Assembly (NCBI GenBank): GCA_046314355.1
Contig: JBKBWQ010000001.1
Coordinates: 768,001 to 832,000, forward strand
Source of the DNA: Candidatus Altimarinota bacterium
Lineage (GTDB): Bacteria > Patescibacteriota > Gracilibacteria > 1-14-2-50-48-13
Length of the DNA stretch: 64,000 bases
Reading direction: 5' to 3'
The notes beneath the pieces are model-generated. The model saw only the letters and a list, made by a program, of their open reading frames with translations. It was not told the DNA's origin and did no database searches. Made by a program: the position numbers and the translations under genes. How positions within the stretch are numbered: position 1 is the first letter of the stretch; every line of letters starts with the position of its first letter. This document shows, piece by piece, positions 1 through 64,000 of this stretch.

Positions 1-1549
1 TCATAAAGGTTGCAGTCCTAGTGGATATTTTCTCCCAAGTGGTCATCCGGTCATGAGAGTATCCTGTGGATGTATACGCACCATAGACCTCGATAGTCCA
101 ACTTCCTTCAGAGAGACCGTTGAGGCTTTGCGGATCAATGACGACATGAGTGGAGTTATTTACTAAAATCGTGCGCACAATACGATCCTGAATAAATTTC
201 AAAAGATACATATTTACATTCTGGGAAGCATCCCAGTCAAGCTTCAGACCTGTGGTAGTGTATGAAATGTCCAGATTTCCAGAGAGTCCATTGATGCTTC
301 TGACTGGCTTTGAGAAAAGATTATTTGTCACATATATGGTTTGCGCTGCACCACCGTAAGTGAGGGTATAGACACCTTCTGCAGGAAAATAAATAGTCGA
401 TTCAAATGTGCTACCCTGTATATTCAGATCATACTCCTGCTCCATTCCCTTATTATCTGAAAGTACAAAACCTCCAGCAGTACTAGCGAGATTGGCTATG
501 GTTCCACTCACTGTATAAAACTCGCCTTCTAGCATCATATTAGGCATTGGAGATGCAAGCTTAATCCCAGAGAAAGCACTCTCGGAAATATATTTTTTGT
601 TCATGCTTCCTTTTCCTACACGGTATACTTCTCCATCAAATCTGCCTGATGACATAGCAGCCATAGTAGAAAATGCCTTTGAAGAGATATCAATAATATG
701 AGAGGCCGTATACGGTCCCCTATCATTAATACGGACAATGGCGCTTTTTTCATGATTTTTATCTACTACTTGTGCATAGGTCCCAAAAGCAAGAGTACGG
801 TGAGCTGCAGTAAATGAGTCTTTATCATATGGTTCTCCTGAGGAAGTGGGTTCTCCCTGAAGATCATCTGCATAATAAGAGACACTTCCCTGTTCAAAAT
901 TCTGGAAAGCTGTCAGATTTTTTTCTTTCATATACATATAGCGGTACAGCATATCTGCAATATCACCACGAGTTACCGCCTCACCTGCCCGTATCTGGTT
1001 TTCATTATAAATATCTAACAGATTTTTATCTAAGGCAAAAAGAACATATTTTGAATACCAAAGCCCGGAATCAATCTCAAGATAAGTCTTTTGAGTAATA
1101 GTCATGCTTTTCATTACCTGTGATATTTCAAGAAGCATTTTAAGCGCTTCCACCCTATTTACATTTTGTTCAGGACGGAAAAAACCATCGGGATATCCTT
1201 TCACATAGCCATTTTTTAAGGCTTGTGAAACAAAAGGTGCATACCAAGTACTTGATGCAACATCAGGAAAAGAACTTTTCTGCGGATAAATCTGTATACC
1301 AAGACCCGTGAGAAGCATCTTTAGGGCTTCTGCTCTATTTACTTTCTTATCTGGCTGGAAGGTACCATCATCATAGCCTGTCACTACCCCTTTTTCCTTG
1401 AGGTACACTAGCGCAGACATATAAGGAGAATCCGCCTTTACATCTGAAAACGGAGAGCTAGCGGCAGACACACGACCAATAGAAAAGCATACGAAGAGAC
1501 TGATAATCACGAAGTAGATAATACTTCGATTGATGGCTTGCTGCTTCAT
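1..1549 (-). CDS. SLH-domain surface protein with RlpA-like (DPBB) lytic transglycosylase domain; 3' end runs off the window
   Basis: Manual translation from ATG at 1549: signal peptide, SLH repeats (FSDV...GVVTGYDDGTFQPDKKVNRAEALKM), then SYYADDLQGEPTSSGEPYDKDSFTAAHRTLAFGT...VRINDRGP...IIDISSKAF, the RlpA signature. Absent from the ORF track because it is truncated. Confidence 0.85.
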   Translation of the reverse strand, partial: MKQQAINRSIIYFVIISLFVCFSIGRVSAASSPFSDVKADSPYMSALVYLKEKGVVTGYDDGTFQPDKKVNRAEALKMLLTGLGIQIYPQKSSFPDVASSTWYAPFVSQALKNGYVKGYPDGFFRPEQNVNRVEALKMLLEISQVMKSMTITQKTYLEIDSGLWYSKYVLFALDKNLLDIYNENQIRAGEAVTRGDIADMLYRYMYMKEKNLTAFQNFEQGSVSYYADDLQGEPTSSGEPYDKDSFTAAHRTLAFGTYAQVVDKNHEKSAIVRINDRGPYTASHIIDISSKAFSTMAAMSSGRFDGEVYRVGKGSMNKKYISESAFSGIKLASPMPNMMLEGEFYTVSGTIANLASTAGGFVLSDNKGMEQEYDLNIQGSTFESTIYFPAEGVYTLTYGGAAQTIYVTNNLFSKPVRSINGLSGNLDISYTTTGLKLDWDASQNVNMYLLKFIQDRIVRTILVNNSTHVVIDPQSLNGLSEGSWTIEVYGAYTSTGYSHDRMTTWEKISTRTATFM

Positions 1550-1756
1550 AGAAGATAAGAGTGAGTAGAACAACTTTTCTTTAGTATAGCTCTTTTTAGT
1601 ATCCTTCTCAAGTATATGACTTTTATACTTGAGTCTGAAAGCTCAAAAAAGGTAGCTACGGCGCACGACCAGCAAAGAATATACTCAGTTACTGAATACT
1701 CACTATATTTTACATTTAGTGGTATAATATACATATACACACTTCTATCGCGCCTC

Positions 1757-1930
1757 ATGAAACATCATCACGTACTCATGACAACTACAGGATTAGTGCT
1801 GGCTATATCTCTTGCTCTCTTTGATATCTGGTATCTTACTAATCAAAGACCCCAGACTTCACAGTCAGACATCCTTAGCAACTCCTCCATACAGCAGGTC
1901 AATACTAATCTCAATGCAGCACCCGAGTAA
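1757..1930 (+). CDS. small single-TM protein (57 aa)
   Basis: ATG at 1757 follows a TGGTATAAT extended -10; one hydrophobic segment, then a Ser/Asn-rich tail. Confidence 0.5.
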   Translation: MKHHHVLMTTTGLVLAISLALFDIWYLTNQRPQTSQSDILSNSSIQQVNTNLNAAPE

Positions 1931-1932
1931 AT

Positions 1933-2943
1933 CTACCCGACAATATACTCTTGTCCATTAAAGATTTCTTTGCCGTCTACGACAATAGAAGCAACATCAA
2001 AAAATACGTCGATATGATAACGTGTCTTTTTCTTATGCAGTCCAGGTTTTGAATAGATAGAGTGTTTTGCTCCTAAAGAGACATGCAGTCCTCTCATTCT
2101 TTCAAAGGCTGTAATATCATTTACCAGTCTTGATGGTCCCATAGCAGCATTTAGTCCAAGTCCGAATTCTCGTACTAGTACTTCCTCATCTACGCGTATG
2201 AGATCAAGGATATCATAGAAATCCTTTGGTGCATCTTCTCCAGCACTCAAAATGCCGTTTTCTATTAGTACTTTAAAAGGCTTGTATGTCCGTACAATAT
2301 GATCAATACCTGCAAAAGCGCAGATCATAGCTTCTCCATTTACCTTTGAAAGATCAGATGGTTCTGTAAAAACTTCACCAATCGGAAAGGTTCCACCTAC
2401 ATTTTTCATACTTGTGTAATCGCCGATATTCAGCTTTGAAGGCTCCATTGGGGAATCATACATAAGCACAGTCCCTCCCCGGCAATGCACTTCAGTACGT
2501 GTAGAAGTATCCATTGTCTTCTTTAAAAACTGTCCGTGTCCATGATAGTATTCTGGATCATAGGAAAGTGCATTAATATATGTTTCAAACTGTTCAGGAG
2601 CAATACGTCCGAGATGTACATGCTCTATGGTCTTCATATCCTGCTTAAATATTTCAATACGAAGTCTGAATTCATTTAATCTAAAGCTCCCAGTCTGCAC
2701 AAGGATGACACTATCTTTTGCCTTGAGAGAAAAAATAGTTTTAATAACATCCTCAGGAAGTGTTGTCCCGAACTCTATAAATTGAGCATCAGGTAAAGCC
2801 TTTATATATCCATCAGCAATAATAGATGAGAGTTCTGAGTCACGGTCATATATGACTAAGACGTTTTCTCCCTCTTCTATCTTAAGAGAATATTTCAAAA
2901 TATCTGATAAATTCTTTGCGGCTTTTGCTACAAGTGCCTCCAT
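1933..2943 (-). CDS. M29-like (aminopeptidase T) metallopeptidase
   Basis: Motifs FPIGEVFTEP, REFGLGLN, ERMRGLHVSLG, YHIDV. Confidence 0.75.
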   Translation of the reverse strand: MEALVAKAAKNLSDILKYSLKIEEGENVLVIYDRDSELSSIIADGYIKALPDAQFIEFGTTLPEDVIKTIFSLKAKDSVILVQTGSFRLNEFRLRIEIFKQDMKTIEHVHLGRIAPEQFETYINALSYDPEYYHGHGQFLKKTMDTSTRTEVHCRGGTVLMYDSPMEPSKLNIGDYTSMKNVGGTFPIGEVFTEPSDLSKVNGEAMICAFAGIDHIVRTYKPFKVLIENGILSAGEDAPKDFYDILDLIRVDEEVLVREFGLGLNAAMGPSRLVNDITAFERMRGLHVSLGAKHSIYSKPGLHKKKTRYHIDVFFDVASIVVDGKEIFNGQEYIVG

Positions 2944-3025
2944 AATCTTTTTCAAAAAATAAGCAGATCTACTCTACAAAAAGAAACGAGTAATCGCAAC
3001 AGAAAGTAGCCAGCTTAAATTTGTC

Positions 3026-3760
3026 TCAAAAACTGTGAATCATACTTTCAATAGTGAAAGCATTTTTTACTGCTGCACCATTCATAGTATTATTAAAAAA
3101 TATCCATACCCGTTTTCCTGATTGAAGCCACATAGATATTTTTTCTGCATACAAAGATAATTTTTCATCTGAGTAAGAAGAGCTGTAGAGTTTTTCAACT
3201 CCATGAAATCTCAAATATATCTCATTTGAAGTACTCATTTCTTTCTGTGGGAAACGATCTCCCGCGTCTGCAATAACCCAGGATAGAGAGTATTTTTCTA
3301 ACATTTCCTGTACAGAGCAATCAAACCAAGTGGTATTTCTCGCTTCTAAAGCAAAAATCACTGCGGGATATTTTTTCCTTAAAAAAGAGAAAAAATCTTC
3401 ATACTCAGGATTATATTTTAAACTCGCAGGAAGCTGGATAAGCACTGGTCCAAGCTTCTCTTTTAAAAGAAGAAAACTATTCATCTGGGTCGCTACTTCA
3501 TTTTCTATGTTTTCAAGCCTTTTAAGATGGGTAATGCTTTTATGCATTTTCAGAGCAAATCTAAAGTTATGAGGAGTCTCCTGGTACCACTTCAGTACGG
3601 TCGAAGGTCTCGTCATATGGTAGAAGGAACTATTCACTTCTACAGTTAAAAATCGAGTGCTGTAGTACGAAAGATAGTCCTTGCTTTTCAACTCTTCAGG
3701 ATAAAATATTCCTTTCCAAGGATAGCTCCAGCCTGAGGTACCAATAAAATGATGTCCCAT
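3026..3760 (-). CDS. DUF72 family protein
   Basis: IGTSGWSY, VEVNSSFY, LIQLP, YLRFHG, FFNN motifs. Confidence 0.9.
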   Translation of the reverse strand: MGHHFIGTSGWSYPWKGIFYPEELKSKDYLSYYSTRFLTVEVNSSFYHMTRPSTVLKWYQETPHNFRFALKMHKSITHLKRLENIENEVATQMNSFLLLKEKLGPVLIQLPASLKYNPEYEDFFSFLRKKYPAVIFALEARNTTWFDCSVQEMLEKYSLSWVIADAGDRFPQKEMSTSNEIYLRFHGVEKLYSSSYSDEKLSLYAEKISMWLQSGKRVWIFFNNTMNGAAVKNAFTIESMIHSF

Positions 3761-3886
3761 AAAAGATAATAATTTTATATCTTACAGTACTCCTATTTAC
3801 CTCTCTTAAAAAATTTTTTTCAACGATTGCATTTGATACACATGTGCTTTAGGCTTACTATATACACCATCTCACCCTACTCTCCT

Positions 3887-4600
3887 ATGATCTCAGATAT
3901 CAAAAAGGACCTCTCGTTTATGATGAATCCGGAAAAAGCAGCATTTTTTCCATATTTTTTTAAAACAGGAAAAGGAGAATACGGAGAAGGAGATCAATTC
4001 CTAGGTGTCACAGTTCCTCAGCAGCGTATCATTGCTAAAAAGTATGTAAATCTCGCAAATCTCAAAGATATCGCGGCACTTCTTGAAAGTCCTATCCATG
4101 AGCATCGTCTCACTGCCCTTCTCATCCTAGTCTATAAAAATGAAAAAGCTTCCCCAGAAGAGAAAAAAGCAATCTTTGATTTCTATCTCGCTCACACAAA
4201 AGGTATCAACAACTGGGATCTTGTAGATGCATCTGCCAGATCCATCGTAGGTGATTACCTTTTATCTGCAGAGAAAAAAGATAAAACTCCAAAATTATTG
4301 ATAGATCTTTCTCATTCAAAGGATCTATGGGAGCGAAGAATTGCAATAGTTGCTACCTACGCATACATTAAAAAAGGTATAATATCTCCTACCTTTGAGA
4401 TTACTGAACTACTTATGAAAGATGCTCATGATCTGATTCATAAGGCCTGCGGCTGGATGCTGAGAGAGACAGGTAAAAAAGATATTGAAGCGTTGATTGA
4501 ATTTGTAGAGAAGCATAAAGCAGTGATGCCTAGGACTATGCTCCGGTATGCCATAGAGAGGATGGATAAGGAGACGAAGGTGGAGCTGATGAAAAGATAA
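3887..4600 (+). CDS. DNA alkylation repair enzyme (AlkD-like)
   Basis: FFKTGKGEYGEGDQFLGV, INNWDLVD, WERRIAIV, DLIHKACGWMLRE, MPRTMLRYAIE. Confidence 0.9.
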   Translation: MISDIKKDLSFMMNPEKAAFFPYFFKTGKGEYGEGDQFLGVTVPQQRIIAKKYVNLANLKDIAALLESPIHEHRLTALLILVYKNEKASPEEKKAIFDFYLAHTKGINNWDLVDASARSIVGDYLLSAEKKDKTPKLLIDLSHSKDLWERRIAIVATYAYIKKGIISPTFEITELLMKDAHDLIHKACGWMLRETGKKDIEALIEFVEKHKAVMPRTMLRYAIERMDKETKVELMKR

Positions 4601-5219
4601 AAGGACTTCCTCCCCGGAGTACGCTACGCTAGCTCCGGGGTTTCCCTCCGGGCATCATGAGCACTCAAAAACTCGTTTCCTCTGGGTACTCGTGAGCGCC
4701 CTGTTGTTCGATGTACTTTCTAACTATCTCCTCATTCAGCCCTACGGTGGATGAGAAATATCCTACACTCCAGACGCTGTTCTCTACATACATCCGCCGA
4801 ATAAACGGAAACTTCTTGATCAGCATCCTACTCGAACCACTCTTCAAGATTTGTACTACTCGACTTACCAACACATTCGGTGGAATCTCTACTTGAAGAT
4901 GAATATGATCTTCATCAACATTCGCTACATCCAAACGGAGTGTAGGGTACTTCTTAAATTCTTTGTTCAACCATGCTAAAAGTTCCTCTTTCACGTAGGG
5001 CTTCAAATACTTTCTACGGTATTTCGTACCCCACACGAGGTGGTATAAATGTTGGTACGTGCTATGGGATAGTTTTTGAATTCTCATGGGGGAATTGTAC
5101 CATACACTAGCTAGACTCCTCTAGTGTATTGCACAATCCAGGGAACATTCATCCCCGGAGTACGCTACGTCTGCTTCGCAACTCCTCCGCTAGCTCCGGG
5201 GTTTCCTGTACGTAAAAAA
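4599..5219 (-). mobile_element. IS200/IS605-family element (tnpA only), intact copy
   Basis: Y1 transposase flanked by CCCCGGAG...CTCCGGGG hairpins; extent defined by identity with the second copy at 59685-60215. Confidence 0.85.
4665..5087 (-). CDS. tnpA: IS200-type HUH/Y1 transposase
   Basis: YHLVWGTKYRR, DHIH (HUH), WSVGYF, YIEQQ (catalytic Tyr). Confidence 0.92.
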   Translation of the reverse strand: MRIQKLSHSTYQHLYHLVWGTKYRRKYLKPYVKEELLAWLNKEFKKYPTLRLDVANVDEDHIHLQVEIPPNVLVSRVVQILKSGSSRMLIKKFPFIRRMYVENSVWSVGYFSSTVGLNEEIVRKYIEQQGAHEYPEETSF

Positions 5220-5247
5220 AAGTGCTCTGAAATATTTCAGAGCACTT
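5220..5247. terminator. intrinsic terminator
   Basis: Palindrome AAGTGCTCTGAAATATTTCAGAGCACTT next to an A-tract (U-tract on minus strand). Confidence 0.7.
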
Positions 5248-5268
5248 AATACATAGAAAAGACAAAGG

Positions 5269-6114
5269 CTATATGTCGTAAGAGTGACTAATACTTTTTA
5301 AAATTTTTTGGAATTTTACCTTTATAGTGCGCACTGAGCATTTATATTCTTTAGCTAGTAACTCATCGCAGGCTTTACTGAGACCTAATCTTACACGACG
5401 TATAAAGAACTTTATATCAGTATCTCTCAATTGAGTAAAATGCAATTTAAAAAGTATTTTATTCGTCATATGTAAGAAAGCTTCAGCTTCTTTGTCAGAG
5501 AATTTTTTTAATAAACTATCTGCAAAGTGGGTTGGATTTTTCACACTAGCAATTTTATTATCTACATACTTTTTGAAACTAGCTAAGTATATATTTGGAG
5601 TAGGCAGCAAATTATCTCTTTCAGTTTCAGCATAATATCTAATGTACTCATCCATCTCCTTTATTTGAGTTTCAATCTGATAATCACTTAATCCGATAGA
5701 AGCATCTAAACTTTTTGCACAGTCTAGTGCTTGACCTTGAGATCTGGAATGGATACGAAATAAAGAATGTGCAAGTCTATCCATTGAAGTTTGCTGCGTA
5801 AGCTTTTTAAAATGAGACTTTTCCATAATTACTGATGGTCTTACACCAAATTGTTCAGCAATTATCAATTGCTCAAAAGATTCTAAGGTTGAAAACACAA
5901 TAGCTTTCATATAACTATAATCTTTTTCCAAAGGCACAGGATGTGCTATAAAAGCCCCTCCTGATTCGAATGAAAATTTGTATTTATATCCTTGAGCAGG
6001 AATACAAACGAAAGCCACCTCTCCAAATATAATGAATGCTCTTTGTCCAACATACTCCACAATTCCTTCATATTGAAAAGCAAATGTTTCAACGGACGTA
6101 TCTTTTATATCCAT
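5269..6114 (-). CDS. hypothetical protein with putative C-terminal HTH
   Basis: 281-aa ORF with AGGAGG RBS; C-terminus ELLAKEYKCSVRTIKVKFQKI resembles a sigma-4/LuxR HTH. Confidence 0.6.
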   Translation of the reverse strand: MDIKDTSVETFAFQYEGIVEYVGQRAFIIFGEVAFVCIPAQGYKYKFSFESGGAFIAHPVPLEKDYSYMKAIVFSTLESFEQLIIAEQFGVRPSVIMEKSHFKKLTQQTSMDRLAHSLFRIHSRSQGQALDCAKSLDASIGLSDYQIETQIKEMDEYIRYYAETERDNLLPTPNIYLASFKKYVDNKIASVKNPTHFADSLLKKFSDKEAEAFLHMTNKILFKLHFTQLRDTDIKFFIRRVRLGLSKACDELLAKEYKCSVRTIKVKFQKILKSISHSYDI

Positions 6115-6254
6115 AGTTCTGTCCTCCTTACAACAATAGCACGAGTTTATTCTCGCATACTATCTTTCACATATTGAAAAACACTATGCGAGAATAACAT
6201 TGCGTCCTTTCTACTTTTCAATGATCTGTTGAATAGACAGACATCACTTAAAGA

Positions 6255-6430
6255 TTCTGGAACCAGAGTTCAACTGCTTGGTTCGTAGGTACTTTATCCA
6301 CTATTTTACAAATGTAAATTATATACCAAAATATTTGAAATTATTTTAAAACAACAATCAGCAAAAGAGCATTATTTTGTTTTACTATAAATAGATTAAA
6401 AAAATTAAATTCGTCATTTATTTTTTACAA
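6255..6430 (-). promoter_or_regulatory. duplicated promoter/leader, copy 1
   Basis: Homologous to 7938-8115; TTTACA-N16-TAAAGT followed by a GAACCA/TGGTTC hairpin. Confidence 0.6.
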
Positions 6431-6769
6431 CAAAATAATATATCTCTCATTAGAACTAGACATTTTCAAAAAACCAAGAAAAGTTATAGGCGGAATAAAA
6501 GTAGTAAATGATTGAAAAGGTTTTCTTATTAACACACTAGATTTAAAATTCTACCACTTGAAATATCCTCACAAACTCCGGAGTTTCCTATAATATAAAA
6601 ATACGGAAGCGGTGAAATCAATGAATATACTGAGATATTCGATAAAGAATATTTTCGTTTATAAAAAACCTCGTAGCTATAAACTACGAGGCAACAACAG
6701 AAAAAACTACTTTGCATTCTTTATAGCTTTTGAAATAAGGGAATTAGCATATTTCAAACATCTTTATTA

Positions 6770-7882
6770 TCATAAGTCTGTACTCCTCTCATCATCATAT
6801 TCAAAATTTATTAATTTACTTTGAGTAGAATATTTTTTATACATTTCTTTACCTTCATTGAAAGCATTAGCACTGCTATAGAAAGTTTGAAAGTGCATAG
6901 AACAATTGATGGTACCAATCCCATTTTTTTCTGCAATCGCACCTATATATTCCAGCAAACTGGCAGTAAGTGCACTTTCATGGGAAGAACTGTCTTCATC
7001 TAATTTATAAAATGTATACTCTTTGTAAATCTCTTGGAATAGTTCAGTTCCATTAAGTGTGGTTAGGTCCCTTATGAGGTATTTAGAATCACTTAAATCT
7101 ACCTTTTGAAATTCAATACGCTCAACATGTTTAGCACGCATGTTTGCATCCAAATCTGGATTATAGTTCGAAAGTAACTTTTTTTGTTCATCTGATAATG
7201 CAAAATATCCTTTTTGTTCATCATCTTTTTCTTTGCTCTCTACCCTCACCGTGAGATCCCCAAAAGATGCACTCCTACTATTATTAAGATATATCTGATC
7301 CTTTTCAGATAAGAGCATATACGGTGTTTCAAATAAAAGAATGGCTGTTTTCTTCTTCTTATTTTTACATAGAACAAGATTACTACGTAAGAAGGGTACT
7401 TTGATCAAGTCATACTTTGATTGTAAATCAACAAGTTTTTTCCCTTGAAAGATCTTTTTTATCTCAAAAATAGAATAGTTCTTTTTTGAGAAGTCTTCTC
7501 CAACCTCAGTAGATTTTTCATTTATTTCAGATTTCTTATGCAAATCTTTTTGAAGTGCTTCTAGGAAAGCAAAATATGAGTTTTCTCTAATTTCCTCAGT
7601 AAATCTCAATCTTGAAAGATTAGTTTCTTCTTTAATTCTACTTTCTATCTTACCAAAAAGCTTGGATACATCTGTACGTACTTCGTATAATGATTTATTT
7701 ATCTGCTCTGAGTCATCTAAATAGATAGGATTGCGAACTTTCAGTAGTTGCGTAATCTCACTTATTTTCTTACTCATCTCCTCTAGCAGTCCGTTCACAA
7801 TTTGATCAGCAGCACTACTTTCTATTTCTTTAATGTCCTCTACTGAGTTTACTTTTGGCGTGAGATCATGATTTGATTCCAT
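6770..7882 (-). CDS. hypothetical protein (370 aa)
   Basis: Long AT-rich ORF, no recognised motif. Confidence 0.7.
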   Translation of the reverse strand: MESNHDLTPKVNSVEDIKEIESSAADQIVNGLLEEMSKKISEITQLLKVRNPIYLDDSEQINKSLYEVRTDVSKLFGKIESRIKEETNLSRLRFTEEIRENSYFAFLEALQKDLHKKSEINEKSTEVGEDFSKKNYSIFEIKKIFQGKKLVDLQSKYDLIKVPFLRSNLVLCKNKKKKTAILLFETPYMLLSEKDQIYLNNSRSASFGDLTVRVESKEKDDEQKGYFALSDEQKKLLSNYNPDLDANMRAKHVERIEFQKVDLSDSKYLIRDLTTLNGTELFQEIYKEYTFYKLDEDSSSHESALTASLLEYIGAIAEKNGIGTINCSMHFQTFYSSANAFNEGKEMYKKYSTQSKLINFEYDDERSTDL

Positions 7883-7937
7883 AAAATATGGGCAATTTGA
7901 TAAAATACTAGCTGTTGCTTATTTCTGAGACTACAAC

Positions 7938-8115
7938 GATTCTAATGAATCACTCGCAACTCCATGATTCGTAAGTACTTTAACCACTAATTTACAAAGG
8001 TAAAAAATATTGATTTAACCAATTTATAAAAATAACTTTATTTGTTAATAAAGTATTTATTTTGTTTACTATAAACGTTTTTTAGAAAATATATTTGTCA
8101 TTTATTTCTGACAAA
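7938..8115 (-). promoter_or_regulatory. duplicated promoter/leader, copy 2
   Basis: Homologous to 6255-6430; TTTACC-N16-TAAAGT followed by a GAATCA/TGATTC hairpin. Confidence 0.6.
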
Positions 8116-8172
8116 GATAAACATATGTACTAAAGAACATCTAAATAAGCATCAATTCCTCTAGCTACAATT

Positions 8173-8949
8173 TTATCCTTCTAAATCCTCCTTCGTCTTA
8201 CTCCCCTCCCAAAGCAAGTCAAACATATCCTTCATTGTCTGCGAGAAATCTCTAGAAGTCAGTACAAGTGCATAGTTCTCACCTTTTGTAGAAACAATAG
8301 CTACATGCTCATCCCAGATATAAATGATGGATTGAGGCTTTAATGTCTTCGGAAGGTAGCGAATCTCTCTCATCCAATCTTGTTCACCTTTCAAATAGAG
8401 AGGAATATCATCAAGAGCTTCATACGCAGCATAAGGCCGCAGGCTATACTGCATGATATCATTTTTAATACGAGTAGTGGTAATAAGCGAAAGGAACTCA
8501 TCATCATCCACAGTGCTTCGCAGAATAGATGGACTCTGAAGTACTCGAAACTTCTTCTCCACATTATTCGTCACGATCTCCATATGTACTTCCTTTATCC
8601 CTTCTATTCCTTCATAGAATCTTGTAACTGGTCGGAAAGTATCATTAGACTGAAAAAGAGCATTAAGAAGAGGAACTGTTTTTGCTACCTCATCCATTCT
8701 CTGACGCATAATAAAGTTTAGTCTCTCTGGACTCACAGCGCTGTAAATATAACTTTTTCCAGAACGCTTTTTCATGAGAAGTCCCATCTTTGTCAGCTTC
8801 TCAAGATTGGCATATACTGCGGTTCTCTGAAGCCGAGCCTTCTTTGCAATTGCCGTTGCTCCTCCAGTACCAATTGTTAAAGCTCCTACATATGTTTGAG
8901 ACATACTTTCGTCCAAATTCAGATAATGAAGGGCATGTGATATATCCAT
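8173..8949 (-). CDS. TrmB-family transcriptional regulator
   Basis: N-terminal wHTH (ATAIAKKARLQRTAVYANLEKL...YSAVSPE), FYEGIEGIK, C-terminal effector domain ending FDLLW. Confidence 0.85.
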   Translation of the reverse strand: MDISHALHYLNLDESMSQTYVGALTIGTGGATAIAKKARLQRTAVYANLEKLTKMGLLMKKRSGKSYIYSAVSPERLNFIMRQRMDEVAKTVPLLNALFQSNDTFRPVTRFYEGIEGIKEVHMEIVTNNVEKKFRVLQSPSILRSTVDDDEFLSLITTTRIKNDIMQYSLRPYAAYEALDDIPLYLKGEQDWMREIRYLPKTLKPQSIIYIWDEHVAIVSTKGENYALVLTSRDFSQTMKDMFDLLWEGSKTKEDLEG

Positions 8950-9146
8950 ATTGTAACTTTATAATGACAAGTAAGTATGCTCCTATGCTTTTGATTATAG
9001 ATAAATTGTAGCACACATTATATACTTATGTCATTAAAAATCATCTATACTCGTCATCTATTTCCAAAACTATATTAGCCTAAAAATTGGCAATGCTAGA
9101 CAACTATGTTATAGTACTTTATTAGTCATTATCCCTTTCCCATTTT

Positions 9147-9533
9147 ATGGCAACATCTCTTTTTATCGCAAAGGTCCTTGGTATTATGTACGTAGTCGTA
9201 GCTCTTGGGCTATTACTCAACAGAGAGTACTATCAGAAAGCACTTGGCAACATGATCAAGGATGCTGGAGCGATGTACATCAGCGGCTATATCGGAGTGA
9301 TTGTTGGTACAGTTCTTATACTCCTGCATAATACTTGGAATGCAGATTGGACTACTATTATCACAGTCTTTGCATGGATCGTATTCTTCAAGGGAGTATG
9401 GATACTTTTAGCTCCTACAAGCATGGGAACATCTAGTCAAAAGATCCTGAATAACAACAATTTATTTATGGGATCAGCAGTCATTGCTCTTATCCTTGGC
9501 GGTATTCTTACATACTGCGGATTTATGATGTAA
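9147..9533 (+). CDS. 4-TM membrane protein
   Basis: Four hydrophobic segments. Confidence 0.75.
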   Translation: MATSLFIAKVLGIMYVVVALGLLLNREYYQKALGNMIKDAGAMYISGYIGVIVGTVLILLHNTWNADWTTIITVFAWIVFFKGVWILLAPTSMGTSSQKILNNNNLFMGSAVIALILGGILTYCGFMM

Positions 9534-9605
9534 TTCCAAGAAAGATTGCATTTAAAAGACATATGTATTTCAATACCGCATATGTCTTTTTTTATAATAC
9601 CTTCC

Positions 9606-10007
9606 ATGTTCAAGAATATTCTCACTGTCCTCTTAGGGCTTGCCGTAGCATTTATCACTATGATGATTTTTGAATTTGTGAATTCTCTCTTTTTTCCATT
9701 CCCAGCCGGAATGAATATAAATGATATATCTCAAGTAAGAGCGTTTACACAGGTACTTCCATGGACTGCATATATACTTGTACTCACGGGCTGGGCAACG
9801 GGATCTCTTTTTGGCGGATATATGATGCAGAAATATAATCCTGGGAAAATAATACTTCCTGTTATTACAGGAATACTTTTAAGTATTTTAGGCGTTATCA
9901 ACTTTATCATGCTGACGCATCCTATTTGGGTAATAGTCATAGGGATACTACTCTTATTTGGAGGAGTAATAATTGGATACAGATGCTTTCACAAGAAGAA
10001 AGTTTAA
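9606..10007 (+). CDS. membrane protein
   Basis: Four hydrophobic segments; likely start ATG at 9606. Confidence 0.7.
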   Translation: MFKNILTVLLGLAVAFITMMIFEFVNSLFFPFPAGMNINDISQVRAFTQVLPWTAYILVLTGWATGSLFGGYMMQKYNPGKIILPVITGILLSILGVINFIMLTHPIWVIVIGILLLFGGVIIGYRCFHKKKV

Positions 10008-10024
10008 GACCTTAAAATAATATA

Positions 10025-10065
10025 AAAGGAGCAAAAACGCCTCATCGGCGCTCTGCTCCTTTTTC
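10025..10065. terminator. intrinsic terminator
   Basis: AAAAGGAGCA...TGCTCCTTTTT stem with T-tract. Confidence 0.6.
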
Positions 10066-10173
10066 TTTTTAAGGTTTTCTAGTTTCTGTCAAGCAGTTCC
10101 AGAGTCAAGGTATTTTCAATTTTAAGTTCTATGCTATACTTGAGACATTAGATACTATTCTTCACATAGCATT

Positions 10174-11004
10174 ATGTTTGAAACAAAGAATTTAGAGTCA
10201 GGAAGTAAAGAGCTCCCTCTCTCACCTTCAATAGAGACATCGAAGGACATTCTTGGTGCTGCAAAGCAGCTCATGCTTAAATTTGGGAAGAAGATTAAGG
10301 ATATCGCACTCATGGAAGTGAAGCTTCCTAAGTTTGGTAGAGCAGAAAAGGCTGCTGCCGTTGAGGACCTTTCAAAAAATACTGCTGAAGAAAATGGCGT
10401 ATTAGCGATGAATGTGCTAGAAGATACTCTCGAGGAGAATGCTGAGACTATTGAAACAGAGCAAAATCCTGAAACAGCTACTGATATTAAAGCCTATACG
10501 TCCAGTGGCATCACACTCGTACTTGATCGAGATGACAAAAATGTGCGAAGCAATAAGGCAGATGGCTTTGGACCAGATGAGAGATCTACTAAATGGAATG
10601 ATGAAACATGGTCAGCTTATCAAAAGCTAACCAACCGAAACACTACGATGCCGGATATTAATGTACCTACAAACACACCAGATGAGATCTTACATTTCAT
10701 GGTTTTGGCGGAACAGTCATTTAATACTCCTGTAGAGAACTTTAGCAAAGATATGCTCATCGGTAGAGCAGAAGCCAGCAAAGAATATATGGAAAGAATT
10801 GGTGTCATAAAAGCATTATTAATAACAAACGCTGCACAGGCATCTGCTGAAGCAACTGAATTAAAGAATGAAATGCTTGAGACAGGAGTATACGGAAAAG
10901 CACCTTCCCTTTCTTCTAATAAAGAGTATTCAGACGGAGAGATGATAGCAGCTATGGATAAAGTAAATACACAGCTAAAGAACCAGGAAGAATTAGATAT
11001 GTAA
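10174..11004 (+). CDS. hypothetical protein (276 aa)
   Basis: Long ORF downstream of a TGCTATACT extended -10; no recognised motif. Confidence 0.7.
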   Translation: MFETKNLESGSKELPLSPSIETSKDILGAAKQLMLKFGKKIKDIALMEVKLPKFGRAEKAAAVEDLSKNTAEENGVLAMNVLEDTLEENAETIETEQNPETATDIKAYTSSGITLVLDRDDKNVRSNKADGFGPDERSTKWNDETWSAYQKLTNRNTTMPDINVPTNTPDEILHFMVLAEQSFNTPVENFSKDMLIGRAEASKEYMERIGVIKALLITNAAQASAEATELKNEMLETGVYGKAPSLSSNKEYSDGEMIAAMDKVNTQLKNQEELDM

Positions 11005-11079
11005 TAAAAAAAGCAGAATATATTTCTATATTCTGCCGGGTTGGTAAGTTTTAAGAGTTCAAAGACCTATGCTGACATG

Positions 11080-11511
11080 TTAAACTGAGATAGTTTCCCT
11101 TGCCTTCATAATCAAAAACTCCTGCGACATAACTTCTGTTTCTATTTTACTGCCATTTACGGCAACAAAGTAGTCATGAGGTTTTTCTTCGATTTTTGCT
11201 ACTGAAATGAACGGTATTTTGCCGGTGACAAATCGACCTAATTTGTTTATACCTTCCTCTCCTGAATCAAAAACCTTTTGCAAGGTTGAGGTTTTGTCTC
11301 TAAAGACAATCACACTCTTCTTTGATTCTAATAAGTAGGTTTCAACGCCTTTGATCTTAACTATCGTGGGCATGTTGTCAATGAGTCCATTATTCAATAT
11401 ATATCTACATAGTTCCCATAGTTGAGAACTATACTTAGATGCTAATGTCTCATTGTTTTTCTCAGGAGGCGGCTCGGCCTTCTGAGGAGGTATGGGAGAA
11501 TGTTTTTCCAT
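11080..11511 (-). CDS. hypothetical protein
   Basis: ORF with an AAGGAGG RBS. Confidence 0.6.
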   Translation of the reverse strand: MEKHSPIPPQKAEPPPEKNNETLASKYSSQLWELCRYILNNGLIDNMPTIVKIKGVETYLLESKKSVIVFRDKTSTLQKVFDSGEEGINKLGRFVTGKIPFISVAKIEEKPHDYFVAVNGSKIETEVMSQEFLIMKARETISV

Positions 11512-11635
11512 CTCTTCCCTCCTTTCGTACTACTGTACAACAATGATAATATGTATGTTTTTGCGATTACTTACCAATATCGCAGAGACAGTATAAGGAG
11601 AGAAAGGAAGAATGCAATATTACTAATAATTTAGG

Positions 11636-14287
11636 CTATATTGCGTTCTTCTGCTTGTAATATTCTCTTAGTGCTATAGAAGGGATTCTAGTACTAATGC
11701 TATTACCGCTACGTGCTCCATTCATGAAATTATCTACAATTTTAAACTGTGCCTCTTTACCTAGCATATCAAACTCAAGCTTTACTGCTTCAAACATAGT
11801 GACCTGCATTTCTGTATTGAATTGTTCCTGAATGCTTTGCCTTATCTGCTCCTGTTCTTCCACGCTGAAGTTAGCAAACTTTTTACCTTTCTCTAAAGCT
11901 TCAGCATAGTCTTGATAAGTACTCGGTGCATTTACTTTTACAGATTCTTGTAAATACTTAGTGATTTCATCAAAGGGTATTAAATTCCCAATTGCAGTTT
12001 GTCCTGTCATCTGAGCATCTAAAAACATTTTAAGTATCTGCTTCTTCAAATCTTCAGAGAGTACATAAAAAGGTAACTTCCCCTGACGGAACATCTCATT
12101 CTGCTGTTCAAGAGAATGAAGTTTTTCAACAGTCTTTTTTATAGTATCTTGTTCTTTTTCATTAAACTCCTCATATTTCTTCACTCCTCCGATAAGTTCC
12201 TGATATTCCTTTGATGAGTTAGGATTACTTAGCTGAACTATACTTGCTTTGTAGTTAGCTGCTGCCTGATGGACATCAAACTCATTTACCAACTGATGCA
12301 TTTTTGTAACTTTATCTATCAGGTTAACATTAATAAGACCATCTTTAAGACCTGGCGTAAGGACACTGATAATATAATCAATGGCCTCTGGAGATGGGTC
12401 AGTGAGTCCATTTGCATCTAGTTTAGTGTTAACTATATACCCTACCTGAAGCTTCAAATATTCTGGATTTGTAGATTTATATGCTCTAGAGTTTTCTTTT
12501 TCCGTAATTCTATTTGATATTCCAAGGAGCTTAGATTCAATGCTTTCAAAGCTTTTAAGCTTTTTCTCACTAGCGTCCACATCCTCTTTTTTACTTTTTC
12601 GATATTTATCTAACTGTTCATAGCTGTATTTTCCACCAAAATCATCTACAATTCCTGCTTTCAAAGGCAGCACAGGAATACTTTTTATATTTCCAAAGCC
12701 TTCTTTACATTTCTTGACGAAGTCAGAGAGTAATGAGAGCTGAGTAACTGTTCTTACATCATCCTTAGGCTGCGAAACTTCAATATCATGTTTTACAGAG
12801 AGAAAGAACTTCTCAAAGAAATTATAGAGATGTACTGATTCTTTTCCTGGCTCCTCTGTCTTAGTAAATTCTGACACTTTAGAGAGTGCACTATTAATAA
12901 ATCTTACATACATACAGAATGTATAAAGACCAATATGTAATGGTGCTTCTTCATTTGCTATAGTTCTTAGAAGTGTCCTTTGCTGAGATTCACGCGGAAT
13001 ATAGTCACATCCAAATCCTGAGACACCAAACCATTTTTGAGATCTGCTGTCTGCAGTGGAAAAGGATTTTTGCCCTTTATATAAGAGCTTCATTACAGAC
13101 TGAATATTCTTCACTGGCACGCCGTAAATAGTTCCAGATGAATTTTCATCCTTTCCATAAAGAAAATCCATCAGATCTACCGTCTCTTCAGTAGGCTGGT
13201 ACAGAGAAAGAAGAGTTTTCTTAAAGTCATTGAGGGAGAGCTTATAGTATTCGTCGATAATATCCTGCTGCAGCTGTGCAACCTTGCCGTGCTGATCATA
13301 CTTAAGAGGATCAAAACTTATAGTAATCTCTTTTACAGCTTTATGCATTTTCTTTGCCTCAAGACTGTTTCTCTCTACATTCTTTATCTGATCAAAGTAT
13401 TCTTTCATCGGCTTAATGAAGCTCAATATTGCCTCGTAATACTGCAGTTCTCTTTGGTCATTACGGCTGAGATCATAATGAGTTTTAAAAAACACTGCCA
13501 TGTTATCGATCTCATCTTTTAGTTTATTGAAGAACCCATTATCTTTTAGTCTTTTGCTTGAAAGATTGTTCTCAAAACTAATAAGCGTTTCGTAGGCATT
13601 CTTCAGCGTCATCATGTACTTCACAGTATTATAAACGTATTTTTCGTCTTTAAATGTATAGATAACTGTAGTGGAATTAATAGCACTCCTTGGAGTAATC
13701 AGGTTGAGCTTTTCAAGATGACAGACTTTTTCTGCCCACTCAGGAGATTTAATAGAGTACTTTCCATCGGTTTTATCTGCTAACTTAAAGATCTTTTTAT
13801 CCTCAAAAAGTGCGCGCACATATTTCACAGTCTCTTGCTCGCTTGGTACCCTCTTTAGAGGTAAAGAGAAGAAGCTATCCTTCATTTGAGTAATATTTAT
13901 ATCAAGCACTCCATTTGGATCAGTGAGAATACCTGTAATTGCTCTCTCATTTTTATCGAGATTATTTTTCGTTTGAGTATACGGTTTAATTATTTCCTCC
14001 AGCTCTTTGATTTTATCAGTAAAGAGTTTTTCCTTTGCTCTCTGAGATGCAACCGCATTCTCAAGTACTTGCTTATCATCAGCTAATCCATTAACAGCCT
14101 CCAGACATACTTTCTGAAGACCCTGCTCGTAATTTCTAAGAGACATATTAGCAGGCTGGTTGTCCACAATATACTCAGCTCTAGGATCCCACCCAGAGTA
14201 CTTTCTTCTCTGATTATTTGTAGTCCTGATATTGAGAGCGTTTGAGTGATTGCCGTTCCCGTTTCCATTGTTATTATTAACTTCCAT
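11636..14287 (-). CDS. large hypothetical protein (883 aa) with C-terminal tandem repeat
   Basis: Long ORF, charged and helical in composition; two ~90-aa similar units at the C-terminus. Confidence 0.8.
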   Translation of the reverse strand: MEVNNNNGNGNGNHSNALNIRTTNNQRRKYSGWDPRAEYIVDNQPANMSLRNYEQGLQKVCLEAVNGLADDKQVLENAVASQRAKEKLFTDKIKELEEIIKPYTQTKNNLDKNERAITGILTDPNGVLDINITQMKDSFFSLPLKRVPSEQETVKYVRALFEDKKIFKLADKTDGKYSIKSPEWAEKVCHLEKLNLITPRSAINSTTVIYTFKDEKYVYNTVKYMMTLKNAYETLISFENNLSSKRLKDNGFFNKLKDEIDNMAVFFKTHYDLSRNDQRELQYYEAILSFIKPMKEYFDQIKNVERNSLEAKKMHKAVKEITISFDPLKYDQHGKVAQLQQDIIDEYYKLSLNDFKKTLLSLYQPTEETVDLMDFLYGKDENSSGTIYGVPVKNIQSVMKLLYKGQKSFSTADSRSQKWFGVSGFGCDYIPRESQQRTLLRTIANEEAPLHIGLYTFCMYVRFINSALSKVSEFTKTEEPGKESVHLYNFFEKFFLSVKHDIEVSQPKDDVRTVTQLSLLSDFVKKCKEGFGNIKSIPVLPLKAGIVDDFGGKYSYEQLDKYRKSKKEDVDASEKKLKSFESIESKLLGISNRITEKENSRAYKSTNPEYLKLQVGYIVNTKLDANGLTDPSPEAIDYIISVLTPGLKDGLINVNLIDKVTKMHQLVNEFDVHQAAANYKASIVQLSNPNSSKEYQELIGGVKKYEEFNEKEQDTIKKTVEKLHSLEQQNEMFRQGKLPFYVLSEDLKKQILKMFLDAQMTGQTAIGNLIPFDEITKYLQESVKVNAPSTYQDYAEALEKGKKFANFSVEEQEQIRQSIQEQFNTEMQVTMFEAVKLEFDMLGKEAQFKIVDNFMNGARSGNSISTRIPSIALREYYKQKNAI

Positions 14288-14542
14288 ACTATGCTGATTT
14301 ATATAGTAACTTTTATGATATTATACCATAAAGATCAATCCTTATGATACATTTTTGCAAGTATAATAATCTTTTCTATAAACACAAGGATTCTTTTTGC
14401 AGAAGGAATATTTCATCTTTAGTCTACCTAAAAAATCTAATATATAAAGTGTTTATTATTTCAACATAAATAGATTAAAATTCTGTAAAAAAATTTATAA
14501 ATCTTAGATTAGTAAATCTAGGTATTTCAACAATGTCACTAT

Positions 14543-14570
14543 TTGACAATAATCTTGAGAGTTCTATACT
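14543..14570 (+). promoter_or_regulatory. sigma70 promoter
   Basis: TTGACA-N16-TATACT upstream of the ORF at 14595. Confidence 0.6.
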
Positions 14571-14594
14571 AAAAAATCATTTACCTTTCTCTCT

Positions 14595-15569
14595 ATGCCC
14601 TTCAATTATCAGGAAAGAAAAGAGATCAAGACCACACGCAGAGAGCTCCTGGATCAAAAGATACGGGAATCAAAGCTGTTTTCTGAAGCTGCAGAAGGAA
14701 TATCAAATGCAGATGCAGCTGCCACGATCCTCTATGATGCTCTGTATTATACAGAACGTCTGAAAGCATTGTATGGAAGAAAATTACAGGCATTCGCAGA
14801 TGTAGGACGTGAGAGAATTCTCTATGATGCTACCTTTGAAAAAGAGATAGTACCGGAGAAAGAAGTCTTTATTGATGAAGTGCGGTCTGCTATGACTCAG
14901 CCTATGAAAATCTCAAAGGCAATGTATAAAGGGGCACGTCCTTTTTTGAGGAAACTTACAAAATACGGAAAAGTAAGAATCTGGACGCAGGGTGATCATG
15001 CAGGAAGAAAAGCAGTCATGGATAAGGATGGACAGGTTGTAGAAAAGTATTGGAGAGGAAGTGAAGAGCAGGTAAAGAAAATAAACGCATCCGGTATCTC
15101 AAGAATTCGTGAAAAAGTAGGGGCAGAAATATTTGATATGATCGTCGGAGAAGATAAATTTTCTCTACTAATAGACAAACTTGAACAGGCAAAAAGAGAA
15201 GGAATAGAATACTGCTTTATCGTTGAAGATAGGATGCGAAATCTCAAAAAAGCTCAAGACACCATTGCGAAAGAAGCTGAGAGTGGAAAAGACTTACCCG
15301 TCATTATTCCGCTTTGGATACGTCAGGGACACTTCAAGGATATGTATGAGGATATTTCAGAGGAGGATATCATGGAGCATTATCATCCCTCCTTTAACTT
15401 TGATGAAATTATTCATACTATCAGAAGCATGAAAAGTATTACCCAGGGGAAAAAAGTGCTTTTTCTTGTGGATCTTGACGGTGTTTCTATCAAAGATAAA
15501 GAATACTTTGATCTCTCAGTAGCAACTGTGGAAAAAACTATCTTGAAACATAAATGGATACATTTATAG
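14595..15569 (+). CDS. HAD-superfamily hydrolase, apparently circularly permuted
   Basis: Motif II (RIWTQG), III (K in GEDK) and IV (FIVEDR) precede a motif-I-like FLVDLDGV near the C-terminus. Confidence 0.65.
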   Translation: MPFNYQERKEIKTTRRELLDQKIRESKLFSEAAEGISNADAAATILYDALYYTERLKALYGRKLQAFADVGRERILYDATFEKEIVPEKEVFIDEVRSAMTQPMKISKAMYKGARPFLRKLTKYGKVRIWTQGDHAGRKAVMDKDGQVVEKYWRGSEEQVKKINASGISRIREKVGAEIFDMIVGEDKFSLLIDKLEQAKREGIEYCFIVEDRMRNLKKAQDTIAKEAESGKDLPVIIPLWIRQGHFKDMYEDISEEDIMEHYHPSFNFDEIIHTIRSMKSITQGKKVLFLVDLDGVSIKDKEYFDLSVATVEKTILKHKWIHL

Positions 15570-15621
15570 CAGCTTCCTTAAGAACTTTTAAAGAACGTAT
15601 CTGAAGATCCTTATACAAAGA

Positions 15622-18600
15622 CTACTTTAAACTTTTTGAGAGAATCTTTGCTGCCTCTCCCCTGGTAATAGGTTTCATTGGTTCAAACTTTTCTCTTTTT
15701 TCAATAATACCAAGTCTTGCTGCATCACTTACATAAGCCGCAAACCATGAATTGCTTGGAACATCCGTAAAGACACCTTTTGTAATAATGAGGTCCTCTG
15801 ATGTTTTTTTGCCGGCTGAGAGCACTATCTTTAAAAATTCTGCCCTAGTCACTGATCTCGTAGGCTCAAAGTTTCCTTCACTAGTACCTGATATAATCCC
15901 CTGCTCCTTTGCGATACCAATATATCCTGCGTACCAGGAATTTATAACCACATCTTTGAAATATAAGTAGCCATACGTTGGATGCAGAGACTGAAATTGC
16001 TCAATAAAATCTGTCGATTCTTTATTTGAATAAAATGCTTTTACAGCGAGCTTCACAGCCTCTGCCCTATTAAGAGTCTCATTAGGTTCAAATCTGCCGG
16101 AACTTCTTCCTTCAATGATTCCTTTAGCAGCAAGGATTGCGATGTCTACTTTAGCAAAATGTGCATTTATATCTGTAAATGTAACAGAAGGTGTAGCTTT
16201 CGGAGGAGTAAGATATGCATTTTCACACTGTCCCTTAGCCATAATCTCTGACCTGCTCTCTCCGCAGTGCCACCATACCACTTGAGGTTTGCAGGTACGT
16301 GTAGTGGTATCAAACACATAGGAAGTGTCTGTTGCAATACAGAGATCTGAATTTTTATTCAAGTTTCCTATAGGCGCACTATTGAGATTCGTGTTACTAA
16401 GAACAGTACTATTCACATTTGTATTTGAGATAAGAACACTATTGAGGTTGAGGTTGAGGTTGAGATTTATATTTGAAATATTCGTATTAGTATTCGTTTT
16501 ATACTGAACACTGTTTGCATTGAATGGTATGACTTGTGGCATAGTGGCAGCAGGGATTTTACCAGTAGATACTGCCTCTTTGATAAGTGGAAGTGAGTCA
16601 AGGAGTCCTTGCTCTAGCGTATTAGTAAATTCCTCTTCACTCAAGAATACAATGGTTCCAGGAGCAAGAGAAAGGGTAACTTCTCCACTGTTGCTTGGAT
16701 ACAAATAGTATTCTTTAATCTGAGGAAAATGATCCAGACGAAGGTCTGCTTTGTATGCAGGCACATCCTGATCCGTGATTTCCAAAGATTCAAAGAGAGT
16801 CTTTACAGCTTTATAATCCTCAGTAGCTGCAACGGCTACATCTTTAGCCATCACTCCAAGTATACCGTTTCTAAGTGATGCCAATGCAGGACGTATCTCT
16901 GCTGGAGTAACCGCAGTTTTAAAAGCATTTACATCTCTCAGAATACGATTTTTGGCATGATTGTTATATGTAGTATTCATACCTGGGATCTTAAGTCCAT
17001 CTGTCGGATTCAATATCGGCATCAATTTTTCTAACGCAACTCTAATATTTGCTATAGCTGCTGCTTGATTTTCAAAATTATAAAGACTTCCAGACCGGAG
17101 CGGTGCATCTAGAGTAAGTATTTTCACAAAAGGTACCTGAAGATTTTTCAGCTGCATCTGTTTTGTCTCCTTTCCTTGATTAATGAGAAATCCATGGATC
17201 TTCCCTGTCTCACCCTTGCCAAGTACCTCAAATACACTTCCGCTTCCTGAACGCAGTACTTTGAGATCCAGCTGATTGCTTTTTGTAAATAAGACGTCTT
17301 TCACAGCCTTTGAAGCATATCCTTGGGAAAGCATTCTCCAAAACTGATTGGTGTGTCCATCGATCATCGGATCGGCAGGAAGCAGTACACAGATATTCCA
17401 TGCAGCACTACAATCTGAAGTACTCCATTTTCCATTTGTATTATTTTCACCCAGGATTGCACCAGGGAGATTATGGTAATCAGCAAAGCGTACATCTGGA
17501 CGTCCTCCTAACTGCCATGCAGATATAAGATAAGTGGCAGTAAACGGAAATTTCCAATGAGAAAGTGCGTTAAGCGCGACGGGATTATATTCAGAAATCC
17601 AGTACTGAATTTCTCCCAATCCTGCTTCGATAAGCTCACGCCGGTACCCATCCATTCCTACTTCCCACGTAGGATAGCCATACGCATATAAGTGGTGTGA
17701 TAATCCCACAAGGTTACCTTTATACTGTACCAATTCCTTCAGCATATCCTGATAACTCATGGAGATCGTATCATCTGCATTATAAAAATAATACTTTTCC
17801 TGAATAAGCTGGTCAGGAGGATAGTTTTCACGGGTAAAAGGCTTTGGCAGTTTATTCCGAGCTTTCGCAAGGAGGGTCGCAGTTGTTGGATTATAGAGCA
17901 CGATAGAGACTTTTACCTGCGGATCTTCCACTTTCATCGCTGTGATAGATGCTTTTACCACATCCAGATACATCCGCAGGGAAAGATCACCGTAGATGTC
18001 GGCACCTGATTCATTTCCAAGTTCGAAATATACATGACGGTTTGTAGTATTCTGATATCTTTCGTTAATGAATTTTACAATCTCGGCGCTCCGTTTTGCA
18101 ACAATAGGAATACACACTGATGGATTTTCAGTAACCTTACATACTTCCTTTGTAGCAGAATCATATCCGTATCCTACATTAATAGCATAGACAGTTCTCC
18201 AGTCAGGAGTCTGTGTTTTATCTGGAAATGTCAGATCGATAAGACTTTGAAAAAGATTGTGAATAGGCATACCCTTGATAGCTCCAGTAGCATCAGTCTG
18301 AAAGATTACTTTTTTGTTATAGTCACTCTGCGTCTTTCGCGCCGCATATGCCGCATCAGTAAGATCCCCCGCAGCTTTCATACGTTCAGTAGTATCATCA
18401 AAATAACGCAAATACACTTTGCGGGCAGCGTATTCATCAATAGGATCATACCTTTCAAAAGCTCCATCACGTACTCCTGAGAGACCAAGAACTTTCATAA
18501 AAGCAGTATAGAGAGTGGTATCTCTGCCTGCTCCAAAGGTACGAACATCTCCTGTATCCGCCACATGGGCACCAAAAGTATTCCGATCAAGCATTTTTAT

Positions 18601-18822
18601 TGAAGGAGCATTGCTCACTTCTTTCATATCTATTACCTCAGGAGTCGGCAGATCTTTATATGAAGCTGAGTAAAGGTTGTTATAAAAAGGAACAGTCTGA
18701 CCGCTGCCAATAATATCTCCGCGAAGCAGGTTTAGAGGAGCGTATCCAATAAATATTCCAATAAGTCCCAGAAAGATGGGGAGTACGAAAAGCATGATAT
18801 TTTTTTGTTTTCTGCTGATCAT
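15622..18822 (-). CDS. SLH-anchored putative clan GH-A glycoside hydrolase
   Basis: N-terminal TM/signal; YFELGNE (acid/base) and YWISEYN (nucleophile) motifs; Asn-rich linker; three C-terminal SLH repeats. Confidence 0.7.
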   Translation of the reverse strand: MISRKQKNIMLFVLPIFLGLIGIFIGYAPLNLLRGDIIGSGQTVPFYNNLYSASYKDLPTPEVIDMKEVSNAPSIKMLDRNTFGAHVADTGDVRTFGAGRDTTLYTAFMKVLGLSGVRDGAFERYDPIDEYAARKVYLRYFDDTTERMKAAGDLTDAAYAARKTQSDYNKKVIFQTDATGAIKGMPIHNLFQSLIDLTFPDKTQTPDWRTVYAINVGYGYDSATKEVCKVTENPSVCIPIVAKRSAEIVKFINERYQNTTNRHVYFELGNESGADIYGDLSLRMYLDVVKASITAMKVEDPQVKVSIVLYNPTTATLLAKARNKLPKPFTRENYPPDQLIQEKYYFYNADDTISMSYQDMLKELVQYKGNLVGLSHHLYAYGYPTWEVGMDGYRRELIEAGLGEIQYWISEYNPVALNALSHWKFPFTATYLISAWQLGGRPDVRFADYHNLPGAILGENNTNGKWSTSDCSAAWNICVLLPADPMIDGHTNQFWRMLSQGYASKAVKDVLFTKSNQLDLKVLRSGSGSVFEVLGKGETGKIHGFLINQGKETKQMQLKNLQVPFVKILTLDAPLRSGSLYNFENQAAAIANIRVALEKLMPILNPTDGLKIPGMNTTYNNHAKNRILRDVNAFKTAVTPAEIRPALASLRNGILGVMAKDVAVAATEDYKAVKTLFESLEITDQDVPAYKADLRLDHFPQIKEYYLYPSNSGEVTLSLAPGTIVFLSEEEFTNTLEQGLLDSLPLIKEAVSTGKIPAATMPQVIPFNANSVQYKTNTNTNISNINLNLNLNLNSVLISNTNVNSTVLSNTNLNSAPIGNLNKNSDLCIATDTSYVFDTTTRTCKPQVVWWHCGESRSEIMAKGQCENAYLTPPKATPSVTFTDINAHFAKVDIAILAAKGIIEGRSSGRFEPNETLNRAEAVKLAVKAFYSNKESTDFIEQFQSLHPTYGYLYFKDVVINSWYAGYIGIAKEQGIISGTSEGNFEPTRSVTRAEFLKIVLSAGKKTSEDLIITKGVFTDVPSNSWFAAYVSDAARLGIIEKREKFEPMKPITRGEAAKILSKSLK

Positions 18823-18894
18823 CGGAGAATGATAAAAAAGGTATTCAGATTAGTATACCATTTATATGCTCAGATCTCAAGATTGGCTAAGAGC

Positions 18895-20142
18895 TTAGAT
18901 TCTGATTCTGAGCAGTTCACTAAAACTTGTTGTATACCGTGAAGAGAGAAAATTCGCCCGAAGTGCCCACTTCTTCTCCGTGCCCATGGCTCCAAAGAAT
19001 ATGCTATCTTTTCCATACAGCTGGTTACACTCATCAATAGTCTTGAGCGCCTTACTCTGTTTTTCTGTATCTCCGGCATTCCAGAAACTACACTGTAGAG
19101 CCGTCTCTGGTATAATTTCACCCAAGCGTATTCCCGCCTTCTGATATGGAATATTCGGATAAAAAATCTCATCCAGGACTTCAAGAGCAGTACGGATCAT
19201 CTTTGCTGTATCAGCGGTCGCCACTGGAAATGACTTGTATCCTGATGTACGTGAGTACTTAGTAGTTGTACTGAATCTATCTGTATTCAAACATACTGCA
19301 ACAGCTCCCGCAAGACTTCCCTGCTTTCTTAGCTTTTCCGCCGCCCTCGCCACATGGCTTGCGATAGCCTCCGAGATGATCTGCTTATCGGTAAGTTTGT
19401 ATCCAAAGGATCGGGATTCCATGATCATTTTCTTAGGCATGATCTCCGTTTCAAAAGGAAAACATGGAATTCCCCTAAGTTCCATTGCCGTCCAAAGTCC
19501 AGGAGTCTTTAGCTGTTTTTTTATCCAGCTATCATGCATATCTGCCAACTGAAGTGCAGTCCGGATACCGTTTGCATGGAGAAATTTTGTATGTTTTCTA
19601 CCAATCCCCCACACTTCTCCCACAGGAAAATCTCTCAAGAGATCTCTATACTCGTGAGCAGATACCTGATATGCCTTCTTTTTTAATTTTTTCCCAAGCC
19701 TATTTGCAACTTTCGCCAGAGTCTTTGACGGTGCAATACCAATACTGACAGGAATACCGGTGAACTGATAGACAGTTTTTGAAAGCTCTTCGCAGAACAG
19801 ATACGGATTCTCCACATCCCGAAGATCAAGAAAAGCCTCATCAATGGAATACACCTCTACCCTGCTCACTGCAGATCTCAGTACTTTCATCACTCGCGCA
19901 CTCATGTCTCCATAGAGTGCATAATTACTGCTAAAAACCTCGATACTCTTTTCCTTAAACTTATCTTTCCACATATGGTAGGCAGCACCCATGGGGATAT
20001 CCAGTGCTTTTGCCTCATCACTCCTCGCAATCACACAGCCGTCATTATTACTCAAAATACAGATGGGCTTCCCTCTCATCGCAGGATCAAAAGCTCTTTC
20101 ACAGGAAGCATAGAAATTATTGCAGTCAACAATAGCAATCAT
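18895..20142 (-). CDS. umuC: Y-family DNA polymerase V catalytic subunit
   Basis: VDCNNFYASCE, LSNNDGC, SSNYALYGDMS, YSIDEAF, SRYTT; ATGA-coupled to umuD. Confidence 0.93.
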   Translation of the reverse strand: MIAIVDCNNFYASCERAFDPAMRGKPICILSNNDGCVIARSDEAKALDIPMGAAYHMWKDKFKEKSIEVFSSNYALYGDMSARVMKVLRSAVSRVEVYSIDEAFLDLRDVENPYLFCEELSKTVYQFTGIPVSIGIAPSKTLAKVANRLGKKLKKKAYQVSAHEYRDLLRDFPVGEVWGIGRKHTKFLHANGIRTALQLADMHDSWIKKQLKTPGLWTAMELRGIPCFPFETEIMPKKMIMESRSFGYKLTDKQIISEAIASHVARAAEKLRKQGSLAGAVAVCLNTDRFSTTTKYSRTSGYKSFPVATADTAKMIRTALEVLDEIFYPNIPYQKAGIRLGEIIPETALQCSFWNAGDTEKQSKALKTIDECNQLYGKDSIFFGAMGTEKKWALRANFLSSRYTTSFSELLRIRI

Positions 20143-20567
20143 GATTTCAAAAGATTATGAATTGCACTCGTCACGACTCCCCATACTTCAAATTCATCGT
20201 AAGGAAAAATCAAAATCTCACTATATGCAGAGTTCGCAGGAACAAGCACTACTCTAGTGTGTCTTTTATGAAAATATTTTACCGTAAATTCCCCATTGAA
20301 GATCGCGACTACGACCATTCCATGCTTCGGTTCCAATGATTTATCCACTACTAATAAATCTCCATCTAAAATACCTGCATCTTTCATAGAATCTCCATGT
20401 ACGTAGATGAAGAACGTAGACACAGGATGATGGACTAGTTCATCATGAAGATTGATGGTTTTTTCGATGTAGTCATCTGCTGGAGATGGAAAACTCGCCT
20501 TTGTAGTTGCGAATAGCAAAGGTGTAAAGATTTTTTCTATTTGTAAAATAGGTTTACGTATTTCCAT
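20139..20567 (-). CDS. umuD: UmuD (S24 autopeptidase) subunit of Pol V
   Basis: FPSPADDY, GDSM (catalytic Ser), FTVK (catalytic Lys), WGVV. Confidence 0.9.
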   Translation of the reverse strand: MEIRKPILQIEKIFTPLLFATTKASFPSPADDYIEKTINLHDELVHHPVSTFFIYVHGDSMKDAGILDGDLLVVDKSLEPKHGMVVVAIFNGEFTVKYFHKRHTRVVLVPANSAYSEILIFPYDEFEVWGVVTSAIHNLLKS

Positions 20568-20738
20568 ACAAGTGATAAAGGATCATTTGTAGTATAGGAA
20601 TAGTTGTGTTTTTTATACAAAGGGAAAAGTGGAGATAACGCAAGTTTCTAATGGGAAAGTATTCAGAAATTTTTTGTGAAGCTTTTTAGTACCTCTCATT
20701 TTAATCTTTAATTAAAGCACTCAAAGTTAAACAATAGT

Positions 20739-31445: not shown

Positions 31446-32327
31446 TTACTCTATAAACTCTACTTCTTCATGAAGCTCTACTCCAAACTTTTCTTTCACT
31501 TTTCTCTTCATCTCTGAAGCCAGATTTTTTATATCATCTGAAGTAGCACCTCCCGCATTGATCATAAAATTAGCATGTTTTTCAGAGATCTGAGCTCCTC
31601 CAACTCTACTTCCCTTGCCTCCCACCTGATCTACCACAAACCCTGCAGAGTATTCCTTTGTGGGGTTTTTAAAATAAGATCCTCCTGAACTTCCCCATGG
31701 CTGCTTTGCCTTTCTGCTTTTGAGCATCTCCTGCATTTCTGCGAATATTTCCTGAGGATTACCTCCAGGTGTCAGCTCAATAGTTGCCTCAATAATAATT
31801 TCTCTATTCTCTTTTAGTCTGCTGTAGCGGTATGCATACTGAAAATACTCCTGATCAACTGTCTTAAATTCAAGGTTCTCATCCAGCAGTATCGCAGATA
31901 CTACGAAGCTCCCCATCTCGCAGTTTGGTACTCCGGCATTTCCCCGCACCGCTCCTCCAAAAGTACCTGGCACTCCATGAAGCGCTGCAATCCCAATAAG
32001 TCCATTGTCCTTTGCTGCCTTGACTACCAGGGCAAGTACAGTTCCAGATTCTGCTGTTATTTTGGAGTCTTCAACTCTCAGCATATTCATTTCATTCTTT
32101 ATCACTAATCCTGGGAATCCCTTTGAGGATACAAGCACATTACTCCCTCCTCCAAGTATAAAAACAGGAAGAGATTCTTCTTTTGCTATCTCAAGAGCTT
32201 TTTTTAGATCCTCTCGATTTTTTATTATGAGAAAGTATCTTGCGGTTCCTCCAACCCGAAAGGTGGTGTACGGTGCAAGAATTTCATTTTCACGAATGGA
32301 AGGAAATATGCTCAGCAGTTCTGACAT
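31446..32327 (-). CDS. murB: UDP-N-acetylmuramate dehydrogenase
   Basis: TTFRVGG, LGGGSNVL, GVPGTFGGAV.GNAG, GSYFKNP, SEKHANF, LHEEV. Confidence 0.95.
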   Translation of the reverse strand: MSELLSIFPSIRENEILAPYTTFRVGGTARYFLIIKNREDLKKALEIAKEESLPVFILGGGSNVLVSSKGFPGLVIKNEMNMLRVEDSKITAESGTVLALVVKAAKDNGLIGIAALHGVPGTFGGAVRGNAGVPNCEMGSFVVSAILLDENLEFKTVDQEYFQYAYRYSRLKENREIIIEATIELTPGGNPQEIFAEMQEMLKSRKAKQPWGSSGGSYFKNPTKEYSAGFVVDQVGGKGSRVGGAQISEKHANFMINAGGATSDDIKNLASEMKRKVKEKFGVELHEEVEFIE

Positions 32328-32329
32328 AA

Positions 32330-32710
32330 CTAAAAAGATGAGTGTCTATTGATAAAGTAAAGCTCCACAAGAAGAAAGGCTACAAAAAGCAGCACAATAT
32401 TCCACCATGTCACCACTTTTACTATACTAAAGCCTAGAAAGGCCAAACAAAATAGTGCAAGCAGCATCCCTTGTCTCAACGAGATCATGAAATGTATAAA
32501 ATAAGTCTCATGACGATGAACCGCAAGTCTAATAAGAGATCCTATCAAAGCAAAAACGCTTGAGAGACAGATAAAACTGCTCAGAAAAAAGAGTCCAAGG
32601 GAGAGCCACCAAGTCTCGTCAAAGGGACTAAGCCTGTGTAACACAATCCATACTGCTGCTCCGCTTATTAAAGCCGATCCTAATAATAGTGAAAGATATG
32701 ATTTTTTCAT
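32330..32710 (-). CDS. membrane protein
   Basis: Four TM segments with an SLRQG motif; co-oriented between the UDG gene and murB. Confidence 0.75.
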   Translation of the reverse strand: MKKSYLSLLLGSALISGAAVWIVLHRLSPFDETWWLSLGLFFLSSFICLSSVFALIGSLIRLAVHRHETYFIHFMISLRQGMLLALFCLAFLGFSIVKVVTWWNIVLLFVAFLLVELYFINRHSSF

Positions 32711-32725
32711 GAAAGTTCAGAAAAC

Positions 32726-33319
32726 TTAAGATATGAGAGCAAGTATTTTTGGGATTCGCGCAAAATCCTCCTTAAGAGTTTCACGCATCCCGCCATTATA
32801 GAGGGCAACTGCAGGATGATAACATGGGAAGATAATCCGTCCGTCACTTTGGCGTTTTTTTGGTTTACCGTGAACTTCAGATATCTTTACACCGGGTAAA
32901 AACTTTGCCATTGAATACCTACCAAGCGTAATAATAATCTTTGGATTAATCACCATAATCTGAGCTTCAAGATAGTTGTCACATGCTTCAATTTCATTCG
33001 GCTTTGGATCACGGTTCTCAGGAGGACGGCATTTCACTACATTTGTAATATAAATTTTTTCGCGAGAAAGTCCAATGCTTCCCAGAAGTTCGTCTAAAAA
33101 TCTACCTGACGCACCTACAAAAGGTAGTCCCTGAAGATCCTCGTTTTTTCCAGGACCTTCCCCTACGAGCAAAATATCTGTCTGCTGCGTACCCATACCG
33201 GGCACATAGAAGTTATTATTTTCAAACAATTCACATCTTATACAGCCATCAACCTGCTGATGAATCTGTAAAAGTAATTCTGATCCGCTTTCCGGTAATG
33301 CTTTTGGATTAATTGCCAT
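32726..33319 (-). CDS. uracil-DNA glycosylase family 4
   Basis: CIRCEL Fe-S cysteines, GEGPG, PFVG, TNVVKCRPPENR, YHPA. Confidence 0.93.
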   Translation of the reverse strand: MAINPKALPESGSELLLQIHQQVDGCIRCELFENNNFYVPGMGTQQTDILLVGEGPGKNEDLQGLPFVGASGRFLDELLGSIGLSREKIYITNVVKCRPPENRDPKPNEIEACDNYLEAQIMVINPKIIITLGRYSMAKFLPGVKISEVHGKPKKRQSDGRIIFPCYHPAVALYNGGMRETLKEDFARIPKILALIS

Positions 33320-33379
33320 GAAACGAAATAGAGTAATCTGTTACTTAACAGATTACTCTATTTTTCCATCAAGACAATG

Positions 33380-33859
33380 TCACTTTATTTCCTCGACAAG
33401 CTTCGATCCACTTGTCTCACTAAAATCATGGGCATCTTCCACATGCAGAATCACGATCACACTTTTATCAATCAGCATTGAAAAACGTCTTGAGCGCTGC
33501 CCCATGTGATCTGAAGATAAATCCTGTTCTAGTCCAAGGTACTTTATATAGGTACCTGAGCCGTCTGAGAGCATGGTGATTTTGTCACTAGAGCCCAGTG
33601 ACTTCCACCAATTCTCCATTGTATTGGGATCATTGACCGACAAACAATAGATAGCTTCAATCCCTTTGTCCTTGAGGGCATCATAATTATCTAAAAAACT
33701 CTGGTACTGCTGCTCACACATGGGATTGAATGCGCCAGCGATACCAAATAGGACTACTCTTTTGTCATAGAATAAATCATTGGTATACACATCCCTTTCA
33801 CTTCCGTATGTTTTTGTTTGAAGTGTTCCCGAAGGAATAGTGTCATTTATAGCAACCAT
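33380..33859 (-). CDS. peroxiredoxin (Prx5-like redoxin)
   Basis: VVLFGIAGAFNPMC, CLSVND, MLSDG, RSRRFSM. Confidence 0.85.
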   Translation of the reverse strand: MVAINDTIPSGTLQTKTYGSERDVYTNDLFYDKRVVLFGIAGAFNPMCEQQYQSFLDNYDALKDKGIEAIYCLSVNDPNTMENWWKSLGSSDKITMLSDGSGTYIKYLGLEQDLSSDHMGQRSRRFSMLIDKSVIVILHVEDAHDFSETSGSKLVEEIK

Positions 33860-34004
33860 AATGAGGGGGATTACGGATAAGCTCTCGCTTTATTCTACAC
33901 CCATATTAACTTTTATTAAAAGGAATATTCTATTTTCTTTGAAATGATTATCTCGTATGCTACAACTATAATGTTTATCCGAGGGTATCAATAATAGTTA
34001 AAAT

Positions 34005-35219
34005 ATGGCAACGATCCCGCTTCACCGCAACTACTACGTCATCGACGGCAACTCATATCTCTACCGTGCATTTTTTGCCATTCCAAAGTTTTCTACAAAA
34101 GACGGCTTTGTCACCAATGCCATTTACGGCTTTGTAAAAATGCTTCTCAAACTTATGGCAGACAAACACTGTCATGAGATTATTGTAGTATTTGATCACA
34201 AAGGCGGTTCTTTCCGGCAGGAGCAGTTTGTAGAATATAAGGCACATCGTGAGAAAATGCCTGATGAACTGATACCGCAGATACCTTATATTCAAAAATT
34301 TGTAGGGTTACTTGGACTTCCAATACTTGTCATACCTGGAGTAGAGGCTGATGATACGATAGCAACCATTGCCTGTAAGCTAAGAGTAGATGATGAAAAG
34401 CACACATATATTATCACAGGAGATAAAGATATGATGCAGCTCGTACAGCATAATGTGTTCATTTACGACACGATGAAAAATGTCATATATAACCGTGAGG
34501 GAGTAAAACAGAAAATGGGAGTATATCCGGAACAGATACCTGATCTCCTCGGACTTATGGGAGATAGCGCTGATAATATTCCTGGAGTACCGGGAGTAGG
34601 ACCAAAGACCGCCTCAGATCTTCTTTCCAAATATAAAAACATGGAAGAGATCCTGGAGCATGCAGAGGAACAAAAAGGATCTCTGAAAACGAAGCTGGAG
34701 GAAAACCGGGAAATAGCAACGCTAAGCAAACAGCTTGCCATCGTAAAATGCGACGTAGAGATAGAGCATATAGATCTTGCTATGACGGAGCCGCAGATGG
34801 ATGAAATAATAAAGCTTGCAAAAGAACTGGAATTTCATTCCCTTATACGGGAGCTTGAGACTCTAGCAAAGGAACATGGAGGTACAGCCGCTGAACCTGT
34901 CCACGAGCTTCCTAGCTATGTAAAAGAAGAGATGAGTACAGAGTCAGAGTGGAAGAAAAATTTGAAGATCTTTGAAGCAGCTTCTACTTTGTATATAGAT
35001 TGCGATGCTTCAACTATGCATATGTATATGACAGTTGAAGGTAAAGTATATCCCATCGATCTCACTGATGAGAGTCTTCGTGCTCAAGTAAAACATTTTC
35101 TCTCCCAAAGATTTGAGAATAAAAAAGAGTCTCTTGTCTGCTACTCCACAAAACAATTTCTGCACTTTATTGGTACAGAAGTAAAGATCCTATCAAAGGA
35201 TCAAATGTCCATTTTCTAA
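34005..35219 (+). CDS. polA: DNA polymerase I N-terminal part (5'-3' exonuclease/flap nuclease domain)
   Basis: IDGNSYLYRAF, TNAIYGF, YKAHR, EADD, TGDKD, GDSADNIPGVPGVGPKTA; ends QMSIF*. Confidence 0.9.
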   Translation: MATIPLHRNYYVIDGNSYLYRAFFAIPKFSTKDGFVTNAIYGFVKMLLKLMADKHCHEIIVVFDHKGGSFRQEQFVEYKAHREKMPDELIPQIPYIQKFVGLLGLPILVIPGVEADDTIATIACKLRVDDEKHTYIITGDKDMMQLVQHNVFIYDTMKNVIYNREGVKQKMGVYPEQIPDLLGLMGDSADNIPGVPGVGPKTASDLLSKYKNMEEILEHAEEQKGSLKTKLEENREIATLSKQLAIVKCDVEIEHIDLAMTEPQMDEIIKLAKELEFHSLIRELETLAKEHGGTAAEPVHELPSYVKEEMSTESEWKKNLKIFEAASTLYIDCDASTMHMYMTVEGKVYPIDLTDESLRAQVKHFLSQRFENKKESLVCYSTKQFLHFIGTEVKILSKDQMSIF

Positions 35220-35234
35220 TATAAGATCATCTCT

Positions 35235-36641
35235 ATGTTCGATATACAAATAGCTGGTTTTCTATTAGATCCAGCAAGAAGAGAGCCTACACTCTCACAT
35301 TTAGTAGAAAAGCATCTGGATATAATCATCCCTGATGACCATGAAGAGCAGAAAGTTGTGGAAGCTCATTTTATGCCGCAGCTTCAGGAGATCCTGACAA
35401 AGAAATTAAAAGAAGAAGGACTCTATGATGTGTACTCTACGATGGAAGTGCCTCTTTCAGAAGTCCTCTCAGAGATTGAGATCACAGGTATAAAAATAGA
35501 TACTGCCTATCTCAAGGAACTCTCCGTAGAAATGACACGGGATATGCATGTGCTGGAGAAAGAAATTTATAAGATTGCCGATGAAGAGTTCAATATCAAT
35601 TCACCAAAGCAGCTCCAGGTAATTCTCTTTGAAAAATTGAAGCTGAGTTCCTTTAAAAAAACGAAAACTGGATTTTCTACAAACGTACAAGTACTTACGG
35701 AACTTGCAGAAGTACATCCTCTGCCAGCGAAGATTCTTGAGTACCGGCAGTTTCAGAAACTCCTCTCCACCTATGTGGATGTGCTCCCTACCCTAGTGGA
35801 TAGTGAGAACCGCCTCCATACTACATTTAGACAAACCATTGCGGCTACAGGGCGCCTCTCTTCCTCAGATCCGAATCTTCAGAATATCCCTATCAGAACA
35901 GATCTAGGTAGAAAGATACGAAAAGCATTTATCGCAAAAGAAGGATATAAACTTCTCTCCGCAGATTATTCTCAAATCGAGCTTCGTATGCTTGCTCACT
36001 TTTCTGGAGATCCTACACTTATTGAAGCTTTCACTGAGAGTGATACAGATATTCATTCCAAAACCGCAGCTCTTATCTTCAGCAAAACTCCAGAAGAAGT
36101 CACTTCTCAGGAAAGGCGTATAGCCAAGACTGTAAACTTTGGTGTGATTTACGGCATGGGACCTTTCAAGCTTTCACAAGATCTCAAGATCAGCCGAAAG
36201 GAAGCATCAGGATTTATAGAAAGATACTTTGAGACTTACAGCAAAGTAGATAGCTTTATGAAAGGACTAGAAGCTAATGCAAAAGATATAGGATGTCTAC
36301 AGACTCTCTCCGGCAGAAAACGCTACTTCCCAGAACTAAAAAGCAGCAACCGCGTACTCTACGAAGCAGCAAAACGAGAAGCCATCAACTTCCCTATCCA
36401 AGGATCCGCAGCGGATCTTATCAAGATTGCAATGCTGAATGTAGCAGCAGAGTTAAAGAAAAGAAAACTCTCTTCCCGTATGGTGCTCCAAATCCATGAC
36501 GAACTGCTCGTCGAAGTAAAAGAGGAAGAGGCAAAGGAAGTGACACATCTTCTCGTTGAGGAAATGCAGAATGTCTTAAAGCTTAAAGTACCGCTGAAAG
36601 TAGAGGCTGGGATTGGAGACAACTGGCTTGATGCACACTAG
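35235..36641 (+). CDS. polA: DNA polymerase I C-terminal part (family A polymerase domain)
   Basis: TGRLSSSDPNLQNIP, ADYSQIELR, KTVNFGVIYG, QGSAAD, QIHDEL; in frame with the upstream part after a TAA. Confidence 0.92.
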   Translation: MFDIQIAGFLLDPARREPTLSHLVEKHLDIIIPDDHEEQKVVEAHFMPQLQEILTKKLKEEGLYDVYSTMEVPLSEVLSEIEITGIKIDTAYLKELSVEMTRDMHVLEKEIYKIADEEFNINSPKQLQVILFEKLKLSSFKKTKTGFSTNVQVLTELAEVHPLPAKILEYRQFQKLLSTYVDVLPTLVDSENRLHTTFRQTIAATGRLSSSDPNLQNIPIRTDLGRKIRKAFIAKEGYKLLSADYSQIELRMLAHFSGDPTLIEAFTESDTDIHSKTAALIFSKTPEEVTSQERRIAKTVNFGVIYGMGPFKLSQDLKISRKEASGFIERYFETYSKVDSFMKGLEANAKDIGCLQTLSGRKRYFPELKSSNRVLYEAAKREAINFPIQGSAADLIKIAMLNVAAELKKRKLSSRMVLQIHDELLVEVKEEEAKEVTHLLVEEMQNVLKLKVPLKVEAGIGDNWLDAH

Positions 36642-36741
36642 AAGTTTCACCCCCTATCCTCATACCTTATCATTATCCTCATCCTTTTTTTAGGCTCTTA
36701 GGATAAGGATAGGGATGAGGATAAGAATTATGGTTGGGCTC

Positions 36742-37218
36742 TTACTCCTGACTAGCTCCTGGTGTTTTTCTTTCTTTCCACCAAAGATACCCTACAAGAC
36801 CTACTCCACCAATCGTCACAAAACTATCCGCCACATTAAATACAGGGAAAGATCCTATACTGATAAAATCCACCACGAATCCTCTGAATATTCTATCTAT
36901 AGCATTGCCTAGTGCTCCTCCTAGGATCATCATTACACATACGTAGAGATAAATATCCTGATATACCTTATACTTTTTGATAGCATAGATAATAAGTCCC
37001 AATAGGATTATAGTCACGATCTGCAGTGGAAGACCAGTGAGCGGTAGAGAGAAAGCAATACCTCTATTCTCCACGTAGAAGAGCTTCAGAAAATCGGGAA
37101 TAACTATAATCTCAGGTTTATAAGTAGCAAAACACCATTTCGTAATCTGGTCTGCAATGATAATATCAGTACAAAAACCACTTGCGAGCATGATCTGGGT
37201 ACGGGATGGAATTGCCAT
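36742..37218 (-). CDS. lspA: lipoprotein signal peptidase II
   Basis: DQITK, NRGIAFS, GGALGNAIDR, VVDFI, FNVADS. Confidence 0.95.
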   Translation of the reverse strand: MAIPSRTQIMLASGFCTDIIIADQITKWCFATYKPEIIVIPDFLKLFYVENRGIAFSLPLTGLPLQIVTIILLGLIIYAIKKYKVYQDIYLYVCVMMILGGALGNAIDRIFRGFVVDFISIGSFPVFNVADSFVTIGGVGLVGYLWWKERKTPGASQE

Positions 37219-37267
37219 GAGAAGAAAAGTGAATAAAAGTGCAGCAACTATAACAGATTTCTAAATA

Positions 37268-37303
37268 AAAAAAAGCTGCTGCGTTTGACGCAGCAGCTTT
37301 TTT
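37268..37303. terminator. intrinsic terminator
   Basis: AAAAAAGCTGCTGCGT-TTG-ACGCAGCAGCTTTTTT. Confidence 0.75.
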
Positions 37304-37319
37304 AGTACTTTTCCGGAGA

Positions 37320-37601
37320 TTAATACAAAGAGATATTCATATTTGTATTCATTGCATCCATCATCATTCGCTCGTTCATCATGGCTCCAGACATAGTCAT
37401 AGAGTTCATGTTCATCATCATAGCATTTGTATTCATCATGTCATCCATAGCCATACCATTAGCGTTTACTTCAATAGTCGCTGGTACAGTGGCAGTGTTT
37501 ACATTCATATTCGTGTCAGTATTAGCACCACAGCTAGTAACGAACACAAGTCCAAACATAGCTACTGTAGCAAGTTTTGCATTGAGGTTCATAGTTTCCA
37601 A
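37320..37601 (-). CDS. small Met/Asn-rich lipoprotein
   Basis: Lipobox VTSC; low-complexity MMNTNAMMMNMNSMTMSGAMM. Confidence 0.7.
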   Translation of the reverse strand: METMNLNAKLATVAMFGLVFVTSCGANTDTNMNVNTATVPATIEVNANGMAMDDMMNTNAMMMNMNSMTMSGAMMNERMMMDAMNTNMNISLY

Positions 37602-37704
37602 GTAACAATTATAAAAAGCAAAGGGATCATACTATGAGGCTCTGAGTATGTCAATTTTGCCCCAACAAAGATATTTCCATATAGTGAAAATACGTGTCTA
37701 GTAG

Positions 37705-37740
37705 TAAAAGCCCCGCCATACAAGTACGGCGGGGCTTTTA
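37705..37740. terminator. intrinsic terminator
   Basis: TAAAAGCCCCGCC...GGCGGGGCTTTTA. Confidence 0.75.
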
Positions 37741-37752
37741 GATTATTTTCTC

Positions 37753-40700
37753 TTAATATCCTTTCACTAATACTATTATCTTCGCCGCCTCTGCTCTTGT
37801 GAGCTTGTTTCCTGGGAAGAATACTCCAAGAGAATTTCCATCTGAATCCTTGTATCCATTTACGATTCCCATTTCATATGCAAAGTGGATGTATCTTGCA
37901 AACCATTCATCTGACGGAACATCAGTGAATACATCTGAAAGCCCGCTATGAATTTCCAAATCACTGAAAACTGTTCTTAAGATAAGCTTGAGAGCTTCTG
38001 CTCTGTTCACAAGATCATAAGGTCTGAATGTATTATCAGAGTATCCTTCAATCCATCCTTTTGCCTTTGCTACTCTCACAGCAAGGTCGAACCACTCAGG
38101 ATTCACATCTGAGAAAGGTTTTCCAGTCATGTTTGTATTCATTGGTACTTTCTTTCCGTCACATCCGAAGAGCATCTGTACGAGCTCTGAACGTGCTACA
38201 TAGGTATTTGGTCTGAATTCACCTAAAAGATTACCTGCTGCATCTTTATATCCTGTGAGACCGCATTTTGCAGCAAGTTTGAGAATATACATTTCTCCCC
38301 AATGTCCGCTAATATCATTGAATTTCATATCAGAATTACTGGAGGATCCGCCAGTACCTGTATTTCCATTCGTATTTGTACTAGTGCTTCCGCTTCCAGT
38401 AGCTGTAGAACCAGTGTTTGTATTAGTATTTCCCCCAGTACTCTGAGTTCCCTGAGCTGTTCCCACAGTTGAAGAAGTTCCTCCACCTCCACCACCTCCT
38501 CCTCCGCTTCCAGCAGTTGGAGTAGAAGAATTTTCAGCTACATTAAATGTTACGCTGTAGAGACTTGTTGCATCATTCTCAGCTGTCACTTCAATAGTTG
38601 CGGTATCACTTAAAGTCGCAGCTTGATTAGCAACCATAGTTGCTCCGGAGTTTGACACCACTCCAGAGATTGTTGGCACTGTCGTAGTCCCTGCAGGGAG
38701 ATAAACTACATAGGTATATGTAGATGGTGAGAAAGCTGGAACAAGGCTTCCTGACGATGTTGTAAGAGAGCTAAGAGTTGCATCTCCATTAGCTTGTGAA
38801 AAAGTAATCAAACCAAGTGCTGCATTATCAGGCTGATGAACCATTTTAAGTTCTATAAGATTCGCAGCAAGCAGACCTGCAAAATTATTTACTGTAGCCG
38901 TAACGTTACCTGCATAAGGTGCTCCTGTTGTCATAGAAGCTCCATTGGAAGCAGCATATTCAGGATAAGCAGTAGTCTGCGTCTGAGAATTCGCAAAGGT
39001 CTGATCATCGAGTTTAATAAAATTTCCAAGTGAAGCAGCAAATGTATTCTTTGTATTAGCTGTACCGCCGAAGACTACAGTACCGTACGTTGCTCCAGTG
39101 GAATTGTGGTTAAGGAATGTTACACCATTACCATTCGTACCATTAAAAGTATTCTTATTAAAAGTAATGTCCATTGCTCTAGGCGCAATCATACCGCTTG
39201 TGATTACCTTATTTGTGATCACAATATTATCAAAGGTACTGAGAGATGCCTCAGGAGTAAATGTATTTCCTTCAATAGTTACATTTGTGGAATTTGCATT
39301 ATTGATAGCCACTCTATGCTTTGTAAATGTATTATTTTTTACAAGTACTGGAGCTGAAGAAACGTTCTTTATGAGAAGACTCTGAAGTCCAGGTGTCTTT
39401 GGAGCAAAGGTATTTGCCTCAATAGTGATATTCCCACCTGAATTTGGCTCTGTAATATCAATACCCGCCCCCTGTATTTCATTGTATGAAATCTCCAATG
39501 GACCATTAGAAAATTGACTTAAGATATCATTATAGGAAAAAATAGTATTTTTCTTATCATCTGCTCCTCCGATAACTCCACGTACCTGTGCAACATAGAT
39601 CCCTCGTCCAACAAAGGGAGTCTGCGCATCAACACCATAAACTGTATTTCCATAAATATTTACCTCTGTAGTTGTTCCTGTTACTTCTATACCATGTGAT
39701 CTCCATGGAGCATTTACATCCATGATGAGATTATCATGAATAGTAACAAGTCCAGGAATATTGGTTGCCTTTATACCATTTTGCGCACTAGCATTTGTGA
39801 GCTGAATGGTAAGATGATGTATATTCACATCTGCAGCCGTAATACTTACTATACTAGTACCATTACCAGTAAGGACAGTACCTCCTCCACTCTCACTACC
39901 TGCTATTTCAAGTGATTTATTGATCGTGATATTCTCTGGAAAAGTTCCCTCAGCAATGCTAATCACATTTCCGTTCTGAGTTACCATATCGTCAATGGCA
40001 CTCTGAATAGTACAGAATGAAACACCCTTTGTAGTGTTCTCTGCCACGATAGTTCCTGCTACACCTACTGTTCGTGGAGTAACGCCTCCATTATCATAGA
40101 TGTTAGCACATACCACTGGAGAATTTCCTCGTCCAAAGTATTGATCAGAAATATTACTCTGATCTCCGTCTGATCCTGGAGCGGTTGAACTTACTCCCAT
40201 AACATAAGGTGTATGACCTGCTTGCTGCTGAAGATCTACATCATTGCCGCTAAGTTCATTTCCGTAGACGGTCATCGCAACTCCCTCCACCACAATACCA
40301 AATCCTTCACTAGTGCTCGGTTGTACATAACCTGATACTTCATTATTTTTTAGTACAACACCTCTTGGGATATCAGCATTATTATTTGCTGCTATCCATC
40401 CTCTTCTCATAACTGCTATGCCTGCCATGTCTCTGACATCTCCACTTGCAATGGGACCTGTCATACTCACTTTATTCCCAGAAACAACAATACTACCATC
40501 ACCAGATTCTGCTCCAGTACCATTTGGGACCTTGATTTCAATTCCGAATCGTCCGTTATTTGTCAGGATATTATCTGCAATAATGTTTGCACCTGCTCCA
40601 GAAGTCAGTCCTGTTGCAGCAATTCCATTATCAGTATTACCAGTAACTGTATTTCGTGAAATATTTACTCCTGAAGCTGAACCATCCTGAAGCTCGATAC

Positions 40701-41322
40701 CGCAACAGTTATTTCCAGTTACCGTATTATCTGTAATTGTAATGTTTTTCTTAAATCCGTTCCAGATAACAATACCTCGTGTCTTGTTATTAGAAGAAAT
40801 TACATGAGTAATAGTGACTCCATCAACTGGTCCATTAGCATAGATACCCGCAGGGTTTGATCCACCTGAGATACCATTACCACTAACCGTAGTGTTATTA
40901 ATATTTAATCCGTTGTTTCCTCCATTCGCGTGAATACCACTTCCCATAGTAAAGTTCTGAACAACGAGATTTGCTATCTCAACATTTATCGTACCAGTAG
41001 TGATAAAAATTCCATTACCAGCCTTTGAAGTACCATCGATAATAGTACCTGTCCCAGTTCCCACTAGCTGAAGCGTCTTACTTACAGTTACATTTTCATT
41101 ATATGTACCTGCATCAATTTGAATAATATCACCTGCCGTGGCAGCATCTATTGCAGCTTGAATTGTTGTATATGTTTGTGTTGGTCCAACATTGTGGGTA
41201 GTAGGTCCTACCGCTTGTGCTACAAAAAAACTGACGGACATGATAGCTGCAGCTGCGACAAAAAACGTACGAAGAGACGTGCGATTCATTCGCATCCACA
41301 TGCTTTGAGTAGTCAAATTCAT
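37753..41322 (-). CDS. large surface protein: parallel beta-helix (pectin-lyase-like) repeats, cadherin-like beta-sandwich and SLH domains
   Basis: TIQAAIDAA...GTYNE cap (twice), NNxxxGI repeats, DATLSSL...FSPSTYTY, Gly/Thr linker, three SLH repeats. Confidence 0.85.
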   Translation of the reverse strand: MNLTTQSMWMRMNRTSLRTFFVAAAAIMSVSFFVAQAVGPTTHNVGPTQTYTTIQAAIDAATAGDIIQIDAGTYNENVTVSKTLQLVGTGTGTIIDGTSKAGNGIFITTGTINVEIANLVVQNFTMGSGIHANGGNNGLNINNTTVSGNGISGGSNPAGIYANGPVDGVTITHVISSNNKTRGIVIWNGFKKNITITDNTVTGNNCCGIELQDGSASGVNISRNTVTGNTDNGIAATGLTSGAGANIIADNILTNNGRFGIEIKVPNGTGAESGDGSIVVSGNKVSMTGPIASGDVRDMAGIAVMRRGWIAANNNADIPRGVVLKNNEVSGYVQPSTSEGFGIVVEGVAMTVYGNELSGNDVDLQQQAGHTPYVMGVSSTAPGSDGDQSNISDQYFGRGNSPVVCANIYDNGGVTPRTVGVAGTIVAENTTKGVSFCTIQSAIDDMVTQNGNVISIAEGTFPENITINKSLEIAGSESGGGTVLTGNGTSIVSITAADVNIHHLTIQLTNASAQNGIKATNIPGLVTIHDNLIMDVNAPWRSHGIEVTGTTTEVNIYGNTVYGVDAQTPFVGRGIYVAQVRGVIGGADDKKNTIFSYNDILSQFSNGPLEISYNEIQGAGIDITEPNSGGNITIEANTFAPKTPGLQSLLIKNVSSAPVLVKNNTFTKHRVAINNANSTNVTIEGNTFTPEASLSTFDNIVITNKVITSGMIAPRAMDITFNKNTFNGTNGNGVTFLNHNSTGATYGTVVFGGTANTKNTFAASLGNFIKLDDQTFANSQTQTTAYPEYAASNGASMTTGAPYAGNVTATVNNFAGLLAANLIELKMVHQPDNAALGLITFSQANGDATLSSLTTSSGSLVPAFSPSTYTYVVYLPAGTTTVPTISGVVSNSGATMVANQAATLSDTATIEVTAENDATSLYSVTFNVAENSSTPTAGSGGGGGGGGGTSSTVGTAQGTQSTGGNTNTNTGSTATGSGSTSTNTNGNTGTGGSSSNSDMKFNDISGHWGEMYILKLAAKCGLTGYKDAAGNLLGEFRPNTYVARSELVQMLFGCDGKKVPMNTNMTGKPFSDVNPEWFDLAVRVAKAKGWIEGYSDNTFRPYDLVNRAEALKLILRTVFSDLEIHSGLSDVFTDVPSDEWFARYIHFAYEMGIVNGYKDSDGNSLGVFFPGNKLTRAEAAKIIVLVKGY

Positions 41323-41421
41323 GAGGTGTAATGTTTTAAATATAAAATTAGCCTAATATATACTTATCACGTATCTACATCTTTGTCAAAATATCAAAAC
41401 TTTGCTCTAGCAAAGGCTCTA

Positions 41422-41751
41422 CTAATATGAAGGTAACTGAATTTTATCTAATCCTGGTATAGACTGCAGATTTACTGATGGAAGAGTTGGGACACTTTTC
41501 TCTACTCTTGTAAGGGTATCGTTGAGAAGATTAGTCGCAAATAAAAATAAACTATATGCAATAAAAGCCATGATAGCGTATTTTACTATACTAAATACAA
41601 TCTCAAGAGTACTCCAGATCCTTCTATTTCTTCTATCTTCTTGTAGATGGGTAAGAATTTGTCTTAAAAGTACTGTCTGTTCCCGAAGCTGATCCTCTGA
41701 AGAGGCAGGTACACTAGACGTTTCAGTAGTTGTGGTAGGCAATGTATCCAT
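41422..41751 (-). CDS. single-TM hypothetical protein
   Basis: One hydrophobic segment. Confidence 0.6.
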   Translation of the reverse strand: MDTLPTTTTETSSVPASSEDQLREQTVLLRQILTHLQEDRRNRRIWSTLEIVFSIVKYAIMAFIAYSLFLFATNLLNDTLTRVEKSVPTLPSVNLQSIPGLDKIQLPSY

Positions 41752-41871
41752 AATTTATTCTCAAAAAATACTATCTCTAGTATAAAATGAAAATGATCAA
41801 ACGCCAGGCGCTCTTTTGCTTTCTAGGTAGAAAGAAATACGCTACAATAGTCTTACACTCATCAAACTACT

Positions 41872-42645
41872 ATGATAACAAAAGCCCAAATACATTTTGT
41901 AAAAGATCTTCATGCCAGAAAGCAGCGGCTCACTGAAAAGCTTTTTTTCTGTGAAGGCACGAAAGGTGTCAAAGAGCTGCTAGCAACCTTTGAACTTCAC
42001 AGCCTGTTTACTACTGCATCGTGGGTAGAGAAAGAAGAGAGTACTCTCGTAAATATACCATCTGAAAAGATCTTTCTCTCTGAGGGAAAAGAGCTTGAGA
42101 GAATGTCCGCTCTCAAGACTGCGCAGGATGTAATAGCGGTGTTTCATATTCCAGATGTAAAATCTCAAATAAGTACAACGGAGAGTACTCTTATCCTCGC
42201 TCTAGATCATATAAGTGATCCTGGAAACCTCGGCACCATTATAAGAACCGCAGACTGGTACGGCATCGACACTATTCTCTGCTCAGAGGACACAGTAGAT
42301 GTATGGAGTCCAAAGGTAGTCCAGGCAACCATGGGCTCTCTGGGTAGGGTTCATCTCCATTACACTGACCTAAAAAAAGCACTTTCAGAAATACAGAGTC
42401 CGGTATTTACTACGGCAATGACAGGTGCTTCTATCCAAACTTTTGATTTTCCAGAAAGCTGCGTCCTCCTTATGGGAAATGAATCTGTAGGTGTATCTGA
42501 GCAGCTCACAGCATTATCTACATCAAAGCTACACATTCCAGCATATAGGCATAAAAACCCTGCAAATGGTCAGGCAGAATCTTTAAACGTAGCTATAGCT
42601 ACAGGAATAGTACTTCAAGCATACCGAGGTAAGCATTCACATTAA
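41872..42645 (+). CDS. TrmH/SpoU-family RNA methyltransferase
   Basis: DPGNLGTIIRTADW, KVVQATMGS, MGNESVG, ESLNVAIA. Confidence 0.92.
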   Translation: MITKAQIHFVKDLHARKQRLTEKLFFCEGTKGVKELLATFELHSLFTTASWVEKEESTLVNIPSEKIFLSEGKELERMSALKTAQDVIAVFHIPDVKSQISTTESTLILALDHISDPGNLGTIIRTADWYGIDTILCSEDTVDVWSPKVVQATMGSLGRVHLHYTDLKKALSEIQSPVFTTAMTGASIQTFDFPESCVLLMGNESVGVSEQLTALSTSKLHIPAYRHKNPANGQAESLNVAIATGIVLQAYRGKHSH

Positions 42646-43166
42646 ATACCAGCAGCAGGTCCAAAGGCAGCTGCATTTCTTACCTTCGTAATAGCCTCAA
42701 GGTAATAAGCAGGATTTGTAATACCTGAGATATTTACACGCTGCTGATTGGCACTATCGAAAAGCTTTACAGTACCGTAATTCATAAGACGGGCAAAAAG
42801 TCCCTGACTCAGAGTAATATGATCAACAGTTGCAAGTGAGTAATTGGCCTGTCTCTTTTTAAAAAGTCCCTCATGAACAGTGATCTCTTTAAGGTTGATG
42901 ACATAATACTTATTCATCCACTTAAAAAGAATGTATACGAGTATCATAGCATTGACGATCTGTATAAAAAATATATAGATCAGATAAAAAGAAATACCCT
43001 CTGCTACATTTTGAGTGAGAAGCCCCGTCAGGTTCAAGATAAATCGAAAAAATACGTGAATAAGTCCCATAACCACTTCGAGAAAAAATATTCTCGTCAT
43101 AAGAAAAAATTTGCTCTCCCGGAGCATGATAATTCCCTCTGGTTGCTGTGGAAATACGTCTGCCAT
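42642..43166 (-). CDS. membrane protein with bacterial PH domain
   Basis: Two TMs followed by GLF...QGLFARLMNYGTV. Confidence 0.75.
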   Translation of the reverse strand: MADVFPQQPEGIIMLRESKFFLMTRIFFLEVVMGLIHVFFRFILNLTGLLTQNVAEGISFYLIYIFFIQIVNAMILVYILFKWMNKYYVINLKEITVHEGLFKKRQANYSLATVDHITLSQGLFARLMNYGTVKLFDSANQQRVNISGITNPAYYLEAITKVRNAAAFGPAAGI

Positions 43167-43322
43167 GGAGAGAATGATAAGAAATAGTATATTCTATTCT
43201 ACAAGATTTCTTATGAAAGAAAAGCGGAAAATATGGCTTGAAAATCACAAGACAGAAGGGTACTCTTTTGCAGTCAGGACTGATTCCGAATACTAAGATT
43301 CCATCAAACATTCATATTTTCA

Positions 43323-43868
43323 ATGCTCAATACACTTATACTTATAGCTATCTCAGCAGTCATTGTGCTGATTATTGTCTTTTTCTATCAGCTGCTGGCA
43401 AGGATGCGCGGCGCTCCTGTGGTGATCGCCCATGATGAGACAATGAAAAAAGCACTGACACTACTTGCACTGAAAGCCGGAGATACACTCTATGATTTGG
43501 GGAGCGGCAATGGAAAAGTACTGTTTTATGCAGAAAAAACATATAGCGTAAAGACAATTGGGATCGAGGCAGCATTTCTGCTAGTACTTTACACAAAAGT
43601 AGTAGGATTTTTCAAAAAAAGTAAGACACACTTTATCCACGGAGACTTCACTAAAATGACGCTTCCAGTGAAACCTGATGCGATCTATTTGTTTTTGATG
43701 AAACCGATCCTTTTGAAGATGGACCATGTATTTGACGCACTTCCCTCCGGCACAAAAATCGTCTCACCTGTATTTGAGATAAAGCATCCAAGAATAGTAG
43801 AAAAAGAAAAAGTCAAAGATGATCTCTTTAGTAAAGGACAGTTTATATACCTTTATGAAGTAAAATAA
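43323..43868 (+). CDS. membrane-anchored SAM-dependent methyltransferase
   Basis: N-terminal TM, GAP, YDLGSGNG, GIE, IYLFL. Confidence 0.8.
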   Translation: MLNTLILIAISAVIVLIIVFFYQLLARMRGAPVVIAHDETMKKALTLLALKAGDTLYDLGSGNGKVLFYAEKTYSVKTIGIEAAFLLVLYTKVVGFFKKSKTHFIHGDFTKMTLPVKPDAIYLFLMKPILLKMDHVFDALPSGTKIVSPVFEIKHPRIVEKEKVKDDLFSKGQFIYLYEVK

Positions 43869-43913
43869 AAAAGACCATCCACTCTCGTGAGATGATCTTT
43901 CATTTTTTTATCT

Positions 43914-44510
43914 TTATACTAATACTTCATTCTTTTTTGCAGTAGGTAATTTGTCTCTCCATAAAGCAAAAAACATAAAAGAAGTGATAATAACAAACAC
44001 TGCGGGCTGTAATGCAGCTTCCCATGTAAATGTATCAACAGATGCCCATAGGAATAGACACGAGAACCAGTTAATTAACCATGCAATTGGATCTTCTTCA
44101 GGAGTATGCAAATTGTGAACACCCATAGGATAGAAGGCAACAAGCATAGCAAACTGACTCGAAATAATCCCAAATAGCGGATCAGTTGAAAATCCCCATA
44201 AGAGAATTCCGAGAATCGCCATTACAAAGCAAATCTTGTCTTCTGTACTCCATCCTTTTTGTCCGTACTTATAGGCAATGAAAGCAATAGCAAAGCTTGT
44301 CATTACTGCCGCTAGATTGACTAAATTCCAGCTTTTAGCAATAAACATACTGACAAACCCTAATACATCTAATCCAGCCCAGATAATCCAGGTTACCTTA
44401 TACGTTTCCTTTCCATTCAGGAGACTTTTTATGTAAAGAACTCCTGAGATGATGAAGAGTACACTCGCTATAATCTCTAAGATTCCTTTTCCCACGTTAT
44501 TTCCTTTCAC
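43914..44510 (-). CDS. multi-TM membrane protein
   Basis: About six to seven hydrophobic segments, TWIIW motif. Confidence 0.7.
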   Translation of the reverse strand: MKGNNVGKGILEIIASVLFIISGVLYIKSLLNGKETYKVTWIIWAGLDVLGFVSMFIAKSWNLVNLAAVMTSFAIAFIAYKYGQKGWSTEDKICFVMAILGILLWGFSTDPLFGIISSQFAMLVAFYPMGVHNLHTPEEDPIAWLINWFSCLFLWASVDTFTWEAALQPAVFVIITSFMFFALWRDKLPTAKKNEVLV

Positions 44511-44678
44511 CTCTTTCGAGGATTTTTTGTTTTAATATTTATACGTACAAAATAACACTAATTTTATTTTTATCAATTAATTCAGTCAGTTTATCCATAG
44601 TTCTGGGTACTAATTGATTTCTTCAGACTTGCCTTTCATCCAAAAATCCACATAGTAGAGGTACTTAACTGACGTTTT

Positions 44679-45653
44679 ATGAAATCTATAAAAGAACAAC
44701 TTTTTCGAACAGTCGTAGAAATCCCTGAGTCTACAGTAAAGATTGATCATACACTTCCTACACTCATGATTGGTTCCTGCTTCACTGAAAATATGGGAGC
44801 TTTTATGCAGCATTCCAAATTTCCCATCATCATTAATCCTACCGGCATAGTCTACAATCCCCTCTCTGCACTGAGAGTATTGGAAGTGCTTATGAGTAAG
44901 AAAATATACACTGCCTCCGATCTATTTTTTTCAAACGGTCTCTGGGCTTCCTATGATCATCATGGAAGTTTTTCTTCCAGTTCTCAGGAAGAGTGTCTCA
45001 CCAAGATTAATACTGCTCTCTCAAATGCAAGAGCACATCTTGAAAAAACAAAGATACTTTTTATTACCTTTGGAACCTCATGGATCTATAGATTGAAAGT
45101 AACAGGAAAAGTTGTCTCAAACTGCCACAAACAGCCTGATACTTTATTTGAGAGATCTCTACTTAAAGTAGATGAAATAACAGATGCATATAAAATTGTC
45201 CTGGAAAAACTCCATACGCTCTACCCTGACCTTCATGTTGTCTTTACTGTAAGCCCCATAAGGCATTGGAAAGAGGGAGCTCACAATAATCAGATCAGCA
45301 AGTCTCTCCTGCATATTTCCATTGAAAAGTTGACTTCAAATTTTTCATATACAGGATATTTCCCAAGCTACGAAATAGTTATGGATGAGCTTCGTGATTA
45401 CCGGTTTTATACTGAAGACATGCTGCATATCTCAGATGCTGCTACCAGATACATATGGGAACGGTTTCAAGAAACTTTTATGTCCCCTGAGACCCGTACT
45501 CTTTCAAAAGAAATTGAAGATATACAAAAATCACTCTTGCATCGTCCTTTCAATTCTGATACAACACAACATAATCAATTCAGAGACAAGTTATCCCAGC
45601 GCATTCAAAACCTGGTACATACATATCCTTTTTTGATTTTCGAAGGAATTTAG
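44679..45653 (+). CDS. GSCFA-domain protein
   Basis: IGSCFTEN, NPTGIVYNP, ITFGTSW, VSNCHK, FTVSPIRH, YFPSYE, DELRDYRFY..DMLH. Confidence 0.9.
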   Translation: MKSIKEQLFRTVVEIPESTVKIDHTLPTLMIGSCFTENMGAFMQHSKFPIIINPTGIVYNPLSALRVLEVLMSKKIYTASDLFFSNGLWASYDHHGSFSSSSQEECLTKINTALSNARAHLEKTKILFITFGTSWIYRLKVTGKVVSNCHKQPDTLFERSLLKVDEITDAYKIVLEKLHTLYPDLHVVFTVSPIRHWKEGAHNNQISKSLLHISIEKLTSNFSYTGYFPSYEIVMDELRDYRFYTEDMLHISDAATRYIWERFQETFMSPETRTLSKEIEDIQKSLLHRPFNSDTTQHNQFRDKLSQRIQNLVHTYPFLIFEGI

Positions 45654-45669
45654 AGGATTACAGTTCAAG

Positions 45670-46653
45670 ATGAATCTTTATGTTAAGGAAATTCTTCATA
45701 CCCTGGTAGACAGTCGAAATACTAGTGAAGAAGTGGATATTGCAATAGGGTACGGCTCTGCCGTAATGGAACATGGTGATCAGCGAAAATCCCCAGGTCT
45801 GGATATAATATTAGTTGTAAAAGACGTCATTCGTTTTCATCAAGTAAATATGAGAAAGTACCCAGAGGACTATTCTCTTTTGATGCATCTAGGAGGAGCA
45901 GAAATGTTTACTAGGATTCAAGATACAGGAGGCGCGATTTCATATAATTTAATGACTACACCTAAGAATCATAGACAGGAATACGGAGCTTCTCAACGAA
46001 TAATCAAGTACGGAGTAATCAGTACTGAAGCCTTTATCAAAGATCTCAGAGAATGGCTGAGACTCTATGTCGCCGGAAGAATGCATAAACCCTTTTATAT
46101 CATTAAGCAGGGTTCTGCGGAAATTCAGGAAGTAATAGAAGAAAACCTTAGCTTTGCAGTAAGAGTTGCACTACTTTTATTAGCAAAGGATGAAGTGACA
46201 CATGAAGAACTTTTTAAAGCGATCACTTCCCTCTCCTACATGGGAGATCCGCGTCCTGAACATCCTGATAAGGTCCGAAATATTGTCTCTGCAAATAGAG
46301 AGCAGTTTCATTCTCTCTATAAAAATGTGCTCACAAATAATGAATTTTTTCAGAATGATCAAGATGCAAAACTGATCTTGCCTCCTCATGCCCGTGACTA
46401 TATGAAGCTGCATCTACCAAAGCAAGTAGCAGCAATGCTTCCTGAATTCTATATGACATTTGATGATAATGTCTTTCAAAAAGTCATGACTGACGCTATT
46501 CAAAGAATCGTTTCACAGCCGGCACTTATACAGATTTTTAAAGGTGTTTTGACAGGCAAGCCTTCAGAGACTATTCCCTATGGAATCAGCAAAGGACTGA
46601 AATCACCAAAAATTAGAAAAATACTTACGCCATTTGGGTATAGAGAAAAATAG
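45670..46653 (+). CDS. Tam41/Mmp37-type phosphatidate cytidylyltransferase
   Basis: GYGS, LDIILVV, IKYGVIS, DL..W..LYVAGRMHKP, LSYMGDPR, E...KVRNIV. Confidence 0.85.
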   Translation: MNLYVKEILHTLVDSRNTSEEVDIAIGYGSAVMEHGDQRKSPGLDIILVVKDVIRFHQVNMRKYPEDYSLLMHLGGAEMFTRIQDTGGAISYNLMTTPKNHRQEYGASQRIIKYGVISTEAFIKDLREWLRLYVAGRMHKPFYIIKQGSAEIQEVIEENLSFAVRVALLLLAKDEVTHEELFKAITSLSYMGDPRPEHPDKVRNIVSANREQFHSLYKNVLTNNEFFQNDQDAKLILPPHARDYMKLHLPKQVAAMLPEFYMTFDDNVFQKVMTDAIQRIVSQPALIQIFKGVLTGKPSETIPYGISKGLKSPKIRKILTPFGYREK

Positions 46654-46759
46654 AATGCTTAAAGTAAATCATAGACATTTACCCTGTCTGCGTGCTATAA
46701 TTCATCGATAAGGCTGTCTTCGCCAGATCCATTCTTTACATTCTCTGATTCTCCTTCCT

Positions 46760-48022
46760 ATGCGTATGAATGAAAAGCAGGTGCTCTCACATTTATCTGA
46801 AAGCGCTCTTTCTGCCCATAAACGTGCAGCTGTATTCAAAAAGCTCTCCTATAAGGAGCAGGCACATATGCTCAATCTTCTTGATAGTAAGACGAAGAAG
46901 AAACTTCTTGATACCTTGAAAAATAAAGAAATTGTACCACCACTCGAACATCTGGATCCTGATGAGGCAACAAATGCACTAAAAATGCTCCCGCCAAAAC
47001 GACAGAAAAAGATCATAGAAGAACTCTCTAAACAGCTCAAAGAAGGTATACAGGTGCTCTCTCAGTTTGATCCTGAAACAGCAGCAGGACTGATGAATCT
47101 AGATTACATCCAGATTGAGCAGGATGATGTACTCTCCAGCGTTATCAAGAAGTTTAAGGAGCACGAAGCTCGAAGAGGCAGACCACCTACTATTATAGTT
47201 ATAAAAAAGAATGAAATTACGGGGTATCTTCCCGGTTATTCATTAGGAATTGGAAAACACACGGATAAAGTAAAGAAATTTACTAAAAATATCCCGACTA
47301 TTCAGTTTGACGCGGATCATGATGAAGTCCTCCAGACCTTTAAAGATAATCCCCATAATCAGGTCGTGGTACTTGGAGATATTGGAAATGTACTTGGTAT
47401 CATTTATTCGGACGATATCTTAAGAGTGATGGAAGAACAGAAGTCTGCATCTCTATACGATTTTGCCGGTGTCCATGATGAAGAAGGTGTATCAGATGGT
47501 ATGATGATCAAAGTACACTCTCGATATAAATGGCTTATTATCAATCTAGGTACTGCTTTTCTCGCTGCTTTTACAGTAGGACTCTTTGAACCCATCATTA
47601 CAAAATATGTACTGCTCGCAGTATATATGCCAATCGTAGCTGGAATGGGAGGAAACGCCGCTACTCAGACCCTTGCGGTAGTGGTAAGAGGTATCGCTCT
47701 CAAGCAGATAGATCTTAAAAGCGCATGGCATACTCTCAAAAATGAGATTGGAGCTAGTGTCATCAATGGACTTATCAATGGTATCATTGTTGCCGCTATT
47801 GTACTTATTTTTAACAGAGATTGGAAAATCGCGATCATATTAGGATTTGCAATGATCTTCAATCTATTAGTTGCAGCATTATTCGGAACGATAGTACCGC
47901 TGATCATGCAGAAACTTGGAAAAGACCCTGCTACTTCAGCAACAATTTTTATTACAACAGCCACAGATGTACTTGGATTTATGGCTTTCCTAGGACTTGC
48001 GACACTGATTTTAGGAATGTAG
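46760..48022 (+). CDS. mgtE: magnesium transporter MgtE
   Basis: TAAGLM, CBS pair, RYKWLIINL, GMGGNAATQ, DPA...ITTATD. Confidence 0.9.
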   Translation: MRMNEKQVLSHLSESALSAHKRAAVFKKLSYKEQAHMLNLLDSKTKKKLLDTLKNKEIVPPLEHLDPDEATNALKMLPPKRQKKIIEELSKQLKEGIQVLSQFDPETAAGLMNLDYIQIEQDDVLSSVIKKFKEHEARRGRPPTIIVIKKNEITGYLPGYSLGIGKHTDKVKKFTKNIPTIQFDADHDEVLQTFKDNPHNQVVVLGDIGNVLGIIYSDDILRVMEEQKSASLYDFAGVHDEEGVSDGMMIKVHSRYKWLIINLGTAFLAAFTVGLFEPIITKYVLLAVYMPIVAGMGGNAATQTLAVVVRGIALKQIDLKSAWHTLKNEIGASVINGLINGIIVAAIVLIFNRDWKIAIILGFAMIFNLLVAALFGTIVPLIMQKLGKDPATSATIFITTATDVLGFMAFLGLATLILGM

Positions 48023-48038
48023 AATACAGTTTAAGAAA

Positions 48039-48070
48039 ATACCTGGGCAGAAATATTTCTACCCAGGTAT
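48039..48070. terminator. hairpin/terminator after mgtE
   Basis: ATACCTGGG...CCCAGGTAT. Confidence 0.55.
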
Positions 48071-48337
48071 ATCATTAAGCTAATTTTTTATTTGAATTAA
48101 TCTCATGCTTTATTGCTCCGTCGAGCAGTAAAGCAGTTTTTTATACTACTTTTTCCAGAAACTCTTCCAAATCTTCCTTCATAGAGACACCTCCCTTTTC
48201 TATTAATAACATTATTTATAGTACTAATGAACTCTTAAAAATCATTAAGATAAAACATTCTATTAGTTCACCACATTTACATTACGGTAACAAGGTGCTA
48301 TATTCTTCCTAGTTTACTACATAGCTTCCCGTTTCTT

Positions 48338-48769
48338 ATGAAAGAAAATACCCATATCGGAGTGTACGGCGTCGTAGAACAGGATGGAAAAGTACTGATG
48401 ATTAAGAAAACAAGAGGAGCCTATAAAGGTCAGTATGATCTCCCGGGAGGTGGTATCAAATTTCGTGAAAGTATTGAAGATGCGCTTAGAAGAGAGTTTA
48501 TGGAAGAAGTAGGTGTAGAAATAGAAACCATCAAAGCTTTGGAAAATTCTTGTAAAACCTCCATTTGGAATAATAATGCAGATGACGTGGAGACACATCA
48601 TATCGGCATGTATTACCGAGTCACCATAAAGCCAGGTCAGGCAGTAAAAACTGAACCAGACGGTCATGACTCTGCCGGATGTGAATGGATCGAGAAAGAT
48701 CAACTTACTGATACACCCGTCGCAAGTATCTTAATACCTATTCTCGCACTTATACAGTGCACTAAGTAG
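48338..48769 (+). CDS. NUDIX hydrolase
   Basis: Nudix box GGGIKFRESIEDALRREFMEEVG. Confidence 0.9.
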   Translation: MKENTHIGVYGVVEQDGKVLMIKKTRGAYKGQYDLPGGGIKFRESIEDALRREFMEEVGVEIETIKALENSCKTSIWNNNADDVETHHIGMYYRVTIKPGQAVKTEPDGHDSAGCEWIEKDQLTDTPVASILIPILALIQCTK

Positions 48770-48862
48770 TGAATTGGCTGCATTATTTTTAATACTCTTT
48801 CTTTTTTACTATTTATTCACTACTTTGATACAAAATGACTCAAATATTTTTTAGGTACACTT

Positions 48863-49681
48863 ATGGACCAGCTTAAAGAGCCGGAAGGATTTAAGAGCCA
48901 GAGTACAGAGGGTACCTATCTCCCTTCATTCAAGGGACTAAGCATCGAGCATGATGTAAATAATATGCTTACTCCTGTTCTTGGTATTCTTGATACTATT
49001 TTTTTTAAATATCATGGTGAGGCTTATGCTGTACTGGACTGCGAGTATAAAAAAATAAAAGAAGATGCGAATCACACCTTTGATGCAGTGCTACTTATAA
49101 AAGATAAGATTATTCCAAAGCTCCGGACAATACTTTCTCAAAGTAAGGAAAAATCTGACTATTTAAGTAAACTAGAAAATATAAATAAGACCATCCAGGC
49201 ACTGATCGCATACCATGAAAGTCCTGCAAGGGTCTCTCTAAAAACAATCCTTGAGGACGTGAAGGATTGTTTCTTGATCTATCTTGGAGAATCAAAAATC
49301 AATCTTTCCATGGAGATATGCCAGAATATTCATATATTCATACCTCCAGAACATTTTAAATCAACTCTCTATAATATTTTGAAAAATGCTGCAGAAGCTA
49401 TCAGTGTTCTGCCCAAAGAAGATGGTATGATTAGAGTTCACGTGACAATATTGCCTGAACAAGCTCAAGTGAGTATTACTATAAGAGATAATGGGATTGG
49501 TATGACACCATCTCAACTTGATGCATATGGGGAAAGACAGTTTTCAACAAAATCTGACCAGAGAGGTATCGGTGCCCTTAGTACAAAATTCTTTATGACT
49601 GCTCAGAATGCTGATTTTAAAATAATCAGCAAACCTGGCTGCGGCACGCAGGTAACTATTAAGCTTCCCATGATCTCCTAA
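48863..49681 (+). CDS. cytoplasmic histidine kinase (HisKA + HATPase), no sensor domain
   Basis: EHDVNNML (H box), NILKNA (N box), DNGIG (G1), FSTK (F box), GIG (G2). Confidence 0.8.
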   Translation: MDQLKEPEGFKSQSTEGTYLPSFKGLSIEHDVNNMLTPVLGILDTIFFKYHGEAYAVLDCEYKKIKEDANHTFDAVLLIKDKIIPKLRTILSQSKEKSDYLSKLENINKTIQALIAYHESPARVSLKTILEDVKDCFLIYLGESKINLSMEICQNIHIFIPPEHFKSTLYNILKNAAEAISVLPKEDGMIRVHVTILPEQAQVSITIRDNGIGMTPSQLDAYGERQFSTKSDQRGIGALSTKFFMTAQNADFKIISKPGCGTQVTIKLPMIS

Positions 49682-49687
49682 GATACG

Positions 49688-49924
49688 CTATCCTGCATTC
49701 TTCATATGTCTCCTAATCTGACCGAAATGATACTGCATGAGAAAGAGAGTTATTTCATCAGTACTCATGATCTTTTCTGACCTTCCTCTTCCCATCCCTT
49801 TATTCCACATAAGGACGTCTGGCACGTGATACTCCAACCCCCATTGATGACGGACATCAGGGTGTATATATACCATTCCGCTCTCCAGGAGAGTAATAAT
49901 TGTTCGAGCTTCTTTAGTAGTCAT
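49688..49924 (-). CDS. small hypothetical protein
   Basis: Starts 2 nt after the glycosyltransferase stop codon on the same strand. Confidence 0.5.
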   Translation of the reverse strand: MTTKEARTIITLLESGMVYIHPDVRHQWGLEYHVPDVLMWNKGMGRGRSEKIMSTDEITLFLMQYHFGQIRRHMKNAG

Positions 49925-49926
49925 AT

Positions 49927-51645
49927 TTATCTCAGATCATAGATAAAAATACTATTTCCAATGGTAGTATGCGGTAGCTGATCAAGATAAGAATAATCCT
50001 CTGCAGTCAGCCCTCTCTGCTTTACCCATTTACTTTGCTCAATCCATACGGGAAATATAGCAAAGATGCCCTGAGGACGTCCCCAGTCTCCATGCCAAGC
50101 TTTGAGAATGCCTTTTTTATCATAAAAGTTCAGAGGGGTTTTTCCCCAATAATCTACGTAAATAGCATCTATGCCCTGCTGCTCTGCCCATACAGAAAGG
50201 CGTTTGAGATTCTGTCCCCAGTCCACATTTGAATCAGAGAGATGTTTATATCCATTCAAAGAACCTCCAGAGAAATCATTGAAATAGGAGAGATAAAATG
50301 GATATGTACTATAAATAGTTACGCACTGAGTCAGAATCAATATACCAATCAGTATATATTTATGAGCATACTCCCATCTGCTTATTATCCAGACTCCGAT
50401 AACAGGAGTAAGTGCGAGCACAGGAGCAATATGACGGATACCAATATTCAGTGTCGACAATAGCGAAAGTAGGAGATACAGACCAGAAAATCCTAGCATC
50501 AAAAGAAGTGCGGTTTCAATTTTTTTCTTTTTCCAGAGCGAGAGACCTAGTATAGCTGCCCCAAGCAAAGTAAGAATCAAAATTGCAGGACTTTCCTTAT
50601 AGAGCCATGCCTTCGGGAAATAGTACCACCACCCCTTTCCCATTGTGCCATACTCTCCATCAAGAAACTGAGTGCCAGTTACCTCACTTCTTTGGATAGA
50701 GCGGTTACCCGCATAATCAAGTCCTGAAAGATAAGAAGGAATTGCCTTAGTAAATGTATAGTCAGAAAAGATAAGCTCCAGCTGTTTGATAGGAGCGGGC
50801 ATCAGAGAAGTATTTACAAAGGATCTCAGCTGAGATATAGGTGTATTAATATTAAAGAATGTATAGACTATATATACACAAAAGGCAGCCACAGAAGCAG
50901 TATTTAGAGTATTTTTAAAGATATTTTTACTTTTTTCTTTATCATACTTATACGTAATAAAAGAAAAGATGAGCAGTATTACAAAAATATAGAGTGTGAG
51001 TAGCACTCCTGAAAATTTTGTAAGCAGTACTCCCCCGAGTCCTAGCCCAAGATACAATGCATTTTTATGAGTAGGATCACGCATAAAAACTGCGGTAAGC
51101 AGAAGACTGATCACAGAGAATAATGCAATCCCCACATCCGTGGTGACATACCTGCTATGAGCAAAAATATTTGGTTCAAAGGCAAGAAAAAATAATGCAA
51201 TGAGAGACCAAGTAGGCGTAAGAAACTTTTTAAATAATACTCCGCAGACAAAAAGAAGCAGTCCATGAAATATGAGCACAGCAAACCTCGTCCAGAATAA
51301 AATATCATCTATATTATTCCCGCTTTCAAAAAGTATTTTATTTCCCTCCTGCCACTGATTCGGCATTCTGAGACCTGGTAGTTTGTAATCGATATCTTGA
51401 AAAAGAAGCGGGATAGCAGAGATCACTTTCACAAGCGGAGGATGCTCTATATTGAGATTATAATTCAGATTCGTAAGCGTGGAGTATCCTGAGACAATAT
51501 GTGCCACTTCATCAATAGTGACACTGTCATCTTTGACACTTGTGATACCTATTATGATAAATAAGGCACAAATAACCGATACTATGATGATAAAATACTC
51601 CTTTACGATACTTCTGATGAATTCAGTTTTCAAAGTAGGTAACAC
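49927..51645 (-). CDS. GT-C fold glycosyltransferase (GT39/ArnT/PMT-like)
   Basis: TIDEVAH, EHPPLVK, VTTD, TKFS, GWWYYF, IGIRH, DSNVDWGQ; many TMs. Confidence 0.85.
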   Translation of the reverse strand: MLPTLKTEFIRSIVKEYFIIIVSVICALFIIIGITSVKDDSVTIDEVAHIVSGYSTLTNLNYNLNIEHPPLVKVISAIPLLFQDIDYKLPGLRMPNQWQEGNKILFESGNNIDDILFWTRFAVLIFHGLLLFVCGVLFKKFLTPTWSLIALFFLAFEPNIFAHSRYVTTDVGIALFSVISLLLTAVFMRDPTHKNALYLGLGLGGVLLTKFSGVLLTLYIFVILLIFSFITYKYDKEKSKNIFKNTLNTASVAAFCVYIVYTFFNINTPISQLRSFVNTSLMPAPIKQLELIFSDYTFTKAIPSYLSGLDYAGNRSIQRSEVTGTQFLDGEYGTMGKGWWYYFPKAWLYKESPAILILTLLGAAILGLSLWKKKKIETALLLMLGFSGLYLLLSLLSTLNIGIRHIAPVLALTPVIGVWIISRWEYAHKYILIGILILTQCVTIYSTYPFYLSYFNDFSGGSLNGYKHLSDSNVDWGQNLKRLSVWAEQQGIDAIYVDYWGKTPLNFYDKKGILKAWHGDWGRPQGIFAIFPVWIEQSKWVKQRGLTAEDYSYLDQLPHTTIGNSIFIYDLR

Positions 51646-51766
51646 AGTCTTTCAAAAAGAGAAATAAGTGCACCGAGTATAGCACGCTCAAGGAAAAATT
51701 ATACTGAAAATTAAGATATAAGCATTATATCTATTTTATACATTCAATGCTGTTGGATCAGTTAAC

Positions 51767-54313
51767 CTATTCTTTATCGGCAAATACAACTAGCCGTTTA
51801 GAATACTGCTGTTGTTTCTTATCCCATACCCCGTCGCAAGTAATAAGATTCAAGTGCGCCTTACCGTCGCTAGAGCTGAAAATGGCAGCTGCATCATCAG
51901 AAGCACCATAAAGTTTGCTCTCACGCACAATAAATGAAACTATATTCCCTTTCTCATCCTTTACTAAAATCTTATCTCCTGGTTTTAGTTTTTGTAAATC
52001 TGCAAATACACCTCTCACATTATTGATCCAGTTGAGGTGTCCATCCATCACTGCGCTGCCAATATCACCTGGGTATGTTCCAAGTTCATACCAGCCTGCA
52101 TCAGAATAAGACTTTGGAATGTCCATCGCACCGTCTGCTGTCAGCCCTACTTTCTGGACTGCAGCATTAACCGCGATACTTGGGATAATAATATTTACTG
52201 GCAACACCCTTGTTTCAGGCACAACCCCTGTTTTTGGAAGCTTAGGAATAATAACAGGTGAAACAACGATAGGTGCTGGAACTGGAGCAGCGACTGGGGT
52301 GATAGCAGCAGGGACTCCAGGAACTGGAAGTGCAACAACTACAGTAGCTACTGCAATATCTCTGACTCTTATACCATTGCCAGTACCGCTCGCGATAGCA
52401 GTGTTTGTAGTAGTAGTTCTTAGGTATGCTCTACACGTATAGATCCATCTTTCATTCGTATCAAGCTTTGAATCTTTGTTTGTATCTCCAGAAACATATC
52501 TCACAGGGCGACATTTATCATCCGTCAAAGTCACGTTACTAAGTGGGACAGTACCAGTATTATTAATGATTTCTGTATAAGTTGCCCACCCCCCGCCTGA
52601 AGGTAAAGTAAGTGGTCTTGGAATTTTTATTACATGAATAGAAGGAGCCACAATAGGCTCGCCGACTATAACAGTAGCACTGGCTATGTCTACAGTACTG
52701 ATGTTATTTGCCCACCCAGTGGCAACTACTGTATTTGTATGAGTCTCTGTAAGTGTTGTGGTGCATTTATGTACCCAGACTTCCGTCAGATCAAGGATTG
52801 CATTCCCGTTGGTATCTCCTGAGAATAAGGCAATAGGACTGCATGTATCCCCCACTAACGTGATATTATTTACTACTACTGTTCCAATATTACGTAGAGT
52901 GTACGTATATTCTACTGCTCCAGGACCATTAGGTAGAGCAAGAGGACTTGGGGTTTTTACAATATCAATAAGCGGAGGAACTGCAGGTGTAGTAACTGGT
53001 GTACTCACAGGAGGAGTATATCCCCCTCCACCACCGGAAGTGGGAGGGAAAGGAATATCATTATTTGTAATAATACAAAAACGTGCCTCACTCACATTGA
53101 GCGTAACAATACCTAACGCATTACAGTCACCGGAAAATGACTGCGTATAATTAGGGTCAGCCGTTTCTGTCACCGTATATATAGCTGGAGCAAGTGTATT
53201 TGTAATACCTGAGACAACAGGTGCCCCATTGATGAATAATGGGAAATCGGCAATCACTTTAGTTCTGCCGCTATCATTGATCACCACCTTTGTGACTGTA
53301 ATTGTAGAAGGTGCAATATCATTATTTGTAACCGTACATGTCCTATCATTTTCTGATGCAAGAATAATATTTCCAGCCGCATCACAATCTCCGCTATAGG
53401 TCACCGTATACCCAGCAAGTGCATCTTCACTTACCGCGTAGGTACCTGGATCCAAAACATAAGTAGTCCCCAATACATCAACTCCTGCCTGCGGGCTGCC
53501 TGCAACATCAATGCCGCCTGTAGTTACATGCAGTGTCGCATCAGAAGAAACTCCAATACCTGTATTATCATTAATCACTGTCTTGATTACATGAAGCGTT
53601 GCAGTACATGTGGGAACAGTAATAGTATTCGTATCAGTAGTCACAGTACCTGCCCCAAGCGACAATGCTCTACCATTCCAAACTGTATTTGCTCCGATAG
53701 TAATGGCTGTAGCATCATCAATCACAGTTCCAGCAAAAATAGTATTTGCCGCAAGAGTAGTCGCTGCGGTTGGCGTCCAAAATACATCGCAAGCTGATGC
53801 TCCAAGTAGCGTCACAACGGAACCCGCCGTAGACGTAAGTGCTCCTGTCGGTCTAAAAATATAGGTACCCGCACCGCTCAATGTAAGTGGTCCTCCGATA
53901 TCCATAGCACCCGTGCTACAGTAGACTCCAGGTGTATATACTCCAACTGGACCATGAGTTGCATCTGTGGAAAGATCGATAGCTCCAGCAGCAAAAGTAA
54001 AGGTACAAGGTTGAACTCCTAAAGCACCAAGCGCAGTATTTACATCAATACGCGCAGCCGGTGTAGGGGCACCAGGACCATAACTGGTATGAATACCAGC
54101 AGGTACCGTTGCCGGTGGAGTAGTAAATCCAATACCGCCGTCGATCGTTGTACCCGCGGCAACATTCGTATATGTTCCTGCAAGAACGCCGTAAGTCTCA
54201 CCTGTTCCAAGATCAGGAGTCGTAGCTGCATTAGCCACATTTCCTGAGAAACCAAATAATAATGTAAAAGCGAATACGACTACAATCGTATTCTTCCTAA
54301 GGAAATTTATCAT
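51767..54313 (-). CDS. ice-binding-like (DUF3494) adhesin with Ig-like repeats, LPKTG motif and fused class F sortase
   Basis: Signal peptide; YGVLAG, TPGVYC, GTYIF, CDVFW, FAGTV, GRAL (DUF3494); KTVIND...TCTVTNND repeats; LPKTG at 52226-52240; sortase GWY, GH, LITC, R motifs. Confidence 0.85.
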   Translation of the reverse strand: MINFLRKNTIVVVFAFTLLFGFSGNVANAATTPDLGTGETYGVLAGTYTNVAAGTTIDGGIGFTTPPATVPAGIHTSYGPGAPTPAARIDVNTALGALGVQPCTFTFAAGAIDLSTDATHGPVGVYTPGVYCSTGAMDIGGPLTLSGAGTYIFRPTGALTSTAGSVVTLLGASACDVFWTPTAATTLAANTIFAGTVIDDATAITIGANTVWNGRALSLGAGTVTTDTNTITVPTCTATLHVIKTVINDNTGIGVSSDATLHVTTGGIDVAGSPQAGVDVLGTTYVLDPGTYAVSEDALAGYTVTYSGDCDAAGNIILASENDRTCTVTNNDIAPSTITVTKVVINDSGRTKVIADFPLFINGAPVVSGITNTLAPAIYTVTETADPNYTQSFSGDCNALGIVTLNVSEARFCIITNNDIPFPPTSGGGGGYTPPVSTPVTTPAVPPLIDIVKTPSPLALPNGPGAVEYTYTLRNIGTVVVNNITLVGDTCSPIALFSGDTNGNAILDLTEVWVHKCTTTLTETHTNTVVATGWANNISTVDIASATVIVGEPIVAPSIHVIKIPRPLTLPSGGGWATYTEIINNTGTVPLSNVTLTDDKCRPVRYVSGDTNKDSKLDTNERWIYTCRAYLRTTTTNTAIASGTGNGIRVRDIAVATVVVALPVPGVPAAITPVAAPVPAPIVVSPVIIPKLPKTGVVPETRVLPVNIIIPSIAVNAAVQKVGLTADGAMDIPKSYSDAGWYELGTYPGDIGSAVMDGHLNWINNVRGVFADLQKLKPGDKILVKDEKGNIVSFIVRESKLYGASDDAAAIFSSSDGKAHLNLITCDGVWDKKQQQYSKRLVVFADKE

Positions 54314-54573
54314 TATATTTGGGTAACAGTTATATACTGACAATCATATCACGAATACTGCTTTACATGTAAAAAATCTATTGTTGAATTATAAAACTCT
54401 GTTAATTGATTAGGATACATATCCATCAAAAAGTAAATTAATCTCCTAGCTCCTGGTAGGCATAGCGTAATGGATACTCCTAAATCATATCGTAAATAAA
54501 CTTAACTTTTGATAACCTTGATTTTTAGCAGCATTAGAAATATTATTATCTATTATTTTCTGATGACTCTCCT

Positions 54574-55461
54574 ATGAAGACACAACAGATAAAGACTCTT
54601 CTCCTGGACACTTTCTCAGCATGGCAAAAGGATAACGTACCAAGGATGAGTGCTGCCCTTTCCTACTATACAGTATTTTCTCTGGCACCTCTTTTGATCA
54701 TTATCATCTCCGTCGCTGGTATATTCCTGGGACAAGATGCAGCTCAAGGAAATATAGTAGCTCAGATGCAGAGTCTCATAGGACAAAGCGGAGCAACTTT
54801 CATACAGGACATCTTAAAGAACGCTTCCAAGCCTGAGGCAAGCAGTATTGCTGCAGTCATCGGAGTCATCACGCTTGTGCTTGGTGCATCTGGAGTATTT
54901 TCAGAACTGCAGAGTTCTCTCAATACTATCTGGGGAGTAAAGCCTGATCCAAAAAAAGGTATTTGGGGAGCTATCAAGGATAGATTCCTTTCGTTTACTC
55001 TTGTCATCGGTGTCGCCTTTCTCCTGCTGGTATCTCTTTCAGTAGATGCAGTACTGTCTGCTCTCAATGACTATATCGCCTCCCTGCTCTCAAGCTTTGC
55101 AGCTACATATATGATACAAGGATTAAGTGTACTCATATCATTTTTGCTCATCACCGTACTCTTCGGATTGATCTACAAGGTACTGCCTGACCGCAATTTG
55201 AAATGGAGACATGTTATTATCGGAGCACTTGTTACTTCATTTTTATTCACCATTGGTAAATTTCTCATTGGTCTTTACATTGGGAATAGTAATTTTACAG
55301 ATACTTACGGTGCCGCAGGATCTTTGATAGTCATCCTGCTTTGGGTATTCTACGCAAGCTCTATCCTCTTTTTAGGAGCTGAGTTTACAAAGGTGTATGT
55401 ACGGAGTGAGGGTGCAAAGGTGGAAACTACAAAGGGTGCGAGAGTGCGTAAGGCTCAGTAA
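54574..55461 (+). CDS. YihY/BrkB family membrane protein
   Basis: AALSYYTVFSLAP, LNTIW, YGAAGSLIVILLWVFY, GAEF. Confidence 0.92.
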   Translation: MKTQQIKTLLLDTFSAWQKDNVPRMSAALSYYTVFSLAPLLIIIISVAGIFLGQDAAQGNIVAQMQSLIGQSGATFIQDILKNASKPEASSIAAVIGVITLVLGASGVFSELQSSLNTIWGVKPDPKKGIWGAIKDRFLSFTLVIGVAFLLLVSLSVDAVLSALNDYIASLLSSFAATYMIQGLSVLISFLLITVLFGLIYKVLPDRNLKWRHVIIGALVTSFLFTIGKFLIGLYIGNSNFTDTYGAAGSLIVILLWVFYASSILFLGAEFTKVYVRSEGAKVETTKGARVRKAQ

Positions 55462-55542
55462 TTGGGGCGCTATCATTAGGCTCAATAATTAAGTAATTGA
55501 ACTCAATGCTTCCGCTTATACATTCTTTTACAACTAATATCT

Positions 55543-56277
55543 ATGCCTGAAGGTCCATCTATCATTATACTAAAAGAAGAACTGCTTCCTTTTAAGGGGA
55601 AGAAAGTCATAGAAGTATCAGGAAACAGTAAACAAGATATCCAGAGAATAAAAGGCAAAAAGATTTTTGATTTTCAAAGCTGGGGAAAGCATACGCTGAT
55701 ACAGTTTCAGGATTTTTTTGTGAAGATTCATCTCCTCATGTTTGGAAGTTATAGAATCAACGAAAGAAAAGAAGAGAGAGAACCAAGACTTTCTCTGAAA
55801 TTTGCAAAGGGTGAAATAAATTTTTATAGCTGTGCAGTGACAATTTTTGAGTGACAAACAAAGGATATTTATAACTGGACTACTGACATTATGTCAGAGA
55901 ACTGGGATCCTGAAGCAGCTTATAAAAAATTAAAATCAATGCCAGATACGCTTGTCTGTGATGCACTGCTGGATCAGAATATTTTTTCAGGAGTGGGCAA
56001 TATTATAAAAAATGAAGTATTGTTTAGAATACGGGTTCATCCTTCAAGTACTATTGGCGCCCTTCCCTCCAGGAAACTTCGAGAACTCATCGAAGATGCG
56101 CATACGTATAGTTTTTTATTCCTTGAATGGAAAAAAGCATACACCCTTAAAAAACATTGGCAGGTACATACCAAGAAAGAATGTCCAAGAGATCATGAAA
56201 AAGTGAAGAAAGAATATCTTGGTAAGACTCACAGAAGAACCTTTTTTTGTGAGAAATGCCAAATACTCTATCTCTAA
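55543..56277 (+). pseudogene. Fpg/Nei-family DNA glycosylase interrupted by one in-frame TGA
   Basis: MPEGP N-terminus, WGKH, IHLLMFG; TGA at 55852; the same frame continues to LLDQNIFSGVGNIIKNE (H2TH) and a C-terminal zinc finger. Confidence 0.8.
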
Positions 56278-56281
56278 TACT

Positions 56282-56701
56282 CTACTCGCAGGAACAGTAT
56301 GCAGCAGCAATCGGATACAGCTGTTTTAATAGATTCTCTGAGATACCACTTGCTCTTGCAGCCTGCAGTTTTGGGGTAAGTACCAATCTACTAAATTCAG
56401 ATATATTATCCATATTCTCCTTATACGAGAGCTGCCCTCTTTTTGCTCTTAGAGTAGTATTCAGCATGCCGTATACGATACTATCTATATTCTCATAGTA
56501 TTTCTGGTACAGCATCAATAATTCTTTATATAGAAAAAACTGCTCCGGAGTCATCTGGAGGAGCTCCTGCATTTTATGATTAAAATGTACCTTTATAGAT
56601 TCCGGCTGTTTGCCGTAATTTATCTCTAAGCTCTCCTTATCATTTATACTATTAAGCAGCAGTCCCTGGTAGAGTTCAGGACTTACTTGTTTTGCGTACA
56701 T
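56282..56701 (-). CDS. hypothetical protein
   Basis: 139-aa ORF only. Confidence 0.5.
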   Translation of the reverse strand: MYAKQVSPELYQGLLLNSINDKESLEINYGKQPESIKVHFNHKMQELLQMTPEQFFLYKELLMLYQKYYENIDSIVYGMLNTTLRAKRGQLSYKENMDNISEFSRLVLTPKLQAARASGISENLLKQLYPIAAAYCSCE

Positions 56702-56933
56702 ACTGATATAGTATAAAGAATAATATTTTTCTTTATTTTAGTTAAAAGAGTAAAAGAAGCGTTAGTTTGGTAAGGATCATTTAAAGTAATATTTAGAATA
56801 TAATTGACATAAACTAAATTAATATTAAAGTACCATATTCAATAGGCACTATCTTTTGATGAGCTGCTTAAAGAATACATGTTCATTAAAAATCAGGTAC
56901 ATTAAATATTGTTGGTAAAAAAGGGGAAAAGTA

Positions 56934-57728
56934 ATGAAAATTGTAAAAATGATTGTAGGTATCATAACAGTTATCCAGTGTGTAGGGTGTTCAGTACAAC
57001 CATTAGCTGCCATTCCTTCTGTACAGGCTGTAGCAATGGATACTTCAGATGTAAAAGTTATAGAAACTCATACACATGAAGATGAACATGCATCAAGTCC
57101 AGTTATTACAGAAGTATCTGTAGAAAAAAGTGCAAAACAGAAATTTGTTGAAGAACTTATCAGTAAGTTTCCAGCACATCTTTCTACAAGTCTTACTCTC
57201 ATACAGGTTAACGATAGTTTCGGAGTAAGAGGACTCTCAAACGGATCTCGTATGTATATCAACCTTGGAAAGATGTCCGACCAGGAACTTTCCGCTGTAG
57301 TTATACATGAGCTCGGTCATGTTATAGATCTAGGTTATCTCTTAGGTAAAGAGACTCCTAGTCCATTTATGGATGGTACCTCACAAGTGTATGCAAATGA
57401 CCCTAGTGTCGGCTTTTATTCTATTAGCTGGGAAGCTAGCAATAAAAGAAAAAGCAGAACCCCTCTGGATTATGTAAGTGGCTATGCCATGAGTGATCCT
57501 TTTGAAGACTTCGCAGAATCTTTTGCGTACTATGTTTTACAGGGGCAAAACTTTAGAAAAATGGCTAAGGAAAACGAAGCTCTCAAACAAAAATACTCCT
57601 TTATTAAAGAATTTATTTTCCAGAATAAAGAATTTGATCTTGGAGAAGCAGCTTATATTTCAGACGGTCGTTCATATGACGTCACCGTTCTGCCATATAA
57701 GTTTGAAAACCTAATTGCAGCATTGTAA
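56934..57728 (+). CDS. secreted/lipoprotein zinc metallopeptidase
   Basis: Lipobox-like CVGC, HELGH, YVSGYA...EDFAES; TTGACA-N16-TAAAGT upstream. Confidence 0.75.
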   Translation: MKIVKMIVGIITVIQCVGCSVQPLAAIPSVQAVAMDTSDVKVIETHTHEDEHASSPVITEVSVEKSAKQKFVEELISKFPAHLSTSLTLIQVNDSFGVRGLSNGSRMYINLGKMSDQELSAVVIHELGHVIDLGYLLGKETPSPFMDGTSQVYANDPSVGFYSISWEASNKRKSRTPLDYVSGYAMSDPFEDFAESFAYYVLQGQNFRKMAKENEALKQKYSFIKEFIFQNKEFDLGEAAYISDGRSYDVTVLPYKFENLIAAL

Positions 57729-57895
57729 TGTACCTGAAGTTGATGCTCTTACTAAATAGTAAGAGCATTTTTTAGTATATAAACTTTCTTGTTTTAGTAA
57801 TCGATTAGTTAATAAATATTGACAATTATATAAAATAATATTAATTACTTATTGTCAAATAATTGATCATTGAAATAAAAAGGAGAAGTTCTAGT

Positions 57896-58933
57896 ATGAA
57901 AAATTCTTTCGAAAATCTTACTATTAAACAGAAAGAGGTTATTAAAATGGAAAGAAAATATTTTGTTATGGTAAGTAATCTTGATGAACTTACAGATGAA
58001 GAGTCTTTTACTATAATAGAAAAAGCAAAAGATATTGCACCAGATGCAATCTTATACTTTGCTCCACTTATAGCGAAGCGTTCATGGTTTAACGAAGATA
58101 TTTTCAAGTATGTTGTTAATAAACTTCATGGAAAAGAAGATGAAATTCTTATTGAAGCATACCATTGGTTTAAAAGATACTCATGGTATCGCGATATAGA
58201 TTTTAATCATGCAGCACAATTGTGTTTAATGAAAAAGAACTATAATAGTATTCTACTTGCATCAGGAGAGTTTCAGGAGACTACATGGTTTAATCCTTAC
58301 TTAGAAGAAGCAATTCATAGTTCTTTGAGTTCTAAGTCAGAAGAAGGATCGCATATTGTTTTAACACTAGTAGAAAGACCATATCTCTATTGGGTAACAA
58401 AAGATATAATAAAGAATATCTTCCAGGTATACCCTGATGATTTCTTATCCATAGTAGAAACTAAGTACTATGAAAAGATTTTTACCAAAAAAGAACTAAT
58501 TGAAGAATTAGCAGTATTTCCACTAAGTGAAGAAGCTATAGAAAAACTCTATTTTCTACATGTATTACCATGGGATATTGATCAGTCAGAAATCACTCAA
58601 GAAATTTTCAACTCTAATGAAAAAAGAGCAAATTTTCTTGTTACTCTTTCTGAAAAGAAAGAAGACGGTGATTTAAATTATCATGATTGGAGACAAAATT
58701 TCTTTGAAAATCTATTCCAGGTTATAAGTATCTATCAGCAATTTATAACCAAAGAAGATTTAGATAAACTGTTAGAGATGATTGAAGGAGTAGATGTTGG
58801 TGAATATTTATCTATTTGCGCTGATCTTTCTCATAAAAATTTGGAAGAAGAGTATAAAGATATTTTCACCTTTTGGATTGAAGATCATCTACACGCAGGA
58901 GAACTTTTAGGTAATAAATATAAAAATCAGTAA
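57896..58933 (+). CDS. hypothetical protein
   Basis: Long AT-rich ORF; AAGGAG RBS before the ATG at 57896. Confidence 0.7.
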   Translation: MKNSFENLTIKQKEVIKMERKYFVMVSNLDELTDEESFTIIEKAKDIAPDAILYFAPLIAKRSWFNEDIFKYVVNKLHGKEDEILIEAYHWFKRYSWYRDIDFNHAAQLCLMKKNYNSILLASGEFQETTWFNPYLEEAIHSSLSSKSEEGSHIVLTLVERPYLYWVTKDIIKNIFQVYPDDFLSIVETKYYEKIFTKKELIEELAVFPLSEEAIEKLYFLHVLPWDIDQSEITQEIFNSNEKRANFLVTLSEKKEDGDLNYHDWRQNFFENLFQVISIYQQFITKEDLDKLLEMIEGVDVGEYLSICADLSHKNLEEEYKDIFTFWIEDHLHAGELLGNKYKNQ

Positions 58934-58991
58934 AGGAATATACACTCTTTAAGCACTTTAGAATACAAAGTGCTTTTTCTATGTATTATAA

Positions 58992-59068
58992 AAAACACCC
59001 GTCTATCTTTCAATAAACGGGTGTTACTTTCTTATTTACTCCTTCACTTCCCCTTCAATAACATCATC
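58992..59068 (-). repeat. duplicate of the dnaK 3' end and terminator
   Basis: Matches 61228-61302: codons [10 protein letters not shown] and the CACCCG...CGGGTG terminator. Confidence 0.85.
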
Positions 59069-59301
59069 TTCAACTCCCCGGCAGTGTCTCCCGCTAGGGA
59101 CACTGCCGGAGAATTGAATAGTATTTCATTAATTATACAAAGTCAGGAGATATAAAAGTATTGTGTGAAGAAAGATCACTTCAGCTCACCAGCAGTGCCA
59201 GATATATAAAACATTGCTATTTCATAAACTTTTCATAATATAAAGCCAGCTTCTTACACGTTGATCATTTACATTTTATTATAAGTCCCAAAGGAGGATT
59301 T

Positions 59302-59631
59302 ATGGAACAAGCACTAAAAAATAAAACGATACAGATCGTAAAACAGACCTTTTTTGCGATCTGTGCAGCATTTGCCATTTCATTGATAATTGTTCATGGA
59401 ATTCATTCTGTACCAATTATGTTTGGGAATGAATTTATCATGTCACGCTGCGAGGCAGGAATGTTCGTATCGTTCATGATGATTGTTATGATAGGTATTT
59501 TTAAGCTACATGATATTGTCTTCATGGAAGATAATTCTTTGAACGCTGAACAATACCTTATAGGTTTTCTCATGTTTGCAGCTATATATGTCGGAAGTGG
59601 ATTTCTGGCGATGTACTCGCTCATGCATTAA
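59302..59631 (+). CDS. 3-TM membrane protein
   Basis: AGGAGG RBS, three hydrophobic segments. Confidence 0.7.
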   Translation: MEQALKNKTIQIVKQTFFAICAAFAISLIIVHGIHSVPIMFGNEFIMSRCEAGMFVSFMMIVMIGIFKLHDIVFMEDNSLNAEQYLIGFLMFAAIYVGSGFLAMYSLMH

Positions 59632-59684
59632 TAAAAAAAGTAATCGTAAGAAGCATTACTGTCTGACAATATACTTGTCAGACT

Positions 59685-60215
59685 TTTTTTACGTACAGGA
59701 AACCCCGGAGCTAGTGTATGGTACAATCCCCTCATGAGAATTCAAAACTATCCCATAGCACGTACCAACACTTATATCACCTCGTGTGGGGTACGAAATA
59801 CCGTAGAAGGTATTTGAAGCCCTACGTGAAAGAGGAGCTTTTAGCATGGTTAAACAAAGAATTTAAGAAGTACCCTACACTCCATTTGGATGTAGTAAAT
59901 GTTGATGAAGATCATATTCATCTTCAAGTAGAGATTCCGCCGAATGTGTTGGTAAGTCGAGTGGTACTTGAAGAGTGGTTCGAGTAGGGTGCTGATCAAG
60001 AAGTTTCCGTTTATTCGGCGGATGTATGTAGAAAACAGCATCTGGAGTGTAGAATATTTCTCATCCACCGTAGGGCTGAATGAGGAGATAGTTAGAAAGT
60101 ACATCGAACAACAGGGCGCTCACGAGTACCCAGAGGAAACGAGTTTTTGAGTGCTCATGATGCCCGGAGGGAAACCCCGGAGCTAGCGTAGCGTACTCCG
60201 GGGAGGAAGTCCTTT
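59685..60215 (+). mobile_element. IS200/IS605-family element, decayed copy
   Basis: Near-identical to 4599-5219 in inverted orientation; left end partly deleted. Confidence 0.85.
59734..60150 (+). pseudogene. tnpA: frameshifted IS200 tnpA
   Basis: 1-bp deletion in codon 5 (A5 to A4), 5-bp deletion near 59967 and a G to E change in WSVGYF. Confidence 0.85.
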
Positions 60216-60300
60216 GTGTTAAGTGAACACTGGACATTCATACTTGAAAGTACAGCCAAAATATTGATATACTACCTATATCAATATTCTATACTAATCT

Positions 60301-60735
60301 ATGAGCAGCTGGCTAAAGTTTATGCATATTTTACTTTTCATTTATGGTTTGACGACAGTTTATGTCTCAATAAATAATCAAGTAATTTCTTGGGACAATA
60401 CATTTATGTTATTTACAGGCATAGTTATCATAGGAAGTACCAGTTTGTTTCTTACTAGAGATCATCTTGCAGCTAAAAAACTTCAAACTCTTAAAAAAAT
60501 TGGTATTCCTATTACAACATTTTCTGTAAAAAGTAATAACTATACCTTAAAGAATAATAGAGGATGGCCAAAATTTTTTTTCACCCAAGGTATCTATAAC
60601 GGCACTGAACAAATGTTTAAAAGTGCACCCCTATGGAAAAATCCTAAGGAGAGCTTTAAGGAAAAACCTGTTACTGTTTATATCGATCCTAGCTTTAACA
60701 AAAATTATGCAATGGATTTAGAGGAATTTTTGTAG
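60301..60735 (+). CDS. 2-TM membrane protein
   Basis: Two TMs, C-terminal VTVYIDP..NKNYAMD. Confidence 0.7.
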   Translation: MSSWLKFMHILLFIYGLTTVYVSINNQVISWDNTFMLFTGIVIIGSTSLFLTRDHLAAKKLQTLKKIGIPITTFSVKSNNYTLKNNRGWPKFFFTQGIYNGTEQMFKSAPLWKNPKESFKEKPVTVYIDPSFNKNYAMDLEEFL

Positions 60736-60878
60736 TATTGGAAATACTAAGGTAGAGAACTTAAAACAAGATATTTTTTTTTCGTATATTCTTCAAGTTT
60801 CTCCTTCATTTAAAAACTTGTAAAAGATCTAATTCAATTAGAGAGCGAAAACCGATAGGATCATCATTTATAATTTTA

Positions 60879-61193
60879 TTAAAAAGATAATCGAAAATAC
60901 TTTTGCCTATTACCTTGTGGGAGAGTAGTTTCATCGGCTCCTAAGCTAGCTACCCTATTTATAGTTTTATGTGTAACCTGTAATTGCTTAGGATTTATAT
61001 TCTTTTCAATCAAATAACTTTTAACTTCTTTTTCCGTTTGTAACTTTTTATCAAGTGGAACTGTCAAAATATCAAAACCGTCTTCTCCATCTATATAACT
61101 ACTGATTCTTAACTGATCTCTTATTAGATCATCAATCCTAGCAATATTCTCTACATAATGACTCGATCTATAAATATAAGAGTACTTCTGCAT
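60879..61193 (-). CDS. hypothetical protein
   Basis: 104-aa ORF downstream of dnaK. Confidence 0.5.
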   Translation of the reverse strand: MQKYSYIYRSSHYVENIARIDDLIRDQLRISSYIDGEDGFDILTVPLDKKLQTEKEVKSYLIEKNINPKQLQVTHKTINRVASLGADETTLPQGNRQKYFRLSF

Positions 61194-61227
61194 ATTTATT
61201 AAATTTAAAAACTAAGTAAATGATTTT

Positions 61228-61265
61228 AAAACACCCGCCTACTTCTCAGTAAACGGGTGCTTTTT
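61228..61265 (-). terminator. dnaK terminator
   Basis: CACCCG...CGGGTG stem with A/T tracts on both sides. Confidence 0.65.
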
Positions 61266-61269
61266 CCTC

Positions 61270-63195
61270 TTACTCCTTCACTTCCCCTTCAATCACATCA
61301 TCCCCTTCTTTCTTCTTCTCCTTCACCGTAGTCCCATCATCCTCAGCCGTTGCCCCTTCGGCACCAGCTCCCGGAGTTCCCTCCTGAGGCTGCTGCTTGT
61401 AGAGCTCCTCTCCTATCTTCATCGCAACATCAGAGAGTTCAGTAGTCGCCTTCTCAATATCTTCCTTAGAAGCATCTTCCTTAGCGAGTACTTCCTTCAA
61501 TGCCGCAATCTTCTCCTCTGATCCCTTCTTCATCTCATCCGTAGCCTTGTCTCCAAGATCCTTCAGAGATTTTTCAGTCATATAGATAGTCTGCTCAGCA
61601 TGATTTCGTGCCTCCACAGTTTCCTTTCGTTTCTTGTCATCAGCCGCATGAAGCTCAGCCTCCTGCTGCATCTTCTTGATCTCCTCCTCTGAAAGACCGC
61701 TTGATCCCTGGATCGTGATCTTCTGCTCTTTGCCGGTTCCCTTGTCCTTTGCAGATACATGGAGGATACCGTTGGCATCGAGGTCGAAAGTTACTTCAAT
61801 CTGAGGTACTCCTCGTGGAGCTGGCGGGATACCGTCGAGGACGAATCGTCCAAGAGATTTGTTATCCTTTGCGAACTCTCTCTCTCCCTGTACTACATGG
61901 ATCTCTACCGCAGGCTGAGAGTCAGCTGCTGTGGAGAATACCTGTGACTTGGAAGTTGGGATCGTAGTATTTCTCTCGATAAGCTTTGTAGCTACTCCTC
62001 CCATAGTCTCGATACCGAGTGAGAGTGGAGTAACGTCGAGAAGAAGTACATCTTTTACATCTCCCATAAGGATACCTCCCTGGATCGCAGCTCCGATGGC
62101 TACTACTTCATCTGGATTTACGCCCTTATGCGGCTCCTTTCCGAAGAATGCTTTTACCTTCTCCTGGATCATAGGAATTCGAGTAGAACCACCTACGAGG
62201 ATTACTTCATCAATATCTGAAACAGAGAGTTTTGCATCAGCAAGAGCTTTCTTACAAGGCTCCATACTTCGCTCTACGAAAGAAGAAATAAGTTGCTCAA
62301 ACTTCGCTCGTGTGAGCTTAAGGTTGAGATGCTTTGGTCCTGTAGCATCTGCTGTAATAAATGGAATATTGATATCAATCTCAGATGTAGAAGAAAGCTC
62401 CTTTTTTGCTTTCTCTCCCTCTTCCTTGAGACGCTGAAGCGCCATCTGATCCTTTGAGAGATCAATTCCCTGATCCTTCTTGAACTCTTCGACAAGCCAT
62501 TCAATAATGAGCTGGTCAAAGTCGTCTCCACCAAGATGCGTATCTCCATTTGTAGAGAGTACTTCAAAAGTTCCCTCTGGAGAAATATCAAGGATAGAAA
62601 CGTCAAAGGTTCCTCCACCAAAGTCATAGATCACTACCTTCTCTTCCTTCTTCTTATCAAGTCCGTAAGCAAGAGCAGCAGCAGTTGGCTCATTAATAAT
62701 TCTCTTAACATCAAGTCCCGCAATTCGGCCTGCATCTTTAGTTGCCTGTCTCTGCGAGTCATTGAAGTATGCTGGTACAGTGATTACTGCCTCAGTAACT
62801 GGCTGTCCAAGATAAGCCTCAGCATCTGCCTTGAGCTTTCCAAGAACCATAGCAGAGATCTCTGCAGGTTTCTTCTTCTCACCATTAAGCACGATGAGTG
62901 ACTCACCATCACTTCCCTCTGCAGTATCGTATGCGAGGTGACTAGTCTCCTCCTTTACTTCTCCAGCCTGTCGTCCGATGAGACGCTTTGCAGAATAGAT
63001 AGTATTCTTTGGGTTAGTCACTGCCTGTCGCTTTGCGATCTGTCCTACAAGTCTCTCTCCATTCTTTCCAAGTGCAAGTACAGAAGGTGTAGTTCTATTT
63101 CCCTCTGCATTTGGGATAATCACAGCCTCTCCACCTTCCATCACAGCTACCGCTGAGTTTGTCGTTCCTAGGTCAATTCCAATAATCTTACCCAT
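61270..63195 (-). CDS. dnaK: molecular chaperone DnaK
   Basis: [40 protein letters not shown]; true start ATG at 63195. Confidence 0.98.
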
Positions 63196-63221
63196 AAATA
63201 TATGTTTAGTAAATATCTTAA

Positions 63222-63262
63222 TTAGCACTCATAATTATAGAGTGCTAATTTTTTACAGTCAA
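63222..63262 (-). promoter_or_regulatory. CIRCE operator overlapping the sigma70 promoter of dnaK
   Basis: Perfect TTAGCACTC-N9-GAGTGCTAA (63222-63248); TTGACT-N17-TATAAT with the -10 inside the CIRCE spacer. Confidence 0.92.
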
Positions 63263-63317
63263 GAATAATTTATGAAAAAGATGGTGATCTAAAGGAGCAG
63301 TACAGCAAGAAAGATCG

Positions 63318-63578
63318 TTAATCACCAAAGAGTTTAGCATTTTGGCTGCTCTCAATAGAAATATTGCTGTTTATTACTAGGTCATCCGGCATTAAAAAAG
63401 GATTGTTTTGATTCGTGCTCAAATACTCATTAGTTTCACGGTTAGTCGTGGTCTCAAGATTAACATTTACATTTCCTGAGAATTCTCCATTGATATTGCT
63501 GTTTGCAGTACCTCCGCATGAGGTAAACAGCACTATGGATGCTGCAGCGACAGCAATACCTTTAAAGTATTTTTTCAT
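63318..63578 (-). CDS. small Asn-rich lipoprotein
   Basis: Lipobox FTSC, NxNxN tracts. Confidence 0.7.
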   Translation of the reverse strand: MKKYFKGIAVAAASIVLFTSCGGTANSNINGEFSGNVNVNLETTTNRETNEYLSTNQNNPFLMPDDLVINSNISIESSQNAKLFGD

Positions 63579-63614
63579 AGATAAATTTAGATAAATGATA
63601 ATATTGAAAGCAGA

Positions 63615-63989
63615 CTATTGTCCTCCTGGTCCTCTATTGTCCATACTACCTCTTCCTGAATTATCATCTCCGCTTCTATCATTGTTATCACTACTGCCTC
63701 GATTATTATCTCCATCTAAACTTCGATACTCTCCATTATTATCTTCACGTTGATTGTCATTCCTATTCTCTTTTTTGTCTTTATCATCTAAACGGTCATC
63801 CTTACCGTTCAGATTAAAGTTTAAGTCAAAGTTATCATTTATGTTTGCTGATGATGTCACAGGAGCAAGATCTGGAATACGGTTTACATTAAAATTCTGA
63901 TTCACGCTTTCATTTACCACTGTACTGCAAGAAGCAAGAATACATACAACAACGAGCATTCCTCCTAACTTTTTTGAATGATCTTTCAT
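63615..63989 (-). CDS. small lipoprotein with Asp/Asn/Gly-rich tail
   Basis: Lipobox LASC; DNNRGSS/DDNSGRG repeats. Confidence 0.65.
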   Translation of the reverse strand: MKDHSKKLGGMLVVVCILASCSTVVNESVNQNFNVNRIPDLAPVTSSANINDNFDLNFNLNGKDDRLDDKDKKENRNDNQREDNNGEYRSLDGDNNRGSSDNNDRSGDDNSGRGSMDNRGPGGQ

Positions 63990-64000
63990 GGGATAATTTT

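Follow-up and report, generated by a model that had tools for sequence, protein, structure and literature searches.

A Tam41-family gene in a probable CPR bacterium and its recurrence in CPR and DPANN genomes

The activation of phosphatidic-acid-type lipids with CTP to the corresponding CDP-lipids is carried out in bacteria and eukaryotes by CdsA/CDS and in archaea by CarS, enzymes with an integral membrane fold that is unrelated to Tam41, although the net reaction is the same. The mitochondrial Tam41/TAMM41 enzymes (S. pombe, PDB 6IG2 and 6IG4) combine a nucleotidyltransferase (NTase) domain with a winged-helix domain and end in basic C-terminal helices, which serve as a membrane anchor in the S. 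pombe protein. Bacterial members from Firmicutes and Proteobacteria are also known and have been shown to be active, the Firmicutes enzyme producing CDP-diacylglycerol (CDP-DAG) according to PMC11646218, which cites Kimura et al. 2022. For one of them, FbTam41 of a Firmicutes bacterium, a structure with CTP-Mg exists (PDB 7ECD). Its source is a gut Firmicute which we take to belong to a genome-reduced RF39-type lineage.

How CPR and DPANN cells obtain and rework their membrane lipids is called an open question in PMC7242380. Among the titles and abstracts listed in literature searches, none connects Tam41 with CPR or DPANN, and Kimura et al. 2022 may already list CPR sequences. Likewise, the text and three supplement files of PMC7414124 do not mention Tam41; the large data tables outside these files may bear on the matter.

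Here we describe a tam41 gene in a 64,000-nucleotide stretch of DNA, which was analysed as a whole and is called the window below. Since bacterial Tam41 enzymes have already been described and are active, it is a further member of a known family. The main interest lies in the recurrence of tam41, standing alone and under selection, among CPR and DPANN organisms, which are thought to lack lipid synthesis. The gene and its upstream surroundings are as follows:

45670..46653, + strand: tam41, ATG start, 327 amino acids, predicted phosphatidate cytidylyltransferase of the Tam41/Mmp37 family
45653..45657, + strand: Shine-Dalgarno-like GAGGA of putative function, 12 nt before the tam41 ATG and overlapping the stop of the GSCFA gene
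44679..45653, + strand: GSCFA-family gene (SGNH clan) upstream of tam41, with GSCF at residue 32 and DMLH at residue 247 (Pfam E 7.2e-91)

The sequence-only reading had identified the open reading frame as Tam41 from an ordered set of motifs, all of which were recovered in the right order: YGS at 28, DII at 45, HQVN at 57, DYS at 67, KYGVIS at 113, DL..W..LY.AGR..KP at 125–141, LSY.GD.R at 188–195 and E...KV.NIV at 197–206. The Pfam search proposed there gave a match to PF09139 (Tam41_Mmp37) that scores 220.5 bits (cut-off 24; E 4.8e-65), extending over residues 19–309 and profile positions 9–320 of 322, i.e. nearly the full length. A sequence search of the PDB produced three matches, all of them Tam41 (6IG2 and 6IG4 with E 4e-31, 7ECD with E 1e-24). 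No CdsA/CDS profile of Pfam or NCBIfam matched the protein; the NCBIfam set used contains no model for Tam41 or GSCFA. Hydropathy (Kyte-Doolittle, 19-residue window) peaks at a mean of 1.32, so that there is no strongly hydrophobic segment.

The mitochondrial subgroup is characterized by a targeting extension and a eukaryotic host. Here, YGS is found at residue 28, leaving no presequence; in 36 named eukaryotic rows the stretch ahead of YGS has a median length of 93 residues. The closest proteins (301–320 amino acids, 50–53% identical) are presequence-free as well. The neighbouring genes are bacterial (ftsA, ftsZ, murB, polA, lspA, dnaK and genes for five SLH-domain proteins). Judged from sequence and model, the open reading frame is a true, full-length Tam41 and probably an active one, and CTP:phosphatidate cytidylyltransferase activity can be predicted with high confidence.

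The predicted structure points in the same direction. Its parts can be delimited as follows:

45721..46107, + strand: NTase domain, about residues 18–146, from strands and helices of the model; borders approximate
46117..46437, + strand: winged-helix domain, about residues 150–256, borders approximate, containing LSYxGDxR, E...KVxNIV and N209
46465..46626, + strand: C-terminal helices, residues 266–319, basic and partly amphipathic, putative membrane anchor

The AlphaFold2 model, built from a 45-row alignment, reached a pLDDT of 90.5 and a pTM of 0.89. With Foldseek, five matches at E<=0.001 were obtained, all Tam41 chains, with TM scores of 0.70/0.82 to 7ECD. In VIA-align, 7ECD was the best match (Z 30.7, with 263 residues aligned at an rmsd of 2.1 Å) and S. 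pombe Tam41 the second (6IG4, Z 21.3), the next family following at Z 8.8. Taken separately, the NTase domain can be superposed on other nucleotidyltransferases, among them 3C18 and ANT(4'), with Z 8.3–8.8, and model residues 158–256 match the winged-helix folds of ORC, Cdc6 and FOXN1 with Z 6–7.

The NTase domain contains Y28-G29-S30, D45, K113, Y114, D125, R137, K140 and P141. In human Tam41 the residues of the CTP pocket are given by PMC8935507 as K109, R133, K136, T199 and N208, and in yeast, as stated in PMC7018664, the mutation D220A abolishes activity. Mapped via the 6IG2 alignment and a named jerboa protein, human K109, R133, K136 and N208 correspond to K113, R137, K140 and N209, and yeast D220 to D125; K113, Y114, R137, K140, P141 and N209 agree with the human CTP pocket. 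The lone mismatch is human T199, which is D200 here, in a variable column with D in 3 of 23 rows. According to the accounts in PMC11646218 and PMC2794190, Tam41 retains only a single one of the acidic residues that make up the canonical NTase motif. The corresponding stretch here is LDIIL, in which D45 is the sole acidic residue and invariant in all 23 rows.

At the C-terminus, the model contains helices at 266–295, 298–309 and 313–319, with pLDDT falling below 50 at 321–325. Residues 283–327 carry a net charge of +7 versus -4 for the remainder of the protein, the hydrophobic moment of the helices reaches 0.63, and in 16 of 18 related loci the last 45 residues are charged +4 to +12. These features suggest by analogy with S. 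pombe Tam41 that the helices may act as a membrane anchor.

Taken together, the protein resembles FbTam41 in being bacterial and presequence-free and in its fold including the C-terminal part, but it is only about 27% identical, falls into a separate well-supported clade and comes from a probable CPR host rather than a gut Firmicute. With the mitochondrial enzymes it shares the two-domain layout, CTP-pocket residues, the essential aspartate and basic C-terminal helices, whereas it differs in sequence (about 32% identity), in lacking a targeting sequence, in the aspartate at the human T199 site and in being encoded by a prokaryote.

For the distribution of the gene, one pattern scan of 185,579 GTDB species genomes was performed. 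It yielded 37 matches, 18 of which were confirmed, in 17 genomes. CPR or DPANN labels were carried by 13 of these genomes: eight CPR (four Peribacteria, one Peregrinibacteria, two Gracilibacteria/Altimarinota and one Patescibacteria UBA4473), which bears out the proposed occurrence in CPR, and five DPANN (four Woesearchaeota and one Pacearchaeota). The other four were labelled Methanosarcinales (two), Pseudomonadales (one) and archaeon (one). These latter labels are doubted because one such copy, L016, groups with Pacearchaeota and Woesearchaeota at 99/88, and those of Methanosarcinales and Pseudomonadales may be wrong; in the loci L006, L016 and L014, which bear one or the other, Tam41 falls among the CPR/DPANN copies. 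NCBI already names two of the Woesearchaeota copies phosphatidate cytidylyltransferase.

The enrichment in CPR and DPANN is in part built in, because the two scan patterns were derived from CPR/DPANN-like proteins. In detail, they match 23 of 28 CPR/DPANN-clade proteins that came from other sources, 43 of 64 named fungal and 5 of 11 animal proteins, and none of 24 oomycete, 3 plant or 66 Bacilli-like ones. A large 7ECD-like Tam41 clade, with one member named Bacilli bacterium, is thus invisible to the patterns, which may also hold for the proteobacterial copies described in the literature. The best scan hit is 35% identical to the Tam41 studied here, and the host's own gene is absent from the hits. 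No alphaproteobacterial label appeared in the GTDB scan with patterns that match 43 of the 64 named fungal copies, and no match indicating mobile carriage was found in 50,697 phage and 72,556 plasmid records. Within a scan biased towards these groups, Tam41 thus recurs among CPR and DPANN, though rarely. As the gene is rare even there, most CPR/DPANN cells manage without it.

Around the related genes, the CdsA, PgsA, Cls and PlsC families were absent (Pfam, best five matches per protein) from 143 of the 166 open reading frames within 5.5 kb of tam41; the other 23 comprised 15 from L005, L008 and L013, most of them orthologous to genes among the 143, plus 8 from L016–L018. What the search for lipid genes did bring up was a single GDSL lipase, a single PEBP and a single HAD protein. 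At the related loci tam41 is a stand-alone gene. Synteny is retained within Peribacteria (L004, L005 and L008) and within L011–L013. Four informative pairs gave dN/dS values for tam41 of 0.03, 0.14, 0.24 and 0.23, a fifth pair being identical, compared with lower values of 0.01–0.11 in six comparisons of flanking housekeeping genes. In the relatives, tam41 is under purifying selection.

Two of the 18 copies are broken: in L010 (8567–9424) a stop and a frameshift interrupt the gene, in L017 (9953–10800) a frameshift near the end. Both breaks lie near the 3' end with loss of the basic C-terminal helices and may reflect decay or assembly errors. L002 and L003 are contigs of one MAG; their tam41 genes are identical, but the genes upstream share just 80% identity, which suggests either that the bin is mixed or that there was a recent sweep. 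In L007, tam41 is followed at a distance of 86 nt by a reverse transcriptase gene (10960–12744, + strand), behind which come two large unknown open reading frames.

The presence of Tam41 in symbionts which are thought unable to build lipids suggests that it serves to rework lipids taken from other cells. Our favoured reading, with a probability of roughly 0.6, is that the protein is a cytoplasmic, peripheral-membrane CDP-DAG synthase which activates phosphatidic acid obtained by scavenging, so that head groups can be rebuilt; salvage as the role of Tam41 is given the same probability. The host would probably lack fatty-acid synthesis like other CPR, and phosphatidic acid would be derived from scavenged lipid. 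As in known Tam41 enzymes, the C-terminal helices would dock on the membrane, and CTP would sit between the NTase and winged-helix domains, with CTP and phosphatidic acid binding in order. In the presence of a divalent metal, the two would be converted to CDP-DAG and pyrophosphate. CDP-DAG might then pass to a separately encoded CDP-alcohol phosphotransferase, which would rebuild head groups such as that of phosphatidylglycerol.

One possible need for phosphatidylglycerol would be lipoprotein maturation, in which it is the donor used by Lgt. The window encodes the lipoprotein signal peptidase LspA (36742–37218, - strand, above the NCBIfam cut-off) and two lipobox-like proteins (56934–57728, + strand, and 63615–63989, - strand), which together imply a need for a diacylglyceryl donor. 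No match to the CdsA, PgsA, Cls or PlsC families was found among the 53 open reading frames of the window.

Two other readings keep the chemistry but change its setting. If Tam41 had replaced CdsA, phospholipids might be made de novo or from free fatty acids with no salvage of intact host lipids. In E. coli lacking CdsA, Tam41 supplies CDP-DAG when co-expressed with a eukaryotic CDS, and some CPR, the Nealsonbacteria, possess near-complete pathways with PlsY and PlsC, as described in PMC7242380. Against this, CPR and DPANN are reported to lack complete lipid synthesis in PMC7242380 and PMC8421398, the former finding a complete pathway in none of 675 CPR genomes and the latter no archaeal ether-lipid synthases in Woesearchaeota. 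In addition, no acyltransferase was found near tam41 at the loci examined. We therefore consider such a replacement unlikely.

Alternatively, the acceptor in CPR/DPANN might be lyso-phosphatidic acid, archaetidic acid (with Tam41 taking the place of CarS) or a polyprenyl phosphate. At least five tam41 genomes are labelled DPANN archaea, PMC7242380 reports that lysolipids are enriched in CPR-rich fractions, and identity to the characterised Tam41 enzymes amounts to just 26–32%. Since, however, the full residue set and the C-terminal helices superpose on 7ECD, which uses phosphatidic acid, we attach little weight to a different acceptor. A soluble, assayable enzyme at a branch point of phospholipid synthesis makes the question of CPR/DPANN lipids testable, and its lipid preference would reveal head-group rebuilding as well as the use of ester or ether lipids by the archaeal copies.

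The sequence-only reading had gone further and joined Tam41 with the upstream GSCFA gene in one module for salvage or remodelling of host lipids. In such a module the SGNH-type protein would deacylate or transacylate a host lipid and Tam41 would activate the product. The two genes lie on the same strand, the gap of 16 nt between the GSCFA stop and the tam41 ATG was recovered exactly, and no terminator-like site was found between them; they are probably co-transcribed. GSCFA moreover retains the GSCF serine and the DxxH word, and in the related locus L015 the GDSL lipase lies four open reading frames upstream of tam41. On the other hand, GSCFA is absent from all 18 related loci, a sample that does not extend to P0002 and P0082, the nearest two relatives, and of ten window proteins searched against these loci Tam41 alone matched. 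The short gap means little, because tam41 often follows closely on genes unrelated to it: in 6 of the 17 loci having an upstream open reading frame, a pheT, ogg, scpA or ABC-F gene ends no more than 34 nt before it.

The GSCFA family itself has no known activity, and the SGNH families characterised so far act mostly on carbohydrates, according to PMC9487903. A sequence search of the PDB with GSCFA gave no match. The best matches, from six plasmid records, are Bacteroidota proteins with 47–48% identity, and in Bacteroides finegoldii the GSCFA gene precedes murF-alr. A joint module is thus quite improbable, whereas lipid salvage remains the likeliest role for Tam41 itself.

Downstream of tam41 a further element was noted:

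46672..46701, + strand: sigma-70-like promoter match (11/12 with TG) before mgtE, a consensus match only

It is the best of 18 matches in 4 kb, where shuffles give 12.1 expected, and suggests that mgtE is transcribed separately from tam41. An mgtE gene in the same unit was considered and dropped in view of this promoter-like site of its own and the absence of mgtE from the related loci.

For the phylogenetic analysis three vertebrate-like proteins were dropped, and an identity filter brought 427 sequences down to 262. The FastTree of these 262 requires three changes of prokaryote label, of which the well-supported branches force only one. In a quick mixture-model tree CPR, DPANN and the protein studied here were grouped together (SH-aLRT 91). 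A more careful tree used 64 rows, picked after viewing the FastTree result and leaving out most unnamed protist-like rows; in this unrooted tree one branch parts 23 named eukaryotes from 19 named prokaryotes at 67/84, a split recovered in 74% of 200 bootstrap trees, the bootstrap being incompletely settled. The protein falls into a four-row clade with its nearest relatives (100/98), which is weakly sister to the Bacilli-like, 7ECD-like clade (70/90). Deep branches differ between the tree methods. The tree is unrooted and weakly supported, so that an ancient transfer may have run in either direction. Several separate transfers to archaea were also considered and set aside, since the constraint to a single archaeal clade was not rejected (p-AU 0.448).

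Gene transfer involving eukaryotes, as raised before, has to be divided into a recent and an ancient event. That the gene was recently acquired from a eukaryote, results from a chimeric assembly or is an inactive passenger might be thought from its database relatives, which are mostly eukaryotic with fungi as the first named matches (30–37%), from three Peribacteria copies standing among eukaryote-like rows in the FastTree, and from the two broken copies. Forcing the clade together with fungi lowered lnL by 27.75 and was not rejected (p-AU 0.123). The gene nevertheless has a GC content of 0.383 (average over 52 genes of the window 0.388) and a typical codon use (codon fit rank 33 of 52), lacks a presequence and groups with the 50–53% identical relatives on the prokaryotic side, and among relatives synteny is retained and dN/dS lies far below 1. 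Recent transfer from eukaryotes is therefore unlikely, and the three possibilities taken together appear very remote to us, while an ancient event in either direction is compatible with the constrained tree.

According to the salvage reading, the gene would be part of a long-resident, patchy prokaryotic Tam41 pool comprising Gracilibacteria-related CPR, Woesearchaeota and Pacearchaeota, and gut Bacilli. Such prokaryotic copies bear on the origin of mitochondrial Tam41. It is tempting, though in our view rather doubtful, to go on to suppose that Tam41 is a salvage enzyme passed among lipid-auxotrophic symbionts across the divide between bacteria and archaea, by which DPANN would activate bacterial-type ester lipids, and that the mitochondrial enzyme would have its sister or its source in this prokaryotic pool instead of in the alphaproteobacterial endosymbiont.

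A CPR identity of the host is plausible. The contig measures 1,619,055 bp, and the window reads in code 11, TGA being the stop in 5 of 52 genes, which would suit a Peregrinibacteria-like CPR lineage that uses this code. Like loci of Peribacteria and Gracilibacteria, the window also contains SLH proteins and a PolA 5'-3' exonuclease encoded on its own. The polA gene is split within one frame (TAA, 15 nt, ATG) into genes for 5'-3' exonuclease and polymerase at 34005–35219 and 35235–36641 (+ strand), and the Gracilibacteria locus L018 contains a stand-alone exonuclease open reading frame 40% identical to that of the window.

Some further features of the window were recorded. A full-length tmRNA (22733–23154, - strand) was found with Rfam at 105 bits and missed by ARAGORN. 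The 198-amino-acid membrane-like protein at 43914–44510 (- strand) belongs to no Pfam family, and its Atlas look-alikes are bacterial clusters, one with a SET domain fusion. For the SpoU-type methyltransferase at 41872–42645 (+ strand), Bacteroidota are among the best plasmid-collection matches with about 40% identity, Vibrio being equally good. A type II/IV secretion-type ATPase with a KH domain is encoded at 26344–27810 (- strand). Finally, two large surface proteins are present on the - strand, one at 37753–41322 with beta-helix and SLH domains and one at 51767–54343, in which ice-binding-like, SpaA and sortase domains are combined in a single open reading frame.

Follow-up and report, generated by a model that had tools for sequence, protein, structure and literature searches.

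A single gene of the window (the whole stretch of DNA that was analysed, 64,000 nucleotides) encodes, in an ultra-small bacterium that has not been cultivated, a secreted protein, P0001, in which an LPxTG surface adhesin and a class-F-like sortase are joined in one polypeptide. From the N-terminus the protein consists of a signal peptide, a DUF3494 beta-solenoid, four Cys-paired Ig-like domains, a Pro-rich stalk, the LPKTG motif, a linker and the sortase (Table 1). The fusion gene is natural and not an artefact, and its design, rare but repeatedly evolved, probably allows attachment of the protein with no need for a helper in the membrane. The function considered most likely is that the protein by itself achieves both cleavage and transfer to the cell's own wall; for the explanation as a whole, fusion and mechanism together, our confidence is slightly better than even.

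Table 1. Features of the gene for P0001, with positions counted from the first letter of the window
Feature	Position	Strand	Description and basis
Whole CDS	51767..54313	-	848 aa + stop; start is the ATG at 54313, N-terminus MINFLRKNT
Sec-type signal peptide, residues 1-29	54227..54313	-	MINFLRKNT, hydrophobic core, VANA|A; cleavage site inferred from sequence pattern
Ice-binding-like beta-solenoid with flanking helix, residues 49-232	53618..54169	-	DUF3494, PF11999
Two SpaA_2 (prealbumin-like/Ig-like) domains, residues 237-420	53054..53605	-	Cys pairs C310/C326, C397/C413
Gly/Pro/Thr-rich linker PFPPTSGGGGGYTPP..., residues 421-447	52973..53053	-	Disordered in AF2 model
Two DUF7507 (DUF11-like) Ig-like domains, residues 448-660	52334..52972	-	Cys pairs C491/C517, C601/C627
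Pro/Val/Ala-rich stalk, residues 661-689	52247..52333	-	AF2 model and translation
LPKTG sorting motif, residues 692-696	52226..52240	-	Translation; modelled in catalytic groove
Linker VVPETRVLPV, residues 697-706	52196..52225	-	10 residues between LPKTG and first sortase strand
Class-F-like sortase catalytic domain, residues 707-848	51770..52195	-	Pfam, NCBIfam, AF2, Foldseek
His759 codon (catalytic His, MDGH)	52037..52039	-	Translation and alignment
Cys826 codon (catalytic Cys, LNLITC)	51836..51838	-	Translation and alignment
Arg840 codon (catalytic Arg, KRLVVF)	51794..51796	-	Translation and alignment

The open reading frame extends over 51767..54343 on the minus strand and would yield 858 residues if started at TTG. 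No clear Shine-Dalgarno sequence was found upstream of the ATG at 54313, a scan for promoters, ribosome-binding sites and terminators near the gene gave counts not above those of shuffles, and no RNA runs containing this DNA are listed. The signal peptide, DUF3494-like solenoid, Cys-containing Ig-like repeats and Pro-rich stalk described in an earlier sequence-only reading were all recovered by Pfam, AF2 and translation. The two SpaA_2 stretches reached 34.5 bits in Pfam against a cut-off of 25, and the two DUF7507 stretches, at 26.4 bits slightly below their cut-off of 27, are strongly conserved among homologues. Twelve of the cysteines fall into six pairs, leaving the catalytic Cys826 on its own. 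The Ice_binding/DUF3494 assignment (residues 49-232; 64.4 bits, cut-off 28.7) was matched by a PDB sequence hit to 5uyt, annotated 'Ice-binding protein' (E 7.6e-14), and by an AF2 model of the same residues with a pLDDT of about 85-93, containing a helix at 84-100 and short strands at 129-232. The earlier description of an ice-binding domain thus stands as a family membership, in which 'ice-binding' is a family name only; an ice-related role of P0001 is doubtful, since the sole run containing this DNA is labelled a hot springs metagenome.

The sortase domain was clearly identified by Pfam (PF04203, residues 708-847; 71.9 bits, cut-off 26.6). Among the NCBIfam classes, class_F_sortase (NF033748) was the best match, with an E-value of 3e-33 and a score of 114.6 bits that lies below the cut-off of 166, and stand-alone relatives scored similarly (111.6 and 122.5 bits). 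Consequently, the enzyme and its clade are here called class-F-like, outside the curated subfamily, and the original label of a class F sortase is retained as a best match rather than as a membership. The domain is modelled with a pLDDT of 94-98 in an AF2 fragment, and Foldseek matched it to solved sortases at E-values of 2.6e-9 and below; the top structures (6bwe, 5k9a, 3o0p and 2w1j) are class C (pilus) sortases. Translation confirmed that LPKTG and a complete sortase with His759, Cys826 and Arg840 reside in one polypeptide, and this triad, with Cys826 in LNLITC, is invariant in 15/15 fused proteins and in 53/53 fused and stand-alone proteins taken together.

The sorting signal of P0001 comprises the LPXTG pentapeptide, with the sortase in the place of the membrane-spanning stretch and positive tail. 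No hydrophobic helix or basic tail is present in the P0001 sequence C-terminal to LPKTG, nor is there an anchor helix ahead of the sortase domain, where only 10 non-hydrophobic residues lead from the motif to the first strand. The loss of both anchors had been recognized from the letters alone and is borne out, as is the shortness of the gap, which was put at about 8 residues and comes to 10. Among the longer relatives of the sortase clade (n=108), 24 carry SLH domains and 12 PG_binding_1, and these architectures suggest that the clade can do without a membrane anchor.

Read continuity across the LPKTG–sortase junction had been singled out as the point to verify. A Logan contig of run X1, an independent assembly, spans 51700-53200 unbroken, with 0 differences and no indels, and so crosses the junction. 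X1, the only run that contains this DNA, is probably the source sample. Recurrence in other genomes was likewise confirmed: the design is common to about 26 protein clusters of Patescibacteria and reflects at least five separate fusions. At least 14 fused proteins beyond P0001 were found among the 120 matches listed, and further fused clusters carry other passengers or variant motifs. In the alignment of 15 fused proteins, P0001 included, whose members are 39-70% identical to P0001, residues P690, L692, P693, T695, G696, H759, C826 and R840 are invariant in 15/15, and the linkers flanking LPxTG vary in length from about 7 to 60 residues.

The non-fused homologues reveal a likely starting point. 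LPxTG followed by a hydrophobic stretch and a basic tail terminates 91 of the 105, and 71 of 78 related loci (a sample biased to loci matching both adhesin and sortase) have a separate sortase gene beside the adhesin, with 4 of the 78 fused. In the split loci examined closely, the sortases bear N-terminal anchor helices. The usual state is a gene pair, an LPxTG adhesin with helix and tail followed by a membrane-anchored sortase. Such two-gene pairs of Patescibacteria (L009, L010, L017 and L051) are direct homologues of P0001, with up to 63% identity in the adhesin (G014) and about 50-60% in the sortase, and share its local context, 'PKLP[KN]TG[FV]xP' at the motif and 'GLPxRLxIPxI' before the first strand. 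By comparison, P0001 is without the ~30-residue helix and tail, the intergenic region and the ~60-80-residue sortase anchor and linker, and the segment VVPETRVLPV replaces both the helix and basic tail of the substrate and the anchor helix of the sortase.

On an adhesin tree built from 15 fused and 59 split rows, 7 changes of the fused label are needed, of which well-supported branches force at least 5, and a single fused clade was rejected by the AU test (delta lnL 665, p 6e-37). As read from this tree, the fusion evolved at least five times. The sortase-domain tree is poorly resolved, with 10/164 branches well supported; in it the fused rows are scattered among stand-alone ones and at least 2 changes are forced. 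The fused clades on the adhesin tree are small, with at most 5 members, and 300 other genomes sampled evenly over the phylum gave 33 matches in 31 genomes, every one within an open frame of 126-349 aa and hence none of them fused. Since the fused forms are rare and occur only in small clades, they might be tolerated rather than represent an improvement. The distribution is also patchy, as no homologue was found in 3 genomes of the same family as the source. Recent horizontal transfer was rejected as a compositional argument, the GC3 of the gene (0.283) lying below that of its neighbours (0.342 and 0.405); its overall GC of 0.44, against flanks of about 0.38, is attributable to a protein rich in Gly, Ala, Pro and Thr. 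The neighbours in the window (a PMT-like glycosyltransferase, a BrkB-like protein, a 78-aa ORF and an HATPase protein) are without homologues among the 78 related loci and do not belong to the system.

The relation between motif and enzyme was further studied via a complex model of the sortase (701-848) with the segment 646-700. Three runs returned ipSAE values of 0.91, 0.90 and 0.91, with 0.01 for the best of 3 controls. The ipSAE mark is reached by 116/157 solved complexes and 2/215 mismatched pairs, a calibration that applies only roughly here because a custom alignment was used. The runs share at least 92% of contacts, with a partner pLDDT of 61-67; residues 690-693 contact 729-730, 757-758, 824 and 840, and the residues listed at the interface take in 757-765 and 824-826, and with them His759 and Cys826. 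The model thus places LPKTG in the catalytic groove of the sortase, although the pass may be a memory of solved sortase–peptide complexes. In the AF2 fragment model the LPKTG segment has a pLDDT of 67-74, and in the full-length model LPKTG is at 50 or slightly above and the segment 696-705 below 50.

The gene is a natural fusion in which an LPxTG surface protein of Patescibacteria has been joined in frame to its dedicated class-F-like sortase, normally the next gene, an event that removed the substrate helix and basic tail together with the N-terminal anchor helix of the sortase. In the proposed mechanism, Sec-dependent export and removal of the signal peptide would come first, whereupon the sortase domain would bind LPKTG, either its own (in cis) or one on an adjacent copy (in trans). 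Attack of Cys826 on the Thr695-Gly696 bond would link the adhesin (about residues 30-695) to the sortase domain by a thioester, which an amine would then resolve; most probably this amine would be supplied by the cell's own wall, in a peptidoglycan stem peptide or in lipid II. This would leave the adhesin covalently attached and set free a sortase domain of roughly 150 residues. The covalent tether would in this way replace the membrane co-anchoring of the two-gene form, and the protein would act as a self-contained, probably near single-use anchoring device. Three PBP transpeptidase ORFs are present in the genome, so a wall acceptor is available. How a soluble sortase would reach lipid II in the membrane is not obvious, and no element that would keep P0001 at the cell before ligation is visible.

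An accident without function, in which a recent deletion or an assembly error merged two genes into a product heading for decay, would fit the scarcity of fused forms and a junction that resembles a simple in-frame deletion between adjoining genes. However, the independent contig crosses that junction without differences, there are at least five independent origins, LPxTG and the triad have stayed invariant in fused clades whose divergence reaches 39-70% identity, and the GC3 of 0.283 is low, as in the AT-rich host genome. This reading is already largely refuted and hardly credible. An assembly artefact or a one-off deletion had been the sequence-only reading's own grounds for doubt; the spanning contig disposes of the former and the roughly 26 clusters of the latter, so that the suspected deletion between adjoining substrate and sortase genes survives as an origin, though as one that recurred and was retained. 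It is also quite unlikely, in our estimation, that the fused sortase leaves its own chain alone, either because another sortase cuts LPKTG, with the C-terminal domain set free as a passenger, or because LPKTG is an inhibitory pseudo-substrate comparable to the lid of class C sortases, which would likewise occupy the groove. The genome (98% complete) holds only two sortase domains, that of P0001 and a membrane-anchored enzyme of another class, with no other class-F-like sortase. This second enzyme has a membrane helix and might process LPKTG, and the genomes G016 and G349 also carry further sortases; the second enzyme is, however, of another class, and VPQTG/APQSG-type signals are found on its likely substrates. 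Moreover, the fused domain is the sole Sortase-family match in G347 and G348 (no completeness figure for either), and any other substrates of the fused enzyme ought to be present, yet neither an ORF with canonical LPxTG, helix and tail nor an adhesin paralogue was found in the source genome. The motif itself is a true LPxTG, invariant among the fused proteins, and not a degenerate lid motif.

A broader possibility is a free 'auto-sortase', membrane-independent and single-use, that would ligate its adhesin to any amine, whether of a host wall or of its own copies in covalent fibres. We regard it as a minority view of some weight. Self-polymerisation, in which the LPKT acyl-enzyme is resolved by a Lys or N-terminal amine of another copy, giving covalent pilus-like fibres with one sortase released per step, appears unlikely. 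SpaA_2 and DUF11-like Ig domains are of a type known in sortase-assembled pilins, a dedicated sortase beside a single substrate gene recalls pilus operons, and the nearest solved folds include pilus-type class C sortases. Against this, the sortase is F-like and not C by sequence, no minor or basal pilin genes adjoin and related loci do not share the window neighbours, no lysine was recognised as the acceptor, and P0001 lacks a YPK pilin motif, albeit this is a crude test; acceptor lysines need not follow the motif. Attachment to another cell, with the released protein ligating the adhesin to amines of a host wall as a covalent tether or mark, is judged very unlikely. Once the signal peptide is cleaved, the protein shows nothing that would retain it in membrane or wall, a soluble self-contained ligase could work at a distance, and, according to PMC11623550, all cultivated Patescibacteria are episymbionts on other microbes. 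Conversely, the N-terminus of one fused clade resembles an uncleaved anchor, which fits retention on the producer, and a tether to a host would require a second attachment because the adhesin has no link to the producer at its opposite end.

A conserved natural protein that joins enzyme and motif in a single chain but lacks either anchor would show that a covalent tether can substitute for membrane co-localisation of enzyme and substrate, and it raises the question of acceptors outside the membrane, whether in the mature wall, on other proteins or on a different cell. For protein engineering it would provide a natural module for self-ligation, compact at about 160 residues, and it may explain how abundant DUF3494/DUF7507 surface proteins are displayed in Patescibacteria. 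The progression from a gene pair to a single fused gene, along with fusions in other lineages that keep both helices, provides a clean example of repeated gene fusion.

As a rule, sortases and their substrates are separate proteins, both held at the membrane until transfer to lipid II, as in the classical LPXTG wall sorting by housekeeping sortases such as S. aureus SrtA and the class F enzymes of Actinomycetota. P0001 shares with these systems the motif, the His-Cys-Arg sortase fold and the Ig-like stalk domains of the substrate, and its two-gene relatives are canonical, with LPxTG, helix and tail on one side and an N-terminally anchored sortase on the other. In P0001, in contrast, enzyme and substrate form one chain with both anchors deleted, which fixes their stoichiometry at 1:1, and the enzyme would be freed by its own reaction. 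Class C (pilus) sortases carry an N-terminal lid of the DPW type in the active site. In P0001 a segment N-terminal to the barrel is likewise predicted in the substrate groove; however, this segment is a true LPxTG substrate motif and the enzyme is class F-like by sequence. In autoprocessing of the Hedgehog/Hint type, a C-terminal catalytic domain forms a thioester at the junction, the N-terminal passenger is passed to an external nucleophile and the catalytic domain is discarded; here the analogy is one of logic only, the fold and chemistry being unrelated. In the open-access literature covered, no report of a natural LPXTG–sortase fusion was found, only engineered ones and unrelated work; PMC13278184 and PMC10924467 proved to have no bearing on it. 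Self-cleavage at LPXTG has been observed in engineered sortase fusion tags (Mao's method and BISOP), as described in PMC2901362, and the chemistry therefore works within a fusion. In these tags the sortase precedes the motif and it is the target that is released (PMC2901362), whereas P0001, a natural fusion, has its passenger on the N-terminal side and its sortase on the C-terminal side.

The window's 848-residue protein, P0001, carries an adhesin, an LPKTG motif and a sortase in one chain. The domain order, the LPKTG–sortase fusion and the loss of both membrane anchors, as proposed in the sequence-only reading, were confirmed by Pfam matches, by the sequence and by a coordinate check; no hydrophobic helix or basic tail follows LPKTG in the P0001 sequence, and no anchor helix lies ahead of the sortase barrel. 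The catalytic His, Cys and Arg are present as H759, C826 and R840, and the 13 cysteines comprise six pairs within the passenger domains and the catalytic Cys826. The class F label needs softening: F is the best NCBIfam class (E 3e-33), but the 114.6 bits lie under the curated 166, and since stand-alone sortase relatives likewise score best, and below the cut-off, with class F, the clade is class-F-like. All P0001 domains were folded by AlphaFold2 from a 15-sequence alignment (mean pLDDT 79.1; linkers 425–441, 666–687 and 696–705 <50). In the C-terminal fragment 646–848, modelled from a 53-row alignment, the sortase barrel reached pLDDT 94–98, and the Foldseek hits for this fragment are solved sortases of classes C, E, A and D (E ~1e-9, 19–25% identity). 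The DUF7507 pair is the family's best-conserved region in the homologue comparison.

Coordinates of P0001 features, of its neighbours in the window and of further sortase-related genes (C1, contig; L001, locus)
Feature	Position	Strand	Evidence or remark
ORF of P0001	51767..54343	-	best start ATG at 54313, giving 848 residues
Sec-type signal peptide, ending VANA-A	residues 1-29	-	sequence pattern only
DUF3494 domain (ice-binding-like)	residues 49-232	-	Pfam 64.4 bits, cut-off 28.7
Two SpaA_2 prealbumin-like domains	after DUF3494	-	Pfam 34.5 bits, cut-off 25
Gly/Pro linker	between SpaA_2 and DUF7507 pairs	-	
Two DUF7507 domains	after Gly/Pro linker	-	Pfam 26.4 bits, slightly below cut-off 27
Pro-rich stalk	between DUF7507 pair and LPKTG	-	
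LPKTG motif	residues 692-696	-	position checked by translation
Ten-residue linker VVPETRVLPV	directly after LPKTG	-	
Sortase domain	residues 708-847	-	Pfam 71.9 bits, cut-off 26.6
PMT/PMT_2-like membrane glycosyltransferase	49927-51645	-	directly downstream of the adhesin gene
Fpg/Nei-type DNA glycosylase, two ORFs	55543-55854 and 55891-56277	+	36 bases apart; PF01149 (N-terminal domain) and PF06831 (H2TH domain)
Secreted or lipoprotein-like protein	56934-57728	+	weak matches to Peptidase_Mx1/Mx putative zinc metallopeptidase families; ATLF below threshold
Second sortase, 359 residues	C1:356908-357987 (L001 856-1935)		outside the window
VPQTGPE/APQSGPE-type ORFs	C1:649525-650271, 611329-611982, 611979-613292, 555996-558635		outside the window

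The fused gene is not an artefact, since it lies in an unbroken contig and fused genes occur in other genomes. Continuity over the junction was borne out in X1, the one public sequencing run containing the stretch (labelled hot springs metagenome and probably the source sample), whose contig spans 51700–53200 unbroken, without a joint, an indel or a differing letter; this contig represents a second assembler, probably on the same data, and not a separate sample. Recurrence in other genomes supplies the independent evidence. A search with residues 560–848 returned 225 proteins at E ≤ 1e-3, and at least 14 of the 120 listed combine adhesin domains with a Sortase domain. Across the alignment of P0001 with 14 fused proteins (39–70% identity to it), P690, L692, P693, T695 and G696 as well as the H759, C826 and R840 triad are unchanged, and the segment from motif to barrel is ~7 to ~60 residues long, never with a membrane helix. 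Further fused members are P0020 (cut inside its sortase by a contig end), P0139 (different passenger), P0324 (motif variant LPNTA), P0164 (TPKTG), P0307, P0312, P0315, P0321, P0325, P0332 and P0338. The design is present in ~26 clusters at 90% identity, with source labels including Candidatus Paceibacterota, Uhrbacteria, Peribacteria/Peregrinibacteria and Staskawiczbacteria; such submitter labels are unreliable, several clearly related loci carrying Gammaproteobacteria. It is rare among sortases. At E ≤ 1e-3 a search of 1.84 billion representatives gives 12,021 relatives of the sortase module, and LPxTG stands immediately upstream of the domain in only 3 of the best 150. A close homologue (E ≤ 1e-25) occurs in 31 of 300 other genomes drawn evenly across the phylum (one unpublished genome, G207, counting as one stand-alone row), and none of the 33 matches in these 31 genomes is fused, as all lie in open frames of 126–349 residues.

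The fused form has arisen repeatedly from an adhesin–sortase gene pair. Among the matches listed, 91 of 105 non-fused homologues end in an LPxTG-type motif, a hydrophobic stretch and a basic tail, in 10 the tail behind the motif is unusual or cut short, and 4 have no motif within the last 70 residues. When 60 relatives of the window's genome were compared for both genes, G016, of the same class, was found to have a fused gene, and G014, G023, G025 and G056 an adhesin with a separate nearby sortase. In G030 (L011, C4:4500–9500), another of the 60, the adhesin homologue is broken by TAA and TGA stops and the adjoining 191-residue sortase is intact. The split loci are canonical in form, as exemplified by G014, where the adhesin C-terminus reads ...PKLPNTGFPPEGENIPWNIVFLSSILVASVSFYVVLRKKA and the 225-residue sortase starts with an anchor helix, and by the similar pair of G023, whose sortase bears an SLH-like N-terminal part. 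A scan of species-representative genomes gave 78 loci. In 71 the adhesin is accompanied by a separate sortase ORF, mostly the next one downstream in the same orientation (a proportion that overstates adjacency, because the scan took one pattern per part and kept the best-covering loci); 4 are fused (L013, L014, L015, L048), and 3 show the adhesin alone, with a contig end truncating at least one. Side by side, the fused junctions retain the substrate's 'LPxTG-[FV]xP' and the sortase's 'LPxxIxIP', whereas all that lies between in the two-gene pair is gone: the helix and tail of the substrate, the intergenic region, and the anchor and linker of the sortase.

An adhesin tree (quick IQ-TREE, LG+G4) was built on 557 columns from 15 fused rows and 59 split ones. 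Placing the fused state on it takes 7 changes, at least 5 of them forced by branches with SH-aLRT ≥ 95, and constraining the fused rows to one clade lowers the log-likelihood by 665 (AU p 6e-37). The fused rows group as P0001, P0003, P0004 and P0006; as P0011, P0021, P0022, P0019 and P0032; as P0012 and P0016; and as four singles. The number of origins could be too high if adhesin genes have recombined with one another. This tree alone does not distinguish gain from loss of the fusion; we infer fusion over fission because the split form is the large majority and has two helices that would be hard to regain by fission. In the sortase-domain tree (167 rows, 146 columns) resolution is poor, and fused rows again lie scattered among stand-alone ones.

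Variant arrangements were also seen. In two split adhesins (G025 adhesin of L006/L012; proteins P0048 and P0087) LPKTG is followed by 'FPPSE..W..YLRLF.PLL', 23 conserved residues replacing the helix and basic tail; this is not a membrane helix, the partner sortase keeps its anchor, and the arrangement resembles a third type of sorting signal. The giant hairpin-type fusions P0354 (1997 residues), P0359 (1322) and P0363 (1043) hold motif, substrate helix with RRR tail, second helix and sortase domain in a single ORF, and are a possible intermediate with both helices retained. P0225 (2166 residues), without an LxxxTC motif, matches query residues 38–97 in 19 separate stretches and looks like a repeat protein made from a piece of the sortase fold.

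The architecture, the loss of both anchors and the invariance of the motif and catalytic triad are firm; as to function, we lean somewhat towards self-processing with a wall acceptor. Following export and removal of the signal peptide, Cys826 would attack Thr695–Gly696 and join the adhesin to the sortase domain through a thioester, which an amine, most likely of own-cell peptidoglycan, would resolve, setting the sortase domain free. The tether would stand in for membrane co-localisation and set enzyme:substrate at 1:1. Three PBP transpeptidase ORFs indicate that the window's genome makes a peptidoglycan wall. Among 108 longer sortase relatives, 24 have N-terminal SLH domains and 12 a PG_binding_1 domain (P0270–P0295, P0147, P0296, P0297 and L010 1508–2635 of G023 are examples of one or the other); such sortases seem to be retained by the wall as well as by the membrane, which suggests a sortase clade able to work from either. 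The N-terminus of P0001 follows the usual cleavable pattern. In one fused clade (P0015, P0017, P0021, P0022, P0032), ~20 additional residues separate the N-terminal hydrophobic core from the position where cleavage usually falls, and these proteins may stay membrane-anchored via the N-terminus.

Rival readings concern both the acceptor and the enzyme. The thioester might be resolved by further copies, yielding a polymer, or the adhesin ligated onto a host cell. The motif might instead be processed by a second sortase or serve as a lid. In complex models of sortase 701–848 with segment 646–700, both from the protein alignment A1, three runs scored ipSAE 0.91, 0.90 and 0.91, and the highest of three controls 0.01; among reference cases, 116 of 157 solved complexes reach the mark applied, compared with 2 of 215 mismatched pairs. 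Because solved sortase–peptide complexes exist, the pass may in part reflect memory of their likeness. At least 92% of contacts were common to the runs (partner pLDDT 61–67); residues 690–693 contact 729–730, 757–758, 802–812, 824 and 840, the interface includes 757–765 and 824–826, and the groove contacted is lined by His759, Cys826 and Arg840. The model supports a sortase competent to bind its own motif, cis and trans being alike compatible.

Two genes of the window's genome (1.69 Mb, 98% complete) match the Sortase family, that of P0001 and a second sortase. The latter has a ~120-residue cytoplasmic N-terminal part and one central membrane helix, and scores best with classes C, D and E, in each case short of the cut-off. 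LPxTG occurs anywhere in nine ORFs of ≥150 residues, in none of them followed by helix and tail, and phmmer against the genome's 2,348 ORFs found no paralogue of P0001, only the self-match; within this genome the fused sortase is paired exclusively with its own motif. A few ORFs end in a VPQTGPE or APQSGPE-like motif, a helix and a basic tail, and may be candidate substrates of the second sortase with a non-LPxTG signal. Of four other genomes carrying a fused gene, G347 and G348 (completeness of both not given) have no Sortase match besides the fused domain, while one additional match occurs in G016 and two in G349. The remaining rival, a decaying accident, is very unlikely, with motif and triad residues unchanged in all 15 aligned proteins. 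Self-processing onto the cell's own wall is the reading somewhat favoured.

Around the gene, the downstream glycosyltransferase might, as a guess, glycosylate the Thr/Pro-rich linkers; its adjacency to the adhesin is not kept in the 78 related loci. The two-ORF DNA glycosylase may be a frameshifted or broken gene.

The ice-binding assignment stood as to family and weakened as to role. By profile and by PDB sequence matches (5uyt, E 7.6e-14; 6bg8) the P0001 domain is a true DUF3494 member. The only run with this DNA carries the label hot springs metagenome, and the family is widespread on surface proteins of Patescibacteria; the domain is more probably an adhesive or structural beta-solenoid of a general kind than one with an ice-related function. 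A full-text literature search found no ice-binding proteins linked to the Candidate Phyla Radiation.

The same full-text search, covering few subscription journals, found no account of a natural LPXTG–sortase fusion. The Foldseek matches listed include PDB 7d6t, titled as sortase C 'with the C-terminal cell wall sorting motif', and engineered sortase tags with self-cleavage are known, as described in PMC2901362. The fused adhesin–sortase is real, and the sequence-only reading of it is supported. The P0001 fusion is a variation on sortase-mediated surface display whose chemistry is not itself new; what it adds is a clear evolutionary origin and evidence of repeated and maintained fusion.
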